Source of the DNA: an uncultured delta proteobacterium
Lineage (GTDB): Bacteria; Desulfobacterota; Binatia; UBA9968
Assembly: GCA_963760795.1 (NCBI GenBank)
Contig: CAVXEP010000029.1
Coordinates: forward strand, 1-64,000
DNA: 64,000 nucleotides
Direction of reading: 5' to 3'
Shown: positions 1 through 64,000 of the stretch, piece by piece
How positions within the stretch are numbered: the first letter of the stretch is position 1
Layout of the letters: each line of letters opens with the position of its first letter
Notes under the pieces: model-generated
Database searches by the model: none
What the model saw: the letters and a program-made list of their open reading frames with translations, nothing else
Told to the model about the DNA's origin: nothing
Made by a program: the position numbers and the translations under genes

Positions 1-125
1 TGCGCAAAGATGTTTTGCCCAACCCGCCGAAGTTGATCGAAGGCCATAAGTTACTGGTCGTCAATCCAGTCGGGCCGGATGACTACAACCGTTACAATAA
101 CGAGTATCACAAATATTTTAGGTGA
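1..125 (+). CDS. 3' end of upstream gene, probably an extracellular solute-binding protein
   Basis: Open frame from position 3 reads RKDVLPNPPKLIEGHKLLVVNPVGPDDYNRYNNEYHKYFR, stop TGA at 123-125, 3 bp before the next gene; product assignment is by resemblance only. Confidence 0.5.
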   Translation, partial: RKDVLPNPPKLIEGHKLLVVNPVGPDDYNRYNNEYHKYFR

Positions 126-128
126 AAG

Positions 129-1277
129 ATGAAAATCACAGAGGTGAAAACCATTCGTCTGCGCGCGGAAATACCGGCGGCGGGACAGGTGTTCAGCCGT
201 TCCGGGGTGCGCAACACGCGCTCGACGACATTGATCAAAGTAGAAACCGATGACGGCATTTACGGGCTCGGCTCCGCCTCCGGCAACGGCGAACTGATTG
301 AATTCATCGTTGCCCGGGTGCTCAAGCCGCTGCTGGTCGGCATGGATCCAACCGAGATCGATGAGATTTGGGACACCGCTTACGTCCGCGGCGGCCATAA
401 GGAGTTCGGCACCCGCGGCATCGGCGTCGTTGCCCTGAGCGGCATCGACATCGCGCTTTGGGATATCCTCGGCAAGGTGCGCGGCGTGCCGCTCTATCAG
501 CTGCTCGGCGGCAAAGTACGCGATAAAGTTCCAGTGTACGCCACCGCGCTCTATCCCGAAGAGCCGTCGAAGGTTGCCCGCAGGGCGCGCGAGTTCGCCG
601 ATCAAGGGTTTCACGGCGTAAAAATCAAAGTCGGCTTCGATCTGGATCAAGACATCCGCATCGTTCGCGCGGTGCGCCAAGAGCTGGGCAAAGATTTCAT
701 CGTCATGACCGACGCCAACCAAGGCTACAGCATCGACGTCGGCATCAAGGCGGCGCAGGCATTTGCCGACGCCGGCGCTTTTTGGTTGGAGGAGCCGCTC
801 TTCGTCGAGGATATCGCAGGGCATGCGATTCTTCGCGAGCGCGGCAATACGCCCATCGCCGTCGGCGAAAATCTGCATATGACCTATGGCTTCGAGAATT
901 TCATCCTGCGCGGCGCCGTTGATTTCATTCAACCCGATGTCGCCCGCGCCGGCGGCATTACCGAGATTCGCAAGATCACCGCGTTGGCGGCCAAGCACAA
1001 GGTGCCGGTGTCGTTTCATACCTGGGGCGATGGCGTAGCACTGGCGGCAAGCGTCCATCTTTCCGCGGCGCTGCAGGATTGCATCCTCATGGAACTCGAC
1101 TACACCTACAACCCGCTGCGCGAGGAACTGCTACAAGAACCGTTCAAAGTGGACAACGGTTATCTGACGCCCAGTGACAAACCAGGATTGGGCATCGAAC
1201 TGAATCAGCAAGCGCTGCAGCGGTTCGCCTTCGCTGGCTCTGAAGACATGGCGATCCGGCAGAAAACTTTGCGCTAA
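129..1277 (+). CDS. Mandelate racemase / muconate lactonizing enzyme family (enolase superfamily)
   Basis: DIALWDILGK, KIKVG (KxK), DANQ, EEP, GEN, QPD, PGLGIE motifs. Confidence 0.92.
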   Translation: MKITEVKTIRLRAEIPAAGQVFSRSGVRNTRSTTLIKVETDDGIYGLGSASGNGELIEFIVARVLKPLLVGMDPTEIDEIWDTAYVRGGHKEFGTRGIGVVALSGIDIALWDILGKVRGVPLYQLLGGKVRDKVPVYATALYPEEPSKVARRAREFADQGFHGVKIKVGFDLDQDIRIVRAVRQELGKDFIVMTDANQGYSIDVGIKAAQAFADAGAFWLEEPLFVEDIAGHAILRERGNTPIAVGENLHMTYGFENFILRGAVDFIQPDVARAGGITEIRKITALAAKHKVPVSFHTWGDGVALAASVHLSAALQDCILMELDYTYNPLREELLQEPFKVDNGYLTPSDKPGLGIELNQQALQRFAFAGSEDMAIRQKTLR

Positions 1278-1432
1278 TCCGCGCACAACCAAGCTCGCGG
1301 CCTGTGATACATTGCGAACACATCTGTACTGTCGCCAGGGAAATCCGCCGAATCACAACTAATCCATCCCATATCGTTCGATCGTCTAGGAACTTCGCGG
1401 CGCACCACTGAAAATTTGCGTCAATAAATTCA

Positions 1433-1447
1433 TGGCATATTGCTTGC
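1433..1447 (+). promoter_or_regulatory. Putative sigma54 (-24/-12) promoter
   Basis: TGGCATATTGCTTGC = GG-N10-GC, about 40 bp upstream of ATG 1489. Confidence 0.6.
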
Positions 1448-1488
1448 CCCGATAAATCTCGGCTGTGCAAACCGCCGAGGAGGCAAGC

Positions 1489-3144
1489 ATGATTGGTTGG
1501 TCATTTAGCTATCTGTATTCACAGACCCGTCGGATCGTCGCCTTAGTTACACTACTATCCTTCCTATTCACCCCGGTGCTTCCAGCCTTGGCGCTGGACG
1601 CGACCCGTGGCGGAGTACTGCCCCAGCCACTGCCGCTATTTCCGGCCGACAACTGGTGGAATCTCGATATCAGCAGCTGGCCAGTGGATCAGAACTCTCC
1701 GAGCTACATCAATTTTATCAATAACGGCGGCAGCCGAAAGCTCCATCCCGACTTCGGCGGCAATTCCGGCAGCGGATTCGGCATCTATGGCATGCCCTAC
1801 GCGGTTCTCAACAACGTTACCGATGCGGATCGAAAACCAGTGCAGTTTCAGTATTGGGATGAAAGCGACGGCGTGAATTTGCAGACAGGTACAAGCGTTG
1901 CGTTTTACCCAATTCCCAATGAAGCGATTTCTCAACCATATTGGGTCGAAGGGGGCGATCCGGGAAATGTCGATAAGCGCAGTTCACAGGATCGCCATCT
2001 GCTGCTAATCGATCGCGACCGCAACCATCTGTACGAACTTTACAATGTTTTCTACAACGTTACCCAGGCGAAATGGTATGCCGGCTCGGGAGCGTTCTTC
2101 GACATGAACACCAACAACCGCCGGCCGGATACGTGGACTTCGGCCGATGCCGCGGGTTTGGCAATCCTTCCCGGACTAGTCCGCTACGATGAAGCCTATG
2201 ATCCCAACGTAACGGAAATCAAACATGCATTGCGCGTGACCGTGCGCTCGACCAACGGCTATGTCTATCCGGCCTCCCACCGCGCCGGGTCGACCGCAGG
2301 CGCGTTGCCCATGGGCGCGCGCTTGCGCTTGAAGAACACCGTCGATGTCGCGCAGCGAACCAGCGATCCCAACGTGCAGAAAATCTTTCGTGCCATGCAG
2401 AGATACGGCTTGATCGTCGCGGATAACGGCTCCGACATGTACATCACCGGTACCTACGACACCCGCTGGAACAATGGCGTATTGAATCCTGCCTTTGCCA
2501 ATCTCTCGGCTAGTGACTTTGAAGTCATTCAACTCGGCTACAATCCCGTTCCCGCGGCAGCGGCGCTCGCCTCAGTAGCAGTAACGCCGGCGTCTGCTAC
2601 AGGAGGACAATCGCGGTCCGGCACGGTAACACTGACCCGCGCCGCATCAGCAAGTGTCGTGGTGAACTTGGCGAGCAGCGTGGCACCAGCACAGGTACCA
2701 ACGTCTGTAACGATTCCGGCAAACGCCAGCGCAGCGAATTTTACAGTAACCACACAAGCAGTGAGTTCGTTGACGGCAGGAAACATCTCGGCAAGCTACA
2801 ACGGCGTGACAAAATCCGCATCGATCAGTTTATTGCCACCGCCATCAGTATCGGCAAGTCTGGCTGGGTTAACCCTCAGCCCGACCACAGTCAGCGGCGG
2901 CGCCACGTCGATTGGGACGGTGACGCTCACCGCGCCCGCGCCTGCTGCAGGTTTAGTAGTGAAGTTGTCGAGCAATATTCCCAGCCGAGCGAAAGTTCCC
3001 ACAATCGTAACTGTTCCTTCCGGCAGTTCATCCGCGAGTTTTAGTGTTACAACTGTCAAAGTGAACCGAAAGTTTTCGCCAACAATCACTGCATCCTATG
3101 GTGGCGTTAAGAAAACTGCAGTTCTGACAATTACCCGGCAATAA
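1489..3144 (+). CDS. Secreted protein: uncharacterised N-terminal domain plus two Ser/Thr/Ala-rich Ig-like repeats
   Basis: GAGGAGG RBS before ATG 1489; signal-peptide-like N-terminus (..LPALA); two ~95-aa repeats (L..P..V/A.GG....GTVTL..A....VVxLxSx...VP..VTxP...F.VTT....I.ASY.GV.K.A). Confidence 0.8.
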   Translation: MIGWSFSYLYSQTRRIVALVTLLSFLFTPVLPALALDATRGGVLPQPLPLFPADNWWNLDISSWPVDQNSPSYINFINNGGSRKLHPDFGGNSGSGFGIYGMPYAVLNNVTDADRKPVQFQYWDESDGVNLQTGTSVAFYPIPNEAISQPYWVEGGDPGNVDKRSSQDRHLLLIDRDRNHLYELYNVFYNVTQAKWYAGSGAFFDMNTNNRRPDTWTSADAAGLAILPGLVRYDEAYDPNVTEIKHALRVTVRSTNGYVYPASHRAGSTAGALPMGARLRLKNTVDVAQRTSDPNVQKIFRAMQRYGLIVADNGSDMYITGTYDTRWNNGVLNPAFANLSASDFEVIQLGYNPVPAAAALASVAVTPASATGGQSRSGTVTLTRAASASVVVNLASSVAPAQVPTSVTIPANASAANFTVTTQAVSSLTAGNISASYNGVTKSASISLLPPPSVSASLAGLTLSPTTVSGGATSIGTVTLTAPAPAAGLVVKLSSNIPSRAKVPTIVTVPSGSSSASFSVTTVKVNRKFSPTITASYGGVKKTAVLTITRQ

Positions 3145-3165
3145 CGAGATTATCTGTCCCTCTTC

Positions 3166-3203
3166 AAGCAAGCACCGTCGAGTGATCGACGGTGCTTGCT
3201 TTG
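3166..3203 (+). terminator. Intrinsic terminator hairpin
   Basis: Perfect 16-bp stem AAGCAAGCACCGTCGA / TCGACGGTGCTTGCTT with GTGA loop, 21 bp after stop. Confidence 0.8.
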
Positions 3204-3323
3204 CTCCACTACCAAACTCGCTTGAGGTTTCTTCGCCTGCTGCGGCGGTTCGGGTTTTCGTCTAACCACCAATCATCCTACGACTGAAACAAGCTTAGCT
3301 GCTTGACGGGCCACAAGAAGTGT

Positions 3324-3455
3324 TCACCACGAAGGCACGAAGAGCACGAAGTTCAGAGAAATAATTTCCCAAACCTTCTTTTCCTGCGTGACCTTCGTGG
3401 TAAAAACTCTTTCTCATTTGGATGTGCCTCTGCCGCGCTAGGAACTTCGTGGTGA
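3324..3455. repeat. Short-period palindromic element (CACGAAG units)
   Basis: TCACCACGAAG-GCACGAAG-AGCACGAAG ... CTTCGTGGTAA ... CTTCGTGGTGA; 11-bp perfect terminal inverted repeat. Confidence 0.75.
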
Positions 3456-3574
3456 GTTACTGCCCCGATAAACTTTCATCAGCTTGAGACACTCCAGCTA
3501 GAGCATTCCCAACTGATTCACAATTTCAACCTTGGTTGTCTTGGACTAGGGAGCTGTTAAGATTATCCGGCTCC

Positions 3575-4948
3575 ATGTACCAGGAAGACACCATAGCCGC
3601 GATCGCCACGCCGCCAGGCGAGGGCGGCCTCGCCGTGGTCCGAATCAGCGGACCCGATGCGGAGAAAATCGCGCTGCGAATTTTTATCCGGCCGAACAAT
3701 CGCAACGGTAAACTTCGTTCGCATACTCTCTACCATGGGCAAATCAGCGATCCCAAGGACACGCAACCGATCGATGAAGTGCTGCTCACGATCATGCGCA
3801 AGCCACGGAGTTACACCGGTGAAGATGTCGTCGAGGTACATTGTCATGGCGGCAATTTTCTGGTCAGACAAATTCTCGCGCTAATCTTGACTCAAGGCGC
3901 GCGCCAAGCGGAGCCGGGCGAATTCACCAAGCGGGCCTTTTTGAATGGTCGCGTCGATCTCGCCCAGGCCGAGGCGGTACTCGATCTCATTCGCGCCAGG
4001 ACAGCGAAGGGCGCACAGCTGGCATTGCATCAGGCCAGCGGTGAATTGTCGAAGTATGTCGGCGAACTGCGCGAGGAGCTGCTCGACATCATGGTCCAGG
4101 TGGAAGCCGCCATCGATTTCCCTGAAGAGGAAATCGAGCTCCTCCAGCGTCACCGCTTGGTCGAGAAAATCCTTGCCTTAGTCACAAAAATCAATACTAT
4201 TTCAGATAGTTATGAGTGGGGCAGGCTATTTCGCGAAGGTGCCACGGTGTGTATTTGCGGCCGCCCCAATGTCGGCAAGTCAAGCTTGTTGAACGCTTTG
4301 CTGGGTACTGACAGGGTCATAGTCACGCCGGTTCCAGGTACCACGAGAGATGTGATAGAAGAATCGCTGACCTTGGACGGTCTGCCGATTGTAATTTGGG
4401 ATACCGCCGGGATCAGAGACACCAACGACCAGATTGAAAAGCTCGGCGTCGAACTATCCCGTCAGCACTTGGAGAAAGCGGATGCTTTGGTGATTGTCAT
4501 CGATGGCTCCGTCGAGTTGACTCCAGAGGATTGCGCGTTGCTGCAAAACATCGGTGCCAAGAAAGTCGTGATTGCCGTAAACAAAAGTGATTTGCCTAGA
4601 GTTGTCGACCTTGATTCGATCTCGGCAAACCAGCCAACAAAAATACTCGAAACCTCGGCAAAATCCGGCGCTGGAATTGACCCACTGAAGAGAACCTTGC
4701 GTGAACTAATCCTCGGCTGCGCAATTGAATCGCCGGTCACCGTAACCAACCTGCGCCACCGCAGCGAGTTGGTTCGTAGTGCCGATGGCCTGACACGCGC
4801 GACGGAGACCCTAAATCAGGGGTTGCCACCGGAATTAGCCGCCATTGATCTTAACGATGCTCGCGAAGCCCTCGAAGAAATCATTGGCGTGGTTCGCAAT
4901 GATGATATTTTAGAACGGATATTTAGTAATTTTTGCATAGGTAAATAA
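3575..4948 (+). CDS. mnmE: tRNA modification GTPase MnmE
   Basis: DTIAAIATP, SYTGED, GEFTKRAFLNG, GRPNVGKSSL, GTTRD, DTAG, NKSD, C-terminal FCIGK. Confidence 0.98.
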   Translation: MYQEDTIAAIATPPGEGGLAVVRISGPDAEKIALRIFIRPNNRNGKLRSHTLYHGQISDPKDTQPIDEVLLTIMRKPRSYTGEDVVEVHCHGGNFLVRQILALILTQGARQAEPGEFTKRAFLNGRVDLAQAEAVLDLIRARTAKGAQLALHQASGELSKYVGELREELLDIMVQVEAAIDFPEEEIELLQRHRLVEKILALVTKINTISDSYEWGRLFREGATVCICGRPNVGKSSLLNALLGTDRVIVTPVPGTTRDVIEESLTLDGLPIVIWDTAGIRDTNDQIEKLGVELSRQHLEKADALVIVIDGSVELTPEDCALLQNIGAKKVVIAVNKSDLPRVVDLDSISANQPTKILETSAKSGAGIDPLKRTLRELILGCAIESPVTVTNLRHRSELVRSADGLTRATETLNQGLPPELAAIDLNDAREALEEIIGVVRNDDILERIFSNFCIGK

Positions 4949-4995
4949 CAATAATATTTATCTCGGAGTATTTATTTTAGAAAGGTATCGCGCCC

Positions 4996-5011
4996 TGTTT
5001 CACGTGAAACC
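4996..5011. promoter_or_regulatory. parS: parS site (15/16)
   Basis: TGTTTCACGTGAAACC versus consensus TGTTTCACGTGAAACA; abuts the mnmG ATG. Confidence 0.88.
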
Positions 5012-6898
5012 ATGAACTCAAATTCTATCTTCGATGTAATTGTCGTCGGTGCCGGCCATGCCGGTATTGAGGCTTGCCTGGCTGCGGCTCGAATGGGTTG
5101 CACCACGCTAATGATGACCCTTAACCTGGATCACATCGGCCAGATGTCATGTAATCCAGCCATTGGCGGCATTGGCAAGGGCCACTTGGTTAAAGAAATC
5201 GATGCGCTGGGCGGTGAAATGGCCAGAGCTATCGACGAAACCGGCATTCAATTCCGCATTCTCAATACCAAAAAAGGACCCGCAGTACGCGCTTCCAGGG
5301 CGCAAGCTGACAAGGCGCTCTATCGCATGCGCATGAAGCGAGTGCTGGAAAACTGCCCAGGGTTGATTGTGCGGCAAGGCAGCGTTGAAGCGTTGATCGT
5401 TGAAGACGGGCAAATCAAAGGAGTCGAAACTCAGATTGGCGAGCGCTTCTATGGAAAGAAGATAATCCTGACAACCGGAACATTTTTGAAGGGACTGATT
5501 CATATTGGCGATCGAAACTATTCTGCGGGCCGGGCTGGTGATTTCGCCGTCCAGGGATTAAGCGAGTCCTTGGTTGGTCTAGGATTCAAAGTCGGCAGGC
5601 TCAAGACCGGCACCTGCCCAAGGCTCGATAGTAGGACCATCGACTATTCGGAACTCGTGGTTCAGGACGGCGATCAGCCACCCCAGCCATTCTCGTTTTC
5701 AAATAGTGGGGTCGTCCAACGCCAGGTTCCTTGTCACATTACCTATACCAACAGCCGTACTCATGAGATCATTCGGGGCGCGATGCATCGCTCGCCGATG
5801 TATTCCGGAGTGATTAAAAGCCGAGGCCCAAGATACTGCCCGTCGATTGAAGACAAGATCCATCGCTTCGCCGACAAGGATCGCCACCAGATTTTTCTCG
5901 AACCGGAGGGATTGGACACCGTAGAAGTCTATCCAAACGGGCTGTCCACGAGCCTGCCACTGGACGTCCAAGTCGAGATGGTTCGCTCGATTAAAGGTCT
6001 GGAGCACGCCGAGGTCATGCGTCATGGCTACGCCATCGAGTATGACTACTTTGAGCCAACCCAGCTTTTCCCCAGTTTGGAAACCAAACTGGTCAAAGGG
6101 CTCTATCACGCCGGTCAAATCAATGGCACTACCGGTTATGAAGAAGCGGCCGCCCAAGGGATCATGGCTGGAATCAACGCAGTGTTAAGCCTTCGTGGCG
6201 AGACCCCTTTGGTTTTCTCTCGTGACCAAGCCTACATTGGCGTACTGATCGACGATCTGGTTACCAAAGGAACCGACAGCGAGCCTTATCGAATGTTCAC
6301 ATCGCGTGCCGAATACCGGCTGTTATTACGCGAAGACAACGCCGATTTAAGGCTTAGCGAAACTGGCCATAGGATTGGACTGGCGGGCGAAGCTGCTTAC
6401 CAGAGGTTCAAGGAGAAAAAATCCGCCATCGACGATCTAGTCGACTACTTGGACGGCAACCAGTTGTTGCCGGACGGCGAAACCAATTTGCGCCTTGAAG
6501 CGCTTGGTAAAACGCCGCTGAAAAATGTGACAAAGCTGAGCCAGATTTTACGCAGGCCAGAAATATCCCTGGCGGATATCAGAGTGATATTTCCGGAGAT
6601 GATTAAATACTCACGCGACGTAGACTCACAGGTGGAAGTTCAAATCAAATATCAAGGCTACGTCAACCGTCAGAACGACATGGTCGGAAGATTTCAGAAA
6701 ATGGAAGATGTCCGGCTTCCCGAGGACATCGATTATTCCCAGATCAGTGGTATTTCACGAGAAGTCTGCGAGAAATTGATCCGCATCCAACCGCGCTCCC
6801 TTGGCCAAGCATCGAGAATTTCCGGGATCACGCCAGCGGCGATAACTTTACTGTCCTTCTATTTGAAGAAGCGTAAGAGCGTGGAGTCTTATTCGTAA
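5012..6898 (+). CDS. mnmG: tRNA uridine-5-carboxymethylaminomethyl modification enzyme MnmG (GidA)
   Basis: GAGHAG, MSCNPAIGG, RLKTGT, GPRYCPSIEDK, AGQINGTTGYEEAAAQG, EPYRMFTSRAEYRL. Confidence 0.98.
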   Translation: MNSNSIFDVIVVGAGHAGIEACLAAARMGCTTLMMTLNLDHIGQMSCNPAIGGIGKGHLVKEIDALGGEMARAIDETGIQFRILNTKKGPAVRASRAQADKALYRMRMKRVLENCPGLIVRQGSVEALIVEDGQIKGVETQIGERFYGKKIILTTGTFLKGLIHIGDRNYSAGRAGDFAVQGLSESLVGLGFKVGRLKTGTCPRLDSRTIDYSELVVQDGDQPPQPFSFSNSGVVQRQVPCHITYTNSRTHEIIRGAMHRSPMYSGVIKSRGPRYCPSIEDKIHRFADKDRHQIFLEPEGLDTVEVYPNGLSTSLPLDVQVEMVRSIKGLEHAEVMRHGYAIEYDYFEPTQLFPSLETKLVKGLYHAGQINGTTGYEEAAAQGIMAGINAVLSLRGETPLVFSRDQAYIGVLIDDLVTKGTDSEPYRMFTSRAEYRLLLREDNADLRLSETGHRIGLAGEAAYQRFKEKKSAIDDLVDYLDGNQLLPDGETNLRLEALGKTPLKNVTKLSQILRRPEISLADIRVIFPEMIKYSRDVDSQVEVQIKYQGYVNRQNDMVGRFQKMEDVRLPEDIDYSQISGISREVCEKLIRIQPRSLGQASRISGITPAAITLLSFYLKKRKSVESYS

Positions 6899-6935
6899 TT
6901 ACCCTAGACAAGAATTTGCTTTACCCATAGCCGCT

Positions 6936-6970
6936 ACTAGAGACATGTGTCCCACTAGAGACATGTGTCC
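6936..6970. repeat. Tandem direct repeat, 17 bp x2 (period 18)
   Basis: ACTAGAGACATGTGTCC at 6936-6952 and 6954-6970. Confidence 0.9.
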
Positions 6971-6982
6971 ACACTGAATTTC

Positions 6983-6998
6983 TGTTTCACGTGAAACA
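6983..6998. promoter_or_regulatory. parS: parS site (perfect)
   Basis: TGTTTCACGTGAAACA; palindrome extends to 20 bp (6981-7000); upstream of parA. Confidence 0.95.
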
Positions 6999-7061
6999 GA
7001 GATAGTGCTTCTCATCCATAAATATTTGTGGTAATACTTAGTTAGACCTCTTAATGCTTTG

Positions 7062-7074
7062 TAAACTATTGATT
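7062..7074 (-). promoter_or_regulatory. IHF-consensus site
   Basis: Minus strand AATCAA-TAGT-TTA matches WATCAANNNNTTR, in an AT-rich tract before parA. Confidence 0.4.
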
Positions 7075-7088
7075 TATAAAGACTTTTT

Positions 7089-7883
7089 GTGAGTAAAATA
7101 ATTGCAATAGCGAACCAGAAGGGCGGCGTCGGCAAGACGACAACTGCGATCAACCTAGCGGCCAGCTTGGCGCTAGAGGCTCGGCGTACGTTGTTGGTCG
7201 ACATCGACCCTCAGGGAAATAGCACTACTGGTCTGGGGGTCGACCGCGCTCAAGTAACGGCTAGCTTGTATCATGTCCTAGACGGCACGCGCTTCGTCGG
7301 CGACGCGATGTGCCAAACCGAGGTGCCGGAGCTGCTGATGATTCCCGCGACCAAGGATTTGGTCGGTGCCGAAGTCGAGCTGGTCAACACCGAACGCCGC
7401 GAGTATCGCCTCAAAGACGCCTTGGCCTCGGTGGTGGCGCAATATGACTATGTGTTGCTCGACTGCCCGCCCTCCCTTGGCTTGCTCACCCTCAATGCAT
7501 TGACGGCGGCAGACTCGCTGTTGATTCCGATTCAAAGCGAGTATTACGCCCTGGAAGGTTTGAGCGCGATTCTTGAAACCATGAATCTGGTGCAGAAAGG
7601 TTTGAATCCGGCTCTGCACCTGGAGGGTATCGTCATCACCATGTTCGATAGCCGCAATCGCCTATCGCATCAGGTTGTCGAAGAAATCCGCGCGCACTTT
7701 CCCGACAAAATGTTCAATGCCATCGTGCGCCGCAATGTTCGCCTCAGCGAGAGCCCGAGCTACGGCAAACCGATTTGTTTGTACGATCCGACCTCAACTG
7801 GAGCGTTGGACTACCGAGAATTAGCAAAGGAGTTGATTAGTCGTGGAGAACGCAATGCCAATGCAGAAAAAGGGCTTGGGTAG
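7089..7883 (+). CDS. parA: Chromosome partitioning ATPase ParA/Soj
   Basis: NQKGGVGKTTT, DIDPQGN, DCPPSLG, EYYALEG, RNVRLSESPSYG. Confidence 0.97.
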   Translation: MSKIIAIANQKGGVGKTTTAINLAASLALEARRTLLVDIDPQGNSTTGLGVDRAQVTASLYHVLDGTRFVGDAMCQTEVPELLMIPATKDLVGAEVELVNTERREYRLKDALASVVAQYDYVLLDCPPSLGLLTLNALTAADSLLIPIQSEYYALEGLSAILETMNLVQKGLNPALHLEGIVITMFDSRNRLSHQVVEEIRAHFPDKMFNAIVRRNVRLSESPSYGKPICLYDPTSTGALDYRELAKELISRGERNANAEKGLG

Positions 7884-8744
7884 AGGACTTAGCGCGCTCA
7901 TTCCGGGCGCGCCGGAATCTACCACAGTCGAAACGCCGTCCAGGGCGGTTCGCCCAAACAAGTTGCCGTCGACCGGATTACCACCAGTCCGTTTCAGCCG
8001 CGACGCAGTTTCGACGAAACTAAGATCGATGAACTCGCATCGTCGATTCGCAATCAGGGCATTATTCAGCCGTTGATCGTTCGCCCCAAGAATGACGGCT
8101 TCGAGCTGATTGCCGGCGAGCGCCGCTGGCGCGCCGCCATGCGCGCCGGCTTGAGCCATGTGCCGGTGCTGGTGCGTGACGCCAGCGATCATGAGGCGAT
8201 GCAAATCGCCCTGGTGGAAAATCTCCAGCGCGAAGATCTCAATTCCATCGAGGAGGCCAACGGCTATCGTCGCTTGCAGGAAGAATTTCATTGGAGCCAG
8301 GAAGAGATGGCCGAGAAAGTTGGCAAGAGCCGTCCGGCGATCGCCAATTCAATGCGGCTGCTCACACTGCCGAGCGAAGTTCAGCAAGAGGTCGTCTCCG
8401 GCAATCTGCCGGCCGGACAAGCGCGGGCGCTATTAGGCCTGCATACCGAACCGCTGATAATCACGGCCTGTCGCGAAGTTATTGCCAAAGGGCTATCCAC
8501 TCGTGAAACCGAAAAGATGGTGCGCACGCTCTTGATTGGGCGGCGACGGCGGCGACAGGCGCCGCTACTTGATCCTGATCTCAAATCCATCGTCGAAGAA
8601 TTGCAGCGAACTTTGGGAACTCGCGTCCGCCTGCTGCCCAAAGCAAGGAGCGCCAAAGGAAAAGTTGAGATCGAATATTATACCGCGGCGGACCTCGAAC
8701 GGATTGTCGAGACGATTACCAAAAAGTCGATTGTCTCGGCGTAA
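7855..8744 (+). CDS. parB: ParB/Spo0J, frameshift at about 7915-7955
   Basis: KKGLGRGLSALI in one frame; SPFQPRRSF..SIRNQGIIQP..LIAGERRWRA..ENLQREDL and HTH in another frame. Confidence 0.93.
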
Positions 8745-8872
8745 ATCATTGTCTTAGCGTCCAATATAAATTTACCATTCGCTGGGCCGCATCAAAGGAA
8801 AGCCGCCTAACCCGGATTAGCAATCCTGCCAGGTTTTCGGCTCGACTGCTGCTGTACCGCGAATAATTCGGG

Positions 8873-10930
8873 CTAACTTTCAAGCAGTGGTTTCAAACCA
8901 TCCCAACTCGTCACCGGCGCCGAGCAGGTAAAATTATGGCAGACGTACGCAGTCGGATTTCCCCCGACTTGCGATTTCCCCTGCAACAAGGGCGAGAGTT
9001 TCTCCAGCGATTCATCGGGACGCGCCAGCTGAAGCGTCATGTTCGGTTGGTAGACGGAATGGATCTTCGTCAACAACTCCTCGACTCTCCGATCCTCTCG
9101 TTCGCCAACAATCACGACCTCTTTGGGTTTCTCCAAGTAGAAATCCAACGCGCATAACAGATGCGCGAAACCGAACGGCTGGCTCTCCATGGCGTCATAG
9201 TAAGAGCGCAGCACTTTTTCCGCGTAATGAAAATATCGCTCCTCGCCGGTGATATGGGACAAGCGCAGCAACAGCTGCGTCGCCAAGGCGTTGCCCGAGG
9301 GAATCGACGCATCGAAGATCGGTTTGGCCCGGCTGATCAGTTTCTCGTGGGAATTGCCGGTGGAAAAAAACCCGCCGTCCTGTTCGTCCCAAAACTCCCG
9401 CAGCATGATCTCAGTGAGTTCAATCGCCCGCGACAATGCCGAACGGTCAAACAGCGCCTCATAGATATCGAGCAAGCCGACCGCCGTGAATGCGTAGTCA
9501 TCGAGGTAACCCAACAGCTTCGCCCGGCCGTCTTTGTAGGTGTGCAAAAGAAAACCGTCGCGAAATAATTTTGTAAAAATAAACTCGATGGTGCGCTTCG
9601 CCGCATCAATATATGCAGGTTGCGGAGAAATCTTGATCGCCTCAGCCAGCCCGGAAAGCATCAGACCGTTCCATGCGGTGATAATTTTCTCGTCGCGAAA
9701 CGGCTTGATACGTTTTTCGCGCTCGATGAACAGTTTTTGCTTCGCGTTGGCGATCACCCGTTCGATCTCACCCAGCTCCATGCGAAAGTATTTGCTCGCC
9801 TGCTCGAGGGTAAGAATCGGATGGATAATATTTTTCTCCTCGAAGTTACCGCTCTCGGTGACATCGTAAATCCGGCAAAAGATCGCGCCGTCGGCTTCAC
9901 CGAGAATTTGCATGACCTCTGCTTCGGACCAGACAAAGAATTTTCCTTCCACGCCTTCGCTGTCGGCGTCCTGGGTCGAGTAAAACCCGCCCTCAGGCTG
10001 GAGCATCTCGCGCAGTAGATAAGTCACAGTTTCGTCGACGACTGCTTTGAACAGCGGCTCCTGGGTTGCCTTGAACGCATGGGCATAAATACGCACCAGC
10101 TGGCCATTGTCGTAGAGCATTTTTTCAAAATGCGGCACCAACCATTTGGCATCGACCGAATAGCGATGAAAGCCGCCGCCAAGATGGTCGTAGATCCCGC
10201 CACGAGCCATCTTGGTCAGGGTATGCGTAACCATCTCCAGATAGCGCGAACTCTTCGAGTGATGGTGATAGCGCAAGAACAGTTCATAGACGCCGGCATT
10301 GGGAAACTTGGGCGCTTGGCCAAGACCGCCGTTATCCGCGTCGTAAGCCTGGGCAACTTTCGCCGCGCCCTCGGCGATGATCGTCTTGGAAAATGATTTC
10401 GCGGTCTCCGCGGACTCCGCCATGCGTTGCAATGCGCCGAGAATCTGCGTGACACTCTTTTCGACATCCAGCGGACGTTCCCGATAGGCCTGATTCACTC
10501 CCATGAGCACCCGCGGAAACCCCGGCATGCCGCCACGGTCTTCCGGCGGGAAATAGGTGCCGCCGTAGAATGGCTTGCGATCCGGTGTCAGAAACAGCGT
10601 CATCGGCCAACCGCCGCGCCCGGTGAGCATTTGCACCGCGCTCATATAAATCTCATCGAGATCCGGCCGCTCTTCCCGGTCGACTTTAATATTGACGAAC
10701 AGCTCGTTCATCAAGCGGGCGATCTCTTCGTTCTCGAAAGACTCGCGCTCCATCACATGACACCAGTGACAGGCGGAATAGCCGATGCTCAGCAGTATCG
10801 GTTTGTCTTCCGCCTTGGCTTTTTGGAACGCCTCCTCACCCCAGCCATACCAATCCACCGGATTGTGCGCGTGTTGCAGCAAATACGGGCTGGTCTCGTC
10901 GATCAGGCGATTGGTATTTTGGTGTGCCAT
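8873..10930 (-). CDS. Thioredoxin-domain protein, YyaL/SSP411 family
   Basis: [48 protein letters not shown]. Confidence 0.95.
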
Positions 10931-10942
10931 CGAAATCCTGGC

Positions 10943-11146
10943 TCAGCGCACTTTCAAGTCGAACGCCACCGGACCTTTGTCGCCCTTGCGGGTTTGGAAC
11001 TGCACAGTGTCGCCTTCGTTGATATCCTCGATCTGCACCCGCGGCGCTAAACTGCTGCGATGAAAGAAAACATCTTCGCTGCTATCGTCCGGCTTGATAA
11101 ATCCGAAACCTTTATCGCGCATGATTTTCTTGATTACACCGGTCAT
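10943..11146 (-). CDS. Cold-shock domain protein
   Basis: KGFGFI (RNP1), DVFFH (RNP2), KGPVA; GAGG RBS before ATG 11146. Confidence 0.9.
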   Translation of the reverse strand: MTGVIKKIMRDKGFGFIKPDDSSEDVFFHRSSLAPRVQIEDINEGDTVQFQTRKGDKGPVAFDLKVR

Positions 11147-11183
11147 CGTATCACCTCTTCCCTGCGCATAGCGCAGCACTGGC

Positions 11184-11212
11184 TTGACAATTTCTGAGCC
11201 ACTCCCTAGTTT
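11184..11212 (+). promoter_or_regulatory. Putative sigma70 promoter
   Basis: TTGACA-N17-TAGTTT about 30 bp before TTG 11244. Confidence 0.5.
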
Positions 11213-11243
11213 GAGCTTGCAGTTTCATACAACTAAAAGCCGC

Positions 11244-12327
11244 TTGAGTTCAATTCTCTTCTATATAACCGGTCACGGCTTCGGTCATGCCATCCGTTCG
11301 CAACAAGTAGTGCGGGCCCTGATGACTATCCGCCCGGCAGCTGCGCATTCACGTCCGTACCACCGCGCCGGAATGGATTTTTCACGACACCACCGTGCCG
11401 ATCCACTATTCGCACCAGGCCATCGATACCGGCATCGTTCAAACCGACAGCCTGCACATGGATTTGTCCAAAACTTTAGCCGCCTGTCGCGAGATTTACA
11501 GCAACCCGCAAAAACTTATCGAACAGGAACTGGCATTCATAAAAGCCAACGCCATCGATCTAGTCGTCGGCGACACACCGCCGCTCGCTTTTGAGATCGC
11601 GGCCCAAGCGGGTGTGCCGTCTGTCTCCATCGCCAATTTTACCTGGGACGTGATCTACCGCGCTTATGTAGAATCATTCACCGAATTCGCGCCGTTAATC
11701 GACACCATGACGCAATATTACGGCAAAGCCACCGCTGCGCTTACCCTACCATATCCCTGCGATACCGCCATGTTTCCGCGCCAGCAGGCGATCCCGTGGA
11801 TTACCCGAACATCCGATTTAACCAAGGAACAGGCACGCCAGGCATTCAACTTACCACAGGCAGCAACCATCGTGTTGCTCGCCTTCGGCGGCTTGGGTCT
11901 CGATCGTTTACCATGGAACCAACTGGCACGGCAGCGGCGATACTTTTTCGTCACCACCGGAACAAGCCATCGACAGGAGAGCAATCTCCTCACCTTGCCG
12001 GCAACCCAAACTCACTACCAAGACCTGCTATGCACGGCCGACGCCATCGTCACCAAACCCGGCTATGGGATCGTCGCCGATGTTCTGGCGCAGCGCGTGC
12101 CGGTCCTCTACACCGACCGCGGCGACTTCGCCGAATATCCGCAGCTGGTAGCGGCATTGAGTGACTGCGCCACGGCGGAGTTCATTCCACAGCAGGAGCT
12201 CCTGGGCGGCAATTGGTCGTCATATCTGAGCCGCTTGCTGGCCAAACCGCCGCATTGGCCCGAGATCGAATTGAACGGCGCCCAGGTCGCAGCGCAGAAG
12301 ATTCTCTCGCTGTTGGATGCGTCTTGA
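11244..12327 (+). CDS. GT-B glycosyltransferase-like protein (resembles N-terminal domain of plant L-arabinokinase), +1 frameshift at about 11336
   Basis: [14 protein letters not shown], (frame change) [31 protein letters not shown]. Confidence 0.75.
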
Positions 12328-12391
12328 TTTATCCCGTGCGCGCTATGAGTTGACAGTGCCGACCGACTCAGCCAGACTTGAAAACAACTTT

Positions 12392-13331
12392 ATGGCCATT
12401 GAAAAAGTGATTCTCGCCAAGCCCCGCGGCTTTTGTGCCGGCGTCGAAATGGCAATCGAGAGCGTCGATCGGGCCTTGGCGCAACATGGCGCGCCGCTCT
12501 ACGTGTTTCATGAGATCGTCCACAATCAGAATGTCGTCGATAATTTCAAACAAAAAGGTGTCGTGTTTGTCAACTCCATCGCCGAAGTGCCGGCAGGATC
12601 GAATGTTATCTTCAGCGCCCACGGCGTCTCGCCGGCCGATCCGGCAGCAGGCCAAAGAAAAACAGTTACACTGGGTCATCGACGCCACCTGTCCGTTGGT
12701 CGACAAAGTCCATCGCGAGGTACGCAAATTTGTCGCCCAAGACTACTGGATAATCCTGGTCGGCCACCGCGACCATGACGAGATCGTCGGCACCAGCGGC
12801 GAAGCTCCGCAGCGCACACTGGTCGTCGAGAACGTCGCCGAAGCCAAGGCGATCATGCCGCCGAATCCGCAGAAACTCGTTGTCCTAACGCAAACGACAC
12901 TGAGCGTCGATGACACCAAAGAAATCATTGACGTCCTCAAGCAGCGCTTTCCCAAGATGATCACTCCGGCGAAGGAGGACATCTGTTACGCCACGCAAAA
13001 CCGCCAGGACGCGGTCAAGCAATTGGCGCTGCAAGTCGATCTGGTGCTGGTCATCGGTTCGAAGAATAGCGAAAACTCCAATCAACTGGTAAAAGTCGCC
13101 CGCGCCCTGGGCAAGCCGGCATACCTCATCGACGACCAGAGCGCTATCGACGCGCAATGGTTGAAGGGAATTTCAATAGTCGGCATCACTTCCGGCGCAT
13201 CGGTGCCGGAACAACTGGTCCAACAAGCCGTGGAGTTTTTTCAAAGCCAAGGCGCAACGGTGGAACAACTCGGCTTGGTCGAAGAGAATATCCATTTTGC
13301 CCTACCCAGCGAGGTTACCGCCCTACAGTAA
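12392..13331 (+). CDS. ispH: 4-hydroxy-3-methylbut-2-enyl diphosphate reductase, +1 frameshift at about 12636
   Basis: [43 protein letters not shown]. Confidence 0.95.
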
Positions 13332-13374
13332 CCGATATCTGGCGGGCGATTCCAATCGGAATGAAGGAGTCCCC

Positions 13375-13767
13375 ATGGCACGCATCGTTCACATCGCGGT
13401 CAAAGTTGACGATTTAGAAAAGGCTACGGAGTTTTACGAAAAGACATTTGGCTTCGTCGAAGTGCAAACCGGCCAAGTCCGCGACCATACGTCGCGCCAC
13501 CTAAGTGACGGCGCCATCGACCTCGCTCTGATCAAATATGACAGCGAAGATTCGGCCGAATCCCGCGCCGCCGGTCTGGGACCATGCATCCATCACTTCG
13601 GCATCGAAGTCGACGACATGAAAATGTCGGCCGCCGAGTTGGCAAAATACGGCTGTGAAATTATCAGCGCACCGGGCGTGATCCCGATCAAATTCCGCGC
13701 CCCCGGCGGCACCGTCGCGGAAATCTCGCCCAAAGCGCGCTACAAACAGGCGAAAGACAACTCCTAG
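13375..13767 (+). CDS. VOC/glyoxalase family protein
   Basis: HIAVKVDDLEKATEFYEKTFG, HHFGIEVDD; AAGGAG RBS. Confidence 0.85.
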   Translation: MARIVHIAVKVDDLEKATEFYEKTFGFVEVQTGQVRDHTSRHLSDGAIDLALIKYDSEDSAESRAAGLGPCIHHFGIEVDDMKMSAAELAKYGCEIISAPGVIPIKFRAPGGTVAEISPKARYKQAKDNS

Positions 13768-13785
13768 AAAGAAGGAGCATCGACA

Positions 13786-14256
13786 ATGGCGCTTCATTGC
13801 AAGGCCGAAGATATTCCCAATCGCCAAGTCGTCCGCAGCGGCGAACAGGGCGTCGGATCGATGATCGTAAAACGCGCCTACGGCAGCGCATGCAGCTTGA
13901 TGCACGCGGTGCGCGCACCGGGCTATCACACCACGCCCCATGCCCATGCCGCCGAGCAGCTCAATCATGTGCTCCAAGGCGAGATTTGGTTCTTCGTGGA
14001 AAATGAAGGGTTTCATTGCAAGGCCGGCGACTTCCAGCGCGTGCCGTCAAACAAGATTCACTGGGCGTGGAACCGTTCCAACGCCGATGCCATCGTCGTC
14101 GAGGCCCATTCCCCGGCGCTGGTCGCCGGGCCACAGAGCGAAGGCTCCATCGGTCTCTTCGCCGACGGGGAGATCGCCGCAGCGAAGGAGCCGAGCCAAA
14201 ACAACTTCGTTCCCTACGACTGGCAGGGCGTCGAACGGAAAATATTTGCCGGCTAA
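13786..14256 (+). CDS. Cupin domain protein
   Basis: PHAHAAEQ ... GDFQRVPSNKIH motif pair. Confidence 0.85.
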   Translation: MALHCKAEDIPNRQVVRSGEQGVGSMIVKRAYGSACSLMHAVRAPGYHTTPHAHAAEQLNHVLQGEIWFFVENEGFHCKAGDFQRVPSNKIHWAWNRSNADAIVVEAHSPALVAGPQSEGSIGLFADGEIAAAKEPSQNNFVPYDWQGVERKIFAG

Positions 14257-14347
14257 GTCATTCCCTGCCCTTCACCCAACCCACGTAGCGCCAAGCCTCG
14301 CGATGATATTGAACCGGAATTCCGCAGTTCTGCCTCAGCAACCCAGC

Positions 14348-14522
14348 CGGCAAGGGGTAAGTCCGGAGCAATGAAGCCACCCAACTGCACAGTCGCAAAG
14401 TCATACTTCACTCGCAGCTCCAAACTTACACTTACCTGCCGCGCTAACCGGACGCACCTAGTAACATCAACGCTCAGAGGTAGAGGCCCATTGGCTTCAC
14501 TGCGGAGGCTTGCCCCTTGCCG
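14348..14522. repeat. ~175-bp intergenic element with ~30-bp imperfect terminal inverted repeats
   Basis: CGGCAAGGGGTAAGTCCGGAGCAATGAAGCCA ... TGGCTTCACTGCGGAGGCTTGCCCCTTGCCG. Confidence 0.65.
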
Positions 14523-14624
14523 CCTCGCTCACGGCCGACTGCGAACACGAGCGAAAGCCATTAGCCATTGACAAATTCGCTTGTGAAAAACCGCGATCAG
14601 GCGTAATAACCGCACTCACAGCCG

Positions 14625-15095
14625 ATGCTCCCTGGGATTCGCGATAAGACCGGTTTCACCGCCGCACTATGCCTAGCGGTATTCGGCGCTTATGTCACAT
14701 ACACCGGCTCGAAGCTCTCCTATGTATCGGAAGTCGGTCCCGGACCAGGCTTCTTTCCGTTCTGGATCGGCACCGGCCTACTGCTGTTTTCCTGCTACCA
14801 GGCGATTCTGAGCTTGTCGGCGCCGCGAAAGCAAAGCGAAACTGCCGAGCTTAGCTGGCGCGGCTCCGGTCGCGCCCTCGCCGGCTGGCTCACCATGGCG
14901 CTATCGATTTTCCTTTACCGCTGGATCGGCTTCGCCGCCAGTTTCGTGCTTCTGACAATCTTTTTTATCGTCGTGATCGAACGCCGGCCCGCCTTGCCCG
15001 CGCTTGGCATTGGCGTCGCCCTGGCTCTGACTTTTCATCTGCTCTTTGTTGTCGCGCTGGGAGTTTCATTGCCCGCCGGCCCCTGGGGTTTCTGA
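14625..15095 (+). CDS. tctB: Tripartite tricarboxylate transporter TctB
   Basis: GPGPGFFP, 4-5 TM segments, C-terminal LGVSLPAG; precedes tctA. Confidence 0.85.
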   Translation: MLPGIRDKTGFTAALCLAVFGAYVTYTGSKLSYVSEVGPGPGFFPFWIGTGLLLFSCYQAILSLSAPRKQSETAELSWRGSGRALAGWLTMALSIFLYRWIGFAASFVLLTIFFIVVIERRPALPALGIGVALALTFHLLFVVALGVSLPAGPWGF

Positions 15096-15118
15096 GTTTT
15101 TAATCGACTAGCGCAATC

Positions 15119-16632
15119 ATGGACGCACTGGGAAATCTTCTGCTTGGCTTTTCGGTGGCGCTGGCACCGGTCAATCTATTTTGGTGTTTTGTCGGCGTGG
15201 TTCTGGGCACCGTCGTCGGTGTGCTGCCAGGCTTGGGACCAGCCGCCACCATCGCCATGCTGCTGCCGCTCACGCTCAAGATGGATCACACCACGGCGAT
15301 CATCACCTTGGCGGGCATTTTCTACGGCGCCCGTTACGGCGGCTCGACGACGTCGATATTGCTCAACATGCCGGGCGAGTCGTCTTCGGTCGCGACCTGT
15401 CTCGACGGTTATCAGATGGCGCGCAACGGCCGGGCCGGCGCCGCCTTGGGAATCTCCGCCATCGCTTCGTTTATCGCCGGGACCGTAGGCGTGCTCGGAT
15501 TGATGCTGATCGCGCCGCCGCTGGCCCGTTTCGCCTTGCGTTTCGCCCCGCCGGAATATTTCGCCCTGATGGTCCTGGGCCTCGCCATGGTGGTATTTCT
15601 TGCCGGCGATTCCATGGTCAAAGCATTGTTGGCACTGCTCGTCGGTTTGTGGCTCGCCACCATCGGCACCGATTTGTTTACCGCCGAATCGCGCTTCACC
15701 TTCGGTCAGGCAAAGCTGCTTGGCGGCGTCGATTTTATCGCCGCTACAGTCGGCATCTTCGCCGTCGGTGAAGTGCTGGTGAATTTAGAATCGCGCGCCG
15801 GCGGCGAGATCGTCAAATTACCCAGAGGAATTAGAAATCTGTTGCCGACGCTGCAAGATCTCAAGGACTGCCGCTTCGCCTTCGTCAACGGTTCTTTAAT
15901 CGGCTTTTTCGTCGGCGCACTACCCGGCGCCGGCGCCACCGTCGCGTCCTTTTTATCCTACGGTCTGGAAAAAGCGGTATCGCGCCATCCGGAAAAATTC
16001 GGCACCGGCGTCATCGAAGGGGTCGCCGCCCCCGAGGGCGCCAACAACGCCGACGCCGGCGGCGCACTGGTGCCCTTGCTGACTTTGGGGATTCCCGGCG
16101 GCAACACCACGGCGATTCTGCTCGGTGGACTGATTCTGTGGGGTTACAAACCCGGGCCACTGCTGATCCAGGAACATCCGCGAACTGTTTTGGGGACTGG
16201 TCGCGAGCATGTATGTGGGCAACGTCTTGCTCTTGGTGCTCAATCTGCCGCTGGTGCCGCTGTTCGCGCAGATTTTGCGCCTGCCCAGCTATGTGCTCCA
16301 TCCGTTCATCATCGGCATCTCCGTGGTCGGCGTTTATAGCGTCAACAATAGTCTCGTTCGATGTCTGGATGATGGCGCTGTTCGGCCTCTTGGGCTATTT
16401 AATGCGCAAGCTCGATTTCCCTGCCGCGGCGTTGATCTTAGGTCTGGTTTTGGGCGATGTACTGGAACGGGCGCTGCGCCAGTCGTTAATGATGTCCCAG
16501 GGCGATCTGGCGATTTTTGTAAATCGGCCGATCTCGGCGACCTTGTTGGCGATTGCCGTAGTGCTATTGTGTCTTCCCGCGCTGCGCTGGGTACGCGCTT
16601 GGCGTGCCGACGCGGTCGAACGGGAAGGTTAA
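15119..16632 (+). CDS. tctA: TctA permease, two +1 frameshifts (about 16180 and 16356)
   Basis: [53 protein letters not shown]; continues [14 protein letters not shown] and LERALRQSL in later frames. Confidence 0.9.
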
Positions 16633-16668
16633 AAGAAACTGTCAGCCAAAGAGGAAGGAGCCCCACCG

Positions 16669-17652
16669 ATGAGACGAATCAGCTATTTATTCCCCGTCGC
16701 GCTAGTTGGCGTCGCAATGCTGTTACCGCATTCCGCGGCAAGCCAAGAATTCAAACCGAGCAAGCAGATTGAAACCGTGGTCCACACCGGCCCCGGCGGC
16801 GGCTCGGATCTTTTCGCCCGCGCCATCGCCGAAATGTTGCAAAAAGAAAAAATGATTTCCCAGCGCATGCAGGTGGTTAACAAATCGGGCGGCGGCCCGG
16901 CTGTCGCCATGGCTTACCTTGCGGAGAAGAAAGGCGACACTCATACGGTCGGTTTTTACACGGGTGTTTGGGTGACTAATCCGTTGACCACGGTCGAAGC
17001 GACGGTGACGTTGAAAGATTTGACACCGATTACCCGTTTGGTTTTGGAGCCGGCGGTGATCGCGGTCAAGGCCGACTCGCCGTATAAAACCGTGAAGGAT
17101 TTCATCGAAGCGGCGAAGAAGAATCCTAAACAGCTCAATCAATCCGGCGGCACGATTCTTTCACGCGACAATCTCATGCGCCTGCTTTTGCAAAAAGCCA
17201 CCGGCGCCCAGTGGAACTTTATTTCCTTCCCGAGCGGCGGTGAACGGTTGTCCAATCTACTCGGCGGCCATGTGCAAATGATGGTCATCGAACCGCAGGA
17301 AGCCGGCGAACAGATTCGCGCCGGCAACCTGCGCGTGATCGCGACGCTCACGGAAAAACGCTTGGCGTCACTACCGAATGTGCCGACGATCAAAGAGCAG
17401 GGCATCGACGTGCCGTTGATTCCCCAGGCACGCGGCCTGCTTCTGCCGCCGGCCGCGCCAAAAGAAGTTATCGCCTATTGGGAAGGCGTGTTCGACGCTT
17501 TCGTGAAGACTCCGACCTGGAAACAATACGTCGAACAAAACCAGTTCGAGGATGCCTACCTCAAAGGCGCAGCACTCAACAAATTCATCGACGCCCTCAA
17601 AGATCAAATGCGCGAAGTGCTCAAAGAAGCCGGCGCCAAAGTGATTCGCTAA
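16669..17652 (+). CDS. tctC: TctC/Bug substrate-binding protein
   Basis: Signal peptide, GPGGGSD, VVNKSGG, LLGGHV, LPNVPTIKEQG. Confidence 0.9.
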   Translation: MRRISYLFPVALVGVAMLLPHSAASQEFKPSKQIETVVHTGPGGGSDLFARAIAEMLQKEKMISQRMQVVNKSGGGPAVAMAYLAEKKGDTHTVGFYTGVWVTNPLTTVEATVTLKDLTPITRLVLEPAVIAVKADSPYKTVKDFIEAAKKNPKQLNQSGGTILSRDNLMRLLLQKATGAQWNFISFPSGGERLSNLLGGHVQMMVIEPQEAGEQIRAGNLRVIATLTEKRLASLPNVPTIKEQGIDVPLIPQARGLLLPPAAPKEVIAYWEGVFDAFVKTPTWKQYVEQNQFEDAYLKGAALNKFIDALKDQMREVLKEAGAKVIR

Positions 17653-17661
17653 GGCAAGGCA

Positions 17662-19029
17662 ATGAATGCAACCCAGACCCTGGCGCGCTACGCGCTCAAA
17701 CTGCGCTACCGCGACATTCCCGGCGAAGTGATCGAGCGCGCCAAGGCGTGCATCCTCGATACTCTGGCCGTTTCGCTCTATGGCTCGACCAAGCCGTGGA
17801 GCAAAACCGTCAGCGAATTTGTCCGCAGCGCCGGCTCGAAAGGCAACGCCACCGTCTTCGGCGCCAAGCAAAAAGCGTCACCGGAACGCGCCGCCCTGGC
17901 CAATGGCACCATGGCCCATGCCTTCGAACTCGACAATGTCCGTCAACCTGGCGCTGGGGTTCATCCCGGCGCCACGGCTTTTTTGCCGGCCTTCGCCGTG
18001 GCGGAGAATGAAAAGTCCGATGGCAAAGCGTTGCTTACGGCATTCGTCGCCGGCTGCGAAGTCATGTCGCGCATCGGAGTCGCCGCAGGGAACTCTCTTG
18101 AGCGGCGCGGTTTTCATGCGCCCGGATTGACCGGCACCTTCGGCGCCGCCGTCGCCGCCGGCCGATTGTTAAAGCTCAAAGAGAAACAGCTGGTCAACGC
18201 CCTGGGCATCGCCGGTTCTTACTCTGGCGGCTTGATCGAATTCTCACGCTGTCAGGAAGGCGCCATGATCAAGCGGCTCCATCTTGGCAAGGCCGCCGAA
18301 GGCGGTGTCACCGCGGCGCTGTTGGCCCGCCGCGGCTTCGCCGGTCCCGAAAGCGTGCTCGAAGGCAAGTTCGGTTTCTGCCAAAGCTTTTCCGATTCGC
18401 CCAAACTTGAATATCTCACCCACCGCTTGGGGCAAGAATGGGAAAGCATGAACATCTGCATCAAGCGCTGCGCCTGTCATATCAACGCCCACGCGCCGAT
18501 TGAAGCGCTGCAAAATCTGCGCGCCGAGCTTGGCTTCCGCCCCGAGGACATTCGCGCCATCACCATCGGCGGCATTGAAAAACTGCTCAGCCATCACGCC
18601 AACTACCAACCCACCGATCTGATGATGGCGCAGTACAGCATTCCCTTTTGTGTCGCTCTGAGCGTTTATTTCGATCCCACCGATCCGGCGAGCTTCGACG
18701 CGGGCAAACTCAAGGACAAAAAGATCGCCGCGCTGATGCGCAAGATTCACCTCGAAGTGGATCACGAAATCGAAGAAAAAGGCTGGGACCGTGCCGCGCG
18801 GGTGAGCATCGAACTCGCCGACAAGCGACGTGAATCGAAGCTGGTCATCCATTTCAAAGGCACGCCGCACAACCCACTCAGCCCCGCAGAAGTACAAGCC
18901 AAAGCAAGCAAACTTATGCGCGGGATTATCACCGAGCGGCAGTTAGTAAAGCTCGTGAATCTGGTCCAGCAATTAGAAAAAGTAGCCGATGTTGGACAAA
19001 TCGGCGATCTGTTACGCGGTGCAAGATGA
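17662..19029 (+). CDS. MmgE/PrpD family protein
   Basis: ALANGTMAHAFELD, HPG, GFH, KRLHLGKAA, AQYSIP, KGTPHNPLS. Confidence 0.92.
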   Translation: MNATQTLARYALKLRYRDIPGEVIERAKACILDTLAVSLYGSTKPWSKTVSEFVRSAGSKGNATVFGAKQKASPERAALANGTMAHAFELDNVRQPGAGVHPGATAFLPAFAVAENEKSDGKALLTAFVAGCEVMSRIGVAAGNSLERRGFHAPGLTGTFGAAVAAGRLLKLKEKQLVNALGIAGSYSGGLIEFSRCQEGAMIKRLHLGKAAEGGVTAALLARRGFAGPESVLEGKFGFCQSFSDSPKLEYLTHRLGQEWESMNICIKRCACHINAHAPIEALQNLRAELGFRPEDIRAITIGGIEKLLSHHANYQPTDLMMAQYSIPFCVALSVYFDPTDPASFDAGKLKDKKIAALMRKIHLEVDHEIEEKGWDRAARVSIELADKRRESKLVIHFKGTPHNPLSPAEVQAKASKLMRGIITERQLVKLVNLVQQLEKVADVGQIGDLLRGAR

Positions 19030-20144
19030 AAATTGCTGCGATCGATAGTTATGCGCTGATTCTACCGGTCAAGGAAATCTACGGCGGTGCCGCCGGCTAT
19101 CTCGAAGACTGCCGAACTCTCATCATCAGGGTCGAAACCGACAATGGCATCGAGGGTTGGGGCGAGGCCACCCAAGGCCGCCCCGGTAATACCTATGAAA
19201 CACTGGAAACCATGGCGATCATGGTGCGGCGTTATTTCGCGCCGGCATTGATCGGCATGGACGTCGAAGAAACCGGCGCGGTCGTAAACCAACTGCATGG
19301 CGTGCGCTCTGGTCACCCCATCGCTAAAGCCGGCGTTGAAACCGCCATCTACGATGCCGTGGCGAAATTTTGTAACCTACCGCTCTATCGTCTGCTCGGT
19401 GGCCCCTACCGGCGCCAGGTTGAATTGGTCGGCGGCCTTGGCATGGATCTCGGCACCGAGACCATCGGTGCCAAGGCTCAGCAGTTGAAACAAGACGGTT
19501 ATCGCCAGTTCAAACTCAAGATCGGTCATAAAGATTTGCAAAAAGATATCGACCGCGTTCGTGCTGTCCGAGAGGTGGTTGGCGCCGAAGCGTCGATTCG
19601 CGTCGATGGTAACGCCAGCTATTCATTCGCCGACGCCCGCGAGTTATTGAATGCTTTGAGCTGTTATCACCTATCCGACGCTGAGCAGCCTTTGGCGCGT
19701 GGCGATTTAAAAAGCTTAGCCGAGCTGCGCCGCGCCGTCGGCGTGCCCATCGCCGCCCAGGAAAGCGTCACCTCGCCTGAAGACGCATTGGCGGTGCTCG
19801 AAGCCGGCGCCGCCGATCTGTTGAAAATCAAGCTCACCCATATCGGCGGCTTCCAACGCGCGTTACAAGTCGCGGCCGTGGTCAGCGCCAAAGGTCTGCC
19901 GGTGGTCATCGGCCAAGGCAGCGCCTGCACGCCGATCCTGTCGGCAGCCGAGATGCACCTGCACGCGGCGATGAAAAACGCCCAACCGGGCGGCGAAATG
20001 ACCGGCTTCCAGCGTCTCGGCGAGCAAGATATTTTTAGCGGGATCGAGGTAAAGCAAGCCAGCGCGACACTCACGAACAGAGCCGGTCTAGGCATCAGCG
20101 TGAATCGAGAGAAATTGGCGCAATTGGCAGATAACAATTTCTAG
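19026..20144 (+). CDS. Muconate-cycloisomerase-like enolase superfamily enzyme
   Basis: GWGEA, ETAIYD, FKLKIG, RVDGN, EQP, QES, KIKL. Confidence 0.88.
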   Translation: MKIAAIDSYALILPVKEIYGGAAGYLEDCRTLIIRVETDNGIEGWGEATQGRPGNTYETLETMAIMVRRYFAPALIGMDVEETGAVVNQLHGVRSGHPIAKAGVETAIYDAVAKFCNLPLYRLLGGPYRRQVELVGGLGMDLGTETIGAKAQQLKQDGYRQFKLKIGHKDLQKDIDRVRAVREVVGAEASIRVDGNASYSFADARELLNALSCYHLSDAEQPLARGDLKSLAELRRAVGVPIAAQESVTSPEDALAVLEAGAADLLKIKLTHIGGFQRALQVAAVVSAKGLPVVIGQGSACTPILSAAEMHLHAAMKNAQPGGEMTGFQRLGEQDIFSGIEVKQASATLTNRAGLGISVNREKLAQLADNNF

Positions 20145-20184
20145 CGGTGCACTCAATCATACCTTCCGAGTCATTCCACTATGT

Positions 20185-20239
20185 TGCATAGATTTCAGGC
20201 ATATGCTTGAAAAATAGGCAACAGCCTAATCCTACAGCA
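20185..20239. promoter_or_regulatory. Three tandem NtrC-like boxes (TGC-N11-GCA), period 19 bp
   Basis: TGCATAGATTTCAGGCA (20185), TGCTTGAAAAATAGGCA (20204), AGCCTAATCCTACAGCA (20223). Confidence 0.7.
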
Positions 20240-20292
20240 TCGGTCGTTTCTCCTAAGTATCTAATAAATCGATCAAATTTTTCGTGACATGG

Positions 20293-20308
20293 TGGCATAA
20301 CGGTTGCT
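20293..20308 (+). promoter_or_regulatory. sigma54 promoter of amt-glnA-PII
   Basis: TGGCATAACGGTTGCT, GG-N10-GC. Confidence 0.85.
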
Positions 20309-20381
20309 GACGGAAGATCCATCGGGTTATCGTCAACTTTCAACGCCTAATATTCTTGCAACAAAACGGGGAGGTTCGGTT

Positions 20382-21773
20382 GTGAAGCAGCCAAATAAAC
20401 GTCGCTCATCATTATTTTTCCTACCAGTTCTGCTGGCATTGTTGTTGGGAACTTCGACGCAAGCTCAAGAGACTCCGCCTGCGCCCGGGCCGGCAGTAAG
20501 CGCGCCGGCTCCAACTGCCGCTCCGACACCAAGCGCACCGGCGCCAGCGCCGAAAGTCGACAAGGGCGACAACGCCTGGATGCTGACATGTGCCGCCCTG
20601 GTTTTGATGATGACGATCCCCGGCCTATTTCTTTTTTACGGCGGGCTCGTGCGCAGCAAAAATGTTCTCGGCACGATCATGCATAGTTTCATCTTGGTCG
20701 GAGTGGTGACGATCCAATGGATACTATGGGGTTATTCAGTCGCTTTCGGCCCTGACGTTGGCGGCCTATACGGTTCTCTCGCCTGGGTCGGATTGAACGG
20801 GGTCGGGGTCGAGCCCAACGCGGACTATGCCGCCACCATCCCCCATATGACTTTCATGGTTTACCAGATGATGTTCGCCATTATCACCCCGGCGTTGATC
20901 ACCGGCGCCTTCGCCGAACGCGCTAAATTCAGCACTTTCCTGGTCTTCATGATTTTGTGGACGACTATTGTATACGATCCCCTGGCCCATTGGGTTTGGG
21001 GCGTCAAAGGCTGGATGCGTGAGATGGGCGCGCTGGATTTTGCCGGCGGCACGGTGGTGCATATTAGCTCGGGGGCATCGGCCTTGGTGGCAGCGATCAT
21101 GTTCGGGCGCCGCATCGGCTACGGCCAGGAGGCGATGCCGCCACATAATCTGCCATACAGCGTCATCGGAGCCGGACTTCTCTGGGTCGGCTGGTTTGGA
21201 TTTAATGCCGGCAGCGCGCTGGCCGCCGATGGTTTGGCGACATCCGCTTTTGTCGCGACCCATGTCGCCGCCGCCGCCGCTGCTCTGGCCTGGCTGGTGA
21301 TGGACTGGTTGCGCGGCAAACCGACCATGCTCGGCGCCGCTAGCGGTGCGGTCGCGGGATTGGTCGCAATCACACCAGCGGCAGGGTTCGTTAGCCCGCT
21401 GTCGGCGCTGGTGATTGGCGTCGGCGGCGGTGTGTTGTGCTCCATTGCTTGCAGCCTAAAACCAAAATTTGGTTACGACGATTCCCTCGATGTCGTTGGC
21501 GTGCATGGCGTCGGCGGCACCTGGGGCGCACTAGCGACCGGCCTATTCGCTTCTAAAGCGGTCAACGCCGCAGGCAATGACGGCTTTTTTTACGGCAACC
21601 CCGGCCAACTTTGGACGCAGTTCGTCACTGTCGTGGTAACCATCGTATTCGCCATGGTTGTTACAGCGATTATTCTAGCGATTCTAAAAGCGACCATGGG
21701 CCTGCGCGTCGCCGACGATGAAGAGCGCATGGGATTGGATTTGACTCAGCATAATGAGCGCGCTTACGAATAA
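20382..21773 (+). CDS. amtB: Ammonium transporter
   Basis: FYGGLVRSKN, YQMMFAIITPALITGAFAER, LDFAGGTVVH, WFGFNAGS, DDSLDVVGVHG; GGAGG before GTG 20382. Confidence 0.97.
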   Translation: MKQPNKRRSSLFFLPVLLALLLGTSTQAQETPPAPGPAVSAPAPTAAPTPSAPAPAPKVDKGDNAWMLTCAALVLMMTIPGLFLFYGGLVRSKNVLGTIMHSFILVGVVTIQWILWGYSVAFGPDVGGLYGSLAWVGLNGVGVEPNADYAATIPHMTFMVYQMMFAIITPALITGAFAERAKFSTFLVFMILWTTIVYDPLAHWVWGVKGWMREMGALDFAGGTVVHISSGASALVAAIMFGRRIGYGQEAMPPHNLPYSVIGAGLLWVGWFGFNAGSALAADGLATSAFVATHVAAAAAALAWLVMDWLRGKPTMLGAASGAVAGLVAITPAAGFVSPLSALVIGVGGGVLCSIACSLKPKFGYDDSLDVVGVHGVGGTWGALATGLFASKAVNAAGNDGFFYGNPGQLWTQFVTVVVTIVFAMVVTAIILAILKATMGLRVADDEERMGLDLTQHNERAYE

Positions 21774-21870
21774 ACCTGGCGCAGTGGGGCTGGTTCTCGC
21801 TGGAAGAATATGATAACTGGTGTGCGTTTTCCAAAATAAAATCTAACATTCGGATGAGAGGAGCACATAG

Positions 21871-23663
<1,793 letters not shown>

Positions 23664-23692
23664 ACCGACTAAACACGCGTTTTCATCAAGTC

Positions 23693-23743
23693 AAAAAACC
23701 TCAGCTGCGGCAAGCGAATTGCCTCCGCGCTGAGGTTTTTTTT
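23693..23743. terminator. Bidirectional intrinsic terminator
   Basis: AAAAAACCTCAGC ... GCTGAGGTTTTTTTT between convergent PII and ubiD. Confidence 0.85.
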
Positions 23744-23851
23744 CGACTATCACAGATTCGACAGGTAACGAGACAAACCTATTGGCTTTACTGTAGAGGT
23801 TTACCCGCTGCCCATTTTCCACTGCCGAAACAGATTTATCCTGACCAAGCA

Positions 23852-23879
23852 CGTCATGCCGGCATGCGCCGGCATGACG
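23852..23879. repeat. CGTC-type REP-like palindrome
   Basis: CGTCATGCCGGC-ATGC-GCCGGCATGACG, perfect 12-bp stem. Confidence 0.6.
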
Positions 23880-23915
23880 AAAAATAGCAGAGTGTTTAGT
23901 CGCGCGGCCTTACGA

Positions 23916-25508
23916 CTAGTTATCTTTTTCTTCCCCCGGTTGCTTGCCCGGCTCGAAGCCGCCGACTTCGTGGTAAACCACTTCCTTTTTCTCCTCGAAT
24001 GCTCTCACGCTGGGAACTTGTCCCGGTAAGCCGAGTTTTTTCCACTCGCCGGCGACCTTGTCGTACATCTCTTTGCGCAACGCGGTGCGCTTGGAAAACA
24101 CGGGCAGGTAGCGGTGTTCTTTACAGGCGTTGATCAACGCCTTGGAACCATAGGGACGTTTTTCCGGGGGATTCTGCGTCGGATCGAGCCAAGTCGACCA
24201 GGTGTTGCGTAAAATATCGACATCGTCGATGGGATTGCAGCGGCTGCTCATGGCCCAGATCACTTGATCCATGTCGGTGGGGTCAATATCTTCGTCGACG
24301 GCGATGATCCACTTGGTGTAATAAGCGCCGCCGGGAACCTGGGCAGCTAAAGCGAGCGCCTGGGCGGCATGGCCGGCGTAGCGCTGTTCGAGAGCGATCA
24401 CGGTCATGCCAAATCCACCGGCACCGGCAGGATGGGCGTAAACGCCTTGGATACCGGGGATGCCGAGCTTGTCGAGATCGTCCCAAATACGCGCCGAGCG
24501 GATGATCGAGAAGAAGCCGCTCTGCTCATTGGACGGATAGTCCGCCATCAAGGCGTTGGTAAGGATCGGATTATTGCGGTAATGCACTGCGGTAATCTCA
24601 ACCAAAGGGCAGCCCGCTTCGGGCCGGCCATAATAGCCCGGGAATTCGCCAAAAGGCCCTTCACTCCTTACCGAGTTTGGCTTGATGATGCCTTCGATCA
24701 TGAACTCGGCGTTGGCAGGCAATAACAAATTGGTCATCTTGCCTTTGACCACCGGAATCGGCTCACCCTTGATGCCACCCAAATACTCATATTCGGAAAC
24801 GTTCTTGGGAAATGTCTGCGAGCCTAGCACCATGAACAATGGATCGATGCCCCAGGCGGCCGCCACTTCAACCGGCTTGCCTTGCTGCCACGAGCGGGTG
24901 ATGTGCAAACGCGCGTCTTTTCCCGGGGACAGGTAGAGTCCGCACTCGTTTTTACTCTGCAGCATCATGCGATAGGTACCTACATTCAAATAACCGCTGT
25001 CGGGATCGCGGGTGATAACGCAATCCGCGGTGCCGGCGTAACGGCCGCCATCGAGAGGCCAATGGCGTGGAATCGGCAGAGCCATTAGATCGATCTTGTC
25101 GCCGGTCAGGGTATTCTGGTACATCGGCGCTTCCGCGGCGGAAACCTCGCGCGGCGCCATGCGGTTTTTCAATTTGTCTTTAGTCCGACGAATCAATTCC
25201 ACCGTGTCGGTGTCGTGGGGTTCTTCCATCGTCAAGGCGATGCGCGGAATGCTCGGGCCTAAGATATTCCACAGCGACTGCGCCTTGTATGAGCTCTTTT
25301 CATATCCCTTGATGTTATCGAACAGGATAGCCGGCGACGGCTTCTGTTTGGCGACTAGATAACCGATGGCGCTCATTTCTTCATCGCAGCTCACCGCATC
25401 TTTGACCCGGACCAAATCGCCCAACGCTTCGACGCGGCTGAGCCACTCGCGCAGGTCTTGGATCGGTTTTTTGCTGCTCTCGGTTAGTTTTTCTTCTCGT
25501 TTAGCCAT
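23916..25508 (-). CDS. UbiD family (prFMN-dependent) decarboxylase
   Basis: DLREWL, DGGRY, NVGTYR, EGPFGEFPGYY, AVDEDID, VIWAMSSR. Confidence 0.93.
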   Translation of the reverse strand: MAKREEKLTESSKKPIQDLREWLSRVEALGDLVRVKDAVSCDEEMSAIGYLVAKQKPSPAILFDNIKGYEKSSYKAQSLWNILGPSIPRIALTMEEPHDTDTVELIRRTKDKLKNRMAPREVSAAEAPMYQNTLTGDKIDLMALPIPRHWPLDGGRYAGTADCVITRDPDSGYLNVGTYRMMLQSKNECGLYLSPGKDARLHITRSWQQGKPVEVAAAWGIDPLFMVLGSQTFPKNVSEYEYLGGIKGEPIPVVKGKMTNLLLPANAEFMIEGIIKPNSVRSEGPFGEFPGYYGRPEAGCPLVEITAVHYRNNPILTNALMADYPSNEQSGFFSIIRSARIWDDLDKLGIPGIQGVYAHPAGAGGFGMTVIALEQRYAGHAAQALALAAQVPGGAYYTKWIIAVDEDIDPTDMDQVIWAMSSRCNPIDDVDILRNTWSTWLDPTQNPPEKRPYGSKALINACKEHRYLPVFSKRTALRKEMYDKVAGEWKKLGLPGQVPSVRAFEEKKEVVYHEVGGFEPGKQPGEEKDN

Positions 25509-25546
25509 CGGTAACCCTCCAAATTTTTCACTGATAAATTTGACGC

Positions 25547-26293
25547 TTACAGCCTCGCGCCCTTCGGCAACTGCGCGCGAAAATAGGCGAAGGCATCGTA
25601 GGAACGGAACATCATATTTTCTTTCATGTAATCGATCTCAGCCTGGGGCATGACTGTCGGCTTGCCGACGCAGCTGGCGATGAACTGCATATAGGCGGTG
25701 CGCTCCAGATAAATCGCGTGGACCGTAGCATATTCTAAGCTGTCACCGCATACAATAACGCCGTGCCCTTTGAGCAACATCGCCATGCGGTCTTGCAATG
25801 TCGCGCAAATCTCTTTGCCGTCGCGCATGGTGTAGATCAATCTTGGGCTGGGGAAAATCGGCGTTTCCGGCGCGAACACCGCGGCTTGGTTATAGATCGG
25901 CAGGATCGGCGTGCCGGCTACCGAGAAAGCGGTCGCGATGGTTTGATGGGTATGGACCACGGAATTGACATCCGGCCGGGCGTTGTAGATCGCCGCGTGA
26001 ATCATAGTTTCGCGCGGCGGATTCTTGATCTTGGTGACGGCGCGCTGATTACCAGCCTTGGCGTAGTTGGCCTCGCAGACTTCGAAATACTGATCGATGT
26101 CAACCTCGATGATATGCTTGGGCGCCACTTCACCGAGCGGCGCCAGCACCGGCTTGATAAAAAACTTGCGCGTGCCGGGAATGCGCGCGCTGACATGGCC
26201 GTGATAATCGGCCAGTCCTTGATGGAACATGATGCGGTTGCCGATGGCAACTTTCTTTTTTAGTTCGTCGGTATCCTTCTTGCTGATTTTCAC
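25547..26293 (-). CDS. Class II aldolase/adducin family protein
   Basis: GHVSAR, E..IHAAIYNARPDVNSVVHTH, LLKGHG. Confidence 0.9.
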   Translation of the reverse strand: MKISKKDTDELKKKVAIGNRIMFHQGLADYHGHVSARIPGTRKFFIKPVLAPLGEVAPKHIIEVDIDQYFEVCEANYAKAGNQRAVTKIKNPPRETMIHAAIYNARPDVNSVVHTHQTIATAFSVAGTPILPIYNQAAVFAPETPIFPSPRLIYTMRDGKEICATLQDRMAMLLKGHGVIVCGDSLEYATVHAIYLERTAYMQFIASCVGKPTVMPQAEIDYMKENMMFRSYDAFAYFRAQLPKGARL

Positions 26294-26328
26294 CGGTCAA
26301 TCCCCTTTCTAATCTCATAGCCTTTGAG

Positions 26329-27270
26329 CTAGTTATGCTGCCGCTTCGACAACATTCCGCTGTTTGTCTCCTCGACCCACCAGTGGATATTCAGCCAGTT
26401 CCACTGCTCCGGATAGCTGCGCACAACACGTTCAAGCCAGCGGGTAATTCTGATGGTATTCTCGCGAATCGCCGCAGCGTTCCGCTCTTCCCGCGCCAGC
26501 TCCAACTCCGGCTCGATGACCAACCGCAAACTATCGTCCGCCTGACGTACCATACAAGCCGGAACCACCGCGGCACCGGTGCGCATAGCCAAACTCACGG
26601 CGCCGCGCCGGGCAATCACCGTCTTACCAAACAGCGGCACTTCAATGCCAGAGCCCCGACGGTATTCGTCGGCAATCACGACCGCGATCTGATTGCGCCG
26701 CAGCACTTCAGTGAGCTCGCGCAACGCCCGCTGGCGCGGCCGCGCGTGAATGGTCTTCTGTCGAACCCGCAGACGATAATCATCCATCAGCTCGGCAAAA
26801 CGGCCGTCACGCGGCTGATTGACCAAGACGAAAGTCGGCAAACCTTCGAGGGCCAAGCGGCAACCGACCAGGAAAAAATTCCCTAAATGGGCGCTCAGCA
26901 GCAGCACTCCTTTACCCTTGGCAAGCGCCGCATCGAGATGCTTGCGACCGACAATCGGAATTTCCGCCTTAAGCTTGGCATCGGAAGCTACGACTGCGAC
27001 CCCGATCTCCACACAAGCGCGAAAAAAATTACGCAGCGAGCCGCGCGCGACCCCACCGATCTCACTGGAACTCAAGCCGTCGCCCAGAGCGATGCGAATA
27101 TTGGCGATCGAACGATTACGAAACCCGCGAAAAAGGCAGAACCCGATCCTGGCTAGCCCATCGGATAGGTAAAATACCACTCCAGGACATACCCGCATCC
27201 CCATGCAACCAATCTTGAAGCCGAACCAAGTGCTTAGGTATGCGAGTTTTCCCGTGAGCCGAGAGATCAT
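26329..27270 (-). CDS. Lipid A / lysophospholipid acyltransferase (LpxL-like)
   Basis: GKGVLLLSAHLGNF, LAMRTGAAVVP, VRSYPEQWNW. Confidence 0.85.
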   Translation of the reverse strand: MISRLTGKLAYLSTWFGFKIGCMGMRVCPGVVFYLSDGLARIGFCLFRGFRNRSIANIRIALGDGLSSSEIGGVARGSLRNFFRACVEIGVAVVASDAKLKAEIPIVGRKHLDAALAKGKGVLLLSAHLGNFFLVGCRLALEGLPTFVLVNQPRDGRFAELMDDYRLRVRQKTIHARPRQRALRELTEVLRRNQIAVVIADEYRRGSGIEVPLFGKTVIARRGAVSLAMRTGAAVVPACMVRQADDSLRLVIEPELELAREERNAAAIRENTIRITRWLERVVRSYPEQWNWLNIHWWVEETNSGMLSKRQHN

Positions 27271-27524
27271 CGATTATCGAGAGCCGTCGGTTCCGCACCG
27301 CTCTCCAGTGCTATAAAGTACGCCAATCTACGCTACTTTTTTGCCCGTCGCAACCGTTAAAATGATCTGTATCGGCGCCGTCGATGCACCAATCCTTGTA
27401 AGGAAACCGTCGCAATATCAATTGCTTACAGAATTTCAGCGATACCGCTCCGTAGCCAGGGTTATTTCTATTACGGACTAGGTGTGATAATAATTTTCGA
27501 CTGCTGTGAACCCGGATAATATTT

Positions 27525-27902
27525 ATGCGCATGATTTTACCTCCGATAAAGAAACGTCGGGCGATCGACCGATTACTGGCGGCCTTTTTTAGCGAATGCA
27601 AAGCCTCAGACTTTAAGAAAGCGATTAGCCTGCTGTGCCGGTTTTACCATCTGAAGCAACCGAAAATAGAATGGTTTGAGTATATCGATTGGGGCAAAAC
27701 CGCGGGGAAGACCTACGAGACCGGTCAGATCTATTTGGTTCACCCGGAGAATTGGAAGAAAGGCCGCAAATACAAGACCGCCAGGCGCTGGATCAGCCTG
27801 GTCTACCATGAGATGGGCCACTATGTTTTCTGGGCCGACGCGGAAAATAAAGCCGACATGTTTGCCACGCGCATGGTGCGCGGCCTGAACAGTCAAAAAT
27901 AA
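27525..27902 (+). CDS. Small basic hypothetical protein with HExxH motif
   Basis: 125-aa ORF with VYHEMGHY and downstream ENKADMFA. Confidence 0.7.
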
Positions 27903-27958
27903 CACCGAAACGACCACCGGCCAGAGTCGGGCGGTCGCTGTCGGAATCCTCCACTGCC

Positions 27959-30791
27959 ATGGACTATAAAGATACTCTAAACCTACCGAAAACCGACTTT
28001 CCCATGCGCGGCAACTTGCCGCAAAACGAACCGAAGCAGGTAGAGAAGTGGGACAACGACGGCACCTATTTCCAGATTCTTGAAGCGAATCGCGGCAAGC
28101 CCCGGTTCATTCTGCATGACGGGCCGCCCTATGCGAACGGCAACATCCACATCGGCCATGCGCTAAACAAAATCCTCAAAGACATCATCGTCAAGTACAA
28201 GGCGATGACCGGCCACTCAGCCCCTTATGTGCCCGGCTGGGACTGCCATGGTCTGCCTATCGAACTACAAGTCGAGAAGAACATCGGCAGGGCAAAAAAG
28301 TTGGCCATGAGCAAGGCCGAGATTCGCAAACTCTGCAAGGAATACGCCGAAAAGTATATCGCGATTCAACGCGACGAGTTCAAACGGCTCGGCGTCTTGG
28401 GCGACTGGGACAAGCCTTATCGCACCTTGGACCCGCAGTACGAAGCCCAGGAAGTGCGTGAACTAGGTAAGTTCGTCGCATCCGGCGCGCTCTACCGCAA
28501 GAAGAAACCCGTCTACTGGTGCGCCTCCTGTGTGACAGCGTTGGCGGAAGCGGAAGTCGAGTACGAAGACCATACCTCGACATCGGTTTACGTCAAATTC
28601 GCGGTAACCGACGGTCGCGCGAGGATGAAGGCGGACGGCAATACGTTCTTCGTCATCTGGACCACCACCCCCTGGACGCTGCCGGCCAACCAAGCGATCG
28701 CTGTCCATCCCAAGTTTACCTACCAGCTAGTGAAGACCGCGCAAGGCGCTTTAGTCATTAACCAAGAACTCATCGCCAGCGTGATGCAAGCCATCGGCCT
28801 GGAAGCCGAGGATTATGACATCGTTCCCGGTGGCTGGAGCGGCGCAGAACTCGAAGGCATCGTCTGCCGTCATCCCTGGCTCGACCGCGAGTCGAAGATC
28901 GTGCTTGGCGATTACGTCACTCAGGATCAAGGCACCGGCAGCGTCCACATCGCCCCCGGCCATGGCCAAGAAGACTATGAAGTCGGCATGCGCTACGGCC
29001 TGCCGGTCATGGCGCCGGTGGACCCGGCAGGGAAATTCACTGCGGAAGCCGGCGATTTGCAAGGCGAATCGGTGTTCAGAGCCGACCCGCGCATCGTCCA
29101 AAAATTAGTCGAGAAAAAGCGCCCTACTCAAAGAAGACAAGCTGACCCATAGCTATCCGCACTGTTGGCGCTGCAAAAAGCCGGTGATCTTTCGCGCCAC
29201 CGAGCAGTGGTTTATCTCCATGGAGACAAACGACCTGCGCAACCAGGCGCTCCACGCCATCGACGAGGTCAAATGGATTCCGCCCTGGGGCAGGGATCGG
29301 ATTCGCGGCATGCTCGAAGCGCGCCCGGACTGGTGCATCTCGCGCCAGCGCTCTTGGGGCGTGCCGATCCCGGCGGTCTACTGCAAGAAATGTAACCAAG
29401 CCGTTCTGACCCAGGCGATCTGCAATCATGTCGCGGCAATTTTCGAGAAGGAGGGATCGGATGCCTGGTTCACCCGGCCGGTCAACGAGCTCATGCCGGC
29501 CGATCTCAAGTGTCCCAACTGCGGCGGCGAGGAATTTTCCCGCGAAGAAGATATTCTCGATGTCTGGTTCGATTCGGGCGTCAGCTACGCTTCAGTGGTC
29601 GAACAAGACCCTCGTCTCGGCGGCCGCGCCGATCTTTATCTCGAAGGCAGCGATCAACATCGCGGCTGGTTTCATACCGCCCTGTTGACTTCGCTGGCGA
29701 CCCGCGACCGCGCGCCTTACGCCAGCGTGCTCACCCATGGCTTCACCTTGGACGGCAAGGGCAGAAAAATGTCCAAGTCCATGGGCAATACCATCGCGCC
29801 GCAAGACATTGCGAAAAAATTCGGCGCCGAGATTCTACGCCTGTGGGTATCCGCCGAGGACTATCGCGAAGATGTGCGCATCTCGGATGAGATTTTGAAT
29901 CGCCTGGTCGAGGCCTACCGGCGGGTGCGCAACACCGCGCGCTTTCTGATCAGCAATCTTTATGATTTCGATCCGGCGAAGGATCGCGTGCCAGCGGCCG
30001 ATCTCGATGAGCTCGACCGCTGGATCCTCCAGCGCACGGAAAACCTGCTCAGCCGCTGCCGCGACGCTTATGAGAAGTGCGAGTTCCACGTCGTCTATCA
30101 CAGCGTCAATAACTTCTGCGCTGTCGAGCTAAGCGCGCAGTATTTAGACATCGTCAAAGACCGGCTTTACTGCGAAGGGACCAATTCGTCCAAGCGGCGC
30201 GCGGCGCAGACGGCGTTGTATAGAATACTTGACGTGCTGGTGCATCTGACCGCGCCGATCCTGTCGTTTACCGCCGAAGAAATCTGGAACTACCTGCCGG
30301 ACAAAGCCGAGCGGCCGAAAAGCGTCTTTCTATCGCACCTGCCGGAAGCCGACACCAAGGTTGTCGATGCCGAGCTCAGTGATAGATGGGAGCGCATCTT
30401 CCGCGAGCGCGGCGAAGTGCTCAAGGCGTTGGAACAGGCCCGCAGCGCCGGCATCATCGGCCACTCCCTCGATGCCAAGGTGGTTTTCGCCAAACACGGC
30501 AACCAGCAGGGCGCAAAACTGAGCGAATGGGTGAACACCGACCGCGCCCGGTTGCAGGATCTGTTGATCGTATCGCAAGCCGATAACGGCGGTGAAACCG
30601 CGGCCGCCGCCAACGATATAGCGGCAAGCTACAACGCGCCACTGCTCAACTGCGCGGTCCAAGTCAGCAAAGCCGATGGCGCCAAATGCGAACGCTGCTG
30701 GAAGTACGATGTGAAAATCGGCGCCGACCACAACCATCCGACCGTCTGCCCGCGTTGCGCTGGGGTATTGAACGCCGGAGCGGCGGCTTGA
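27959..30791 (+). CDS. ileS: Isoleucyl-tRNA synthetase, +1 frameshift in A-run 29114-29118
   Basis: [30 protein letters not shown] (after shift), KMSKS, C-terminal CERCW zinc finger. Confidence 0.97.
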
Positions 30792-31300
30792 GCGGCAAGT
30801 GGAAATTCATTAGCGGCTGGCTCGCCGCCATTGTCATACTCGATCAGTTAACCAAAGGCATCGTCGACCGGACGATGGCGCTTTACCAGTCGATTGCCAT
30901 CGTCGACGGCTTGTTCAGCTTCACCTACGTGCGCAACCCCGGCGCCGCCTTCGGCATCTTCGCCGGCAACGCGGCAATCTATCGCCGGCCCTTCTTAATC
31001 TTGGTATCGATCCTTGCCAGCGGCTTTATCGTCACACTGCTGCAACGCCTTGACGGCAGAGAACGCGGCTTGATCACGGCCCTAACCTTTATCCTTGGCG
31101 GCGCCGTTGGCAATCTCATCGATCGTATGATCTACGGCGAAGTGATCGATTTCCTCGACGTCTACTGGCGCAACTATCACTGGCCGGCATTCAATGTCGC
31201 CGACAGTTTCATCACCATCGGCGTCGCCGTCGCGCTTTTCAGCCTCCACAAGCACAAGGGCGACGACCCCTTCGCCAACCCGGCGAACGCGGACAAGTAA
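30788..31300 (+). CDS. lspA: Lipoprotein signal peptidase
   Basis: LDQLTK, NPGAAFG, GAVGNLIDR, VIDF, FNVAD; TTG overlaps ileS stop. Confidence 0.95.
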   Translation: MSGKWKFISGWLAAIVILDQLTKGIVDRTMALYQSIAIVDGLFSFTYVRNPGAAFGIFAGNAAIYRRPFLILVSILASGFIVTLLQRLDGRERGLITALTFILGGAVGNLIDRMIYGEVIDFLDVYWRNYHWPAFNVADSFITIGVAVALFSLHKHKGDDPFANPANADK

Positions 31301-31312
31301 GTTGCAGGCAAC

Positions 31313-31603
31313 TCAGTTTTTTAAAATTACCACCGTCGCCCCCCAACTGCCGGCTTCGAGCGCTGCGTCGTGAAACGATTCGACGTTGGCATGCTTTTCC
31401 AACAATGCGCGAATGATATTGCGCTGCACGCCCTTCCCTTTGCCGTGGATCAAGCGCACTTCGTGAAATCCAGCCTCCTTACACTGTTCGAGATACTCTT
31501 CGACGACACTGGGAATCTCCTTCGGCTGAAACGGATGGAGATCAAGGTGATCCTCGATGGGAATGATGACTGGATCGTCGAAGGGGGGTTCTGTCTGTTT
31601 CAT
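31313..31603 (-). CDS. Smr/MutS2 C-terminal domain protein
   Basis: LDLH, LIHGKGKG, GATVV. Confidence 0.9.
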   Translation of the reverse strand: MKQTEPPFDDPVIIPIEDHLDLHPFQPKEIPSVVEEYLEQCKEAGFHEVRLIHGKGKGVQRNIIRALLEKHANVESFHDAALEAGSWGATVVILKN

Positions 31604-33507
31604 TTTATTGCGGTCTCGACTGATGGATGTGCACTCTGAGCCATGACGCCGGCTCGTCTACGTTGCCAAAAGTAGACTGCGATGTAAATTGCAATTGCCG
31701 CCGCCATGGTAAGCGGCGACGGGATAAAAGCGAGCACGGTGGCGAGCGCGAGCAGAATGAATTCAACAAGAGTCATACGAACGACAAAAAAAGCAGTGCT
31801 AAGAATTGAGAAGGCCACTGTGCCAACGGTTGCGGCAATGACCGCCAAAATATTCTGAGTAGGCGTCCCGGTAAACAGAATATGCGTGTAGGCCATTAAG
31901 ACCGGCATGACGTAAATAATTTTGGCGAAGCGAAAACAGGCCCAGCCGGTTTTCATGGGATCGGCCCCGGCGATGGCAGCGGCCGCAAAAGGTCCCAGTG
32001 CCACCGGCGGCGTGATGTTGGAATCGAGGCTAAGCCAGAGAATGATTAGATGCGCACTCAGCAATGGCACCCCAAGATCCGCCAAGACCGGAACCGCCAC
32101 GACGGCGACCATGAGATAGGTTGCGGTGATCGGCAAGGCCAAGCCGAGCACGAGGGTGGCGACCGCCAGCAGCAGCAGCGTTAACGGCAGATTTTTACCG
32201 CCGAGTTCCAAGAGTATGTAGGAGAACTTTATGCCGATGCCGGTGAGCGCCAAGACGCCGATGAGCACGCCTACCGCGCCGGTCAGCGCCGCCACGTAGA
32301 GGCTCGCTTTGCCACCGTCGACTAGCGCTTGCCAAACACGCCGCGGCCCCATGCGGGTCTCGCTGCTAGTCCAACTTAAAGCGATGGCTGACACGATGCC
32401 ATAAACCGCGGAAGTGCCGGGCGAATAGCCGGCGATCAACATGCCCATTAGGACGAAGATGGGAAGAAAGAGAAACCAGCCGCTGCGCATGACCGCGCCA
32501 AAGTGCGGCAGCTCGTCTTTAGAGAGACCGCGCAAACCGAGCTTGCGCGATTCGAAATAGACCATGACGCCCACGGCAACGTAAAAGAGGATACCAGGAA
32601 TCGCCGCGACTTTGATGATCTCAAGGTATGGGATGTTGGTCATTTCGGCCATGATGAAGGCGCCCGCACCCATGACGGGAGGCATTATCATCGCCCCTGT
32701 GGAAGCCGCTCCTTCCACTGCCGCCGCGATGTGCGGCGGAAAGCCGGCCTTCTTCATCAGCGGGATCGTTACGGTGCCCGTTGTGACGGTCTCGGCAATG
32801 GGGCTGCCGCTGACGGTGCCCATGAAGAGGCTCGAGATGACCGCCGCCTGCGCCGGTCCGCCGGTAATTCGACCGAGCGCAGCCAACGACAGATCGACAA
32901 AAAATTTCGCAACGCCTGCACCCTCCAAAAAAGCGCCAAAGACAACGAAGGGAATGATAAAGCTGGCGACAACATCCGCCATGACGCCGAAGATGCCGTC
33001 GGAAGTCAGATAGACGTATTCGATCACCCGGCGCATGGTAAAGCCGCGATGGCCGATCAGATAAGGCAGGTAGTTACCAAATAGCGCGTAGGCAATGGGC
33101 AACACCGCGCACATCGACATGCCCCACCCGAGTACACGCCGCGCCGCCTCGATGGCGACGACGGTGACGATAACGCCCATCGAGACATCGACCAGCGTGT
33201 AACCGCCGGCCCGATAGGCCATCGCTTCATGTTCGATGATCCAATAGCCGACTCCAACGATAGTGGCGACAACCAGGGCTACATCGAGGAGCGATGGTTG
33301 ATCCATGCGGTCGCGGCGCCAGCCGCGATATAAAAGCAGTGGCACCACCAGACTGTACAGCACGGCAATGCCACGAAAGTACTGAAGCGAAACGACTCCG
33401 AATGAAGAAGCCCATAGCAGAAATAGCGCGACACCACCCATCATTAGCTGAACGGCGATGTCCCAGTATCCTGTGAGAGTGCGGGCCTGGGGTATTTCTT
33501 CGGACAT
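31600..33507 (-). CDS. TRAP fused 4TM/12TM permease
   Basis: GIFG, GGPAQ, TIPLMKKAGF, IMPPVMGAGAFIMAE, ITPPVAL. Confidence 0.93.
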   Translation of the reverse strand: MSEEIPQARTLTGYWDIAVQLMMGGVALFLLWASSFGVVSLQYFRGIAVLYSLVVPLLLYRGWRRDRMDQPSLLDVALVVATIVGVGYWIIEHEAMAYRAGGYTLVDVSMGVIVTVVAIEAARRVLGWGMSMCAVLPIAYALFGNYLPYLIGHRGFTMRRVIEYVYLTSDGIFGVMADVVASFIIPFVVFGAFLEGAGVAKFFVDLSLAALGRITGGPAQAAVISSLFMGTVSGSPIAETVTTGTVTIPLMKKAGFPPHIAAAVEGAASTGAMIMPPVMGAGAFIMAEMTNIPYLEIIKVAAIPGILFYVAVGVMVYFESRKLGLRGLSKDELPHFGAVMRSGWFLFLPIFVLMGMLIAGYSPGTSAVYGIVSAIALSWTSSETRMGPRRVWQALVDGGKASLYVAALTGAVGVLIGVLALTGIGIKFSYILLELGGKNLPLTLLLLAVATLVLGLALPITATYLMVAVVAVPVLADLGVPLLSAHLIILWLSLDSNITPPVALGPFAAAAIAGADPMKTGWACFRFAKIIYVMPVLMAYTHILFTGTPTQNILAVIAATVGTVAFSILSTAFFVVRMTLVEFILLALATVLAFIPSPLTMAAAIAIYIAVYFWQRRRAGVMAQSAHPSVETAIK

Positions 33508-33629
33508 GATTTTTAAATCCTAACGCCCGCGGCGCGAACCGACGGCAAAGCTGCGTTAGGAGATTTGGCGGGAGATCAAGCGGACATGAGCCGTCTTACC
33601 TTGGTCCTGTTCTCCGAGTCGAGATTGGC

Positions 33630-34610
33630 TTACTTTGCGCGAATCGCATCAGGAATCTGAATACCCGCGGCGCGCCAGTGATCCTCGGCGCCTTTGTGCA
33701 GAGGAATCGTGACGCCTTGCAGGGCCCGTTGCGTGACCATGTCCTTCGATCCAGCATGGACCTTCATCATATGGGCGTTGCCTTCCTTGCTATAGGCCGC
33801 TGCGACCATTCTCTGCAATAGGGCAGGCGATAGGTCCTTATTGACGTACCAAATCACCGGAACGCCGATGCTTGAAGTATCCTCGCTAATGCCACGGTAG
33901 GAATTGGCGGCGAAGACATAGCGGGCGAAATAAGGAAACTGTTTATAGAAGTCAGTCTTTGAGACAGGCGTATGGACGTCGATGGCGCGCACGGGTTTTT
34001 TCGTGGCGGCTTCCGTAGTCACTCGGTCGGGCTCAGGGCCGGTCCAGAAAAACGCATCCGCTTTGCCCTCGCTCATCGCGTCACCCGCGGCCGCGCCGAG
34101 CAGAGGAATCCGGTTGATCTTGTCCCACATACCGACCGCGCGAAAGATCCGCTCCGCCGTGGCAAAGGTTCCCGAACCAGGATTGCCAACCGCGACACGT
34201 TTGCCGGCGAGATCGTCAATGTTGCGGATGCCGCTATCAGTGTAAGTCATCAAATGGGCGACCCCGAAGAAAACAACACCGACGGAGCGAAGATCGGTTA
34301 ACGGTTTGCCGGCAAACTTTTCCAAGCCGAAAAAAGCTTCATGGGTGTCCGAAGAGAAAGAGACTGCCATCTCCGCTTCCTTGGAGTTGATCCGGCGCAC
34401 GTTTTCCACAGAGCCGCCGGTGGCCGCGACGGAAACGTCGAGGTTAGGGACGTTTTTTGATAGGAATGTGCCGATGCCGGTGGCGAAAATGCCGAAAACT
34501 CCCGCCGGCGGCCCCCCCGCCATGGTCATCCGCTCGACGTTCTGCGACTGCGCAACGGACAGACTCAAGCAAAGCAAGATAGCTGTCACAAACAACCCAA
34601 GCCTTTTCAT
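33630..34610 (-). CDS. TAXI family TRAP solute-binding protein
   Basis: Signal peptide, TGGSVEN, GKRVAVGNPGSG, IPLHKGA. Confidence 0.92.
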   Translation of the reverse strand: MKRLGLFVTAILLCLSLSVAQSQNVERMTMAGGPPAGVFGIFATGIGTFLSKNVPNLDVSVAATGGSVENVRRINSKEAEMAVSFSSDTHEAFFGLEKFAGKPLTDLRSVGVVFFGVAHLMTYTDSGIRNIDDLAGKRVAVGNPGSGTFATAERIFRAVGMWDKINRIPLLGAAAGDAMSEGKADAFFWTGPEPDRVTTEAATKKPVRAIDVHTPVSKTDFYKQFPYFARYVFAANSYRGISEDTSSIGVPVIWYVNKDLSPALLQRMVAAAYSKEGNAHMMKVHAGSKDMVTQRALQGVTIPLHKGAEDHWRAAGIQIPDAIRAK

Positions 34611-34655
34611 AAGCTGCTCCTTTCGTACATGTTCAACTGGCCTGTGCGGTGTACA

Positions 34656-35864
34656 CTAAAATGGGCCGCTTTCCAAATGTTTTTTTACTTGCTGCAGAAA
34701 GCGCGCCGCGCTGGCGCCATCGACCACTCGATGGTCGGCCGACAGTGTCGCCGTCATCATGGATTTAATCTCGATGCCGTCGCCGTCCGTGACCACGCGC
34801 GGCGCGACCCGGCCGACGGCTAGGATCGCGCACTGCGGCGGATTGATGATCGCGATGAAGCTATCGACGCCCAGCATGCCGAGGTTCGACACGGTGAACG
34901 TGCCGCCTTCGTAGTCGAGCGGAAAGAGCTTTTTATTTTGCGCCTTATCGGCCAGCGAGCGGCTCTGCTTGGCCAATTCAAGCAAATTCAGCTGGTCCGC
35001 GTTGCGAATCACCGGCACGACCAGGCCTTCATCGAGCGCAACAGCGACTCCGACGTTGATGTCAGCGTGCTGCAGAATTCCTTGCTCGGTGAAGCTTGAA
35101 TTCACCTGCGGAAATTCTTTAAGCGCGCACGCCGAGGCTTGGAGAATAAAGTCATTGATCGATGGCATCGGCTCGTCGCCACGTTCCTTCCATCCGTTTC
35201 TAAGCTTGCTCACCGCTGTCATGTCGATGTCCATGCTGATGTAAAAATGCGGCGCCGTTTGTTTACTCTGCGTCATGCGCTGGCCGACGATGCGGCGCAT
35301 GGGGGTGAGCGGTAATAAGCCGCGCGCTGTTGAAGTCGCGGGCCGCGCAAGGTTTCCGTTGGCGGCCCGCTGCACATCGGCGGCTAGAACGCTTCCTTCC
35401 GGGCCGCTGCCAGTGAGAGTTGCCAGGTCGATGGCGCTTTCTTTGGCGAGTCGTTTTGCTTTTGGTGACGCGAGAATTCGTCCGCCGGTTGGCACCGTAG
35501 AAAAGGCCGGCATCGTTGTGGTTTTTGAGGTCGTCGCGCGGCCCTCACCCCTGCCCTCTCCCTGGGGGAGAGGGGGTAAGAGTGGAGCAGACGCGGGCGT
35601 GTCTTGCTTTGTCGGCAGCGCTTCGCCCGGCGCCAAGATCAGCGCGATCGTCTGACCCACTGGCACTTCATCACCGGCTTTCGCCGTCACGCGAGAGAGA
35701 ATACCGGAAGCCGCTGCTTCGATCTCCACCGTCGATTTGTCGGTTTCGATTTCCATCAGCGGCTCGCCTTTGGTCACGGCTTGACCTTCGGCTTTGAGCC
35801 ACTTGAGCAGTGTTCCCGTTTGCTGCGCCACTCCGAGGGCGGGCATGATCACGTTGGTTGGCAT
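34656..35864 (-). CDS. Dihydrolipoamide acyltransferase (E2)
   Basis: Lipoyl ETDKS, PSBD ASPKAKRLA..GSGPEG, catalytic DHRVVDG. Confidence 0.95.
   Translation of the reverse strand: MPTNVIMPALGVAQQTGTLLKWLKAEGQAVTKGEPLMEIETDKSTVEIEAAASGILSRVTAKAGDEVPVGQTIALILAPGEALPTKQDTPASAPLLPPLPQGEGRGEGRATTSKTTTMPAFSTVPTGGRILASPKAKRLAKESAIDLATLTGSGPEGSVLAADVQRAANGNLARPATSTARGLLPLTPMRRIVGQRMTQSKQTAPHFYISMDIDMTAVSKLRNGWKERGDEPMPSINDFILQASACALKEFPQVNSSFTEQGILQHADINVGVAVALDEGLVVPVIRNADQLNLLELAKQSRSLADKAQNKKLFPLDYEGGTFTVSNLGMLGVDSFIAIINPPQCAILAVGRVAPRVVTDGDGIEIKSMMTATLSADHRVVDGASAARFLQQVKKHLESGPF
35542..35576. repeat. Palindromic repeat located in-frame in E2 linker
   Basis: CCCTCACCCCTG-CCCTCTCCC-TGG-GGGAGAGGG; encodes PLPQGEGRGEG. 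Confidence 0.75.
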
Positions 35865-35912
35865 CGATGGTTGCTTATCACGGGAGGTTGTTAGGCGGTA
35901 GACCCGATATTT

Positions 35913-35940
35913 GTAATGGCGACCGGCCGGTCGCCCCTAC
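35913..35940. repeat. GTAG-type REP
   Basis: Minus strand GTAGGGGCGACCGGCCGGTCGCCATTAC. Confidence 0.8.
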
Positions 35941-35975
35941 CTGTTGCCTATTATTGCCTAATGCCCGTCGCCTTC
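35941..35975. repeat. TTGCCTA 7-mer repeat, second copy at 40790-40814
   Basis: CTGTTGCCTATTATTGCCTAATGCCCGTCGCCTTC versus CTGTTGCCTAATGCCCATTGCCTTC. Confidence 0.7.
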
Positions 35976-35978
35976 TTG

Positions 35979-36446
35979 TCATTTAATCGCCTTACTCGCC
36001 CGGAACAGCACCGACTGTGGAATGTTCAAACCGATCTTCTTGGCGGTCTGAAGACTGATCACGAAGTCAAACTTCATCGGCTGTTCGACGGGTAGATCGG
36101 CAGGCTTAGTGCCTTTCATAGTCTTGTCCACGAAGACTGCAGCACGGCGCCACATATCCAAACTGTTGGGTCCATAGGACATTAGGCCACCAGCCTCCGG
36201 AAATCGCGCATCGCCGTATATCATTGGAAGGCGGTTCTTTAGCGCGAGTTCTGCGATTCGTCCTTGCAGTAAAGTGAACGTTGGGTTGGTGAGCCCCGTG
36301 ATAGCGCCTACACGCCTGTTGGTGATTGATATAAAAACCTTCTCTAAATCGTCTCGACCTCGCGTTTCCAGCTCTTGAAGCTGCAGACCTAGCACCTGTG
36401 CTGCAAGTTTAACTTCTTTCATTTGCACGACGTACCCTGGATGGGG
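35979..36446 (-). pseudogene. C-terminal half of ABC_sub_bind-type substrate-binding protein (5'-truncated)
   Basis: GGLMSYGP, RAAVFVDK, KPADLPVEQP.KF...LQTAKKIG; no signal peptide, in-frame TGA about 16 codons upstream of GTG 36428. Confidence 0.8.
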
Positions 36447-36495
36447 TAATCTCGAAATTCATCTTCGTCCACTCATCCGCGGCGGCAAGTTTTTT

Positions 36496-37058
36496 TTAAA
36501 TCCCTCCATATTTTGGGGCTCTTTCGCTAACGATGAAACCAATCTTTCGTTTCGTCGGCTCCGGTGGTTTCATAAGCTGCCGGATCGCGTCAAAGACTAC
36601 CTTAAACTGAGCATCGTACTTTTTCTCCAAAGCTTCGACCTTCCGCGCTAATTCAGCATTGGTCGCGAGCAGCTGGCGCAAACGAACGAAGGTCCGCATG
36701 ATTTCAATGTTGACCTCGACTGCGCGCTTGCTGCGGAGAACGCTCGAAAGCATGGCGACGCCTTTTCCGTAAAGGCATAGGGCGGATGGCGCCGGCCACC
36801 CCAATCCGAACTTGATATCGCAAATTGCGATTTCAAGTTTAGGTTATTAGCCTGCGCCTTCAAATTGTGGAATTCCGCCTCGCTCAGCTGGAACATAAAA
36901 TCACCGGGAAAACGATGACGGTTGCGCTTGACCGCTTCATTCAGTCTCCCGACGCTTACTGCGTAAAGTAGAGCGAGATCGGCATCAAGCAGCACTCTAT
37001 GACCACGAATGAGAAGTATAGCTTGCTCAATTCTCTCTGCTGAAACTTGTTTGGTCAT
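36496..37058 (-). CDS. ORF6N-domain DNA-binding protein, -1 frameshift at about 36765
   Basis: [39 protein letters not shown] / [27 protein letters not shown]. Confidence 0.9.
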
Positions 37059-37076
37059 CGATTACCTGTTCTCTGT

Positions 37077-38393
37077 CTAACCCTTCACCCGCTCCAGCGC
37101 TCCCGGATTGTTCAGATTCGATTGCGCTTCGCGGGTGGTCGGCAGCTCCCCGCCGGTGGTGAAATAATGCGTGCCGGCGACCAGCAATTTTTCCGAGGGG
37201 AAGCGGGTGATGATTTCGCAACCATCTTTCGTCACGACAACTTCTTCTTCGAGACGCGCGGCGGACCAGCCGTCGGCGGCGGGCCAGTAGGTTTCCAGCG
37301 CGAAGACCATGCCTTCTTCGATCACTTCGGGATGATCGAGAGAAACCAAGCGGCTGAAGATCGGTTTCTCCCAGATCGACAAACCGACGCCGTGGCCATA
37401 TTGTAATGCGAAGGCGGCTTCTTCGTTGGCGAAACCGAACTCTTGCGCCTTCGGCCACAGCTTGACCACATCCGCCGTCGTGATACCCGGCTTGACGATG
37501 CTGATCGCGGCGTCCATGTAGTCGCGGCTCCGTTTGTAGGCGTCGACCATCGCCGGCGAGGCGCTGCCGATGGCGAACGTCCGGTAGTAGCAAGTGCGGT
37601 AGCCGTTGAAGCTGTGGAGAATGTCAAAGAACGCCGGATCGCCGGGACGGAGCACGCGGTCGGTATAGACATGCGGATGCGGACTGCAACGCTCGCCGGA
37701 AATCGCGTTGACGCCCTCGACATGTTCGGAGCCGAGATCGTAAAGCACTTTGCTGACCACGCCGACGCATTCGTTTTCTTTCACGCCAGGTTTCATGAAG
37801 CGATAGAGCTCATCGTAAGCGGCGTCGACCATCATGGTCGCGGTGTTGAGCAACGTGATTTCATCCTGGGTTTTGATTTTTCTGACTTCATGCATCAACT
37901 GCTGGCCGTCGACGACCTTGATGCCTTGGGCTTGGAGGGCGAACAGCACCGGCATCTCGATCACGTCGACGCCGACCGGCTCGTTCTGTAAGTTGCGCAT
38001 TTCTAATTCGAGTTTAATTTTTTTCGCGACATCTTCGGCCAATCCGGAGCCTGGATTGGTCGCGCCGCGCAGCGTGGAAATGCCGGCGCGCGAGCGCTCG
38101 CCCAACCAGGGGCAGTAAATCTGATGATGGCGCGCCGCCGAACCGAAGTCCCAGAGAATAGGTTCGTCATCCTGCGGCAATAACGAGAAGCGCACCAGCT
38201 TGTCCATCGCCCAGGTGCCGATATGGGTCGCGGTAATGTAGCGGATGTTGTTCATGTCGAAGCAGAGCAGCGCGCCCAACTCCGATTTCTTCAGCGCGCT
38301 CTTAACCCGGGCCAAACGATCCTGGCGCAGCCGCTCGATGTTAACGCGCTCTTCCCAATCGACAGCCATCAGGCCGAAGGTTTTTAAGCCCAT
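37077..38393 (-). CDS. M24 (Xaa-Pro peptidase/creatinase) family protein
   Basis: N-terminal NIRYIT, RKIKT.DEI, GHGVGL, FALE, RLEEEVVVT; GGAGG before ATG 38393. Confidence 0.88.
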   Translation of the reverse strand: MGLKTFGLMAVDWEERVNIERLRQDRLARVKSALKKSELGALLCFDMNNIRYITATHIGTWAMDKLVRFSLLPQDDEPILWDFGSAARHHQIYCPWLGERSRAGISTLRGATNPGSGLAEDVAKKIKLELEMRNLQNEPVGVDVIEMPVLFALQAQGIKVVDGQQLMHEVRKIKTQDEITLLNTATMMVDAAYDELYRFMKPGVKENECVGVVSKVLYDLGSEHVEGVNAISGERCSPHPHVYTDRVLRPGDPAFFDILHSFNGYRTCYYRTFAIGSASPAMVDAYKRSRDYMDAAISIVKPGITTADVVKLWPKAQEFGFANEEAAFALQYGHGVGLSIWEKPIFSRLVSLDHPEVIEEGMVFALETYWPAADGWSAARLEEEVVVTKDGCEIITRFPSEKLLVAGTHYFTTGGELPTTREAQSNLNNPGALERVKG

Positions 38394-38413
38394 TGCCAAC
38401 CTCCAAAATCTAG

Positions 38414-38522
38414 CGTTCCAACAAAATCTACGGTTCCAATCGTTCCAGCCGTTCCAAGGGTTCCAATTGTTAATCCCTCTTCAACGATTGGAACAACTGG
38501 AACGTTTGGAACTGTTGAAACC
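38414..38522. repeat. Short-period palindromic element (9-nt period, GTTCCA / TGGAAC)
   Basis: GTTCCA at 38433, 38442, 38451, 38460; TGGAAC at 38489, 38498, 38507. Confidence 0.85.
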
Positions 38523-38566
38523 GTTGCGATGTGACTATTGCTGTCGCTCATCCTAGAACTCGGTCA

Positions 38567-39586
38567 CTATTTGTCGCACAATATTCGCGCCAATTTCGCA
38601 ACGTTTTCCGGCGTCGGCACCGTCTGATCTTCGAGCACCGGCGAGAACGGTACCGGCACATCCATGGCGCCCATCCGTTTCACCGGCGCATCGAGATAAT
38701 AAAATGCGCCGTCGGCGATCACCGAAGCGATCTCGGCGGTGACGCCGTATCGCTCGTAGCCTTCATCGATGACGATGGCGCGGCTGGTTTTTTTTGCGGA
38801 CTCAATGATTGTCTGCTTGTCCAGCGGCGCGGTGGTTCGAACATCGACGACTTCGGCGCTGACCTCATACTGTGCTAATAATTCCGCCGCTGCCAGCGCG
38901 ACCTGAACCATGCTGCTGGTGGCGACCAGCGTGATGTCGCTGCCGGCGCGCTTCACGTCGGCGACGCCGAGCGGAATTGTGTATTCTTCCGTCGGTACAG
39001 AACCTTTGAGCTGGTACATCAGCTTGTCTTCGAAAAAAGCCACCGGGTTATCGTCGCGGATCGCCGATTTGAGCAATCCTTTAGCGTCGTACGGCGTTGA
39101 CGGCACGACAACTTTCAAGCCGGGAATGTGACTCAACCAGGCGTGCAAGCTCTGGCTATGCTGTGCCGCCGAGCGGCGCGTGGCGCCAAGCGTTGTGCGT
39201 AAGACCATGGGAACTTTTAGCCTACCACCGGACATGTAGTGAATCTTCGCCGCCTGATTGACCATCTGGTCCATTGTCAACGTTATGAAGTCGCCGAACA
39301 TGATGTCGACCACCGGGCGCATGCCAGTCATCGCCGCGCCGACCCCGATGCCGGCGATGCCGGCTTCCGAAATCGGCGAATCGATCACGCGCTCGGTGCC
39401 AAACTCTTTTACCAACCCCGACAAAACTTTGAACGGCGTGCCCGCCTCGGCGACATCTTCGCCGATGATGAATACCGTCGGATCGCGCCGCATCTCTTCG
39501 GCGAGCGCTTCGTTGATTGCCTGGGCAAAGGTGATTTCGCGCAAGCCGGTTTCGACTGTCGGTGTTTTTTGAGGCGGTGATTTCAT
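38567..39586 (-). CDS. TPP-dependent dehydrogenase E1 beta (acetoin/pyruvate DH-like)
   Basis: IGEDV, DSPISE, VNQAAK, AAQHSQ, PGLKVV. Confidence 0.95.
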   Translation of the reverse strand: MKSPPQKTPTVETGLREITFAQAINEALAEEMRRDPTVFIIGEDVAEAGTPFKVLSGLVKEFGTERVIDSPISEAGIAGIGVGAAMTGMRPVVDIMFGDFITLTMDQMVNQAAKIHYMSGGRLKVPMVLRTTLGATRRSAAQHSQSLHAWLSHIPGLKVVVPSTPYDAKGLLKSAIRDDNPVAFFEDKLMYQLKGSVPTEEYTIPLGVADVKRAGSDITLVATSSMVQVALAAAELLAQYEVSAEVVDVRTTAPLDKQTIIESAKKTSRAIVIDEGYERYGVTAEIASVIADGAFYYLDAPVKRMGAMDVPVPFSPVLEDQTVPTPENVAKLARILCDK

Positions 39587-39676
39587 GCTGTATGGCTCTC
39601 AGCCGTTAGGTCATCCAGGAAATACGCAAGTTTCGATTACTTGCTACCAATCGAAAAGCGGACCCGCGGACCAAAA

Positions 39677-40739
39677 TCATTTGACCACTCTCTCCGCCCG
39701 CATCAGCACCACCGGTGGAATCGTCAAGCCGAGAGCTTTGGCTGTCTTGAGGTTGATCATCAGTTCGTATTTGACCGGCTGCTGCACGGGTAGGTCAGCG
39801 GGATTCGTTCCCTTGAGAATTTTGTCCACGTAGACGGCAGCACGCCGGTATATGTCAGTAGAGTCCGGTCCATAAGACATGAGACCACCGACGTGAATCC
39901 AATCGGTGTCCGGGTATATTGCCGGCAGCCGGCGCTTCGCGGCGAGTTCTACGATCCGTTTTGGATTACTTTGGATGGGAGACTGCTGCGCAACGACTAG
40001 AGCGCCGGCTTGCGCCTTGGTCGCCGCCTCGAATGCACTATCGATATCGTTGGGACTTCGCACTTCGAGAGATTGAACCAGCACGCCGAGGTCTTGTCCT
40101 GCGGTCGGATCTCTTTTAAGACCACGTCTGGGATGGATTATTGCTCGGATTCAAGAGGACGCCCACACGGGTAAGTCTGGGAATTGTCTCCTTGAGAATC
40201 TCCAATCGTTTTCCGTACAACCCCGGCGCGCCGGTACTGAACCCGGTGATGTTGCCTCCAGGCTGTGCGAGACTAGCCACCAACCCACTGGCAACCGGGT
40301 CGACGTCGCCAACGGATATGATTGGAATCACGCTAGTCGCTTTCTTGGCCGCGCGTCCTGCCGGGCCTCCCGCGGCGAAGATGATATCAACTTTGAGCCG
40401 AACCAGTTCAGCTGCGAGGCCGGAAAGCCGTTCAACGTTTCCCTCCGCCCAGCGGTATTCAATATTGATGTTCTGCCCCTCAACATAGCTCAATTTCCTA
40501 AGACCTTGCCGCAAGGCTTCGGCGTTGAGCGATGCGCGACCACCAGTGCCGACGCCTAGAAAACCCATCCGGGATACTTTCCCCGGCTGCTGCGCCTCGG
40601 CCACAGCCCCACAAGCCGCCAGCGCGAAAGCAATTATAGAAAGCCCCACCCATTTTCGTCTGCGGGGCCGCTTTTGGATTTTGGATTTTCGATTGTCGGA
40701 TTGAAACCACCGAATTGCAGTCGGAAATTTCTTTGTCAT
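39677..40739 (-). pseudogene. ABC_sub_bind-type substrate-binding protein, disrupted at about 40095-40125
   Basis: YVEGQNI.IEYRWAEG, AELVRLKVDII, DPVASGLVASLAQPGGNITG; then GGLMSYGP, PADLPVQQP, INLKTAKALG in another frame; several indels at the junction. Confidence 0.85.
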
Positions 40740-40783
40740 GTCCTAGTCCGCCAATCCAAAATCCAAAATCGCAAATCCAAAAT
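40672..40783. repeat. Short-period palindromic element (7-nt period, TTTTGGA / TCCAAAA) enclosing the SBP start codon
   Basis: TTTTGGATTTTGGATTTTCGATTG ... CAATCCAAAATCCAAAATCGCAAATCCAAAAT. Confidence 0.85.
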
Positions 40784-40819
40784 TTCTTACTGTTGCCTAA
40801 TGCCCATTGCCTTCAAGTC

Positions 40820-41827
40820 TCAAGCATATACATGCTGATCGACTTCACCCGGTTCCGGGTACGGCGTATTGAGGGCGAAGTTTACGGCGTCTTTGATTTC
40901 CGCCGAGACTTCGTTTTCGATTCGTTGGCATAACTTGCCGTCCGCCAGTTTATTCTTCTCAAGCCAAGCGGCGAGCAGCTTCACTGGGTCGCGCTTCGAT
41001 TTCCACTCTTGCTCTTCGGCTTTGGTTCGATAGTAGGCGCGGTCGATGTCGCCGACGTGATGGCCGTGGAAGCGGTAGGTGAGACATTCCAAAAAGGCCG
41101 GCCCGTCGCCGCGGCGCGCGCGCTCGACTAATTTTTGCGCGGTGGCGTGGAGCGCGCGCACGTCCTGGCCGTCCAGCGATTCAACGTGAATGCCGAATGC
41201 TTTAGCGCGTCCGGTCACTTCGCCAGCGGTGGTTTCGCGATAATGGGTGTACTCGTTGTACTGATTGTTCTCGCACACGTAGAGCACCGGCAGCTTCCAG
41301 AGCGACGCCATGTTCATCGTTTCATAAAGCAGCCCTTGCCCCAGAGCGCCGTCGCCGAAGAAACAGACCGCAACTTGATCGCTCTTGCGCATCTTGATCG
41401 ACATCGCCGCGCCGGTGGCGATGCCGGCGCTGCCGCCGACGATCGCATTCGCTCCCAGATTGCCGGTGTCCTGGTCGGCGATATGCATCGATCCGCCTTT
41501 GCCGCGGCAGTAACCGGCCTCTTTGCCGAGCAACTCGGCGAACATTCTGTCCAGCGCTGCGCCTTTGGCGATGCAATGGCCGTGGCCGCGATGGGTGCTG
41601 GTGATGTAATCGTCTTGCCGCAACGCTTCGCAGACACCGACGGCCACCGCTTCTTCGCCGATGTAGAGATGGGCGAGCCCCGGCATCTTGGCGCCGAGAT
41701 AAAGTTGATTGACCTCTTCTTCGAAGAGACGAATCTTCAGCATCTGCCGGTAGAAGTGGAGCCAGCGCTCGTCGTGGGCGGGAGCGCGCGCTGGCGGGTG
41801 CATTTTGGTCTTCTTGGATTGTGCCAT
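40820..41827 (-). CDS. TPP-dependent dehydrogenase E1 alpha
   Basis: HLYIGEEA, STHRGHGH, GKGGSMH, TPP motif GDGA...ENN, TYRFHGH. Confidence 0.95.
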   Translation of the reverse strand: MAQSKKTKMHPPARAPAHDERWLHFYRQMLKIRLFEEEVNQLYLGAKMPGLAHLYIGEEAVAVGVCEALRQDDYITSTHRGHGHCIAKGAALDRMFAELLGKEAGYCRGKGGSMHIADQDTGNLGANAIVGGSAGIATGAAMSIKMRKSDQVAVCFFGDGALGQGLLYETMNMASLWKLPVLYVCENNQYNEYTHYRETTAGEVTGRAKAFGIHVESLDGQDVRALHATAQKLVERARRGDGPAFLECLTYRFHGHHVGDIDRAYYRTKAEEQEWKSKRDPVKLLAAWLEKNKLADGKLCQRIENEVSAEIKDAVNFALNTPYPEPGEVDQHVYA

Positions 41828-41846
41828 CGGAGCGTCACCGTGAAAA

Positions 41847-41932
41847 ATTGGAGTACTGGAGTGTTGGAGTAATGGAGTATTGGGTTTTCCGGAACCCATC
41901 ACTCCACCACTCCAGTACTCCATCACTCCAAT
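41847..41932. repeat. Short-period palindromic element (8-nt period, TGGAGT / ACTCCA)
   Basis: TGGAGT at 41849, 41857, 41865, 41873; ACTCCA at 41901, 41909, 41917, 41925. Confidence 0.9.
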
Positions 41933-41938
41933 CTGCCA

Positions 41939-42817
41939 TCACTTCATCCCCGCCATTTTCGCCAGCACTTCGAAGACGATGGCGAAGTCCTTTTCCGCCA
42001 ATCCCATACCGCGGGCGGCGGTGAGAAATTGATTGGTAATTGAGGTTGTCGGCAGCGGCACATCGAGTTGGCGGCCCATTTCCAAGGCGAGCAGCAAATC
42101 TTTTTGCATCATATTGACGTCGAACCAGGCTTCGTCCGGCATGTTCAACACGAACGGTCCACGATATTTCACCATCGGCGAGGCCATGACGCTATTGAGC
42201 ATTACTTCGACGGCGGTTTCGCGCGCGATGCCGCTCTTCTCGGCGAGCAGCACGCCTTCGCTGAAGGCAAGCATTTGCACGGCGAGACTTAAATTGGTCG
42301 CGATCTTCATCGACACGGCCAAACCGTTGGCGCCGACGTGGGTTGCCTTCGGGCCGATCGCTTGGAGCACCGGCAGTACTTTTTCAAAGGTCTCCCGCTG
42401 GCCGCCGACCATGAATGAAAGCTTGCCTTCTTCGAGAGTGATCGAGCTGCCGGAGACCGGCGCATCGAGCATCTGCGCGCCCTTGGCTTCAACTAGTTTA
42501 GCGGTGGCGCGGATCGCCGCCGGACTGACCGTACTCATGTCGACGTAAATCTTACCGGCGGTAAGCCCTGCCAAGATTCCGTCCGCGCCGGCCGTGACCG
42601 CGCGTAGCGCTTCGGTGTTGGCGACCATGGAGAAAACCATGTCGCTCGCTGCGGCGGCGCGACGCGGCGTGTCAGCCCAATTCATTCCCAGGTCAAGCAG
42701 CCACTGCGCCTTGGACTGGGTGCGGTTGTAACCCGTTACGCTGTGGCCGGCGTCGAGCAGCCGTTTCGCCATCCGGCTGCCCATCACTCCGAGACCGACG
42801 AAACCGAGACTCGCCAT
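41939..42817 (-). CDS. beta-hydroxyacid dehydrogenase family NAD(P)-dependent oxidoreductase
   Basis: GFVGLGVMG, YNRT, DMST, LDAPVSG, MK..N, MQKDL. Confidence 0.92.
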   Translation of the reverse strand: MASLGFVGLGVMGSRMAKRLLDAGHSVTGYNRTQSKAQWLLDLGMNWADTPRRAAAASDMVFSMVANTEALRAVTAGADGILAGLTAGKIYVDMSTVSPAAIRATAKLVEAKGAQMLDAPVSGSSITLEEGKLSFMVGGQRETFEKVLPVLQAIGPKATHVGANGLAVSMKIATNLSLAVQMLAFSEGVLLAEKSGIARETAVEVMLNSVMASPMVKYRGPFVLNMPDEAWFDVNMMQKDLLLALEMGRQLDVPLPTTSITNQFLTAARGMGLAEKDFAIVFEVLAKMAGMK

Positions 42818-42852
42818 CGACAACTCCAACAAAAAGTCTGAAACTATTTTCA

Positions 42853-42994
42853 TCTCGCCAAGCCGCAAAGGCGCAAAGCTCGGAAGAAATGTCATTTCGA
42901 CCACAGGGAGAAATCTTCTGAGATCCCTCGCATTCGAAACTCGGGATTACGGGACATTTGCCCGTTACCTTTGCGTCTTGGCGCTTTTGCGAGA
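42853..42994. repeat. Short-period palindromic element (CGCAAAG units) with nested GTCAT-type REP-like sequence
   Basis: TCTCGCCAAG-CCGCAAAG-GCGCAAAG ... CTTTGCG-TCTTGGCG-CTTTTGCGAGA; inner GTCATTTCGACC...CTCGGGATTAC at 42891-42950. Confidence 0.8.
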
Positions 42995-43009
42995 GATATT
43001 CCGATTCGG

Positions 43010-44023
43010 TTAACTTTCCGCCTTGATGTACTTGCCCATCTCTTTCAGCGTCTCGGGCGTTTGGTTGAACAACGCATTAAAATCTTTGGTGACCTGTTCG
43101 GCGGAGATGTATGAAAAATCGATGCGCGCTCTCTTCGCTTCGGCGATGAGCTCTGGATCTTTGATCGCCTTGGCGAATGCTTCGCGCAATACGATCACGC
43201 GATCTTTCGGCGTGTTCGGATGGACGGCGAACGCGCGGCCAATCGCTTGAGGAATAGATTTGATCGACATCAGCGACTTGCCCAGCGCGCTGGTTGCCAG
43301 ATCTTCGTCCACCGGCAGATTTTCATAGCCTGGCAAAGCCGTGCGGCCGCGCACCAGCGGCCTGACGGCGCCACGGTCGGCGGCGAGTTTGATCGTCGTT
43401 GCCAACGCCGACCAGGCGTCCACTTCTTTCCGCTCGACAGCCAGCAGGACATCGCTGTTGGAAGGATAACCGGCGACTAATTTTAGTTTGGCGCCGGCGA
43501 ATTCCTTCAGCAGCAGGGGGAAGTCATGGGCGTTGGAGCCTGGTCCAGTAGTGCCGGCAACCAGTTCGCGGTCAGCCTTCTTCAAATCGTCAAAGCTCTT
43601 ATAAGGAAGGTCCGGGCGGATCGAGAACATCACGCCGTCGGCGCCGGAGGAGCCGAGCCACTGAAACTTGCGGGCATCGAAGCGCGCCTGTGGAATTTTC
43701 GACATCTGCGCGATGGCGACATTAGGGTTCGCCGCGAGTATGGTCAAGCCATCCGGCTTAGCGATGTTGAATACGTTATTGGTCGCCAACAGATGGGCTG
43801 CGCCAGGCATATGTTGCAAGATCACCGCCGGCTTGCCGGGAATGTATTTGCCCAAATGGTGCGCGACGATGAGCGCGGCGATTTCAAGACTGCCGCTCTT
43901 GGCGCCGATCAGAATGGTGACGGCTTTGCCATCGTAAAAATTTGCCTGTCCGAAAGCCGGCGCTTGCGCAAGGATGAGCCAAGTTAACAGCGAGAAAACC
44001 GTCATCTGCCGAGCTAGCTTCAT
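43010..44023 (-). CDS. TctC/Bug-like substrate-binding protein
   Basis: Signal peptide, FYDGK, LGKYIPG.P, MPGA, KPDGLT, GYP..D..LAVER.EVD; AGGAGG RBS. Confidence 0.85.
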   Translation of the reverse strand: MKLARQMTVFSLLTWLILAQAPAFGQANFYDGKAVTILIGAKSGSLEIAALIVAHHLGKYIPGKPAVILQHMPGAAHLLATNNVFNIAKPDGLTILAANPNVAIAQMSKIPQARFDARKFQWLGSSGADGVMFSIRPDLPYKSFDDLKKADRELVAGTTGPGSNAHDFPLLLKEFAGAKLKLVAGYPSNSDVLLAVERKEVDAWSALATTIKLAADRGAVRPLVRGRTALPGYENLPVDEDLATSALGKSLMSIKSIPQAIGRAFAVHPNTPKDRVIVLREAFAKAIKDPELIAEAKRARIDFSYISAEQVTKDFNALFNQTPETLKEMGKYIKAES

Positions 44024-44066
44024 GTAATCCTCCTGCAATACGATTCTTACCATTGATGTTAAGGGT

Positions 44067-44255
44067 AAATCCGAAATCCGAATATCGAAAGAAGCCCCGC
44101 GGACCGAAACATGGCGCAGCCAAATAAGTTTTAAACCCGAAGAAAATCCAAAACGCCGAATCCACATTGACTTTGTTTGGAATTTTCGGTGTTTTTGAAC
44201 ATTCGAATTTGTTTCGGGCCGCAGGGCCGCTTTCATGCTTCGGATTTCGTGTTTT
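44067..44255. repeat. Short-period palindromic element (7-nt period, AAATCCG / CGGATTT) with a 13-mer in both arms
   Basis: AAATCCGAAATCCGAATATCGAAA[GAAGCCCCGCGGA]CCGAAAC ... GTTTCGG[GCCGCAGGGCCGC]TTTCATGCTTCGGATTTCG. Confidence 0.85.
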
Positions 44256-44343
44256 CCCTTTAGCTAGGTTCATACCAACAACTTTACCGAAGCGACGCAA
44301 GGGTATGTGATTCTATTGACGCCAGTCAAGCCAATTACCACGT

Positions 44344-44820
44344 TTAAAGGCCAAGCCACGCCTGCAGCACGCCTTGTTCGAATTGTAAGTGCACGAGTTT
44401 TTGAAACAGCCCATAAAATATCGCCCAGGTGATTGCCGTTGCTGCGATCGTCGGCAGCGCACCGACACGGCTTTCAAAGCGGAGATAGCAGCAAATAAAC
44501 AGCGGCACGGTGAGCGGAAAGCCGATCAGGTAAACGCAGAGAATGAAACCGGCGATCCAAGAAAACGCCGTGATCACGCGCCGGCGCTCGACCTCAGGCG
44601 GGACGTCGCTGGAAAACTCCAGGTCGACCGCCGCGCTCTCGATAACGTCTGCTTTGCCGAGAAACAGCTGCCAGAGCTGAGTCGCGGCCAGGATCAAAAG
44701 TGGAATACTCACCGACAGCGGAAACAAAGCCGCTTTAAACGGCCATTCGAGCGCCAGGTAGATCGCCGCAGCAGCGACCAAGATGAGGAAAACGCAGAAG
44801 AGTATGCGGCCCTTATGCAT
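44344..44820 (-). CDS. tctB: TctB family protein
   Basis: 4-5 TM segments, FP motif, GF...VPLF; overlaps tctA stop. Confidence 0.8.
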   Translation of the reverse strand: MHKGRILFCVFLILVAAAAIYLALEWPFKAALFPLSVSIPLLILAATQLWQLFLGKADVIESAAVDLEFSSDVPPEVERRRVITAFSWIAGFILCVYLIGFPLTVPLFICCYLRFESRVGALPTIAATAITWAIFYGLFQKLVHLQFEQGVLQAWLGL

Positions 44821-46325
44821 TCGCTTGGCTCTGGGCGCGCTGGCGCCGTTTCTGGATATACGGATAAGCGATCACGAAGAGCATGAGAATGATTAAAAAG
44901 ATAACCATCGGCTGCCTGAGCCAGGCAAAGCCGTAGCGCGCGACAGAAATAAAGAAATAGGTCTCGATGACTTTGCCCAAGACGAAGCCGAGAACGAAGG
45001 GTGGACGAGGCCAGCCGAACAGCACCATAAAATAGCTGAGCAGGCCGAAGATCAGCGTGACAAGCAAATCGATGATCTGGCCGTTGGCGGTGTAACTGCC
45101 GACAAAAACCAGCAGCAGAACGAAAGGTATGATGAGACCACCGCGCACGTTGGTCACTTTGGCCAATTGATCGAGGATCGTTAGGCACAAGAGCACGGCG
45201 ATGATGTTAGCGATCACCAAGGTCCAAACCATCGAGAAGGTAATCGGCAGATGCTTGGTCAGCATGTCGGGTCCAGGTGACAGGCCCATGATCAAAAAGG
45301 CGCTGAGCAGGATCGCCATGGCGCCGCTGCCGGGAACGCCGAAGGCGACCGTCGGGATCAGTTCGCCGCCTTCTTTCGAATTATTCGCCGCGCCCGGTCC
45401 GAGAACACCGCGCACATCGCCTTTGCCGAAGCGTTCTCTGTCCTTGGCATCCTTGGCGCCTTGGACGGCGTGAGCATAGGCCATCCATTGGGCAACGCCG
45501 CCGCCGGCGCCCGGCAGGATGCCGACGAACACGCCGACCACCGAGCAGCGAAACACCAGCCAAAAATGGCGAAAGGTATCTTTGATCCCTTCGATCACGC
45601 CGCTGCGCAAATTCTCCGCCGGCCGCTCGCCGGCGATCGCGGTGCCGCGCACGGTGAGATCGATAATTTCCGGGATCGCGAAGACACCGACCAACACTGG
45701 CACGAAGTCGAGACCTTCCCACAAATACATTAAGCCCCATGTCAAAACGGAGCGACCCGGACTGGCGCTCTTGGCCAATGGTGGAAACCAGCAGACCAAA
45801 CAGACCCATGGCGAATCCCTTGACCTGGCCGCGCGCGCCGGCGCCGCTGAGCGAGGTGATGCAGGATATGCCGATGACCGCCAGCATGAACAACTCCGGC
45901 GAACCAAAGGCGAGCACCAGCGGGCGGACGATCGGAATCGCCAGCGCCAACGCCACCGCGCCGATCAGCGCGCCGACCAGCGAGCTCATCAGCGCCGCGC
46001 CGAGGGCGCGACCAGCCTCGCCATTCTTCGCCATCGGATGACCATCGACAACTGTGGCGGCGGAGATCGCCTCGCCGGGCACACCGAAAAGCACTGAGGT
46101 GATATCGCCAGTGGTCGCGGCGACGGCGTGCATGCCGAGCAGAAACGCGAACGCCTCGGCGGGCTGCATTTTGAAAACGAACGGGATCATCAAGGCGAGA
46201 GTGGCCGCCCCACCGATCCCCGGGAGTAGGCCGACGCAGAAGCCAAGACCCATGCCGACCAGCATCAAGCTGAAAGCTTTCCATTGAAGCACCAGGAAGA
46301 GACCGTCGATGAATGCGTCGAACAT
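44813..46325 (-). CDS. tctA: TctA permease, +1 frameshift at about 45743
   Basis: GLLPGIGG, SVLFGVPG, DGHPMAKNGEAG; then GAANNSKEGG, PTVAFGVPG, PGPDML. Confidence 0.9.
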
Positions 46326-46402
46326 CGTCTGGTGGCCTTTACCGCGGCGACTGGACCCGGTTGCGAAACTGAAGATGTAATAGGGAGACAAACACCGGCG
46401 CG

Positions 46403-46432
46403 ACTATATGGGAGCAGCGATTTTACTGTCAA
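46403..46432 (-). promoter_or_regulatory. Putative sigma70 promoter of tctAB
   Basis: TTGACA-N18-TATAGT on minus strand. Confidence 0.55.
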
Positions 46433-46588
46433 GCAGAGATTCGTACTGAGCGGCGAAATGTGAATAAAGATTTAACCGCAGACCCAAGGTCAGTCCGAAA
46501 AGTTAGCGGCTGGATATTGTTTCAACAGCTGAGGCCAGTGGTTTGGGGCAACTATTTTGCCGAGAAGTTTGCTCTACCCACAGATACT

Positions 46589-49051
46589 TTAGTGCGGCAG
46601 AGCGTGACTTTCGCTGGCGGCGGCGGAAGCGGTGAGACGGGTCAGCAAGCTGACGATCGCATCGTAATTGACCGGTTTGGTGAGATGTGCGTCGAAGCCG
46701 GCTTCCTGGGTACGCCGCCGGTCTTGTTGTTGCCCCCAACCGGTGAGGGCGATGAGAATCATCGGTTTGCCCCAAGGCTGTTGGCGTATCCGGTGCGCGG
46801 CTTGATAACCGTCGAGTCTCGGCATGGCCAGGTCCATTAGGATAATATCCGGCAAGAATTCCGCGGCCGCTTCCACCGCCGCGACGCCGTCCTTGGCAAT
46901 CTGTACTTCGTTACCGTCTTTTTCCAGCAGGCGCGCCAAGGTCTCGGCGGACTGCGGAAAATCATCCGCCACCAGGATCCGCCGGCCACGAACCGGCAAG
47001 GTAGTTTGGTCGATTTGATCTGGTAGAAGGCCGTCGCTGGCCGGGCGATGAGCGGTTACGGGTAATTGCACGGTGAATTCGCTGCCGCGGTTCATGCCCT
47101 CGCTACGGACCTCGACTTTGCCGCCATGCAGTTCGACCAGCCGGTGCACCAGTGTCAAGCCTAGTCCAAGGCCGCCCTCGCTGCGTGTAAACGACCGGTC
47201 CACTTGGTAAAAGAGCTCGAAAACATGGGGCAGGCTTTCCGCCGCGATGCCGACTCCGGTGTCCTTGACTCGGATGACGACGGTATCGCCCGCCTGCTCG
47301 ACATTGAGCCAAACATGACCCGGATCCGGAGTGTACTTAGCGGCATTATTCAAAAGATTCATGAAGACCTGGGTGAGCCGAAGCCGATCGGCCTCGACGT
47401 AGATCGAATCCTGCGACATAGTCACGGTCAGTTCATGTTGCCGTTGGTCGATCAACGGCCGGCTCGATTCCACCGCCGCTTTGACGATCTCGGTGATATT
47501 GAGCGGTTCTTTTTGCAGCGCCAATTTTTCCCGAGTGATACGGCTGACATCGAAGAGGTCATCGGTCAAGCGCGTGAGATACTTCACCTGGCGATCGATG
47601 ATGTCCGGCCCCCAATGTGGATCGGGTAGTGGATTTTTCGGGTCTTGTTGCAGGTTGACGACGTTGCGCACCAGCGACAGGGGATTACGCAATTCGTGGG
47701 CGAGGGTGGCTAAAAACTCATCTTTGCGCCGGTCGGCTTCAAGCAAAGCCTCGCCGCTCAAACGCAGGGCGTCGTCGAGACGTAATTTTTCAACCGCTAG
47801 CCAAGTGCGTTCAGCGACCATATTGATGAGTAAGACTTCCCGTTCGCTCCACTGGCGCGGCTCGGCGTGCGCCATCGCCAATGCGGATACCAGCGTCCCG
47901 TCGCGCATCAGCGGCACCGCGACAAAGGCACCGACACCGACTCGCTGGTAAAACTCTATATGCCCTCTCGTGCGCACATCCTGGGCGACATCCGCGATCG
48001 TCGTGGTTTGACCGGCGCGGCCGGCCTCGGTCAACAACGGTCCAAACACGCCCAGCGGATAGGTGCCGACTAACGACGGGACATGCGGGTGATAATCGCG
48101 TTGAATGATGAACTGATCCCGGTCCGTATCGATCTCAACAAACGTGCAGCGGTTGGCTTTGACATGTTCGCCCAAGGCCACCGCAACGACCCAGGTGAGC
48201 TCGTCGGCGTTGGCCGCGAAGCGTATGCAGTCAGCGAGATCCAAGAGAAAAAGAGTATCCGCTTCGGCCTGTTTCCGCCCTGTGATATCGCGCACCGCGA
48301 CGTTGACTCCGAGTAGTTCGCCACTCGGGTTGTGCACCGGCAAGTAGGTTGCCAGCCAAGAATAGCGCTCGCCGGGGCGCGCTGCCGTAGCACCTTTGAT
48401 TTCGACATCCAAGACTGGCTTACCGCTCTCGATCACCCGGCGGTAATAAACTTCGATGGTATCCGCGAGATCCGGATTGGCGTCCCGAATGGTTTTACCG
48501 ATAAAATACTCCGGCGCCCGGTCATGCATCTCGGCCAACGCCGAGTTCATCGACAGATAGCGCAGATTGAGATCGACAAAACACAAACCCACCGGTGCCG
48601 AAGTGTAGATGGTGTTGAGCAGAGCCAGCCGTTCGTTGGCGATGCGCTCGCTATCGCGCCGGCCGGCTTCGACCGAGTGATGGCGCAGCCCTAAAGTTGT
48701 CACGCTCCAGATCATCAACAGGGCGAAACCTTGATTCTCCAAACTGGCCAACCCAGCCATCGCCGAGGTGCGGTGCATGTAATACGCATCCGCCAGTAGC
48801 ATCACCGTACAGGCTCCCGCCACCGCAACTTTTTCCCACTTGCTGGGCAGTGCCACGGCCAACACCATTGCGGCGGCATAACTGATCGGAATCGCTATAT
48901 GCGCCGCAATCCACAAGTCGAGGAGGTAAAAGAGTCCGACCAAAAGCACCGCCACGATCCAAATGAAACGCGAACCGACACCCAGAAGGGATTGCGGCGT
49001 TGGCGGGGTGGTGCCGATAGTGGGAAGTGGTGCAAGTTGTTGGATATTCAT
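46589..49051 (-). CDS. Membrane hybrid sensor histidine kinase (TM-PAS-GAF-HisKA-HATPase-REC)
   Basis: FLATLAHELRNPL, NLLNNAAKYT, DTGVGI, GLGLGL, ILVADD, MDLAMP, LTKP. Confidence 0.95.
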   Translation of the reverse strand: MNIQQLAPLPTIGTTPPTPQSLLGVGSRFIWIVAVLLVGLFYLLDLWIAAHIAIPISYAAAMVLAVALPSKWEKVAVAGACTVMLLADAYYMHRTSAMAGLASLENQGFALLMIWSVTTLGLRHHSVEAGRRDSERIANERLALLNTIYTSAPVGLCFVDLNLRYLSMNSALAEMHDRAPEYFIGKTIRDANPDLADTIEVYYRRVIESGKPVLDVEIKGATAARPGERYSWLATYLPVHNPSGELLGVNVAVRDITGRKQAEADTLFLLDLADCIRFAANADELTWVVAVALGEHVKANRCTFVEIDTDRDQFIIQRDYHPHVPSLVGTYPLGVFGPLLTEAGRAGQTTTIADVAQDVRTRGHIEFYQRVGVGAFVAVPLMRDGTLVSALAMAHAEPRQWSEREVLLINMVAERTWLAVEKLRLDDALRLSGEALLEADRRKDEFLATLAHELRNPLSLVRNVVNLQQDPKNPLPDPHWGPDIIDRQVKYLTRLTDDLFDVSRITREKLALQKEPLNITEIVKAAVESSRPLIDQRQHELTVTMSQDSIYVEADRLRLTQVFMNLLNNAAKYTPDPGHVWLNVEQAGDTVVIRVKDTGVGIAAESLPHVFELFYQVDRSFTRSEGGLGLGLTLVHRLVELHGGKVEVRSEGMNRGSEFTVQLPVTAHRPASDGLLPDQIDQTTLPVRGRRILVADDFPQSAETLARLLEKDGNEVQIAKDGVAAVEAAAEFLPDIILMDLAMPRLDGYQAAHRIRQQPWGKPMILIALTGWGQQQDRRRTQEAGFDAHLTKPVNYDAIVSLLTRLTASAAASESHALPH

Positions 49052-49221
49052 ATCGACTTAGCAGACAGCGGAAACCACCGGAACAAAGACGTAGTGTATC
49101 AGACACGCTCTAGATCAAACAAGCATAAATACCTGCGCCCACAGGTTTGCTTCGGGACGCTTGACAACCTCCCGAGCCCAGACAATAGATAACGGAATCA
49201 CCATTAGGATAGGGAGATTCG

Positions 49222-50820
49222 ATGGCCAACAGGGTAAAATATTATCGAGATTTTCGCGAGCACTTAACGGCGCTCGAAGAGCGCGGGAAATTAGTCCGCA
49301 TCCAGCGCGAAATCAACAAAGACACCGAGCTGATGCCGCTGGTGCGCTGGCAGTTTCGCGGATTGGAAGAGCACGACCGCAAGGCCTTCATGTTCGAGAA
49401 AATCATCGATTCCAAGGGTAAACGTTACTCCATGCCTGTAACCGTGGGAACCTTGGCGGCAACCACGGAAATCTACGCCATCGGCATGATGTGCGAGCCC
49501 GAACAAATCGCCGAGCGCTGGAATCAAGCACAGCTGAACCCCTTTGACCCGATCAAAGTAACTTCGGCGCCTGTCCATGAGGTGATCTGGCAGGGTCAAG
49601 ATATTCTCAACGGCCATGGCCTCGACATGATCCCGGTGCCGATCTCGACCCCGGGCTTCGATAACGCACCTTATTTGACCTCGGCCAACTGGATCACCAA
49701 AGACCCTGAAACCGGCATCTACAACATCGGCAACTATCGTAGCCAGATCAAGTCGGCCAACCGCACCGGCGGCTTGTTCACTACGCAACATATGGGACAG
49801 CACTGGCGCAAGGCGAAAGCCAAGGGGCAGCGGCTGGAAGCTTGCATCGCCATCGGCGTGGTGCCGAGTATCGCCTACTCAGCGACCGCCAAGATCCCCT
49901 ACGATTTCGACGAATACCGTCTAGCCGGCGGCCTAGCCGGCGCGCCAGTGGAGGTCGTACAAGCGAAAACCGTGGACTTATTGGTGCCCGCCACCGCGGA
50001 AATCATCATCGAAGGAACGATTCCCACAGACATCGTCGAGCCCGAAGGGCCGTTCGGCGAATATCCCGGCTACATGGGCCATCGCACCGAATCGCCATTT
50101 CTCGAAGTCACCTGCATCACGCACCGGCGCGATGCGATTTACACCGCGCTGATGAGCCAGTTCCCGCCCAGCGAATCGAGCAAGATCAAGCACACCGGCA
50201 CCGAGAAGATTATCTACAAACTGCTGCGTCATGACAGCGGCAATTCGGCGGTACTCGATGTCTCGCTGCACGACGAAGTCAGCGGCAGCGGCCAAGCCTA
50301 TTGCGTGATCAAAATGCGCAACGCCACCAAGGCCGAAGCCTGGCGCGCGCTCCATGCCACCGCTGGATTCACCGGCAGCTACGCCAAAGTTTGCGTCGCG
50401 GTGGATGAAGACATCGACATTCACGATCCGGCGATGATCAACTGGGCGATCTGCTACAACATGCGTCCCGAGGAAGATGTCGTGATCTCCAAAGGTAAAA
50501 TGCCCGGCCTCGATCCTTCGACCTACCCGCCGGGAATGGAAAGCGAAGACCGGCGCGCCGCGTCAACGTCGGCATTATTGATCAACGCCATCCGTCCCTG
50601 GCCCTATACGCCGGTGTCGCTGCCCAAGAAAGAGTTCATGGAGCGGTCCAAAAAGATCTGGGAAGAGCTCGAGCTGCCGCCGCTCAAGCCGCGCATGCCC
50701 TGGTACGGTTACAGCCTGGGCGCTTGGACTAAGCAAGACGAAGAAGAAGCGGACCTGGCGGTCAAAGGCGATTACTTCGAAACCGGTAAGAAGCAGACCG
50801 GGCAGAGGAAGAAATCGTAA
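49222..50820 (+). CDS. UbiD family decarboxylase (second paralogue)
   Basis: DFREHL, NIGNYR, EGPFGEYPGY, AVDEDID, INWAI. Confidence 0.92.
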   Translation: MANRVKYYRDFREHLTALEERGKLVRIQREINKDTELMPLVRWQFRGLEEHDRKAFMFEKIIDSKGKRYSMPVTVGTLAATTEIYAIGMMCEPEQIAERWNQAQLNPFDPIKVTSAPVHEVIWQGQDILNGHGLDMIPVPISTPGFDNAPYLTSANWITKDPETGIYNIGNYRSQIKSANRTGGLFTTQHMGQHWRKAKAKGQRLEACIAIGVVPSIAYSATAKIPYDFDEYRLAGGLAGAPVEVVQAKTVDLLVPATAEIIIEGTIPTDIVEPEGPFGEYPGYMGHRTESPFLEVTCITHRRDAIYTALMSQFPPSESSKIKHTGTEKIIYKLLRHDSGNSAVLDVSLHDEVSGSGQAYCVIKMRNATKAEAWRALHATAGFTGSYAKVCVAVDEDIDIHDPAMINWAICYNMRPEEDVVISKGKMPGLDPSTYPPGMESEDRRAASTSALLINAIRPWPYTPVSLPKKEFMERSKKIWEELELPPLKPRMPWYGYSLGAWTKQDEEEADLAVKGDYFETGKKQTGQRKKS

Positions 50821-50832
50821 GCGCGATAAGGA

Positions 50833-50866
50833 AATGGCGGAAGGATAACTTCGTCCGTCATTCTTC
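50833..50866. terminator. Hairpin between convergent genes
   Basis: AATGGCGGA ... TCCGTCATT followed by CTTCT. Confidence 0.5.
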
Positions 50867-50870
50867 TACC

Positions 50871-51323
50871 TTAGAAAAGAACTGGCACCCAACGTTTCAC
50901 CGCCGCCAGATAATTCACATAGGGCTGGCCGAGGATTTGAATTAGCTTTTTCTCGTCGCCGACCACACGGCGGTGAAACCATATTGCAGTGGCGACGGTG
51001 ATTGACGCTGCGAGCCAGGATTTTAAGGTCAGGGTGAGGCCGATGAGAAAGATCATGTGGCCCAAGTACATCGGGTTGCGCGTATAGCGATAGAGACCGG
51101 TGGTAACCAACCGCTCCGGCGGCGTTTCCACTCCCGGACCACCACCACCACGCCTCACCCGGTAGCGGCCGCACAGTCGATATTGCAAATAGCCCCAGAG
51201 CATCAGTGGCAGGAACCAGAGATTGGCTTGAAATTGGCTTCGCTCCATCGCCAGTTCCCACACTAAGGCGATTGCGGGATAGATCACGAAGGTTCGCACC
51301 GGTGTGCGGCTAAAGAATCTCAT
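50871..51323 (-). CDS. Isoprenylcysteine carboxyl methyltransferase / PEMT family membrane protein
   Basis: LVTTGLYRYTRNPMYLG, DEKKL...G..Y..Y...VKRW. Confidence 0.85.
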   Translation of the reverse strand: MRFFSRTPVRTFVIYPAIALVWELAMERSQFQANLWFLPLMLWGYLQYRLCGRYRVRRGGGGPGVETPPERLVTTGLYRYTRNPMYLGHMIFLIGLTLTLKSWLAASITVATAIWFHRRVVGDEKKLIQILGQPYVNYLAAVKRWVPVLF

Positions 51324-51334
51324 CGTTACACAGC

Positions 51335-52090
51335 ATGTCCCTTGATCTAACACAGGTTCTGGTCGGCGTCGCCCTGTTGTTCGCCGCGTTCGTGAAAGGT
51401 GCCACCGGTTTGGGCTTTCCGCTGATTGCGACGCCGATGGTGGCGCTACTCTTGGACATTCGCGTCGCCGTAACGATACTTATCCTGCCCAATCTTTTGA
51501 TGGATATCACTCAGGTGTTTCGCGACGGCTTTCCCGACACGGTCCTGCAGCGTTTCAAATCTATGATCGGTCTGACCATCATCGGGGTTTTCCTTGGCAC
51601 GATGGTGTTAGTGATGCTGCCGCTGTGGGCGCTCAATTTGTGTCTCGGCATTATGATCATCGTCTTCGTGGTTTCCAACCTGCTCAAGTTGGACTTCGCC
51701 ATATCTCCCGCGGCGGAAAAAACACTGTCGCCGATTGTCGGGCTGCTGAGCGGGTTCTTAAACGGCATGACCAATGCCGCCGGACCGATCTTGGCGATTT
51801 ACTTCTACAGCCTAAAATTAGAGAAGCGAAACTTCGTCAAATCCGTCGCGACGATCTTCATGATCACCAAGGCGGCACAGCTGATCGCGGTATCGACCTG
51901 GAATCTGTTCAATTGGAATACGCTTACGCTGTCGCTCCAAGTGGTGCTCTTCACGCTGATTGGGTTTTTCGCCGGACTGAAGACTCAGGATCGGGTGAAT
52001 CAAACCACCTTTAGTCGGGGCTTGATGGTGCTGTTGTCGATTATCGGTGTGATCCTGATCGCCCGGGCGCTCACCCAAGCGCTGCATTGA
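51335..52090 (+). CDS. TauE/SafE (TSUP) family exporter
   Basis: FVKGATGLGFPL, GLLSGFLNG..GP, about 8 TM segments. Confidence 0.88.
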   Translation: MSLDLTQVLVGVALLFAAFVKGATGLGFPLIATPMVALLLDIRVAVTILILPNLLMDITQVFRDGFPDTVLQRFKSMIGLTIIGVFLGTMVLVMLPLWALNLCLGIMIIVFVVSNLLKLDFAISPAAEKTLSPIVGLLSGFLNGMTNAAGPILAIYFYSLKLEKRNFVKSVATIFMITKAAQLIAVSTWNLFNWNTLTLSLQVVLFTLIGFFAGLKTQDRVNQTTFSRGLMVLLSIIGVILIARALTQALH

Positions 52091-52134
52091 GTCTTGATTA
52101 TTTCGGCAAAATCACAGAGCGCAATGAATTTGGC

Positions 52135-52857
52135 TCACAGCGCCGGCGCGTAAAGATTATTTGGCAATGCGCGCACGTAATCGATCGCCTCTTTGAGCGG
52201 GATCACGTCGGCATATTTCATCGCCATGTCGAACAGATTGATCTTGTGCGAAGCCTGACCGCGGTCGAAAACACATTCTTCGACCACCGAAACTTTCAGA
52301 TTATAGGAAAACGCGTCGATGACGCTGGCGCGCACGCAGCCGCTGGTGGTGGTGCCGCAGACCAGCAAGCTGTCGGCATGAACCTCGGTCAGCATGCTCA
52401 TGAGCGCCGTGCCGAAAAAAGCGCTGGGCTTTTGCTTGCGCACGATGATATCGCCCGGCTGGGGCGCGATCTCGTCGACGATCTGATTGGCTTTTTCCCA
52501 TTGCTCGGTCATATCTTCCGTGGATCGGTTGCTCTTGGCCGCCCAACCGCCGATCAGCACGGTAGAATTGGCGCGATTCTCCTCGGCAGTGGTATAAAAC
52601 GTCGGCACATGCTTTTTGCGAGCTTCCCCGAGCAACTCGCCGATGGCATGGACGCCATCCCAACCTTCCTCGCCGCAACTGGTGCGAAAGCGCTTGACCG
52701 ACTCGAGAATCGGCTCTGGCTTGTCGCCGGTAAAATTGTAATTGACGTCGATAATGAGCAGCGCCGGCCGTTGCCCGAGGCCGGCTTTCTTGCCGAAACC
52801 GGAAAGCGCAAACACCTCTTTGTCGCGCGGGGTCAGAATATCGTCCCAGGTCGCCAT
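52135..52857 (-). CDS. Isochorismatase-family cysteine hydrolase (maleamate amidohydrolase / N-carbamoylsarcosine amidase-like)
   Basis: PALLIID, KQKPSAFFGT, GTTTSGCVRAS.IDAFS. Confidence 0.9.
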   Translation of the reverse strand: MATWDDILTPRDKEVFALSGFGKKAGLGQRPALLIIDVNYNFTGDKPEPILESVKRFRTSCGEEGWDGVHAIGELLGEARKKHVPTFYTTAEENRANSTVLIGGWAAKSNRSTEDMTEQWEKANQIVDEIAPQPGDIIVRKQKPSAFFGTALMSMLTEVHADSLLVCGTTTSGCVRASVIDAFSYNLKVSVVEECVFDRGQASHKINLFDMAMKYADVIPLKEAIDYVRALPNNLYAPAL

Positions 52858-53014
52858 GAGAAATCCTCCCTGTCTACAAGTTAGCGCGATGTTCATAACA
52901 AACCGGCGGCGATGTCAAGACGATATTGCTGCCGACGCATTGACCCCAAGCCAGGACCGACGCTTATAACGTGGAAAGCGCAGTGACAAGTCGTTAAAGG
53001 TAGCCACGCCAACC

Positions 53015-53567
53015 ATGAGGCAAATCAGAGTGAAGCTGAAATTAGTTTTGGTAATTCTGCTCGTTGTCCAGCTGCGGTTCGCCGGTGGCGGTCTGGACCG
53101 ACGGCGAGGTGCCGTTTGTCCGCTCGACGCCGGAAGTGATCGAGCGCATGCTCGAATTGGCGCGGGTCAAAACTGGCGATGTCATTTACGATATTGGCAG
53201 CGGCGACGGCGCGATCATCATCCATGCCGCCAAGAAATACGGCGTCAAGGGCGTCGGCATAGAAATCGACCAGGATTTAGTCGCCCGCGCGCGCAACAAC
53301 GCGTATCGGGAAAAAGTCGAACATCTCGTCGAGTTCCGCGTCCAGGATGCCTTCACCGTCGACATGTCGCCGGCCACCGTTGTGACGCTATATATGCTGC
53401 CTGAGTTCAACGCCAAGCTGCGGCCGATCATGGACCGCCAGCTCAAGCCCGGCACGCGCGTCGTCTCCCACGACTATCCTGTGGAGGGGTGGGCGCCGGA
53501 CCGCGTGGAACCGGTGCGCGGCGACTTCGTGCATAACCATACGGTGCTACTATTTGAGATCCGCTAA
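53015..53567 (+). CDS. Class I SAM-dependent methyltransferase with probable lipoprotein signal, +1 frameshift at about 53063
   Basis: VPFV.ST..V..MLELA, YDIGSGDG, GVGIEID, VVTLY, RVVSHDY; MRQIRVKLKLVLVILL joins LSSC after removing one base. Confidence 0.85.
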
Positions 53568-53571
53568 AAGA

Positions 53572-53600
53572 CAAAAGGCCCCGCGCTGGCGGGGCCTTTC
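53572..53600. terminator. Bidirectional terminator
   Basis: AAAGGCCCCGC-GCTG-GCGGGGCCTTT between convergent genes. Confidence 0.8.
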
Positions 53601-53623
53601 GGAATTTCGCGCTCAAAAAGATC

Positions 53624-55165
53624 TTAGTCGCTGAGTGTCGTCGGAAACATCAGCGACTTAACCGTCACCGGAATGACTTCAGTGATACCTAAGCATTCGC
53701 CGATATCGATGTAATCCAGATCGCCGACCTCGATGCCGTCGATGGCGATAATGTCGCGGGAAACTTTGAGTTCGTCCCTAAGAATGGCGCCAAGTGACTT
53801 GGCGATGTCCAGGTCCAGGGTCAAATAGAGCGGACACTTGGCGTCGTCGGCGTCTTTGAGAATCTGCGCCACGCCTTCGGCGATGCGCCGGACCGATTGA
53901 TAGTTGGGCACGCCGCTGACGGTCAATGACAAGGCCAAACCTGACGTGAAGCAGCTCAGGTCGAACTTTCTCAGCGACTGTTTGATCGCATCGGCCACCG
54001 ATTCGCCGTCGCGGATCGGCGCTTGGATAACTTTCAAGCCATGCACCGGCAGAGCTTTTTCATTGGAGACATAACTGGTGTTGCCGCTCGCTTGGATGGT
54101 GTACTCGCCGGCGCCGATAACCGTGGCGCGAATCCCTTCGATGGGTTCGCGCAGGACATCCTTTGGCAGCTTCTTCAAATATTCGCGCATGTTCTTGCCG
54201 AGCACCGGCCCGATGTCGCCATAGGATTTGGGATCGCGGTCGTAAACATGCTCGGAAACGCCGCCGGAAAACACCAGATGCTGCACTTGCTTGAAACCCG
54301 TGTAGTTAACGAAAGGCGGCGTCACCATCAAGGATCGCGCCATCGGCGAAGTGGGCCCCTGTTCGATGATCTCGAAGAGAATCTTTGCCATATAGGCGCC
54401 GAAGTCTTCCTTCATTTTTTCGCTGATCTTCTCGCCGATTTCGACTTTATGGCCAAGCTCTTTCATCATCGTCCGGCCCGGACCTTCGATGCGCGTGATC
54501 TGGTCTTTCTCATCGAAGGCGATCAGCCGCGCGCCGACGCTGATCGACGCCGTCTGCGTCACCATGCCGTCTTCGACCAGAGAAAACTTGGTCGTGCCGC
54601 CGCCCATGTCGACGTTGAGCACCGTCTTATGTTCGCCCTTCGACAGATCCACCGCGCCGCAACCATAGGCCGCCAGCAAAGCCTCATGATTATGGCCCGC
54701 CGCCGCGCAAATGAACTTGCCGGAATATTTGGCGAAGTTCTCGACGATCGGCTGGGCGTTTTCTTTCTTGAGCGCCTCGCCGGTGATGATCACCGCGCCG
54801 GTGTCGACATCCTCCGGCGTCAAGCCCGCCTCTTTGTAAGCGTCTTGAATAAACTGGTTCACTTTGTCGGTATCGATCTTGGTCGCCGAAGTGTAGGGCG
54901 TCAGCATGATCGGCGAGCGGTACAGCACCTCGCGACCGGTGACGCGGAACTTGCCGGACAACGACGCGCCTTCGCGCCGCAACGTGATATGCGAGAAGAT
55001 CAAATGCGAGGTCGAAGAGCCGATGTCGATGCCGACGCTCTTGAGCGAGAACATCTCCAATCCTTCGATGTCGGTGACAATCTCGTCCTCTCCGATGATG
55101 AAATTATCCGGATGGTCGTGATCGTAGATATCGTCGTGCATCTTTAGCCTCTGTATATCCGCCAT
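53624..55165 (-). CDS. EutA-like (ethanolamine ammonia-lyase reactivase family) ASKHA ATPase
   Basis: SVGIDIGSSTSHLIFS, YRSPIMLTP, TGAVIITGE, NVDMGGGTT, VFSGGV, IRATVIGAG, DYIDIG, PVTVKSL. Confidence 0.88.
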   Translation of the reverse strand: MADIQRLKMHDDIYDHDHPDNFIIGEDEIVTDIEGLEMFSLKSVGIDIGSSTSHLIFSHITLRREGASLSGKFRVTGREVLYRSPIMLTPYTSATKIDTDKVNQFIQDAYKEAGLTPEDVDTGAVIITGEALKKENAQPIVENFAKYSGKFICAAAGHNHEALLAAYGCGAVDLSKGEHKTVLNVDMGGGTTKFSLVEDGMVTQTASISVGARLIAFDEKDQITRIEGPGRTMMKELGHKVEIGEKISEKMKEDFGAYMAKILFEIIEQGPTSPMARSLMVTPPFVNYTGFKQVQHLVFSGGVSEHVYDRDPKSYGDIGPVLGKNMREYLKKLPKDVLREPIEGIRATVIGAGEYTIQASGNTSYVSNEKALPVHGLKVIQAPIRDGESVADAIKQSLRKFDLSCFTSGLALSLTVSGVPNYQSVRRIAEGVAQILKDADDAKCPLYLTLDLDIAKSLGAILRDELKVSRDIIAIDGIEVGDLDYIDIGECLGITEVIPVTVKSLMFPTTLSD

Positions 55166-55185
55166 TTTGTCCTACCCTAATAACA

Positions 55186-55215
55186 GGAATCCCCGCTCGC
55201 TGGAGCGGGGATTCC
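55186..55215. terminator. 13-bp hairpin between cupin and eutA-like gene
   Basis: GGAATCCCCGCTC-GCTG-GAGCGGGGATTCC; weak U-tract (TGTTATT) on minus strand. Confidence 0.5.
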
Positions 55216-55244
55216 GTAATCGAATTTTTAAGTACTTACGGTAA

Positions 55245-56378
55245 TTATTGCTTGCCCATCGCCTTGGACCATTCGTAGTCCGGGTTTTTGTAGCATTCAT
55301 CAGGCATAATGCTCTGGATGCCGCGCCTGCCCAACTCTTCTTCGAACTTCTTGCGAATAAACGGATCCTCGTTCGGGTACTCGATCTGATCCTTGGCGCG
55401 GTCCTCGACCTTTTCCGCGTGGCCGTGGAACTGCATGGGCGGATGGAGCGCCAGATAGCGCGCCATATCGCCGCCGGCATTGAAATGTTGATGAAACCAT
55501 TTATCCGGCGGCGTGATCATGCTGCACTCATGCCACGGACAGACGATTTTCTCTTTGCCCTCTTCCCACATGATCGAATAACCTTCACCGGCGGGAATGA
55601 TGATCGCCCGGCCGGGGCCATGGCGGTGCGCTTTCTTGTAGGTCTTGGGCGCGAACACCGACATATGGGCGGTCAGTTCGGAATTGGGGAACTGCATGAA
55701 CACGCTCTTGCCGCCGGCGCCGCGCCGTTCGTTAGCGTCGAGCTTGTTCCAGGCACGCATGTCGGGGAAAAAGTTGCCGTACCAGAAGGCGCGCATGCCC
55801 AAACCTTCATCTGCGTCCTTGGCTTGAACCATTTTCGCTTCCGAGTAAAAATCGCCCTGGTCGGCGGTGATTTTCGACTCGTAGGGATTGTTGAAATACA
55901 TGTCCGGTTCCGGCAACGCCGACATCGCCATCGGCATATAGCTGTAATGAAAGAGTTTAACCGGCTTGTCGCCGGTCATGTTGCTGAAGACATGCCAGTG
56001 ATTACGCGGCACGAGAAACATCGAGTGCTCTTGCCATTCGAAGTTCTTCTTGGGTTTGCCTTCACCAGACCATACGGTGGTCAAACCACGGCCGGAGCAA
56101 ACGTAAACGACCTCATCCAACGCGAACTTTACCGGCGGCAACGACTTACCGGGCGGGACTTCAGTCACGCGCGCGGCGCTGACGCCTTCTTGGCCCCACA
56201 GCTGAATGAAGGCGGCCTTGCAGCCTCTTTCTTCCCACCACTCCAACTCGACGGTGCGCAGATCGGGAATAAAATAACCCTTATGGATTGGAATGCCTTT
56301 CGACTTCATCCACCGGTCGTAGGTAAATTCCTTGCTCCACATAGTAATAACCGGTTCTTGACTAGCTGCTTCGGCCAT
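55245..56378 (-). CDS. Bicupin protein
   Basis: Domain 1 DEVVYV.SGRG.T...FLVPRNHWH; domain 2 KAHRHGPG...PPDKWFHQHFN; AGGAGG RBS. Confidence 0.85.
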   Translation of the reverse strand: MAEAASQEPVITMWSKEFTYDRWMKSKGIPIHKGYFIPDLRTVELEWWEERGCKAAFIQLWGQEGVSAARVTEVPPGKSLPPVKFALDEVVYVCSGRGLTTVWSGEGKPKKNFEWQEHSMFLVPRNHWHVFSNMTGDKPVKLFHYSYMPMAMSALPEPDMYFNNPYESKITADQGDFYSEAKMVQAKDADEGLGMRAFWYGNFFPDMRAWNKLDANERRGAGGKSVFMQFPNSELTAHMSVFAPKTYKKAHRHGPGRAIIIPAGEGYSIMWEEGKEKIVCPWHECSMITPPDKWFHQHFNAGGDMARYLALHPPMQFHGHAEKVEDRAKDQIEYPNEDPFIRKKFEEELGRRGIQSIMPDECYKNPDYEWSKAMGKQ

Positions 56379-56416
56379 AAAACTTCCTCCTTACTGCTTG
56401 CTCTTATCCTATTTAC

Positions 56417-56833
56417 TTATCTTCTTGTCTCTTTACTAGCAACCTGGAGCCTGGCCAGGGCGCGCCGCTGAGCTTCCTCCAGTTGCGCATACTCCGGGTC
56501 TTCGAAGTTGAGCTCGCCCAGCCGTTTTTCGGCGCGTTCCCTAGCGCGCTGCGCCCGCGCCATGTCGATCTCGCCAGCGAACTCCGCCGACGAGGCCAGA
56601 ACAGTCATGACGTTATCGAGCACTTCGGCATAGCCGCCACCGACCACCAATACGTGACGCGCGGCGCCTTGCTTGTAGCTCAACTCGCCGGGGACCAATG
56701 TCGACAAGAATGAAATGTGATTGGGCAACACGCCGAACTCGCCCAGTTCACCCACCGCGGTGACTTCGTCGACTTCTTCGTCGAGAACCAACCGGCTCGG
56801 GGTTACGACTCTCAGTCTAATTTTATCTGCCAT
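56417..56833 (-). CDS. atpC: ATP synthase F1 epsilon
   Basis: LRVVTP, GEFGVLPNH, GGYAEV, ID..RA. Confidence 0.95.
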   Translation of the reverse strand: MADKIRLRVVTPSRLVLDEEVDEVTAVGELGEFGVLPNHISFLSTLVPGELSYKQGAARHVLVVGGGYAEVLDNVMTVLASSAEFAGEIDMARAQRARERAEKRLGELNFEDPEYAQLEEAQRRALARLQVASKETRR

Positions 56834-56863
56834 CTTGCTCGTCTACGATCTTCTAGTCCGACC

Positions 56864-56931
56864 TTGAACGACTGGAACGAAAAGCGGTTTTCGTTCAAAG
56901 ATTCAAATCGCTCACGCAGTTCAAACCGTTA
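56864..56931. repeat. 9-nt-period palindromic element between atpD and atpC
   Basis: TTGAACGACTGGAACGAAAA-GCGG-TTTTCGTTCAAAGATTCAAATCG..GTTCAAACCG; same unit family as 38414-38522. Confidence 0.7.
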
Positions 56932-56950
56932 AATTCACGCCTTTTGCGGT

Positions 56951-58361
<1,411 letters not shown>

Positions 58362-58384
58362 CTTATTAAAACCTCCTGGTCATA

Positions 58385-58458
58385 TCGTGCTCGTGACTCG
58401 TGTTCGTGCTCGTAAAAACGCCGCCCTCGGGAAATACCAGCACAAACCACGAACACGT
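58385..58458. repeat. 6-nt-period palindromic element between atpG and atpD
   Basis: TCGTGC-TCGTGAC-TCGTGT-TCGTGC-TCGT ... AGCACAAACCACGAACACG. Confidence 0.65.
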
Positions 58459-58462
58459 CTTA

Positions 58463-59329
<867 letters not shown>

Positions 59330-59379
59330 GTCTATGGATGTCCAGGACTACAAGATTAGGGTTTCGGGGTGACCGGAAA

Positions 59380-60888
<1,509 letters not shown>

Positions 60889-60898
60889 CGATTACTCC

Positions 60899-61441
60899 TT
60901 AATAACCGCGCGCGATGCGCTGTTTCATCTTTGCCAATTGCGTTCGCACGCTGCCGTCGTAGATCTTTCCTTCCAGCTCCACTTGCAGGCCGCCGAGCAA
61001 CTCCGGGTCGACGACTTGCTGCAAGATCACTTCTTTGCCGGAAATGCTGCGCAGCTGGCCACGCACGCGCTCGACCAACGCCGGCTCAAGGGCGGTAGCA
61101 CTAACCACTTTGGCATCGACCCGGCCGCGGGCTTCGTTGAGCAAGCGGCGATAGCAGTTGACGATGCCGGTCAAGTGGCCCAAGCGGTCGCGCTCCAAGA
61201 GCAGCGACAGAAACCTTACGGTCAAGGACGATAGCTTTTGACTTTGGGCGACCTGGCTAAGAATCTGTTTGCGCCTATCGACAGCGAAAGCGGGATTGGT
61301 GAGAACTTGTTGCAGAGCGGACTTGCTATAGTCCGAGAAAAACTGTTCGACTTCGACGCCGACGGCATCTTCCTGGCCAGCGTCGCACGCCAATTGAAAC
61401 AGCGCCTTGGTGTATCTGCGTGCTAAGCTGCCTTCGATCAT
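60899..61441 (-). CDS. atpH: ATP synthase F1 delta
   Basis: LARRY.KALF, VDPELLGG, YDGSV. Confidence 0.95.
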   Translation of the reverse strand: MIEGSLARRYTKALFQLACDAGQEDAVGVEVEQFFSDYSKSALQQVLTNPAFAVDRRKQILSQVAQSQKLSSLTVRFLSLLLERDRLGHLTGIVNCYRRLLNEARGRVDAKVVSATALEPALVERVRGQLRSISGKEVILQQVVDPELLGGLQVELEGKIYDGSVRTQLAKMKQRIARGY

Positions 61442-61992
61442 CGCGCCTGTCCAATACTTTGGATAAATTCGTCCGCCAGGCGGTTTTGATCGGCCACCGA
61501 CAAGTTGCGTTGGAGCAATGCCCGCGCCGTGGCTTCGGCCTGGATCGCCATGTCCTCGCGGATTTTTTGCCGCGCCATTCTTACTTCCTGATCAGCGAGA
61601 ATGCCGGCGTCGGCTTTGATCTTCGCCGCCATGACATTGGCTTCGCTGACGAGCTTAGCTTTGTCGCGCTCGCCTTCGTCGCGCAGTGTTGCTTGCAGAC
61701 TCCGCACTTGCTGGTCGAGCGCGGCCAACTTGGCTTTGTACTCGTCAACCAGCGCCTGGGCCGCGGCTTTTTTTGCCGAGGCTTGCGCCATCGTCGCGAC
61801 CACTTCGTCGCGGCGACTTTTCAGGAAACTGCGTACCGGGGGAAGCGCGAACTTGACGATAATGACAGCGTAAATGAGAAAATTGAGGGCCGGAAAGATA
61901 ACCTCAGTGATCGACGGCGTATGATGTTCAGCGCCGCCGGCGGCCCAAGCCTGGGCCACAGTGAATATGCCGAGGATATCCTGGCTGCTCAC
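61438..61992 (-). CDS. atpF: ATP synthase Fo b subunit
   Basis: LNFLI TM segment, P...FL..R, coiled coil; operon position. Confidence 0.88.
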   Translation of the reverse strand: MSSQDILGIFTVAQAWAAGGAEHHTPSITEVIFPALNFLIYAVIIVKFALPPVRSFLKSRRDEVVATMAQASAKKAAAQALVDEYKAKLAALDQQVRSLQATLRDEGERDKAKLVSEANVMAAKIKADAGILADQEVRMARQKIREDMAIQAEATARALLQRNLSVADQNRLADEFIQSIGQAR

Positions 61993-62417
61993 CCGACTCT
62001 CCTCCCGAGAACTTTATGCACCATGTCGGCAGCCACGGCGCTGACTTCCGCTGCGGCCAGTCGCTTTTCTTGTTCCATGGCAGCGGCGACTTCCTGCCTG
62101 ATCTGATCCAGACTCCGGGTCGCCTCATCGCGCGCCTGGCTCAAGATCTTTTCGCGCTGCTGGCGCGCATCCTGATTGATCGCCTCTTTCGCCGCGTAGC
62201 CCGCGGCTTGGCCAAGGGCGAATTTCGCATCGAATTGGGCCTTGAGCGTGGCGCCTTCATGCTCCAGGTCCACCGAATCATGCTGCGCCCCGGTGGTTTT
62301 ATGCTCGCGCTCTTCGAGCAAACGCAGATACGGTTGAAACAGCAGCTTATTGAGAATCAGCCAGAGGACGACAAACAGAACGACCTGATAAGCTATGCTG
62401 TAATCAAGATGAATCAT
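61989..62417 (-). CDS. atpF2: ATP synthase Fo b' subunit
   Basis: LD....Q...F..L..ILNKLLFQP....LEER, coiled coil, KVLGR end. Confidence 0.88.
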   Translation of the reverse strand: MIHLDYSIAYQVVLFVVLWLILNKLLFQPYLRLLEEREHKTTGAQHDSVDLEHEGATLKAQFDAKFALGQAAGYAAKEAINQDARQQREKILSQARDEATRSLDQIRQEVAAAMEQEKRLAAAEVSAVAADMVHKVLGRRVG

Positions 62418-62496
62418 GGATCAACGACCGCTTTCAAAACTGCTCTCACTCGGGTTCCGCTGCATCCGCAATGGCGCAACCCAGTACCCAATTAAT

Positions 62497-62526
62497 AAAA
62501 AACCTACATTCTCGATTGAACGTAGG
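62497..62526 (-). terminator. Intrinsic terminator after bactofilin gene
   Basis: Minus strand CCTACGTTC-AATCGA-GAATGTAGG-TTTTTT. Confidence 0.6.
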
Positions 62527-62582
62527 ATCTAGGATCGGCGAGGTGACGGACAGCGAACCGAAGTCTAATTCTGACAATCAGT

Positions 62583-63140
62583 TTACAGCTTAGGCGCTGC
62601 AGCCGCTGCGGCTTTATCCGCGTTTGGGCTGCGGGAACCTGCGACTTCACCCTGTCGTTTGGCCACTCCCATGGAGCAGTCACCGTCAAGCACCACGCCC
62701 TCGGTGATTATCAGCCGGGGCGCATCGATGTTGCCGATCAAGCGGGCCCGTGCCAACAGCTCGATCCGGTCCTTGGCGGTGACGTTGCCTTCGACTTTGC
62801 CGCGGATAATCACGACTTGGCCGGTGATCTTGGCTTTCACTTCCGCTTCTTCGCCGATGGTGAGGGTGCCTTGGCAATTAATCTCACCGTCAACCTTGCC
62901 ATCGATGCGCGCCGGCCCTTGAAAGCTCAGCTGACCGGTGACGCGGCTGCCTTTATATAGATAACCGACCAAACCCGCAGTTGACTGCGACGGCGACGGT
63001 ATTTCTATTTTGGCAGCAGGCTGCGGCACTGGAGCTGCGCTTATTGGAGTGGGCGCTGGCTCCGGTTTCGTTACTTGTGCCACGCTTTGCGGCTCCGTTT
63101 CGGTTTTTTTTCCGCCAGGGTTTTTATCAAACCAAGCCAT
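62583..63140 (-). CDS. Bactofilin (polymer-forming cytoskeletal protein)
   Basis: Pro-rich N-terminus; G.LSF.G.ARIDG.V.G.I, LTIG..A.V, I.G.V.GNV.A, L.I.EG..L.G.C.M. Confidence 0.92.
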   Translation of the reverse strand: MAWFDKNPGGKKTETEPQSVAQVTKPEPAPTPISAAPVPQPAAKIEIPSPSQSTAGLVGYLYKGSRVTGQLSFQGPARIDGKVDGEINCQGTLTIGEEAEVKAKITGQVVIIRGKVEGNVTAKDRIELLARARLIGNIDAPRLIITEGVVLDGDCSMGVAKRQGEVAGSRSPNADKAAAAAAPKL

Positions 63141-63172
63141 TTTTTGGTTCTCCCAGTGCTTGGGCAGAGTTT

Positions 63173-63201
63173 CCTATAACATCCGAGAATCTCATTGTCA
63201 A
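63173..63201 (-). promoter_or_regulatory. Putative sigma70 promoter of bactofilin
   Basis: TTGACA-N17-TATAGG on minus strand. Confidence 0.55.
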
Positions 63202-63335
63202 AACGCAGTAGGCGAAACTAACAAGTCTTGTTTGCTGGCCGCCGGTCCGTATTCAGCCCTTTGTCCAACTAAATCTCAAAATCCGGAAAAAGGCCCTCTC
63301 GGTCATCCCGAAAATCGACAAAGTGCGGCATGTTC

Positions 63336-63364
63336 TTGACCGCTTGCGCCACTTTGTTTAGCTT
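63336..63364 (+). promoter_or_regulatory. Putative sigma70 promoter
   Basis: TTGACC-N17-TAGCTT, 16 bp before ATG 63381. Confidence 0.45.
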
Positions 63365-63380
63365 AGAGCGATAATTCCAT

Positions 63381-63774
63381 ATGAACAATTTCTCTTTGCT
63401 CACCAAGGGCGCGCTCCTGGTCCTTGCCTGCATCGCCCAGCGGCCTGGCGGCGACCGGAAAAACCATCAAAGAAAACCTTCAGTTCGTCAAGCGTATGGT
63501 GCGCGCCATCGTGCGTGGGGTGATGCATACACGCGATTTTCCTGAAGACGCGATTCAAACCATGATAAAGCACTGGCGCATGGAGCGGGAAGTGTCTGTG
63601 GACGCGTACAATTTAGTGAAAGAAGCGCTGCAACCCGTGCCGACAGAAAAGGGCGTCGAACTGATGGCTCAATGGCAAGCGGTGGCGCTCAATACCAAAC
63701 CGAAGCGGCCGGTGCGCGAATATATGGACCTGCGCTTCGTCAATGAAGTGATGGCCGAATTAACTCAGAAATAA
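63381..63774 (+). pseudogene. Internally deleted NMT1/SsuA-like substrate-binding protein
   Basis: Signal-like MNNFSLLTKGALLVL joined out of frame to C-terminal third (SGLAAT..IKEN...VKRMVRAI ... YMDLRFVNEV). Confidence 0.6.
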
Positions 63775-63790
63775 TCCTCAGGAGGCAAGA

Positions 63791-64000
63791 GTGAAAAAAG
63801 TATTGATCGGCGCAATGCTATGCGCAGTTTTTGGGCTCGGTAACCATGCCAACAGCCAAGAAAAAAAGGGGCCGCTTTACGCCACGCTGAAAACCAGCAT
63901 GGGCGACATCGTGATTCAGCTGTTCGACGAAAAGGCGCCCAAGACGGTGGCCAACTTCGTCGGCCTCGCCACCGGCACAAAAGAATGGACCGACACCAAG
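63791..64000 (+). CDS. Cyclophilin-type peptidyl-prolyl isomerase (5' part, runs off window)
   Basis: GGAGG RBS, GTG, signal peptide, ATLKTSMGDIVIQLFDEKAPKTVANFVGLATG. Confidence 0.9.
   Translation, partial: MKKVLIGAMLCAVFGLGNHANSQEKKGPLYATLKTSMGDIVIQLFDEKAPKTVANFVGLATGTKEWTDTK

Follow-up and report, generated by a model that had tools for sequence, protein, structure and literature searches.

An orphan binding-protein gene in a dehydrogenase operon spacer and the tandem-array hairpins that flank it

In an uncultured delta proteobacterium of the Binatia (assembly GCA_963760795.1), a gene of the ABC substrate-binding family PF04392 sits in an operon between the genes for E1 alpha and E1 beta. 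This orphan gene is a lineage-specific insertion in the E1 alpha/E1 beta spacer, found in a sub-lineage of one genus. The repeats that flank it are not transposon ends but both belong to a single family of tandem-array hairpins; the upstream one is a leader module of 113 nt, conserved among the PF04392 genes of this bacterial family. Putting these observations together, we read the locus as an orphan gene placed in the spacer, surrounded by tandem-array hairpins, equipped with an exchangeable leader and shaped by passive recombination, and we give this joint reading a probability of roughly 0.55. The features are collected in Table 1, where gene positions are ORF proxies and not gene calls; the window is the whole 64,000-nt stretch of contig CAVXEP010000029.1 that was analysed.

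Table 1. Features of the E1 alpha/E1 beta junction and of the neighbouring spacers (positions in the window)
Feature	Position	Strand	Basis
E1 alpha (2-oxoacid dehydrogenase E1 component)	40820..41926	-	Pfam E1_dh 1.1e-75; ORF list
Spacer 3' of E1 alpha stop, with AGGCAAT-type 7-mer array	40785..40819	-	sequence comparison
Leader hairpin, 5' arm, (ATTTTGG)n, untranslated	40747..40784	-	repeat search, TRF, nhmmer
Leader hairpin, loop: purine-rich SD-like stretch, ATG at 40737-40739, first 13 codons (MTKKFPTAIRWFQ)	40701..40746	-	
Leader hairpin, 3' arm, apparently translated as SDNRKSKIQK, includes conserved junction motif TCCGACAATCGAAAATC	40672..40700	-	
Right arm of 29-nt inverted repeat: end of 3' arm plus GC box (40658-40671); codes for KRPRRR	40652..40680	.	
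PF04392 gene, N-terminal part of 207 aa with the long signal peptide and the first lobe	40116..40739	-	ORF list, Pfam
PF04392 gene, C-terminal piece, different frame	39677..40150	-	ORF list, Pfam, G006 alignment
Left arm of 29-nt inverted repeat: TTTTGG, GC box (39658-39671), TTTTCGATT	39649..39677	.	
Small hairpin TTTCGATT (39631-39638) / AATCGAAA (39649-39656), between PF04392 gene stop and E1 beta	39631..39656	.	
E1 beta (Transket_pyr and Transketolase_C)	38567..39586	-	Pfam
GTTCCA 9-mer array hairpin, E1 beta/M24 peptidase gene spacer	38433..38512	.	TRF
GGAGT 8-mer array hairpin, HIBADH-like gene/E1 alpha spacer	41847..41930	.	TRF
CGCAAAG 8-mer array hairpin, TctC-like gene/HIBADH-like gene spacer	42856..42983	.	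TRF
Second lineage-specific insertion, M24/E2 spacer: frame-broken ORF6N gene and C-terminal half of another PF04392 gene	35979..37058	-	Pfam, comparison

The first-pass annotation placed an ABC_sub_bind-type gene between E1 alpha and E1 beta, and Pfam agrees: PF04392 is returned for both pieces of the gene (4e-21 over profile positions 19-146 and 1.8e-21 over positions 159-292). Together the pieces span the profile, and they are 73% and 81% identical in amino acids to the orthologue in a related genome, G006. What had been overlooked is that the gene is split over two reading frames. Compared with the G006 orthologue it shows two 1-base gaps, near 40131 and 40106, which lie 25 nt apart within an otherwise clean 918-nt alignment. 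In one metagenome contig an extra G behind 40105 fills one of the two, and conserved genes are likewise broken in similar few-contig genomes of the genus. Both frame breaks are probably assembly indels. The assembly itself, with 35 contigs and many frame breaks, invites the question of whether a binding-protein paralogue was misjoined into the operon, but G006 and a second relative, G023, have the gene 3' of E1 alpha on their own contigs, and an independent soil-metagenome contig (250 nt, 7 differences) spans 39506-39755 and bridges E1 beta, the 3' flank and the gene end. We regard such an artefact as extremely improbable.

The operon has a conserved order, HIBADH-E1a-E1b-M24-E2, in which E1 alpha and E1 beta are normally adjacent, as had been assumed: they lie side by side, without a binding-protein gene, in 13 of 16 congeneric loci, while in the remaining three the contig ends before the junction. 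The 13 empty spacers range from an overlap to about 146 nt. Aligning the junction for filled and empty alleles, as proposed earlier, brought out both kinds among congeners. In G006 the E1 alpha stop is followed, after 33 nt, by an intact orthologue (83.1% nt identity), and an N-terminal extension of E1 beta (MKSPPQKTP...) is common to G006 and the present genome. In G023 a gene begins about 950 nt behind the E1 alpha stop with the same MNRRTAIR signal peptide as in G006, and is probably an orthologue as well. Four relatives (G007, G005, G018 and the unpublished G004) carry a solo TTTTGGA hairpin in the empty junction, and in G022, an 86% complete genome in which E1 alpha was not found, the junction holds an ORF that, judged by eye, looks like a four-helix bundle. 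A similar turnover is seen at the M24/E2 spacer, where this genome and G006 have non-orthologous binding-protein genes (55% identity) next to an E2 gene that is 83% identical. Filled and empty junctions were compared across much-diverged flanks, and we saw neither a target-site duplication nor a fixed breakpoint.

The 25/29 inverted repeat reported at first pass is genuine: a repeat search returns both 29-nt arms, 39649-39677 and 40652-40680, with 86% complementarity and 974 nt between them. By our own estimate, which no tool computed, chance alone would not be expected to give such a repeat within 1.4 kb. The explanation lies in its arms: each is a copy of a motif dispersed in the genome, a TTTTGGA array in which a GC box, GTCYGCGGGnCnGC, is embedded. 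The box occurs 42 times in the genome, directly followed by TTTTNRA in 20 cases; the pattern read backwards gives 16. The repeat is the 3' arm of the leader, with its GC box, matched by the 5' arm and GC box of another member of the family, a small hairpin. The left arm of the repeat begins at the stop codon of the PF04392 gene and has the appearance of a 5' arm from a further leader. The small hairpin described 3' of the stop is also present, with an unexceptional fold (z -0.66).

The first-pass annotation offered these 29-bp repeats as terminal inverted repeats of a MITE-like transposon. The repeat does bracket most of the gene, but one arm is coding, the two are the near arms of two hairpins of one family, and the G006 and G023 orthologues have no 5' hairpin; the gene's place here is therefore independent of the repeat. 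In place of the many near-identical, small, noncoding copies of a MITE we find a 1-kb gene whose closest paralogue is 66.7% identical over 929 nt, and no target duplication was seen between the diverged flanks. The terminal-repeat claim thus falls, and there is next to no chance that a MITE is the answer.

The hairpin around the start codon is likewise real. Its arms, 40672-40700 and 40747-40775, are 29 nt long and 86% complementary (95% over the inner 19 nt), and TRF finds TTTTGGA x3.3 at 40672-40694 and AATCCAA x4.4 at 40753-40783. The start codon, on the minus strand, lies in the loop and one arm reads SDNRKSKIQK, both as first described. The leader profile matches the stretch 40672-40784 (nhmmer, 8.9e-30). 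Where a PF04392 gene lies upstream, the 5' arm of the leader begins at its stop codon; here it begins about 35 nt past the stop of E1 alpha, behind an array of the AGGCAAT type that is also found 3' of many PF04392 stops and of the E1 alpha stop in G023. Across leaders the ATG holds a fixed place in the loop, and in 12 of 18 cases its frame runs without a stop into the PF04392 domain; the other six are out of frame. The N-terminal peptide of the leader is retained in relatives. From the conservation of the frame we infer translation of the 3' arm (SDN.KSKIQ...), which would form the basic n-region of a long signal peptide, and one might imagine phase variation through slippage of the 7-mers in this coding arm.

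Leaders belong to a larger class of elements, which we call tandem-array hairpins: two inverted runs of 7-9-nt units in an intergenic spacer, as found at this locus, a descriptive class and not a published family. The genome holds 147 of them, 104 mostly outside ORF proxies, and four stand in consecutive spacers of this operon. They are clustered, with 14 gaps below 2 kb against 5 expected. Thirty-nine elements are of the leader type, a number that depends on the nhmmer threshold; of these, 18 immediately precede a PF04392 gene, 10 immediately follow one and 24 do at least one of the two, against a background of 78 PF04392 loci among about 6,250 ORF proxies. At the other end of the gene, TTTTNRW arrays directly follow the stop in 9 of 57 PF04392 genes, compared with 21 of 6255 ORFs overall, and the predicted enrichment of 7-mer arrays at both ends is thus strongly borne out. 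The first-pass annotation had said that its idea of a mobile gene should be given up if every relative had the gene, with no empty site, and if arrays were no commoner around PF04392 genes than elsewhere; neither is the case, because empty E1 alpha/E1 beta junctions exist and arrays are enriched at PF04392 gene ends. Solo leaders also stand ahead of unrelated genes, and a half hairpin trails binding-protein stops even where no binding-protein gene follows.

As to the range of the leader, its junction motif is present in 25 of 37 genomes from the same bacterial family (including the unpublished G339), in 10 of 11 of the genus, in none of 28 genomes of a sister family and in one of 250 in a phylum-wide draw. 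The leader had no match in a plasmid collection, and its best Rfam match reached 29.6 bits, far below the gathering score of 100, with miRNA-like hairpins only. The gene family that bears it is abundant: PF04392 has 98 matches in this genome, and a relative has up to 80 strong ones.

Is the leader, then, simply part of the gene? In the G006 and G023 orthologues at the same junction, the 5' hairpin is missing and the signal peptide is an ordinary one, a difference that would be compatible with gain of the module in the present genome or loss in the other two. The leader part is 78-84% identical to that of paralogues whose bodies are at most 67% identical, values that are inflated by the low-complexity arrays, and leader identity is uncorrelated with gene identity (rho 0.01, 55 pairs). 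On a tree of 33 paralogues, a quick tree with many open forks, leader presence changes 9 times, compared with a shuffled mean of 9.4. In the G006 operon, two different binding-protein genes share a nearly identical stretch of signal peptide. The leader is scattered over the paralogue tree regardless of gene descent and therefore behaves as an exchangeable module, one that moves among paralogues independently of the gene body.

These data also bear on a simpler explanation, in which the hairpins are purely expression elements, the leader presenting the SD and AUG and the other stems acting as intercistronic stabilisers or processing sites, while ordinary rearrangement brought the gene. Conservation of the leader across the family, the fixed position of the ATG and an arm kept in frame and apparently translated would fit this well. 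So does the predicted fold, which is stable (-45.5 kcal/mol, z -2.98) and leaves the SD and AUG unpaired, and the sense strand folds better than the antisense strand in 31 of 39 leader-type elements. Elsewhere in the operon, the GTTCCA hairpin is found in the same E1 beta/M24 spacer in most congeners, and in some genomes both its arms shift together to GTTCAA. Yet the general array hairpins have no strand bias (37 versus 33), and that of the leaders may reflect inheritance from a common ancestor rather than selection. Covariation in the leader stem, scored on a hand-made structure, does not rise above shuffled alignments (0.065 versus 0.070; 369 of 500 shuffles as high), and RNAalifold gave no consensus structure for 25 leaders; the stem is kept through conserved sequence only. 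Scattering of the leader over the paralogue tree, its uncoupling from gene divergence and the solo leaders ahead of unrelated genes also speak against a pure expression element, which we consider rather unlikely.

A second explanation keeps more of the original proposal, in which the gene moves as a unit. Of that proposal, insertion and array enrichment are upheld; the mechanisms offered, a MITE with terminal repeats or an attC-like cassette mobilised in trans, found no support. One could still envision true mobile cassettes, in which an enzyme acting in trans recognises the folded array hairpins, much as for attC, REP/RAYT or IVS elements, and moves hairpin-gene-hairpin units that carry binding-protein genes, four-helix-bundle genes and ORF6N genes. 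The varied contents of the E1 alpha/E1 beta junction in congeners (nothing, a solo hairpin, the G022 ORF or the binding-protein gene) would be expected of such a system, as would arrays at both gene ends, the non-orthologous genes at M24/E2, the clustering of hairpins and the half hairpins behind binding-protein stops. Furthermore, inverted tandem arrays enclose 4 of the 6 PF05635 genes of this genome, and in one relative about 260 nt of cargo lie inside the loop of an orthologous hairpin. On the other hand, no recent move is visible because the closest copy is only 67% identical in nucleotides, the 5' hairpin is absent from the G006 and G023 orthologues, neither target duplication nor fixed breakpoint was seen at the junctions, and the main arms embrace the start of the gene only, not the whole gene. 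The search for a recombinase or HUH nuclease accompanying the repeats, suggested at first pass, also speaks against it: the genome has 14 matches to PF00589 (tyrosine recombinases), none of them in the window and the nearest on the contig at 124121, and three to PF01797 (Y1_Tnp), none with an array hairpin within 3 kb. Sequencing runs were also screened: the share of the stretch's words found in any one run did not exceed 0.23, four runs assembled to short contigs only, and the joints derived from reads, with sides of 20-40 nt and 85% likeness, probably come from paralogues or other hairpins and were left out. We judge mobile cassettes unlikely. More doubtful still is the specific form in which tandem-array hairpins would be the recombination sites of an undescribed gene-cassette system inserting promoter-less genes (for PF04392 binding proteins, four-helix bundles and ORF6N proteins) into the spacers of conserved operons, the TTTTGGA hairpin serving both as joining site and as a portable translation start with a signal-peptide head; if true, it would account for orphan binding-protein genes having multiplied so much, and so patchily, in this bacterial family.

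The array hairpins resemble several known systems without coinciding with any of those compared here. Like attC sites, they follow a promoter-less ORF with an imperfect hairpin, separate genes in arrays and go with variable cargo; unlike them, the 3' flank here has no GTTRRRY core on direct reading, its small stem has the ordinary fold given above, and the upstream hairpin doubles as a 5' coding leader. Nor is there an integrase in the window, as judged with the PF00589 profile, which is general and not IntI-specific, or a cassette array by an attI. Rickettsia palindromic elements are palindromes inserted in frame into genes, and the leader resembles them as a palindromic repeat kept in frame and apparently translated as a protein N-terminus, but it brings its own start codon and goes with one gene family only. 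Heptamer direct repeats include the cyanobacterial STRR. Tandem 7-mers just upstream of start codons are also known as TAACTGA direct repeats in the 5' UTRs of Beggiatoaceae, Cyanobacteria and Bacteroidetes, for which the portion of PMC4679880 used here leaves the spread unexplained and suggests translational regulation; those repeats are direct, with one inverted case in 170 sets according to the same portion, whereas ours are hairpin-paired with one arm coding.

REP/BIME palindromes, which are linked to RAYT (TnpA-REP) transposases, are similar in distribution. They too are dispersed, many-copy intergenic palindromes in operons, often after stops and variable between relatives; REP elements are the subject of PMC2817692, PMC8266576 and PMC3733652. 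REP palindromes are short (20-40 nt) and bear a conserved tetranucleotide head (GTAG/CGTC). The arms of the present elements differ in being tandem arrays of 7-9-nt units, in elements of 70-130 nt, with several unrelated unit families built to one design, and a Y1 transposase flanked by repeats, the mark of a RAYT, was seen in 0 of 3 Y1_Tnp genes (array hairpin within 3 kb). The 23S rRNA intervening sequences with an S23p (PF05635) ORF, such as the Coxiella IVS (the subject of PMC4990558), share a long stem that encloses a small ORF, which is reminiscent of the PF05635 genes between inverted arrays; by eye, the G022 junction ORF also looks like a PF05635-type gene. Our array hairpins differ in lying outside rRNA, and at the locus nothing more than the SD, the start codon and 13 codons lies within the main stem, one arm of which is apparently translated. 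The cargo here is the 5' end of a binding-protein gene, not a four-helix-bundle ORF.

How could the locus have arisen? To explain these results we return to passive recombination among repeats. PF04392 genes and hairpins would probably enter operon spacers, replace each other there and decay, by recombination at array repeats rather than through a dedicated transposase. At this junction, recombination with a paralogue most likely gave the gene a copied leader and signal peptide once it was already settled in the spacer. The downstream hairpin has the look of a small stem joined to the first arm of a further leader. The array enrichment at both ends, the solo hairpins in four relatives and the non-orthologous M24/E2 genes are equally consistent with cassettes and with passive recombination.

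These soil bacteria have orphan PF04392 genes in great number, and the locus shows that, within a single genus, such genes enter spacers of a conserved operon of central metabolism and decay there. About one third of the full-length PF04392 genes (11 of 33) bear the portable hairpin leader, with an arm that appears to be read in frame. This makes a system for the laboratory, in which one may ask if hairpins built of repeats are a driver of gene shuffling in uncultured bacteria, and what the placing of a start codon in a hairpin loop does to expression. It is also a warning for annotation, as odd N-terminal peptides like SDNRKSKIQ stem from such repeats. In the same operon, the listed GTG start of E1 alpha is probably too far upstream, because its frame crosses the next hairpin.

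The PF04392 (ABC_sub_bind) solute-binding-protein gene that separates E1 alpha from E1 beta in the 2-oxoacid dehydrogenase operon is, judged by comparison with relatives, an insertion. Searching 41 related genomes with E1 beta yielded 16 loci orthologous to this one within the genus, at 82-96% identity, and in 13 of these E1 alpha lies next to E1 beta without a binding-protein gene (G013, G002, G007, G011, G016, G001, G024, G012, G004, G005, G010, G018 and G019). The junction is compact or overlapping in G013, G019 and G002, while a solo TTTTGGA-type hairpin without a gene occupies it in G007, G004, G005 and G018, and a partial one in G012; G004, the source of one empty site and one solo hairpin, is unpublished. 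At the remaining three loci (G006, G023, G022) the contig runs out first. On a separate contig of G006 the E1 alpha stop is followed after 33 nt by an intact orthologue (73% and 81% amino-acid identity). In G023 an AGGCAAT array comes after the E1 alpha stop, then some 950 nt of other sequence, then a gene that starts with the G006 signal peptide and is present on that contig for only 74 codons. G022, sister of the source genome in the E1 beta plus M24 tree (100/99), has upstream of E1 beta an ORF that looks like a four-helix-bundle protein, as recognised by eye only. The first-pass annotation had proposed the orphan gene as a candidate mobile cassette, and the filled and empty alleles bear out its insertion. 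The right-hand junction is no product of misassembly, since an independent contig from a metagenome (250 nt, 7 differences) spans 39506-39755.

Every gene of the 33630-44236 stretch lies on the minus strand (Table). The inserted gene is split over two frames, 40116-40739 and then 39677-40150, which the first-pass annotation missed. In its alignment with the G006 orthologue (83.1% identity, 918 nt) every gap is a multiple of three except two of 1 base each, near 40131 and 40106; an extra G behind 40105 in one soil-metagenome contig (depth 5.8) restores that frame locally. Two breaks separated by just 25 nt, in a gene otherwise undamaged, suggest assembly indels, as do conserved genes that are likewise broken in similar few-contig genomes of the genus. 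As for E1 alpha, no stop interrupts its frame upstream across the GGAGT hairpin (MEYWSGGVMGSG..., 41847-41938); thus its listed GTG start at 41926 is probably not the true one.

Table. Genes and array hairpins of the operon, and PF05635 genes lying within arrays elsewhere in the source genome (C, contigs of that genome)
Feature	Position	Strand	Remark
TctC-like gene	43010-44236	-	
CGCAAAG array hairpin	42856-42983		8-mer
HIBADH-like dehydrogenase gene	41939-42904	-	
GGAGT array hairpin	41847-41930		8-mer
E1 alpha	40820-41926	-	
TTTTGGA array hairpin	40672-40783		7-mer
PF04392 binding-protein gene	39677-40739	-	
E1 beta	38567-39586	-	
GTTCCA array hairpin	38433-38512		9-mer
M24 peptidase gene	37077-38399	-	
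ORF6N gene	36496-37058	-	PF10543, 2.6e-25; frame-broken
Second PF04392 gene	35979-36428	-	C-terminal half only
E2	34656-35864	-	
NMT1_3 binding-protein gene	33630-34610	-	
PF05635 gene	C32:416198-416512		
PF05635 gene	C31:40508-40825		
PF05635 gene	C25:182751-183017		
PF05635 gene	C31:29990-30286		

The gene starts within a 113-nt hairpin leader whose layout is constant across 25 aligned copies (20 from the source genome, 5 from relatives): (ATTTTGG)n, an SD-like stretch rich in G, an ATG whose place is fixed, some 13 codons, TCCGACAATC and (AAAATCC)n. In several copies the 5' arm starts at the stop codon of an upstream PF04392 gene; in the window some 35 nt separate its start from the E1 alpha stop. 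The 3' arm is very likely translated: in 12 of 18 cases the loop ATG opens a frame that reaches the PF04392 domain without a stop, and the peptide, M.K....W..SDN.KSKIQNPKW, is conserved in relatives, where a hydrophobic signal-peptide core comes next. Some leaders (L037, L038, L040 and L041, the last from unpublished G004) carry in this arm a further small insert, ...KTCPESCRRI... or ...TWTESFDSAQDELRRS..., which looks like a nested palindromic element kept in frame. The junction motif occurs in 25 of 37 same-family genomes (one, G339, unpublished) and in 10 of 11 of the genus, compared with 1/5 and 0/28 in two sister families and 1/250 drawn across the phylum. No Rfam family matched the leader, and neither inverted tandem-array hairpins nor a hairpin leader of PF04392 genes turned up in full-text literature searches. 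Closest comes a paper on TAACTGA heptamers just upstream of start codons (PMC4679880), which are direct repeats, whereas the window arrays are inverted and hairpin-forming.

The leader's predicted RNA fold (-45.5 kcal/mol, z -2.98) leaves SD and AUG unpaired, and its stem is 84% paired versus 30-60% when slid. In 31 of 39 copies the sense strand gives the more stable fold (median difference from the antisense -4.5 kcal/mol), a bias that is not independent evidence since the copies are related to one another; it is absent from 72 general array hairpins between same-strand genes (37 vs 33). Stem covariation is no higher than in shuffles. That the leader is purely an expression-related element we consider unlikely.

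Leader and gene appear to have separate histories. In the G006 and G023 orthologues the signal peptide (MNRRTAIR...) is unrelated and lacks the hairpin, and their likeness to the window gene starts only at the AEAQQP cleavage region. The window leader with its signal-peptide part shares 78-84% identity with paralogues whose bodies reach at most 67%. The identities of leader and gene do not correlate (rho 0.01 over 55 pairs drawn from 11 genes), and in 43 of the 55 the leader value is the higher. The 11 leader-bearing genes on a tree of 33 full-length paralogues require 9 changes (shuffled mean 9.4), at least 5 of them forced by the starred branches. In the G006 operon, two distinct PF04392 genes from separate spacers (L032, L088) open with almost the same coding stretch, MNRRTAIRQLTTFFLTTASLA, which resembles the outcome of gene conversion at the 5' end. 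Together, these observations suggest that the leader is not inherited with the gene and that this 5' module has been repeatedly exchanged between paralogues.

The repeats noted in the first-pass annotation are real: the TTTTGGA/TCCAAAA hairpin (40672-40700/40747-40775, ATG 40737-40739 in the loop), the small stem TTTCGATT/AATCGAAA after the stop, and the 29-nt inverted repeat bracketing most of the gene (39649-39677/40652-40680, 25/29), which a repeat search recovered. The last we read as the leader's 3' arm and GC box facing the 5' arm and GC box of a second hairpin, which begins at the PF04392 stop codon. A repeat of this kind arises whenever two hairpins of one family share an orientation. 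The GC box, GTCYGCGGGnCnGC, is a variant unit of TTTTGGA-type arrays (42 copies in the genome, 20 of them followed by TTTTNRA; control with the pattern reversed, 16), lying in the 5' arm (e.g. in G003 or at C32:27866) or, as at the window locus, in the 3' arm. No sign of a transposase-type move was found: there are no close copies of the gene among paralogues, no target duplication is visible between the diverged filled and empty junctions, none of the source genome's array hairpins has a Y1 transposase within 3 kb, and no tyrosine recombinase lies in the window. A MITE with terminal inverted repeats, or an artefact, jointly retains a small remainder of probability. To explain these results we propose, with a probability of roughly 0.55, that a leader module combined with passive recombination at arrays would have shaped the locus.

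Such arrays abound in this genome, with 147 hairpins whose arms consist of tandem 7-, 8- or 9-nt units of several unrelated families. Most (104) lie mainly outside ORF proxies, and they cluster (14 gaps below 2 kb, 5 expected), the longest run being the E1 operon itself, with four families in four consecutive spacers. Twelve of 17 AAAATCC-unit hairpins fall within 200 nt of a PF04392 match. Profile search found 39 leader-type copies, 18 directly upstream of a same-strand PF04392 gene, 10 directly downstream and 24 either, while 12 have no such gene within 300 nt; behind the remaining copies genes vary (two XDH-like, three NMT1, aspartate kinase, TGT, others). A TTTTNRW array directly follows the stop of 9/57 PF04392 genes versus 21/6255 ORF proxies overall, and any array hairpin lies within 200 nt of 16/78 PF04392 loci versus 211/3628 control ORFs. 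The enrichment of arrays at PF04392 ends expected by the first-pass annotation is thus present. PF04392 matches are often fragmentary (98 matches in 78 loci, 19 in more than one piece), and 3' flanks recur among paralogues, e.g. AGAAGGCAAC...GGGGCGGATAAGGGAGCGCGGGTT.

A true hairpin-directed cassette system would gain from the fact that 4 of 6 genes for PF05635, the four-helix-bundle 23S rRNA IVS protein, sit between inverted tandem arrays, with a different unit each time (GTTCAA, GGATGA, GGGGTAA, GGAGTRAT), from the orthologous GTTCCA hairpin in the E1 beta|M24 spacer of G012 (L011), whose loop is longer by about 260 nt, and from solo hairpins in spacers and half hairpins after binding-protein stops. 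The absence of close copies, visible target duplications and nearby recombinases nevertheless speaks against it, and we hold it to be rather improbable. At the same E1 beta|M24 hairpin, GTTCAA replaces GTTCCA in both arms in G011, G005 and G024, so its two arms change together.

A second, parallel lineage-specific insertion is, on the same kind of comparison, what fills the M24|E2 spacer (35865-37076), where an AGGCAAT array and a GC-rich palindrome come after the ORF6N gene and the PF04392 half-gene. The spacer is empty in G013, G019 and G007. G006 has ORF6N and a full binding-protein gene only 55% identical to the window fragment; in G022 (L090) ORF6N is fused to the last binding-protein codons, its ending ...RADKFIK resembling a PF04392 tail, seemingly by deletion. 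The G023 spacer contains a binding-protein gene and a solo leader besides other genes. There (L087, ~2187-2400) a complete leader hairpin follows a binding-protein stop, with CTG replacing ATG and no gene behind, and a GGAGT-type hairpin comes directly after it.

Follow-up and report, generated by a model that had tools for sequence, protein, structure and literature searches.

What is a 13 nt motif that stands in the place of a single T within 7-base repeat units, and how did it come to be there? A preliminary description had reported such a motif (hereafter the 13-mer) at four sites in the window, by which we mean the whole 64,000 nt stretch analysed (positions 1 to 64,000 of contig CAVXEP010000029.1), and had suggested a precise micro-insertion, a recombination scar or a site-specific enzyme's recognition core.

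Copies of the 13-mer in the window

The four-site observation was confirmed, with all coordinates and strands as first given. The copies are GCGGACCCGCGGA (39658-39670, plus strand), GCGGCCCCGCAGA (40659-40671, minus strand), GAAGCCCCGCGGA (44091-44103, plus strand) and GCGGCCCTGCGGC (44218-44230, minus strand), and they form two inverted pairs. The flanking context at all four sites is (A/G)AAA[x]C(C/G)(A/G)AA, and both of the 7-mer contexts described, AAAATCC-type and AAATCCG/CGAAAC-type, were found.

Copies 1 and 2, inverted to each other, bracket a split gene for a substrate-binding protein (SBP) of the ABC_sub_bind family (PF04392; 39677-40739, minus strand). The gene comprises two ORFs (40116-40739 and 39677-40084) and separates the E1 alpha gene from the E1 beta gene; most relatives have nothing, or arrays only, at this position. 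Copy 1 was found in a short CGAAAA/CCAAAAT array directly after the stop codon of this gene and antisense to it. A type-1 foldback (40672-40783, minus strand) consists of inverted AAAATCC-type arrays at approximately 40672-40710 and 40744-40783 with a conserved spacer containing ATGACAAAGAA between them. Copy 2 occupies the outer base of its 3′ arm, 6 nt ahead of the SBP gene's conserved TGG (KW) codon. As RNA, this foldback is predicted to fold with -55.1 kcal/mol (z -3.9). The 13-mer had also been described as translated in the SBP leader; the frame from the ATG at 40739 does read ...KIQKRPRRRKW..., an open frame that may be translated.

Copies 3 and 4 are in the left and right arms, respectively, of a type-2 foldback (44060-44258) made of AAATCCG/CGAAAC units in the TctB-TctC spacer, for which a fold of -89.9 kcal/mol (z -7.3) is predicted for the RNA. 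They are 114 nt apart and pair at 9 of 13 positions without compensatory changes; within copy 4, contigs of related strains agree with the consensus at positions 44218 and 44223. Eight pairings of type-2 arms in G000, with one right arm counted twice, were T/T (4), 13/T (2) and 13/13 (2), and with so few pairs there is no clear tendency for the arm states to match. Among the soil metagenome contigs on 38600-45000, which are short and mixed and give almost no cover over 39884-40525, sites 1-3 showed no T/13 alternative. In a few cases a single contig runs across a joint from which the type-2 element or the SBP gene is missing, with sides of 20-49 letters that are too short to rely on.

Frequency, context and length of the 13-mer

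The bare 13-mer, with up to three mismatches, is at background frequency in the window (62 matches vs 59.4 +/- 8.6 in shuffles), but with AAA..C flanks it is far above background genome-wide. These flanks were present in 11 of 14 exact, 14 of 31 one-mismatch and 9 of 476 two-mismatch copies, and the control flank TTT..G in 0, 0 and 1, respectively. The totals of 34 AAA..C-flanked copies vs 1 with the control flank rule out a chance origin, and recurrence of the motif across many independent assemblies rules out an assembly artefact. In our reading of the genome-wide listing, A-rich 7-mer arrays hold 32 of the 45 copies with no more than one mismatch, and the hosts are two foldback-repeat families made of 7-base units.

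The constant length that had been claimed is borne out by the inserts between canonical unit flanks. An insert of 1 nt, the T, was found 73 times and one of 13 nt 19 times, 18 of these being the 13-mer; other classes were 8 nt (n=12; T plus a degenerate unit) and 20 nt (n=6; some of them 13+7). Inserts of 13 nt with a GCCCCG core numbered 28 in G000, and loci of other genomes contributed a further 125, with a handful of 11, 12 and 14 nt variants; because the loci from other genomes were retrieved with a fixed-length pattern, only the extra copies at them are unbiased for length. Insert lengths between unit flanks revealed no group of longer inserts with half a 13-mer at either end (split half-sites, or a 'scar with cargo').

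The 13-mer is not palindromic, its sole self-complementarity being GCGG..CCGC around 2 bases. Neighbouring units may each carry it, giving a 19 nt period, and in two arrays a second GC-rich module, net +24, is found at the same unit position. The arrays are assembled from 7-mer unit variants, the 13-mer, a 25 nt module and conserved spacers in varying order. A GTAG-tagged palindrome, GTAGGGGCCGAC..GTCGGCCC, separate from the 13-mer, was seen beside some arrays. We found no account of the 13-mer in the literature, where its four spellings matched one unrelated cloning paper.

T and 13-mer states at orthologous loci

The T/13-mer polymorphism predicted by the preliminary description is present at orthologous loci as a dimorphism that has turned over between species. 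When twelve loci from relatives were aligned to G000, the 13-mer was found in both genomes at three, and at three others G000 had a clean T with identical flanks. One locus had a degenerate unit, one had no clean counterpart, three lacked the entire element in G000 and one had a different element. Six loci from G040 were divided among shared 13-mers (2), a clean T (1), an ambiguous case (1) and whole-element differences (2). The clean-T locus is within an AMP-binding/PP-binding (NRPS-like) ORF, where the +12 is in frame: the G040 allele, with the 13-mer, is exactly four codons longer.

Type-2 foldbacks are present, absent or built differently in congeneric genomes. Comparison of the TctB-TctC spacer in eight of these revealed the states 13/13, 13/T, T/13, T/T and T/truncated, and three empty spacers. 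The two arms of the element vary independently, and either arm of one hairpin can hold the 13-mer, depending on the species. No target-site duplication was evident in this spacer, and two different insertion points were found among the genomes. The 13-mer has decayed in place at C25:183653 and at window site 4.

Traces of exchange were found at a few loci. Orthologous elements of G006 and G041 differ at 10 of 30 positions around the 13/T site vs 6 of 121 elsewhere (Fisher p 8e-5, with bounds set after viewing the alignment), a conversion-like patch of linked differences. Between G000 and G013, arm swaps were found at two loci. At one, the hairpin core gave an alignment score of 3.5 inverted vs -3.0 direct (maximum 3.0 in 500 shuffles), which weakly suggests that the core, itself quasi-palindromic, was inverted; at the other, loop orientation is unchanged. 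Divergence of the array exceeded that of the flanks at one locus (8/49 vs 36/951, p 9e-4), and another array was not faster (1/50).

Distribution among genomes

The 17-mer, with up to one mismatch, was found in 13 of 31 related genomes with uneven counts (49 in G008, 29 in G000, 18 in G006 and 0 in many), and a further search gave counts of 44 in G041, 19 in G040 and 5 in G038. Exact matches in a class-wide draw were limited to 2 of 151 genomes, G000 and one of the same genus, and viral contigs gave 0 matches. The 13-mer is therefore nearly confined to one genus. Three copies are present in G023, from another family of the same order, and their letters are identical to the consensus; this identity would not be expected from neutral drift and needs horizontal transfer or constraint.

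The T-allele arm CGAAATCCGAAACAAA is present in 29 of the 31 genomes of the genus, with counts of 40 in G011, 32 in G018 and 11 in G014, which have no 13-mer. As host arrays are abundant without it and do not need it, the 13-mer is an optional passenger, not an essential recognition site of the elements.

Comparison with known repeats

The elements resemble the BIMEs and REPs of enterobacteria, which are dispersed in operon spacers, recombine a few motif types, include optional short modules and hairpins, and vary in copy number among close relatives. They are BIME-like mosaics, as dispersed intergenic units are built from a small motif set in alternative combinations. However, the arms here are tandem 7-base units, whereas a BIME or REP has a 20-40 nt palindrome. 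The 13-mer itself is not a REP or REPIN, as it is not an imperfect palindrome of 20-40 nt and is without the GTAG or CGTC tag that the accessible part of PMC3733652 gives as a REP feature. The genome has three matches to the Y1 transposase (RAYT-type, PF01797), and neither arrays nor 13-mers were found in the flanks of the two that were read, so a RAYT gene flanked by the repeats was not seen at these two of the three. Terminal inverted repeats and presence or absence at orthologous sites, the marks of a MITE, were found for the host foldbacks and not for the 13-mer alone; no transposase-bearing parent element came to light.

Rickettsia palindromic elements (RPEs) are 100-150 bp units inserted whole and in frame within genes. 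They are similar in that an in-frame repeat is tolerated in proteins or signal peptides, as is the array in the NRPS-like ORF, but here a 13-base block trades places with one base of an existing repeat. DNA uptake sequences occur in hundreds to thousands of copies genome-wide, and the 0-49 copies per genome counted here, all within arrays, are too few for one. Intrinsic terminators (GC-rich stem, 3-8 nt loop, U tract) were predicted at 8 sites vs 6.5 +/- 3.0 expected, none of them formed by a 13-mer pair. A search of 39300-44600 against Rfam 15 gave no family at the gathering score, only sub-threshold look-alikes of miRNA hairpins.

Inverted arrays of 7-8-base units were also found around other genes in the genome. 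Profile matches above the curated cut-offs comprised five S23p (PF05635) and three PDDEXK_3, and such arrays enclose all five S23p genes and both PDDEXK_3 genes whose flanks were read. These cassettes have the same arm design as the window elements but other unit sequences and no 13-mer. The window foldbacks are not cassettes of this kind, as they enclose neither gene and are gene-less or, once, bracket an ordinary SBP gene. Tandem 7-base arrays are also known from cyanobacteria, as the STRR repeats. Our literature search on heptanucleotide repeats gave a single relevant match, a Geobacter paper (PMC2700814), which reports arrays of four or five 7-base units of unknown function at dozens of intergenic and intragenic places in Geobacter metallireducens, some as inverted pairs. 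The unit sequences are different there, and the accessible part of that paper describes no module replacing one unit base.

Origin and spread of the 13-mer

The account that we favour, and to which we give about even weight, is that mosaic foldback repeats carry the 13-mer as an optional GC-rich module, which spread by copying among arrays. AAA-[13]-C would have arisen once in place of AAA-T-C and would then have been spread and erased among the approximately 100 near-identical arrays in each genome. Three routes may have contributed: homology-driven copying, by template switching or ectopic gene conversion; recombination of a hairpin's two inverted arms with each other, by which the 13-mer would move to the opposite arm; and the gain and loss of entire host elements. 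Quasi-palindrome templated mutation and inverted-repeat gene conversion copy or erase heterology between arms or dispersed copies with exact boundaries; they are processes and not an element family, represented here by one conversion-like patch and one possible inversion. The linked differences at one swap, together with the apparently inverted core, suggest that near-identical arrays undergo gene conversion and recombine between arms. Conversion as the swap mechanism is suggested by one locus with post hoc bounds; at several swaps no tract is visible because the flanks are identical. As the net +12 is frame-neutral, the 13-mer would be tolerated where an array falls in a gene leader, a protein loop or the N-region of a signal peptide. 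Against the conversion account, the 13-mer has identical boundaries in two array families with only 3-6 flank bases in common, which plain homologous conversion does not easily fit unless arrays of intermediate units acted as bridges. Copying among repeat copies, rather than a dedicated enzyme, is nonetheless the most likely cause of the turnover between species.

It is unlikely, in our judgement, that the 13-mer is a selected cis-acting signal, such as a protein or RNA binding site or a structural clamp, that tunes the genes adjoining the arrays at the level of transcription, mRNA stability or translation. Many of these genes encode transporter binding proteins, 14 of the 34 copies are in sense orientation and followed by at least 300 nt of open frame, as in leaders or N-termini, and the consensus letters are identical across species, even in another family. 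In the SBP leader, the predicted partner of bases 3-10 of the 13-mer is GUGGGGCU, a stretch that covers the sole in-frame GUG ahead of the hydrophobic core, and pairing of copies 3 and 4 is predicted in the type-2 element. However, the same genes and arrays are found with the T allele in G000 and relatives, the offset of the 13-mer from the start region varies (0, 1 or 2 units), and copies are also found at gene ends in antisense, within a relative's ORF and, in most hairpins, on one arm only. The paired copies in the window are without compensatory changes, terminator-like sites are not enriched and Rfam gave nothing at threshold. We saw no evidence of a cellular function of the 13-mer itself.

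A dedicated process, whether a nuclease, a recombinase or templated insertion, might instead recognise AAA-T-C and exchange T and the 13-mer in both directions, making the 13-mer a tiny mobile module; we consider this quite doubtful. It would explain the exact boundaries and invariant length in two array families, the filling of adjacent units, which is expected if every T is a target, the clean differences at three loci where the flanks are identical, the independent clean differences in the two arms, and the use of the same unit position by the second module. Nevertheless, no enzyme candidate was found, and no 13-mer flanks the S23p genes, the PDDEXK_3 genes whose flanks were read or two of the three Y1 matches. 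One swap is within a patch of linked differences, and the 13-mer decays in place at two sites. Known mobile DNA has subterminal hairpins or inverted ends, for which 13 bases are too few. With congeneric genomes that are rich in host arrays and have no copy at all, the proposed recognition core was not upheld. The bolder proposal that the 13-mer is the smallest mobile DNA seen, a cassette written into or removed from the T of AAATC(C/G) by a putative site-specific or templated activity, frame-neutral by design (+12) and an invader of two older repeat families in one genus, strikes us as improbable.

That the 13-mer is kept for four extra residues, e.g. KRPR, that strengthen the charged N-region of a signal peptide is very improbable. 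The +12 does preserve the frame, and the reading from an upstream ATG is ...QKRPR(R/G)..KW, and then a hydrophobic core, in the window, at C19:329322 and in one gene of G023. However, many of the copies are antisense or do not encode protein, two of six genes with a recognisable upstream ATG are out of frame (four in frame), and the distance to the conserved KW codon is 6, 13 or 20 nt, so that the frame rotates and the protein does not constrain the 13-mer.

Implications

Heptamer-array foldbacks are widespread and unexplained. What is new here is a T/13-mer dimorphism between species within mosaic dispersed repeats of a known general kind, in a soil bacterium and its close relatives. Across approximately 30 congeneric genomes, many orthologous sites hold either T or the 13-mer, so that one sub-module of the foldbacks can be traced as a character with two clean states; it is a natural marker for repeat exchange, including conversion, arm inversion and element turnover, and for the involvement of an enzyme. 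In these bacteria the repeats make in-frame changes to gene leaders and even to the loops of enzymes.

Four copies of the 13-mer and their host arrays

The preliminary description placed a 13-nt block, replacing the single T of a 7-base repeat unit, at four sites forming two inverted pairs. Each of the four strings was recovered exactly there, namely GCGGACCCGCGGA (39658–39670, + strand), GCGGCCCCGCAGA (40659–40671, −), GAAGCCCCGCGGA (44091–44103, +) and GCGGCCCTGCGGC (44218–44230, −), all preceded by (A/G)AAA and followed by C(C/G)(A/G)AA. The first two copies, inverted to each other, bracket an ABC_sub_bind substrate-binding protein (SBP) gene split into two ORFs (39677–40739), and the last two are the arms of one element in the spacer between TctC (43010–44023) and TctB (44344–44820).

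The split SBP gene lies between the E1 beta (38567–39586) and E1 alpha (40820–41926) genes of a 2-oxoacid dehydrogenase (window 38567–41926). In most relatives, these two genes abut or have only arrays between them. The SBP gene at this locus in relative G006 is intact, with an ordinary Shine-Dalgarno site and ATG, a different signal peptide and no arrays. A further foldback with arms of 8-base units (TGGAGTAN / NTACTCCA) is found at 41847–41930, in the space separating E1 alpha from the adjacent gene, and its unit type also flanks an S23p gene elsewhere in the window genome, G000 (C31:29990).

The 13-mer is hosted by two array families. Type 1 arms consist of AAAATCC-like units, and the hairpins are intergenic or directly 5′ of genes. 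In the type 1 hairpin of the window (40672–40783; predicted fold −55.1 kcal/mol, z −3.9) the 13-mer is at the outer base of the 3′ arm. Type 2 comprises AAATCCG/CGAAAC units in a foldback of 150–250 nt, and in the window example (predicted fold −89.9 kcal/mol, z −7.3) the two 13-mers pair mutually.

Other modules were seen in or beside type 1 arrays. A 25-base module, CCTGTCCTGAGC..GCCGAAGGAT (net +24), occupies the same AAAA[x]CGAAAAT position at C5:86398 and C8:45818 (also C13:42727 and C25:186899) in G000, and 42 copies of its core, GTCCTGAGC..GAAGGA, lie in repeats of other kinds. Several type 1 arrays (C1:3733, C20:84173, C32:22717 and C25:186879) are adjoined by a GTAG-tagged palindrome, GTAGGGGCCGAC..GTCGGCCC, which is a classical REP-like unit.

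Frequency, context and length

The observation and the genome-wide test proposed with it both stand. The bare 13-mer with up to 3 mismatches is at background in the window (62 matches vs 59.4 ± 8.6 in shuffles). Across the 6.58-Mb G000 genome, AAA..C flanks accompany 11 of 14 exact copies, 14 of 31 with one mismatch and 9 of 476 with two, whereas the TTT..G control flanks gave 0, 0 and 1, respectively. The 13-mer together with its flanks thus exceeds background in G000. When the listing was read by eye, 32 of 45 copies with at most one mismatch lay inside A-rich 7-mer arrays. Among perfectly doubled heptamers in G000, AAAATCC ranks first, with about 166 arrays of this type, and AACCTTG second (242 vs 326 for AAAATCC, both strands).

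The length of the block is fixed, because the inserts between canonical unit flanks fall into classes of 1 nt (the T, n=73), 8 nt (T plus a degenerate unit, n=12), 13 nt (n=19, 18 of them the 13-mer) and 20 nt (n=6, some 13+7). Neighbouring units may both bear the block, with a period of 19 nt.

Distribution among relatives

The 17-mer AAAGCGGCCCCGCRGAC was present with at most one mismatch in 13 of 31 related genomes, in very uneven numbers: 49 copies in G008, 29 in G000, 18 in G006, 10 in G003, 8 in G013, 6 in G004 (unpublished; count only), three, all exact, in G023 from another family of the same order, and none in many genomes of the same genus. The reversed control pattern gave 0–1 per genome. 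A further search found 44 copies in G041, 19 in G040 and 5 in G038. When 151 genomes of the class were drawn evenly, the exact 17-mer turned up in just two, G000 and a member of the same genus. Scanning one genome per species gave at least 107 stretches. Nearly all came from records titled Deltaproteobacteria, Candidatus Binatia, Syntrophobacter(aceae) or Thermodesulfobacteriota, always in the two known contexts; chance could account for two isolated matches that carry other labels. The viral contigs searched gave no match.

Of the 31 genomes of the genus searched, 29 carry the T-allele arm CGAAATCCGAAACAAA, including genomes without the 13-mer (40 copies in G011, 32 in G018 and 11 in G014). 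The block is dispensable for its host arrays.

Searching the literature for the 13-mer in its four spellings gave one unrelated cloning paper and nothing else. Tandem heptanucleotide repeat elements occur at dozens of sites in Geobacter metallireducens, and the parts of that report consulted describe no module like the 13-mer (PMC2700814). Unlike REP sequences, the 13-mer has neither a REP tag nor a palindrome, and the flanks of two of the three Y1 transposase matches in G000 contained neither arrays nor 13-mers. Five S23p genes (PF05635; C32:416198, C31:40508, C25:182751, C31:29990 and C19:326276) and two PDDEXK_3 genes (PF13366; C7:2150 and C4:254602) whose flanks were read lie between inverted arrays of 7–8-base units, but the unit sequence differs at each locus and from that of the 13-mer host arrays, and these arrays have no 13-mer. 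Rfam comparison gave no family at threshold, and no enrichment of terminator-like sites was found. That the 13-mer is a selected cis-signal seems doubtful to us.

States at orthologous loci

The predicted T/13-mer polymorphism exists. When 12 loci bearing the 13-mer in relatives were aligned to G000, the block was common to both genomes at three (L028, L037 and L045) and G000 had a clean single T at three, one in a type 2 arm (L019) and two in type 1 arms (L035 and L044). G000 lacked the whole element at L032, L040 and L046, and had a degenerate unit at L029, no clean counterpart at L031 and a different element at L021.

For the closest relative, G040, 13 loci were retrieved; in nine, the two flanks mapped to a single G000 contig, and six were aligned. 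The block was common to both at two, identical at L199 and with two substitutions in the G000 copy at L181. L193 and L197 were whole-element differences, and the state of L201 was unclear. L191 falls within an ORF that has AMP-binding and PP-binding domains; here G000 has a clean T and reads ...ESDNPKSQIQNPKFDK..., and G040 has 12 additional bases, equal to four codons.

Among eight genomes, the left/right arms of the TctB-TctC spacer element were 13/13 in G000, 13/T in G006, T/13 in G008, T/T in G041 and T/missing in G040, with no element in G003, G038 or G002. A conserved flank word has the element on one side in G000 and G040 and on the other in G006, G008 and G041, and therefore at least two insertions occurred. 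The last three elements are clearly orthologous, yet their states differ. Related soil metagenome strains carry the consensus letters at site 4 (44218 G>T and 44223 A>G; three contigs of set X1 and five of X7), and one 628-nt X1 contig covers the whole element gap-free.

Movement of the block

The G006 and G041 elements, which are orthologous, differ at 10 of 30 positions around the 13/T site vs 6 of 121 elsewhere (Fisher p 8e-5, with the bounds of the stretch set after the alignment was viewed). The linked variants agree with a sub-family frequently seen alongside the 13-mer elsewhere, and the patch looks like a conversion tract. At two loci (C4 and C14), the block is on opposite arms in G000 and G013. 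The C4 hairpin core scores 3.5 when aligned in inverted orientation and −3.0 when aligned directly (maximum of 500 shuffles 3.0), which suggests recombination between the arms. At C14, loop orientation is kept, and the other G000 arm may hold a decayed copy. Divergence can be faster in an array than in its flanks (8 of 49 vs 36 of 951 positions), though not at all loci (1 of 50 at another). Movement by a dedicated site-specific process, for which the main argument is the identical block boundaries in two array families sharing few flanking bases, appears unlikely.

Position relative to genes

In 14 of 34 G000 copies, the sense frame is open for at least 300 nt downstream (leader or N-terminal position); the remainder include antisense copies at gene ends and gene-less foldbacks. 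Conservation at the protein level was ruled out, as the 13-mer lies 6, 13 or 20 nt from the conserved KW codon of the SBP family and its reading frame therefore rotates.

Two further arrangements were seen. An ORF at C18:68606–69937 in G000 (L204:2107–3438, minus strand) with AMP-binding, AMP-binding_C and PP-binding domains contains an in-frame type 1 heptamer array reading ...DFPTPESDNPKSQIQNPKFDKRLV... In G023, two SBP genes (L030 and L038) have a good Shine-Dalgarno site and ATG, after which come an array, the 13-mer and the KW core. Only one of the two is in frame, the other being out by one 7-base unit; the latter would fit either a slippage on/off switch or a broken gene.

Origin of the block

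The 13-mer may well be an optional and frame-neutral module that belongs to mosaic heptamer-array foldbacks, a reading we hold with about even confidence. The block would have arisen once, within one genus, and conversion, recombination between arms and turnover of elements would then have shuffled it.
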